Positions 1 to 12,575 are shown, counted from the stretch's first letter. The stretch is 12,575 nt of DNA from Candidatus Jordarchaeia archaeon (GCA_029856435.1 JAHQXB010000017.1:1-12575); one strand, 5' to 3'. The notes: generated by a model not told the origin, from the letters alone. Numbers and translations are program-made.

Positions 1-418
1 AATGGGTTCTGGTGTTGTGGCAGTGTAATGTGGGAACAGGCTTTGGCGATGTTCTTTGTCGAAGACGAATTGTATAGTTTCAGTTCCTCCTCCGGCTTGT
101 TTGGCAGTGAGGAAGTGTTGTTAGCTGTCTATCGCGTGGATTAAATACTTTTCTGAGGACTTTTTTACTCATTACGGTAAGGGAGATGAAGAGTTGAGGA
201 TGTATATTATAAAAACATTAAAACCGATTATAGGGGCTGCTAGGTGAAAAAATTTGTAAGGAATACTCAGAAAAGTTTAAACGAGTTAGTTAAATATTTG
301 TGTTGTGGGTATATTTTTCACCCGGACGGCAAAGAATATTTTTCCAAAAACTAATGTTTATCAGTAAATAATTTTTATTGTGATGCAAAGAAAGTCTGTT
401 TGTTTGGAGAAGTAGAAA

Positions 419-1189
419 TTGGCGGAAGTAGCGGTAGTAACTGGCAATATGCGATTGTACTATAAGATTATTCAGGAATTGAGAGACGAAGGTATCCCTT
501 TCATTAGTGTGAAACCGGGCGAAACTATTCCCTCGGATATAAAGTGTGTTATAACATCAGATGTTGAGAAAAATACGATGGATCACCCAAAAGTTTTAAC
601 TGTGGAAACAAAAGAAACTTCCACTATTGTGCCGAAACTACGCTTTCTTTTAAACATGAACAATGATCCTATAAGTTTGGTTACTATTGGTGTGGATCCA
701 GGTAAAACTTATGGTTTGGCTGTGCTTGTTAATGATAATTTGGTTGATGTGTACAAAGCATTTTCCTCGAAAGGCGCCGCCAAAATTATTAGAAACGTTT
801 TAGAAACTTTTTCAGCGGTGAGAAAAATTATACGTATTGGGACAGGGGCGCCGCTTTACTATAAGCCGCTTTTAGAGCTTCTGAGAGGTGTGGATGCTGA
901 GTTAGAACTTGTTGATGAGTTTGAAACCTCAAGTGGGCCGCGGGTAACTAAAGACACCAAGGCAGCTTTAGCAATTGCGAAGAAAGAGGGATGTAGGCCA
1001 CAGGAATTTGAAAAGTTGCAGGAAATAAAGAAAGGCACAATTAAGCACATTCAGAAAATGAGCCGCCAAGCGTCTCACGGTAGGATAACGATTAATGAGG
1101 CTAATGCTCTGAAGGTAGCGAGAGGAGAAATTAGTCTAGATTTTGCTATCGCATCGCAAAAAAAGAAGGGTATGAGGAAAGATTCTTGA
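419..1189 (+). CDS. Conserved archaeal protein with a YqgF-like RNase H-fold domain (putative nuclease), 256 aa
   Basis: TTG start at 419 after GGAGA. Three YqgF/RuvX-like acidic motifs: IGVDPG, LVDEFETS and DTKAALAIA. C-terminal helical tail IQKMSRQASHGRITINEANALKVARGEISLDFAI. The stop overlaps the next start (TTGA, 1186-1189). Confidence 0.75.
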   Translation: MAEVAVVTGNMRLYYKIIQELRDEGIPFISVKPGETIPSDIKCVITSDVEKNTMDHPKVLTVETKETSTIVPKLRFLLNMNNDPISLVTIGVDPGKTYGLAVLVNDNLVDVYKAFSSKGAAKIIRNVLETFSAVRKIIRIGTGAPLYYKPLLELLRGVDAELELVDEFETSSGPRVTKDTKAALAIAKKEGCRPQEFEKLQEIKKGTIKHIQKMSRQASHGRITINEANALKVARGEISLDFAIASQKKKGMRKDS

Positions 1190-2469
1190 AGAGAACCGTT
1201 GAGGCAGGCCCAAACCAAACATTTCTTATTAGGGGTCCAGCAAAAGTTGAGGTTGTCAAGGGAGAGATTTCAATATTTGAGAATATTTTAGAGAAGGAGA
1301 AGAACATTGTTATCACTAAAGGTAAAGCGCTTCCAGTTAAAACTATTTCGGAAGCGGTGTTGGATGTTTATATTGATAATGATGAAGCTATTCAACCTCT
1401 TGAGGAAGCGTTTCCAAAAGAATGGATCGAAGCCATTCGCCTATTGGACAGTTTAAAGGTACCTGGAATAATAATTATATTAGGAACCGTAGATTCTGGT
1501 AAAACATCGTTGACAACTTTTTTGGCGAATCACGCTTTTAGGAAAGGGTTCAAAGTTGCCATAGTTGATTCGGACGTGGGGCAGAGCAGTATAGGTTTAC
1601 CTTGCTTTATCAGTATGGGAATTATGGAAAAGACGGTTTCTACACTATCTGAAGTTGAATTAAGGGAGGCTTATTTTGTTGGGTCGAATACTCCCTCTCG
1701 ATTATTGCACAGGACACTTACGGGTATAGCAGTAATGGTGAAAAAAGCACTAGAAAACGGTTCAGAAATAATCTTTATAGACACTTCTGGCTGGGTATAT
1801 GGGAGAAATGCCAGAGAGCTTAAGACATCACTAATCTTAATGCTACAACCTACAGTTATTATTGCATTACAGAGGGGGAGAGAAATAGAGCATCTATTGG
1901 CTCCATTTAACGGTTCTTTAAAGATTATTAGACTCCCCGCTCCTAACACTTACAAAAGAGATAGAGAGAATAGGAAATTCATTAGAGAAATTCTTTATCG
2001 AAAAGGATTGGAGGGGGGGCGGAATATTACTTTAAGTCTGGAACAAATTAGACTAAGGTACACTTTACTTGGTTCTGGTTCTAAAGCAAGTCCAGAAAGG
2101 TTTGAAGAGATAAAACAAGTATTAGGGCATATGCCAGTTTATGTGGAGGAATCCGAGGACCTGTTATACATAGTTTTACCAAACGGGGAAATTAGAATAA
2201 ATAAGGACATCACAGAGTTTCTAGAGACAAAAGTAGGTAAACCGGAAGTGTATCTCGTCCAAAAAAGAGATTTTGAAAATGTCTTAGCTGCCTTCCAAGA
2301 CCAGAACAACAAGCTTATTGGCACAGGCATAATCAGAGAAGTGGACTTTGAGAAAAACGAAATTACCTTCTACACACCAGTTGAAAAAGAAAAAATCAGA
2401 TTTGTGCAATTAGGACAATTGAAAATTAGCAAGGAGGGGGAAGAACTGGGGTACACAAAAATACTTTAA
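1186..2469 (+). CDS. clp1: Clp1/Grc3/Nol9-family polynucleotide 5'-hydroxyl kinase, 427 aa
   Basis: Walker A GTVDSGKT, family motif VDSDVGQSSIG, IDTSGW, basic lid KRDRENRKFIRE, plus N- and C-terminal beta-rich domains. TTG start overlaps the upstream stop. Confidence 0.9.
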   Translation: MKRTVEAGPNQTFLIRGPAKVEVVKGEISIFENILEKEKNIVITKGKALPVKTISEAVLDVYIDNDEAIQPLEEAFPKEWIEAIRLLDSLKVPGIIIILGTVDSGKTSLTTFLANHAFRKGFKVAIVDSDVGQSSIGLPCFISMGIMEKTVSTLSEVELREAYFVGSNTPSRLLHRTLTGIAVMVKKALENGSEIIFIDTSGWVYGRNARELKTSLILMLQPTVIIALQRGREIEHLLAPFNGSLKIIRLPAPNTYKRDRENRKFIREILYRKGLEGGRNITLSLEQIRLRYTLLGSGSKASPERFEEIKQVLGHMPVYVEESEDLLYIVLPNGEIRINKDITEFLETKVGKPEVYLVQKRDFENVLAAFQDQNNKLIGTGIIREVDFEKNEITFYTPVEKEKIRFVQLGQLKISKEGEELGYTKIL

Positions 2470-2526
2470 ACGAACCCTAGCTTCTACAAAGTACTCATAA
2501 ATTGAGGGGAAGAAAAGGTTGTCCTT

Positions 2527-3744
2527 CTACTTTCTCCCAATCCATCCTATTTCCTTTACTGTTTCTCCTGTTTCAAGAACCTCAATAGCCTTTTTTAATG
2601 CTTCCTTCTGGTCTTGCACCGTAACATCTCTGCCTCCAAGACCAGCTATGAATTCTAACACCTGTGGCCTTTTATCCTCTGTGTATAGAGCTGCCTTGAG
2701 TTCAGATGATGAAGCTCCGCCTTTACCTGGCGAAAGGTTTCTATCTATGACGGAAATAGCCTTAACATTCTTAGCAATCCTGCGAAACTCCTCATCCGGG
2801 AAGGGGCGAAAAACTCTCAATTTAACTGCTCCGACCCTATAACCCTCTTCTCTTAATTCATCAACAGCTACTATAGCTTGGTCAGCCAAGGAGCCCATAC
2901 ATACAATAATTGCATCTGCATCATTGCACTTATATTCTTCAACTAGGCCTCCGTGATATCTGCCGAATCTCTTTTTGAAATCTGAAGCTACCTGTACAAT
3001 TTTCTTTTTGGCGTTTTCTTGGGCCAAGTGCATAAGATACTTAAACTCATAAAACCAATCATCAGGATTTTGTAAATTTCCGTGGGTTATCGGATTATCA
3101 ATGTCTACTCTTATGTGTGTGGGATTATAAGGTGGCAGGAATGCATCAACCTCCTCTTGTTCTGGAATCTCTACTGGCTGAGAAGTGTGGCTAATAGTAA
3201 ACCCCTCGTAACAAACCATAACGGGCAAAAGAACTTCTTCATCTTCCGCAATTTTATATGCCTGTATTATTGAATCAAACGCATCTTGATGGTTAGCACA
3301 GTAAATTTGTAACCAGCCAGTGTCTCTCTGAGAAACTGAATCACCATGGTCAGCCCAAATGTTCCAAGGCGGCCCCAAAGCCCTGTTAACTATAGCCATA
3401 ACAATTGGTAAACGTGAAGCCGCCGCCCAATGAACCATCTCATGCATATAAGCCAAACCATGAGCAGAGGTCGCAGTAAACGTTCTCACCCCTGTTAGAG
3501 ATGCGCCAATACAAGCAGCCAAAGCAGAATGCTCAGACTCTACCCGCACAAATCTAGCATTTAACTCTCCACTCTCAACCAAATCCGATAATTTTTCCAC
3601 AACACCTGTTTGCGGCGTTAATATCCCCAAACAAGAAGATAATCCTGCTCAGATTGGATAAGCCGCAATAACCGCGGGTCTACACAAAGCAGCCGCATAT
3701 GCAGCCGCATAATTCCCCGTCGTTATTACAGTCTTCGCCATCAT
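2527..3744 (-). CDS. vorA: 2-oxoacid:ferredoxin oxidoreductase alpha subunit, VOR-like; two exons (3744..3654 and 3620..2527), 394 aa after splicing (393 aa if started at 3741)
   Basis: GGAGG precedes ATG ATG (3744/3741), which overlap the upstream TGA. The N-terminus [29 protein letters not shown] is in frame with [10 protein letters not shown]...VESEHSA...VNRALGPPW...SQRDTGW...RPFP...[19 protein letters not shown] and PPWxxWxD resemble Thermococcales VorA (from recall). The ORF-track start at 3630 lies inside the intron. Substrate specificity is inferred. Confidence 0.88.
3621..3653 (-). other. 33-nt bulge-helix-bulge intron in the vorA mRNA
   Basis: mRNA-sense sequence UCUGAGCAGGAUUAUCUUCUUGUUUGGGGAUAU, with an in-frame UGA at 3651-3649. 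Central helix AUCC/GGAU, 3-nt bulges AAU and AUU on opposite strands, 10-bp intron helix, and 9-bp exon helix with one bulged C. Cutting after the second nucleotide of each bulge gives CCA A|UA ACG CCG = P-I-T-P. Confidence 0.88.
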
Positions 3745-4670
3745 GATTCCTCCTTTTCTCTAACCAAACGCATACTTTTCTTAGGACAAATAGATACACA
3801 TATACCACAGCCTTTACAGTAGGTGTAGTCAATCACAGGATACCCCTCTTCGTCAACCGTCACCACATTCTCTGGGCAGAACATCCAGCACGAAAGACAT
3901 TTTGAACAGGTTTCCCGATCGTAAACTGGTTTGAAGACTCTCCACTCGCCAGTGATTCCCATACTTGCCTTCTCTGGTTTAGAAATGGGTATCGGTGTCA
4001 AATCCTTCCATGTTCGGAACTGGGAAACTCTTTCACGCTTGCAGACAGGCATGTTGCCATCAAGGTATAGTTCCCCTGGCACCACTAGTTCTATAGTTTT
4101 TTCAAAAGCCACCTCGACGGCTCTAAGATTTTTCTCGTCTTGCTTGCCACTAAATGTATCACTTAGAGCCTCCAAGACAGAATCTAAACTGATTAGACCT
4201 GTGGCTTTAGCAAAAGCACCCAGCATGGGAGTGGCAGAAAGTGCTAACCCCGCTACTTCTAAACCGAACTCGATGGAAATACTGGTAGCATCTACAGTAA
4301 AAACTTTAGCATTCTTGGGAAGTTTACCGATCTTACTGAAAATATCTGAGTTTCCCGGAGTGTTAATTACCAGGGTGCCACCAGCCTTCAAACCGTCTGT
4401 AATGTTGACCAGACCGGTCTCAAAAAGACTAAAATCAACTACAACAACAATATCTGGAGTGTACACATTGGAATGAATCCGAACTGGCTCCTTTGAAAAT
4501 CTTGTGAATGCCACCACGGGAGCACCACGCCGCTCCGCACCGAAAAATGGGAGTGACTGGACGCCCTTAAAGCCTTCGTGGAATGCTGCCTCAGCCAATA
4601 TTCTAGCGGCTGTAACTGTTCCAGCGCCGCCTCTTCCATGCCACCGGATCTCATATACTTTAGCTGGCAT
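3741..4670 (-). CDS. Fused gamma-delta subunit of 2-oxoacid:ferredoxin oxidoreductase, 309 aa
   Basis: Likely ATG at 4670 after GGAGGTG; the ORF-track extension to 4730 is unsupported. Gamma motifs [11 protein letters not shown] and [10 protein letters not shown]. Delta motifs [21 protein letters not shown] and [12 protein letters not shown] (2x[4Fe-4S]). Confidence 0.92.
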
Positions 4671-4971
4671 TTGCGCACCTCCAAAATGAGGTCTCCTTAT
4701 CAGATTATTTGGTTTACTAGCTTTACACAAACCAGTCCTTAAAACAGTTTTGGGTAATAAAATTTAACTAGTGTAAAAGAATACAAAACAGTATTACAAC
4801 TTAAAAGTTACGCATATAAACTGTAAAACAGAATATGTAATTCTCGTTACGCACTAACTTTTTAAGTAAAAACTCTTTTGTTTTTTACAACTTTCAAAAA
4901 TTTTCATACGCTTCTGCGTTTTAGAAAGTAGGAAAAAAGTTTTTCATGGCAAAATAAGAGGGAGCAAAAAT
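4671..4971. promoter_or_regulatory. Divergent promoter region between the gamma-delta/alpha genes and the beta gene
   Basis: AT-rich 301-bp gap between divergent starts. Contains TATA-like TATAAA (4815-4820), near-palindrome TGTAA-TTCTCG-TTACG (4836-4851) and direct repeat GTTACGCA (4807-4814, 4846-4853). The individual promoter elements are not resolved. Confidence 0.5.
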
Positions 4972-5883
4972 ATGTCAATAAAAGCATTACGCTCTGAAGC
5001 ACCTGAAGAATATTGGTTACCGGGAAATTCTTCGTGCCAAGGCTGCGGCTCAACACTTGCCTTAAGATGGGTCTTGAAGGCGTTAGGCAAAAAAACTGTT
5101 ATGGTTGTACCCGCATCATGCGCAAATGTTTATGTGGGATGGTGGCCTCGCTCATCTGCAAGTGTAAACTACTTTGACATGGCATTCGCCGCCGGTGGAT
5201 CCGTTGCCTCTGGAATAGTAGCCGCTCTGGATTACCTAAACAAAAAGGATATAAACGTAGTTGCATGGGTGGGCGATGGAGGAACAACAGATATTGGAAT
5301 CCAGGCATTGAGTGGCGCTGCTGAGAGGGGCACTAATTTCATTTATATTTGCTATGATAATGAGGCGTACATGAATACTGGTACTCAGAGAAGTAGTAGT
5401 ACTCCCTTGGGTGCTTGGACTACTACAACGCCTTTTGGTAAGGGACAGCAGAAAAAGAATGTTCCTATGATTATGGCAGCGCATAATATTCCTTATGTTG
5501 CAACTGCGTGCTCCAGTTATCCAAAAGATCTATATGAGAAGATAAAGAAGGCTAAGGACATAGAGGGCACTAAGTATATTCACATTTTGGCTCCCTGCCC
5601 CCCTGGTTGGCGTTTTGATACAGAGTTAACGGTGGAGATCGGCAAGTTAGCGGTGGAAACTGGTATGTGGGCTCTTTACGAGGTTGAGAATGGTGTATTC
5701 AGGTTAAGCAGTCCCAGCAAGCGGGTGATGGACCCGTCGAAGAGAAAGCCGATACAAGAATACATTAAGCTTCAAGGTAGGTTCAAGGGAATTACAGATG
5801 AGCAAATCCGAGAGCTTAAGAATTATGTCGACAGACAGTGGGAAAGGTACGGCAAAATGGAGGAAGGCTGCCCCGTATTTTAG
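4972..5883 (+). CDS. vorB: 2-oxoacid:ferredoxin oxidoreductase beta subunit (TPP-binding), VOR-like, 303 aa
   Basis: Cluster ligands CQGC, PASC and PCP. TPP motif GDGGTTDIG...YDNEAYMNTG. LRWVLKALGKKT and VVAWVGDGGT resemble Thermococcales VorB more than PorB (from recall). Confidence 0.9.
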   Translation: MSIKALRSEAPEEYWLPGNSSCQGCGSTLALRWVLKALGKKTVMVVPASCANVYVGWWPRSSASVNYFDMAFAAGGSVASGIVAALDYLNKKDINVVAWVGDGGTTDIGIQALSGAAERGTNFIYICYDNEAYMNTGTQRSSSTPLGAWTTTTPFGKGQQKKNVPMIMAAHNIPYVATACSSYPKDLYEKIKKAKDIEGTKYIHILAPCPPGWRFDTELTVEIGKLAVETGMWALYEVENGVFRLSSPSKRVMDPSKRKPIQEYIKLQGRFKGITDEQIRELKNYVDRQWERYGKMEEGCPVF

Positions 5884-5960
5884 CGCACCATTATCTTTTG
5901 TTACCTAAACGGGGCACATTTTTGAGGTATATTTATTAATAACAATTATGTATCGGAGTC

Positions 5961-5978
5961 TTGTAACAAAATTTACAA
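5961..5978. promoter_or_regulatory. Perfect palindrome TTGTAA-N6-TTACAA, candidate operator upstream of alba
   Basis: TTGTAA CAAAAT TTACAA read directly. A one-mismatch copy of the core lies at 4836-4851. Confidence 0.35.
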
Positions 5979-6110
5979 ATCGAACAAGTCTATCTCTTCA
6001 GTTATAATGCAGAGTTATGTCAACATTTGTGAGGTATTTGATCTTCAAATCAATCAGCGTTCCCTATACAAAAGTGAAAAAGGTTATAGTATCGTCAGAG
6101 GTGAAATATT

Positions 6111-6383
6111 TTGTCAGATGAAAATACAATCTTTATTGGGAAAAAAAGTGTCATGAGCTATGTTTTAGCCTGTGTTACACAGTTTAATAGGGGTAATAAT
6201 GAAATTGTTTTGAAAGCTAGAGGAAGATCTATTAGTCGAGCGGTTGACGTTGCAGAGATTTTACGAACCAAATTCATAACCGGTCTTAAAATTAAGGACA
6301 TTAAAATAGGTACAGAACAAATCACAGCTGCTGAAGGTGGAACTGCTAACGTTTCAGCTATAGAAATCACACTCAGCAAGTGA
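6111..6383 (+). CDS. albA: Chromatin protein Alba (Sac10b family), 90 aa
   Basis: [36 protein letters not shown] and [11 protein letters not shown] start with GAGGTGA upstream. Confidence 0.95.
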
Positions 6384-6678
6384 AAAGTTAAGCGTACAAT
6401 CTGAGTTTTTGAACATCTTTTATTTTCTATAATTGCTATAACTAAAATATCAAATCAGATGGGATTCCGTTCTCAACATTACCAAAAAAGCAGAAAAAGC
6501 CACTTTTGTTCTCTGTGAGAGAAGCTCTAGATGAAAGAAAAAAGGGTAAAATAAAATTTTTGGAGGAAACTATGTAATCCATCTGGTTGAGGTAAAATAA
6601 AAATTAAGGACCTTTATGAAGATACGTGTTTTGATGTTCTTGTTGGAAAAGTGTTAATTTTAGTTCTGGAAAGATTTT

Positions 6679-7617
6679 TTATACTTCAATGCTTTGGGTC
6701 AATTTTTCTAGAGCAATTAGCTCCTGCCATTTTTTATCAACGTAGTCTTGGATTTCCTGTATCATTTTGTCCTGGCGTTTTGGTTTGAAGAGATGTCTGA
6801 ATTTGCCCTGATATTTTAGGTATTCTTCTACGGGTCTCTTTTTAACAATATTTTTCGTTATTTTGTACTTTCCATTTTCCACTTCATACAGCGGCCAGTA
6901 GCGGGTAAGCACAGCCTCTCTAGCAACCTCTATTGTTAAGTCGGACTCAGTTCTCCAACCTCTAGGACATGTAGCCAAAATTAAAAGGAAGGAAGGCCCC
7001 TCAACCGAAACCGCCTTACGAACCTTTCTTATCAGATCCATTGGATACGCAGGGCTCGCAGTAGCTGCATAAGGGATTTCATGCGCCACAACAATTTTCA
7101 TAAGGTCCTTCTGAAAACGAACCTTACCTGGAACCACCTTACCAGCGGGGCTAGTAGTTGTCCATCCAAACTTGGGAGTGGCTCCACTCTGTTGAATACC
7201 TGTATTCATGTAAGCTTCGTTAGAGTAGCAGATATATGTAAACTTATGGCCCCTCTCTAAAGCTCCGGAAAGCGCCTGCAACCCAATATCATAGGTACCT
7301 CCATCGCCTGCGATGGCTATTATGGGGTTATCTGTTTTTGGGATTTTGCCTTTCCTTTGTAATACTTTTAGTCCTGCTTCTACACCTGCTGCAGTAGCAG
7401 CGGTGCACTCGAATGCAGTGTGTATCCAAGGCACACTCCAAGCAGTGTAGGGGTAGGGGGTGGTCGCTACTTCAACACAGTTAGTGGCATTAACGATTAT
7501 GGGTGGTTTATCAAGGGCGATAAATACTTGTCTTAGGGCTATTGCAGCTCCACAGCCTGAGCACATCCTGTGACCAGGGGTCAAGTATTCTCGTGCGAGT
7601 AAACTTTTCAGAGACAT
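6679..7617 (-). CDS. porB: Pyruvate:ferredoxin oxidoreductase-like beta subunit, 312 aa
   Basis: PGHRMCSGC, NATNCVEV...YPYTAW..PWIH.AFE, GDGGTYDIG, YSNEAYMNTG and TCPRGW. GGAGG RBS lies in the end of porA. Confidence 0.92.
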   Translation of the reverse strand: MSLKSLLAREYLTPGHRMCSGCGAAIALRQVFIALDKPPIIVNATNCVEVATTPYPYTAWSVPWIHTAFECTAATAAGVEAGLKVLQRKGKIPKTDNPIIAIAGDGGTYDIGLQALSGALERGHKFTYICYSNEAYMNTGIQQSGATPKFGWTTTSPAGKVVPGKVRFQKDLMKIVVAHEIPYAATASPAYPMDLIRKVRKAVSVEGPSFLLILATCPRGWRTESDLTIEVAREAVLTRYWPLYEVENGKYKITKNIVKKRPVEEYLKYQGKFRHLFKPKRQDKMIQEIQDYVDKKWQELIALEKLTQSIEV

Positions 7618-7620
7618 TTT

Positions 7621-8832
7621 TTATCCTCCATCATATGTTACATTTATACATCCAGGCCCTCTGCAGCCTACGACTCTGTAAACTGCTTCGATTTTGTCTT
7701 CTCGCGCGGCTTTGAGAAGTATTTCGACGACCTTTTCTAAATGTTCAATTCTGGTGTCTCTTCCTCCAAGACCCGTGGGGAATCCCATAACGTGTGGCCG
7801 GTTTCTAAGTTCGTATAACGCAGATCTTACTTCCATACTTAGGGCCCCGCCCATTGCTCCAAAACTAATGTTTCGGTCTATAACTCCCACGACTTTTATA
7901 TCTTTTAAGGCCTCTTGTAGATCATCTTTCGGGAAGGGTCGGAACACACGGAGTTTTACTAAGCCCACTTTTTTTCCGCTTTTTCGTAGTTTGTATACTG
8001 TCTCCTGAGCCGTCCCCGCCAGCGAACCTATAGCTAGTAATGCGACTTCTGCGTCTTCCATTTGATATGACGAAATAATTTCATAATTTGTGTTGAATCT
8101 GTTATTAAAATCATCAAAGACCTCTTGGATAATTTTTAGGGAATTTTGTGTGGCTACTTCTTGTTGCACTTTGATTTCAGGATAGTATTCAGGCACTCCA
8201 ACACAACCAACCGTAACTGGTTTTTCCACACTTATTGGAAACTGCATTTTTCGAGGGGGTAGGAAATCGTCTATGTCTTTTTGTTCTAGGAGTTCTACTC
8301 CCTCGGTTGCATGACTCACAACAAAGCCATCGTGACAGGACATCACGGGCAGCTGAACATCTTTATCCTCTGCTATTTTGAATGCTTGCATAATAGTGTG
8401 ATATGATTCTTGGGCGTTTTGGTTGTAGATTTGTATCCATCCCGAGTCTCTGACCCCCATAGTGTCACTCATATCATTCCAGATGTTTAGGGGGCTATTA
8501 AGTGCCCTATTAGATACTGCCATGACTATTGGTAGTCTAAAGGAAGAGGCAACAAATAACATTTCGAACATGAGAGCAATACCTTGGGAGGCTGAGGCGG
8601 TGAATACCCTAGCACCAGAGAGAGAGGCTCCGATACATGCAGCCATCGCGGAATGTTCGGATTCTGCAGCTATGAGTTCAGCGTCGATTTCGCCATCGGC
8701 GTAAAACTGTGCTAGTTCTTCGACAATTTGTGTTTGGGGAGTTATAGGATACATAGCTATTACATCTGGGTTACACTGTTTTACCGCGTGTGCCACAGCC
8801 TCATTGCCAGTTAATGCGACAAGTTTTCCCAT
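7621..8832 (-). CDS. porA: Pyruvate:ferredoxin oxidoreductase-like alpha subunit, 403 aa, uninterrupted
   Basis: GNEAVAHA, intact [28 protein letters not shown] and GLGGRD. Confidence 0.93.
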   Translation of the reverse strand: MGKLVALTGNEAVAHAVKQCNPDVIAMYPITPQTQIVEELAQFYADGEIDAELIAAESEHSAMAACIGASLSGARVFTASASQGIALMFEMLFVASSFRLPIVMAVSNRALNSPLNIWNDMSDTMGVRDSGWIQIYNQNAQESYHTIMQAFKIAEDKDVQLPVMSCHDGFVVSHATEGVELLEQKDIDDFLPPRKMQFPISVEKPVTVGCVGVPEYYPEIKVQQEVATQNSLKIIQEVFDDFNNRFNTNYEIISSYQMEDAEVALLAIGSLAGTAQETVYKLRKSGKKVGLVKLRVFRPFPKDDLQEALKDIKVVGVIDRNISFGAMGGALSMEVRSALYELRNRPHVMGFPTGLGGRDTRIEHLEKVVEILLKAAREDKIEAVYRVVGCRGPGCINVTYDGG

Positions 8833-8833
8833 T

Positions 8834-9124
8834 CTACTCTTCCTCCATTTCTATTGCTTTTGCAGGACACTCCTTTGAGCATATTCCGCACCCTTTACAG
8901 TAAAAGTAATTAATTTTTACTCCTTTTTCTTCTCTTTCTATTGCTCCTTCAGGGCAGTAAATCCAGCATAGGAGACAGTTGTTGCATTTGCCTTCTTTTA
9001 TTACTGGTTTTTTTCCTTCTCTCCAGTCACCGGTTCTGTATTCCCTAGCGTTGCCCGGTTCAGTAATGTATCCTCCTATGGGGAGTTCATTCCAAGCTAA
9101 GAGTTTCTTTTTGGATTTACTCAA
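8834..9124 (-). CDS. porD: Pyruvate:ferredoxin oxidoreductase-like delta subunit (2x[4Fe-4S]), 96 aa
   Basis: TGDWR..KP, CNNCLLCWIYCP and CKGCGICSKECP. TTG start after GGAGGT overlaps the porG stop (TTGA). Confidence 0.93.
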   Translation of the reverse strand: MSKSKKKLLAWNELPIGGYITEPGNAREYRTGDWREGKKPVIKEGKCNNCLLCWIYCPEGAIEREEKGVKINYFYCKGCGICSKECPAKAIEMEEE

Positions 9125-9678
9125 CTTATTTTAACCTCCTTGTATGCTCTCATTATCGCATCTATGTTTTTTTCTGCTAAATCTTGTTCGAACATTTCTC
9201 TAGTTATTTTGTTAATAGTATCTAAACTTACGACTCCGGTTGCTTTTGCTAAGGCTCCTAAGATTGGCGTATTGGTTATAGCTACACCTAGGGTTTCCAG
9301 AGCAATTTTGGTTGCGTTAACTGTTGCCACTTTGTTATTAACTTTTAACTCAGATTTTAATTCGTCTGGGCTTCTATCGATGTTCACAATTATGATTCCG
9401 TCCTTCTTCAGTCCCTCCGTAACATTTTCAACCTTTATTAATGTTGGATCTAGTACAACGACGATATCTGGTTCGTAAATCTGAGATCTGCTGAGTATTG
9501 GTTTGTTACTTATCTTGGCGAATGCCTTTATTGGCGCCCCTTTTCTCTCTGCTCCGAATGCCGGGAACGACTGAACGTTTTTCCCTTCCTTTAAAGCAGC
9601 CTCTGCAACTAGTCTACTAGCGGTCACAACGCCTTGTCCTCCTCTTCCGTGGAATCTAATTTCTACAATATCCTTCAA
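9121..9678 (-). CDS. porG: Pyruvate:ferredoxin oxidoreductase-like gamma subunit, 185 aa
   Basis: EIRFHGRGGQGVVT, FGAERKGAP and NTPILGAL. TTG start after GGAGG. Confidence 0.93.
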   Translation of the reverse strand: MKDIVEIRFHGRGGQGVVTASRLVAEAALKEGKNVQSFPAFGAERKGAPIKAFAKISNKPILSRSQIYEPDIVVVLDPTLIKVENVTEGLKKDGIIIVNIDRSPDELKSELKVNNKVATVNATKIALETLGVAITNTPILGALAKATGVVSLDTINKITREMFEQDLAEKNIDAIMRAYKEVKIS

Positions 9679-9789
9679 AGGAAATCCTCCAAAATTTCTT
9701 TATGTTCATTCTTGGTGTTGTTTACTTGATAGTTAATGTTCCCTCGAGAGTGCTACTCTTCTCTAAGTGAATTAAAGGTGTGAGTTAAT

Positions 9790-9819
9790 AATTTGTTATG
9801 CTTAAAATTTGTTATGCTT
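9790..9819. repeat. Tandem direct repeat AATTTGTTATGCTT x2 (16-bp period) upstream of the por operon
   Basis: Identical 14-mers at 9790-9803 and 9806-9819. An inverted 11-nt copy GCATAACAAAT lies at 10203-10213. Confidence 0.7.
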
Positions 9820-10337
9820 GCAAAACGTATTTCATCCATACTTTAAAGCATTTTGCTTTTTGTTGCTGTGTTGTACAATTTTTATTTTTTAATTTCTTTA
9901 TACATTTGATGTATTTTTTAATTTTACATTGTTAATTTGAAAATTTTCAACAATTTAAGGAATAGATTTAAAAAAAGTAAAATTATGCAAAAAAAGCACT
10001 TTTTGTTATTTGCTACGAGGCTCAGAGAAAAACTAGCGTCTTACCTATAAACCGCAAAACTTCAGTTAGTTTTAAGTTCATTCAACATTTGTATATTAGG
10101 ATATATTCATAATTTAGAAATGTTGGAGGACGAATTATGGATTTCCTTCAGTAAATGCTCCCAAGGAGAGATGGGCTGCAGGAAAATGAGGGTAAAAAAT
10201 CCGCATAACAAATGAACTGCTTCTATCGACGATTTTTCACAAAACATTTCGAAACAGGAGGGTAAAACGTGGTTAATTGAATACTTTTGTAAGTTTTCTT
10301 AGAATCAGGTTGCTGTTTTTGCCTACGGTTTATCGCT

Positions 10338-12176
10338 TTATAAAATGAATAGTAAATATTGGAGTATTATATTCAGTAGGGCAGCTGAGACTAGTATTAT
10401 AAGTGATTTTTTTGCGGTTGAGACAGATTTTACTATTTGGGTTGTTAAGAGGGCCATTTGTTTTTCTCCAACGATTTTTATTTTTTCCACTTTTTTTATA
10501 TTGTAAGAGATTTTTACTGGTTTGAGGTTTGTAAGTGCTTCTTTTGTCATGTTGACTATCATTGTTATCAGTTTTTTGTGGTCTCCAATTTGGCCTACAG
10601 CTTGGTAGCCTTTAGGGTCTAGTGATACCGCGTTTACAATGTGGGTGTCGCTCGTCATCACTTCTGCTTCGTCGACTCCAATTTTTTTGACGCTGCCAAT
10701 TATCTTTTCTCTTAGTCCTGGAATCATGTTGTTTCCATCAATTATAATATATGCAGCTTTCTGCCCCTTGACTTCTACAACGTGAACTGTAACGCCGGCA
10801 GGCCCAATGCCCTCCCATTTGTGGAATTCGTCTGGCTTTGATTGAACTGCATGGGCTTTGATTTCTGTGCTCATTTTAGACTTTGCTTTTTTTACTGCCA
10901 TTTTGGCGGCGTAAACCATTTTTTTAGCGGTTTCGCTATTTGGTAAAATGGGGGTTACGACTTCACCGCCACAGTTGTGGGCGTCTATTAGAAAAGAGTC
11001 CTTAATTCCTTCGCTTATGGCCGCTTCTCTTACAAGTTCTCCTAGCTCAGGGCTTATATCATCAAAACTTATGGGGGATAGTGTGACTATTAGCAGTGCA
11101 AGGTCTCCGAAAATTTGGCAACTCATTTTTACTTCGTCTTCCTCGTAGGTAACAAATTGGCTTGCTTTTGATACGAAGTTGGATTGGTCTAAAGAATTCT
11201 CGATGGTTTTTAAAACCTTCTTGATTTCATTCGCGGTGACCAAATTTTGCCCGTGTGTTGAAGGCCCGTGAGCCACTGAAACTATGGCGCCAGTTTTTTC
11301 CTTCATCTCCTTCGCTATTATGTAAGGCATTTCACTACTGCCAACAGTTTTGAATGGTCCCGGATGAATGTTAGGAACCACAAGTACACTATTTAGAAGA
11401 TTCGAGTCTTTGAATAATAGTGTAAGCACCGGAAGGGAGGCTTCTTCCCCAATCTTTTCAAATTTTTCTTCCAGCACATAAGGTTTATTCTCTATCCAAT
11501 CCAAAAGAAAGCCGTATAAAAAGCCTACCCCACTCACCTTTAACATTTTAAGTATAGGTCTATCAACTAACCAGAGGTATGCTAATGCTGCGAAGCCGAA
11601 TACAATCGAAGTAATTGTGAACATTGTTAAAAGTTTTATAACTCCCAGTGAAAAGGTTAATTCCTGAAAAGGCAAAATGGCAATTATACAAAGGAGTGGT
11701 TGGGTTAGAGCTACCATTGAAGATCTAAAGGCGCTAAACTTGCTCATCGCATGGATTACCAAAAATCTTAACATAAATATGAAAGACGCCCCAAATACAA
11801 AAGCAACAGAAACAATGGTGATTCTATTTGCCAAAATAGAGGCTATAGCCCCTACGATGTAGGCTGTGCCTAAAAAAAGCATACAAATGGTGGATAATGC
11901 GTATAATCTTCTTCTGTCCCAAACACTTTCCTCACCCTTCATAATTGGACTCACTATCAAGGTCGACAAAACAATGGGAGTAAACAGCGCAGATACTCCC
12001 TGAATGAATCCTATTATCATGTTAGGTATTAAAGGCATAGAGAGGTAAATAATAAGCCTAATGGTAATACTAATGCATAGGGATGCTGCGAGAGAAAATA
12101 TCAATAATTTTTTCATGGTAGGTAGTCGAAATAGCCACCTGTAGAGCGAAGCAGTTTTTTCCATTTCTGTGCTCAT
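10338..12176 (-). CDS. DUF2070-family membrane protein (N-terminal multi-TM region, soluble His-rich putative hydrolase domain, C-terminal TM)
   Basis: Hydrophobic first ~200 aa. Motifs VPNIHPGPF, AHGPSTH, DAHN and SDTH. ATG at 12176 is better spaced from GGGTGG than the ORF-track TTG at 12182. Family assignment is from recall. Confidence 0.8.
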   Translation of the reverse strand: MSTEMEKTASLYRWLFRLPTMKKLLIFSLAASLCISITIRLIIYLSMPLIPNMIIGFIQGVSALFTPIVLSTLIVSPIMKGEESVWDRRRLYALSTICMLFLGTAYIVGAIASILANRITIVSVAFVFGASFIFMLRFLVIHAMSKFSAFRSSMVALTQPLLCIIAILPFQELTFSLGVIKLLTMFTITSIVFGFAALAYLWLVDRPILKMLKVSGVGFLYGFLLDWIENKPYVLEEKFEKIGEEASLPVLTLLFKDSNLLNSVLVVPNIHPGPFKTVGSSEMPYIIAKEMKEKTGAIVSVAHGPSTHGQNLVTANEIKKVLKTIENSLDQSNFVSKASQFVTYEEDEVKMSCQIFGDLALLIVTLSPISFDDISPELGELVREAAISEGIKDSFLIDAHNCGGEVVTPILPNSETAKKMVYAAKMAVKKAKSKMSTEIKAHAVQSKPDEFHKWEGIGPAGVTVHVVEVKGQKAAYIIIDGNNMIPGLREKIIGSVKKIGVDEAEVMTSDTHIVNAVSLDPKGYQAVGQIGDHKKLITMIVNMTKEALTNLKPVKISYNIKKVEKIKIVGEKQMALLTTQIVKSVSTAKKSLIILVSAALLNIILQYLLFIL

Positions 12177-12261
12177 TGTCAACCACCCTGAAGTTTAATG
12201 ATGAGAGAAGCGTGATTTTCTTTGTTCATTGGAATTAAAAGTGCTATTAAATTTTACCTAG

Positions 12262-12387
12262 CAGTACCTCGGTGATGTAGAATTGTTCGGTTTCGCCTCA
12301 AAGAGGGGGTGTTTATAGGGCTTCTTTCACGATTTGGAGCTTTATTAGGGAGATGGAGCCGAATAAATCTGCATCACCCAGTACCTC
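12262..12387 (+). repeat. 9-bp target-site duplication CAGTACCTC (12262-12270 and 12379-12387)
   Basis: Identical 9-mers directly abut both ends of the inverted-repeat element. Confidence 0.9.
12271..12378. mobile_element. 108-bp MITE with IS1-like terminal inverted repeats
   Basis: Left end GGTGATGTAGAATTGTTCGGTTTC (12271-12294). The right end read inward is GGTGATGCAGATTTATTCGGCTCC (12378-12355), 19/24 identical. Flanked exactly by a 9-bp direct repeat, with no internal ORF. Confidence 0.85.
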
Positions 12388-12496
12388 CGAATTGTTAATT
12401 GTATTTTTATTTTATTTTGGTTTTGCTTATGTTATAGGAAAAATTTAGAGGTGCTTCATCAGGGGAAATTCACCATTCTTGGAGGTTTAGAAAAAA

Positions 12497-12565
12497 ATGG
12501 TCAACAGAGTAGGCGGGGTTGTTATAAACAACCTCGCCATAATACTGGGTTCTCCCTTCCTATAG
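12497..12565 (+). CDS. Possible 22-aa ORF (MVNRVGGVVINNLAIILGSPFL), or the interrupted start of a longer gene
   Basis: GGAGGT at 12481-12486, ATG at 12497 and TAG at 12563-12565. No recognisable homology, and the window ends 10 nt later. Confidence 0.3.
   Translation: MVNRVGGVVINNLAIILGSPFL
12512..12538 (+). other. 12-bp stem-loop GGCGGGGTTGTT-ATA-AACAACCTCGCC
   Basis: 11 Watson-Crick pairs plus one G-U on the plus strand, which becomes an A-C mismatch on the minus strand. Confidence 0.7.
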
Positions 12566-12575
12566 CAAATTCCCG

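Follow-up and report, generated by a model that had tools for sequence, protein, structure and literature searches.

A conserved tRNA-type intron predicted in the pre-mRNA of a 2-oxoacid:ferredoxin oxidoreductase alpha subunit in an Asgard archaeal genus

Introduction

The locus described here raises the question of how an enzyme could be made from a gene whose reading frame is broken by a stop codon within its YPITP motif. The gene encodes the alpha subunit of a 2-oxoacid:ferredoxin oxidoreductase (OFOR) and lies on the minus strand (3744..2527, with a start at 3744/3741) of a 12,575-nucleotide stretch of an Asgard archaeal genome, the window of this study. A preliminary description of the window had placed a bulge-helix-bulge (BHB) intron in the motif, of the kind that is cut by the tRNA splicing endonuclease EndA and joined by the ligase RtcB. 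The source genome (3.54 Mb in 181 contigs, rated 98% complete) belongs to the Jordarchaeia/'Freyarchaeia' group, and the named genomes that stand closest to it are those of Candidatus Jordarchaeum madagascariense, of 'Jordarchaeia' MAGs and of 'Freyarchaeia-1' (closed chromosome CP147778.1).

The precedent for such an intron is the BHB intron of crenarchaeal cbf5 pre-mRNA (Watanabe 2002; Yoshinari 2006; Yokobori 2009, PMC2738675), and introns in protein genes other than cbf5 have merely been predicted (PMC2738675). A full-text literature search up to 2025 found archaeal pre-mRNA splicing cited for cbf5 only and returned nothing on mRNA introns in Asgard archaea.

Results

The interrupted gene and its neighbours

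Read on the minus strand, the OFOR alpha gene runs ATG ATG GCG ... GCG GCT TAT CCA ATC TGA ... GGG ATA TTA ACG CCG CAA. The in-frame TGA (3651-3649) ends the unspliced frame after 31 aa, the length given in the preliminary description. Beyond it the frame reopens and continues for 363 residues that carry POR_N and PFOR_II domains (PF01855, E=2.8e-65; PF17147, E=3.3e-31). Exon 1 (3654..3744, minus; 31 codons from the first ATG) ends one base into the Ile codon of YPITP, and exon 2 (2527..3620, minus), which holds both domains, supplies the UA of that codon, then TPQT and the remainder up to the stop. The start of exon 1 overlaps the stop of the upstream gene (ATGA), which encodes a gamma-delta fusion subunit with POR and 4Fe-4S domains (3741..4730, minus) in the same transcription unit. 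A beta subunit with a TPP-binding domain (4972..5883, plus) is divergently placed and is a conserved neighbour in relatives. The assignment of the host gene as OFOR alpha holds by its domains, by its partner gamma/delta and beta genes and by the YPITP motif that appears once the insert is removed; the JGI label on relatives is '2-oxoisovalerate'.

The window also holds a paralogous alpha subunit (7621..8832, minus) within a classical gamma-delta-alpha-beta operon (6679-9678). This copy is uninterrupted; as reported earlier it reads MYPITPQT with ACT CCC, the motif codons being TAT CCT ATA ACT CCC. The two alpha subunits are about 46% identical.

Anatomy and predicted fold of the insert

Removal of the 33 nt at 3653..3621 (minus) leaves CCA AUA ACG CCG, which encodes YPITP, exactly the excision and junction that had been predicted; U3653 and U3620 are identical and removal of 3652..3620 would give the same product. 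The insert consists of a U, a 10-bp hairpin, GGAU and AU, and contains the TGA. The 5' strand of the motif (3656..3668, minus) lies inside the codons for Ile-Ala-Ala-Tyr-Pro and comprises UUGCGGC (3668-3662) and UU (3661-3660) of the exon helix followed by AUCC (3659-3656) of the central helix. The 3' strand (3610..3626, minus) comprises GGAU (3626-3623), the bulge AU^U (3622-3620) and AA(C)GCCGCAA (3619-3610), of which AA (3619-3618) and GCCGCAA (3616-3610) complete an exon helix of 2+7 bp, with C3617 bulged. AUCC and GGAU form the 4-bp central helix, and the 3-nt bulges AA^U (3655-3653) and AU^U stand on opposite strands. The intron helix pairs CUGAGCAGGA (3652-3643) with UCUUGUUUGG (3636-3627) over 10 bp, four of them G-U, and is closed by the loop UUAUCU. 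Every element listed in the preliminary description, and the frame, was found in the sequence where it had been placed.

The minimum-energy fold computed with ViennaRNA contains all three helices, exon, central and 10-bp intron (fold z-score -3.2). Compared with the canonical two-bulge drawing, which lies only 1.2 kcal/mol above it (-23.6 vs -24.8), this fold has one extra central-helix pair and, on the 3' side, a loop of 5 nt, so that the 3' bulge is displaced. When the region was shuffled 400 times with its dinucleotides preserved, 17 of the shuffles contained a strict BHB of equal score; the fold alone is therefore only modestly unusual and we claim no significance for it by itself. The case rests not on fold statistics but on the agreement, across length variants, between the cuts that the structure predicts and the junction that restores the protein.

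No Rfam match was found in the window at E<=0.1. A group I or group II intron, an intein and a known structured RNA were ruled out, as inserts of 28-33 nt are far too short and the window has no Rfam match. By eye, the 3' arm of the intron, CUUGUUUG, can also pair with CAAACAGG of exon 2 (3604-3636, minus; eight pairs including one G-U). The additional pairing may represent an alternative fold, or else a relic of an inverted duplication from which the intron arose.

Length variants of the insert and its absence from outgroups

Variants were gathered from genomes of the genus, from metagenome contigs and from contigs located via public protein calls. Twelve distinct versions of the insert, measuring 28, 29, 30 or 33 nt, occupy the identical site in independent assemblies of relatives and metagenomes. 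When each bulge is cut behind its second nucleotide, as the BHB rule prescribes, all 12 yield an intact gene of 393-394 aa with AAYPITPQT. The predicted spliced junction is GCGGCTTATCCAA|TAACGCCGCAAAC in the source genome, and the closed chromosome CP147778.1 carries a 28-nt insert (1,589,354-1,589,381, minus) with the predicted junction GCTTATCCAA to TAACGCCGCAG. That the cut sites coincide with the sole protein-restoring junction, repeatedly and in 12 variants of differing length, is far beyond chance.

In the 28- and 29-nt variants the frame is shifted and exon 1 reads YPN followed by a stop; the Ile codon arises only when A and UA are joined at the junction. This excludes readthrough, ribosome hopping and a two-polypeptide arrangement as ways of making YPITP. 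Of the five other species in the genus, four have a frame interrupted by a stop 10-14 codons upstream of TPQT; the contig of the fifth (G001) ends before the insert site. In the sister family (G006-G010) and in all farther orthologs (about 20) the frame is full-length, YPITPQT is uninterrupted and the insert is precisely absent.

Selection on the protein and on the RNA

Pairwise dN/dS of OFOR alpha was 0.02-0.07, with synonymous sites saturated between species, and exon 1 alone showed, for example, 16 synonymous versus 2 non-synonymous differences from variant L193. Purifying selection is thus strong: the gene is in use, with exon 1 translated in its own frame. At the level of the RNA, 15 of 123 fourfold sites (12%) are invariant gene-wide across 12 sequences, and the third positions of the exon helix are frozen. 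The preliminary description had pointed out that the GC-rich codons GCG GCU and ACG CCG build this helix; GCG, GCT and CCG proved invariant, as is GCG GCT TAT, in 12 of 12 variants, and the 11-base run GCGGCTTATCC ties as the longest invariant run in the gene. These frozen synonymous sites point to selection on the RNA helix. Over the 12 variants 95.6% of the cells of the structure are paired, compared with 41-54% when the partners are slid, and the value is similar for the central helix (97.9%), the exon helix (94.4%) and the intron helix (95.8%); in variant L183 the central helix is interrupted by an A.G mismatch. It had been suggested that relatives would be informative both for presence or absence of the insert and for compensatory changes. 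The first part is borne out by the 12 variants and by the outgroups that lack the insert. The second is not: two pairs show GU, AU and GC among the variants, but no pair in the 12 shows a double change relative to its commonest form and pair counts do not exceed those of column shuffles, and we therefore do not claim covariation as proof.

Protein databases were searched for the product. With exon 2 as the query, neither a spliced form nor an uninterrupted near-identical protein was found among 5.8 billion protein clusters. No spliced product occurred among all 44 members of the six closest clusters, every one of which is truncated or frame-shifted, so the expectation that annotation would miscall this gene was correct for 44 of 44 public calls. 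A 61-aa peptide spanning the junction matched longer proteins at 75% identity at best, and all of these were other orthologs.

Splicing enzymes and tRNA genes

The source genome encodes two EndA subunits, one catalytic and one non-catalytic, on contigs C104 and C64. The alpha subunit aligns end to end without gaps to the catalytic subunit of Aeropyrum pernix (3P1Z_B, E=3e-45), the alignment spanning the lineage-specific loop, and has the catalytic Tyr, His and Lys; the second copy, beta, lacks the catalytic His. Asgard archaea possess the alpha-beta EndA that carries the L1 loop, the sole type able to cut relaxed motifs (PMC5829648). The subunit type, which had been singled out as informative, is thus alpha-beta with the broad-specificity loop, and a single RtcB gene (match of 579 bits) accompanies it.

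Between 92 and 95% of the tRNA genes of Freyarchaeia and Atabeyarchaeia bear introns, many at non-canonical positions (PMC11291895). Only three tRNA genes were called by aragorn in the 3.54-Mb source genome, and hence there was no set of tRNA introns with which to compare the bulges. This low number fits a disruption of tRNA genes by multiple or non-canonical introns, which the literature describes for the lineage.

Inserts of the same kind in other genes

The 2,172 ORFs of a sister-family genome (G006, 2.14 Mb) were searched against the source genome for gaps and stop-containing inserts. At least nine other protein genes contain the same kind of insert, for which the BHB cutting rule restores an ortholog-like sequence; a scan for further BHB-flanked inserts, proposed in the preliminary description, was therefore productive.

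One of these genes is the sole rtcB. It reads LPD T*RESPPMRE AHQGYGFPIGG, and removal of a stop-containing 30-nt insert (contig C93, 1547-1576, minus; central helix CCCG/CGGG, bulge AC^A) restores LPD|AHQGYG. The insert is kept in genomes of the same genus (29 nt in the closed genome) and absent in the sister family and beyond. As the only rtcB gene appears to need the same splicing, a bootstrapping question arises that counts against the proposal, since the ligase message would require its own product. Another is cbf5, in which a 31-nt insert (contig C73, 22783-22813, minus; CACU/AGUG, bulges AG^A and AA^A) splits the codon of the catalytic Asp as G|AU. Its position is that of the published crenarchaeal cbf5 intron (PMC2738675), which could mean either that the intron is ancient and shared or that the site has gained one repeatedly.

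Seven further genes were compared with genome G006 only. Restored junctions are TKWE|FDN in ahcY (contig C81, 48230-48259; 30 nt), CYTCQE|RCP in a 4Fe-4S (HdrC-like) protein (contig C49, 341-370; 30 nt), EPSG|LFHLG in a class-I Trp/Tyr-type tRNA synthetase (contig C81, 49794-49823; 30 nt) and FLLFGG|KGGVGKT in an ArsA/Get3-type ATPase (contig C81, 18336-18364, minus; 29 nt). The remainder are a Roadblock/LC7 protein (contig C5, 19743-19773, minus; 31 nt), MoaE (contig C50, 4896-4921; 26 nt) and an FBP aldolase/phosphatase, FBPase_3 (contig C137, 12171-12240), whose 70-nt insert is a weaker fit to the rule. Most of the seven inserts lie within highly conserved motifs (P-loop, Fe-S cysteine motif, HIGH-region), and the other interrupted genes include mini-exons of 13 to 19 aa and a split P-loop.

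Three stop-containing inserts relative to G006 orthologs (C71 ~9326-9355, C32 ~11151-11174 and C169 ~5210-5250) fail the strict rule of a 4-bp helix and 3-nt bulges whose junction restores the frame; they may represent relaxed motifs, different boundaries or something else. Three genes appear to be shifted by +1 or -2 nt relative to their G006 orthologs (C109 ~12102, C180 ~2534 and C138 ~32274), which could reflect frameshifts, sequencing errors or very short inserts. In an HdrA-like gene (contig C99, 663-2984), alignment with the G006 ortholog places a Cys opposite each of four in-frame TGA codons; these are probably selenocysteine codons and not introns.

Discussion

We propose, with a probability of about 0.9, that the insert is a conserved BHB (tRNA-type) intron of the OFOR alpha pre-mRNA, gained in the ancestor of the genus. 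Its anatomy, its conservation, selection on both exons, its precise pattern of presence and absence and the enzymes encoded are observed, whereas cleavage and ligation, like any regulatory use, are inferred. The transcript would fold with base pairs both between the codons of the two exons and between exon and intron, leaving two 3-nt bulges with a 4-bp helix between them. The heteromeric EndA would then cut past the second base of each bulge and RtcB would ligate the exons, completing the Ile codon as A|UA and with it the motif YPITP, while a 33-nt intron would be set free, probably as a circle. An unspliced message would stop two codons past the 5' cut and give a 31-aa peptide at most, and so the amount of enzyme would depend on splicing.

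Bypassing, readthrough, a pseudogene, a split gene and an artefact were each weighed against this proposal and rejected. A split gene, in which the 31-aa exon-1 peptide and a separately initiated protein of ~360 aa assemble without RNA splicing, would also account for purifying selection on both parts, and gene callers do find downstream start codons. However, no start for the second part is conserved, and the callers pick a TTG in the intron, a GTG at VEKL with loss of TPQTGV, or a frame-shifted read-through. The first peptide of the 28/29-nt variants would end in YPN with the invariant Ile encoded nowhere, and the conserved hairpin, the frozen synonymous sites and the same architecture in nine other genes would be left unexplained; we therefore regard a split gene as very unlikely. 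Translational bypassing, a ribosome hop over the insert of the phage T4 gene 60 or yeast mitochondrial 'byps' type, draws on the position of the stop codon directly after the would-be take-off site and on the hairpin that follows, a layout with a superficial resemblance to that of T4 gene 60. Yet matching take-off and landing codons are absent. With the window's insert, a ribosome landing at AUA would make YPILTP and one landing at AUU would be out of frame, and with the 28/29-nt variants the take-off codon would be AAC (Asn), from which YPITP is impossible; a hop is less likely again than two assembling polypeptides.

Decay of a pseudogene made redundant by the intact paralog at 7621-8832 has in its favour that every copy has an in-frame stop or a frameshift and that the intact paralogous operon adjoins. 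The chance of this is slimmer still, given dN/dS values of 0.02-0.07 over saturated synonymous divergence and a conserved exon 1; moreover, alpha subunits of such low identity are not redundant copies. Further disabling mutations in relatives, which the preliminary description had named as a possible objection, did not appear: no second lesion of OFOR alpha exists in any of the 12 lineages. An artefact of assembly or sequencing, an objection raised in the same place, or recoding of the stop (selenocysteine or readthrough) within an in-frame insertion is the least credible account, with a chance close to nil. It could appeal to the window's 33-nt insert being in frame with a TGA, and the source genome appears to use selenocysteine elsewhere, but the 28- and 29-nt versions cannot be read through and no other ortholog has 11 residues inserted into YPITP. 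As to an artefact, the insert recurs in 20 or more independent contigs (NCBI, JGI, ENA and Logan), among them a chromosome checked with long reads (PMC11291895).

In mechanism the proposed OFOR alpha intron is of the cbf5 kind, and its setting is an Asgard genome with many intron-bearing protein genes, the ligase gene included. As with crenarchaeal cbf5, a short intron lies within coding sequence and the BHB is formed partly of exon codons, cleavage separates the second from the third bulge residue, EndA of the host is hetero-oligomeric, there is gain and loss among close lineages and the gene is miscalled by annotation pipelines. It differs in that OFOR alpha is a core energy-metabolism enzyme, of an Asgard phylum, and in that cbf5 is a lone case whereas OFOR alpha is one of at least 10 interrupted protein genes in the genome. 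The non-canonical and multiple pre-tRNA introns of archaea (Thermoproteales; Freyarchaeia/Atabeyarchaeia, PMC11291895) share the motif, presumably the enzymes, and a similar size, and the extreme intron load of tRNA genes occurs in the same lineage as the OFOR alpha host (PMC11291895). Unlike a pre-tRNA, the host RNA here is a translated polycistronic mRNA, in which the reading frame constrains the exon halves of the motif and splicing must compete with ribosomes.

A further parallel is HAC1/XBP1 splicing in eukaryotes, in which a short mRNA intron is removed by proteins only, free of the spliceosome, and the encoded product is altered; joining there is by tRNA ligase or RTCB, the latter in animals, as would be the case here. 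The difference is that Ire1 acts on two stem-loops as a stress-regulated switch, whereas we propose EndA acting on a BHB. Haloferax volcanii also has an EndA substrate located in an mRNA, a BHB that reportedly lies in the 5' UTR, outside coding sequence.

Taking the interrupted genes together, we lean slightly towards a broader reading, that in this Asgard genus the tRNA machinery (EndA and RtcB) routinely splices mRNAs throughout the genome as a layer of gene expression, needed by at least 10 protein genes, typically at their most conserved motifs, with output gated by splicing capacity. If so, the affected genes would span core energy and carbon metabolism (OFOR alpha, FBP aldolase/phosphatase and an HdrC-like Fe-S protein) as well as an aminoacyl-tRNA synthetase, cbf5 and rtcB, enzyme output would be gated through a self-dependent ligase loop (rtcB), and translation of nascent transcripts would have to be restrained, in an organism closely related to eukaryotes. 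The scope of archaeal mRNA splicing, which in the literature searched is one gene, cbf5 in Crenarchaeota, would extend to OFOR alpha and the at least nine others with such inserts. Systematic mis-annotation of such genes as truncated or frame-shifted distorts metabolic reconstructions of Asgard archaea. The locus also makes a long-standing question directly testable, namely how ribosomes are kept from unspliced messages in a cell that lacks a nucleus, and offers a natural system for the origin of introns and their settlement in conserved coding sites.

Finally, a gene for a Clp1-family polynucleotide kinase (1186-2469, plus; CLP1_P, E=3.9e-37) is convergent to OFOR alpha at a distance of 58 nt, and is a conserved neighbour in every relative whose fetched contig extended to that side. 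Eukaryotic Clp1 associates with the tRNA splicing endonuclease. The adjacency of this gene to the intron-bearing OFOR alpha may be a coincidence.
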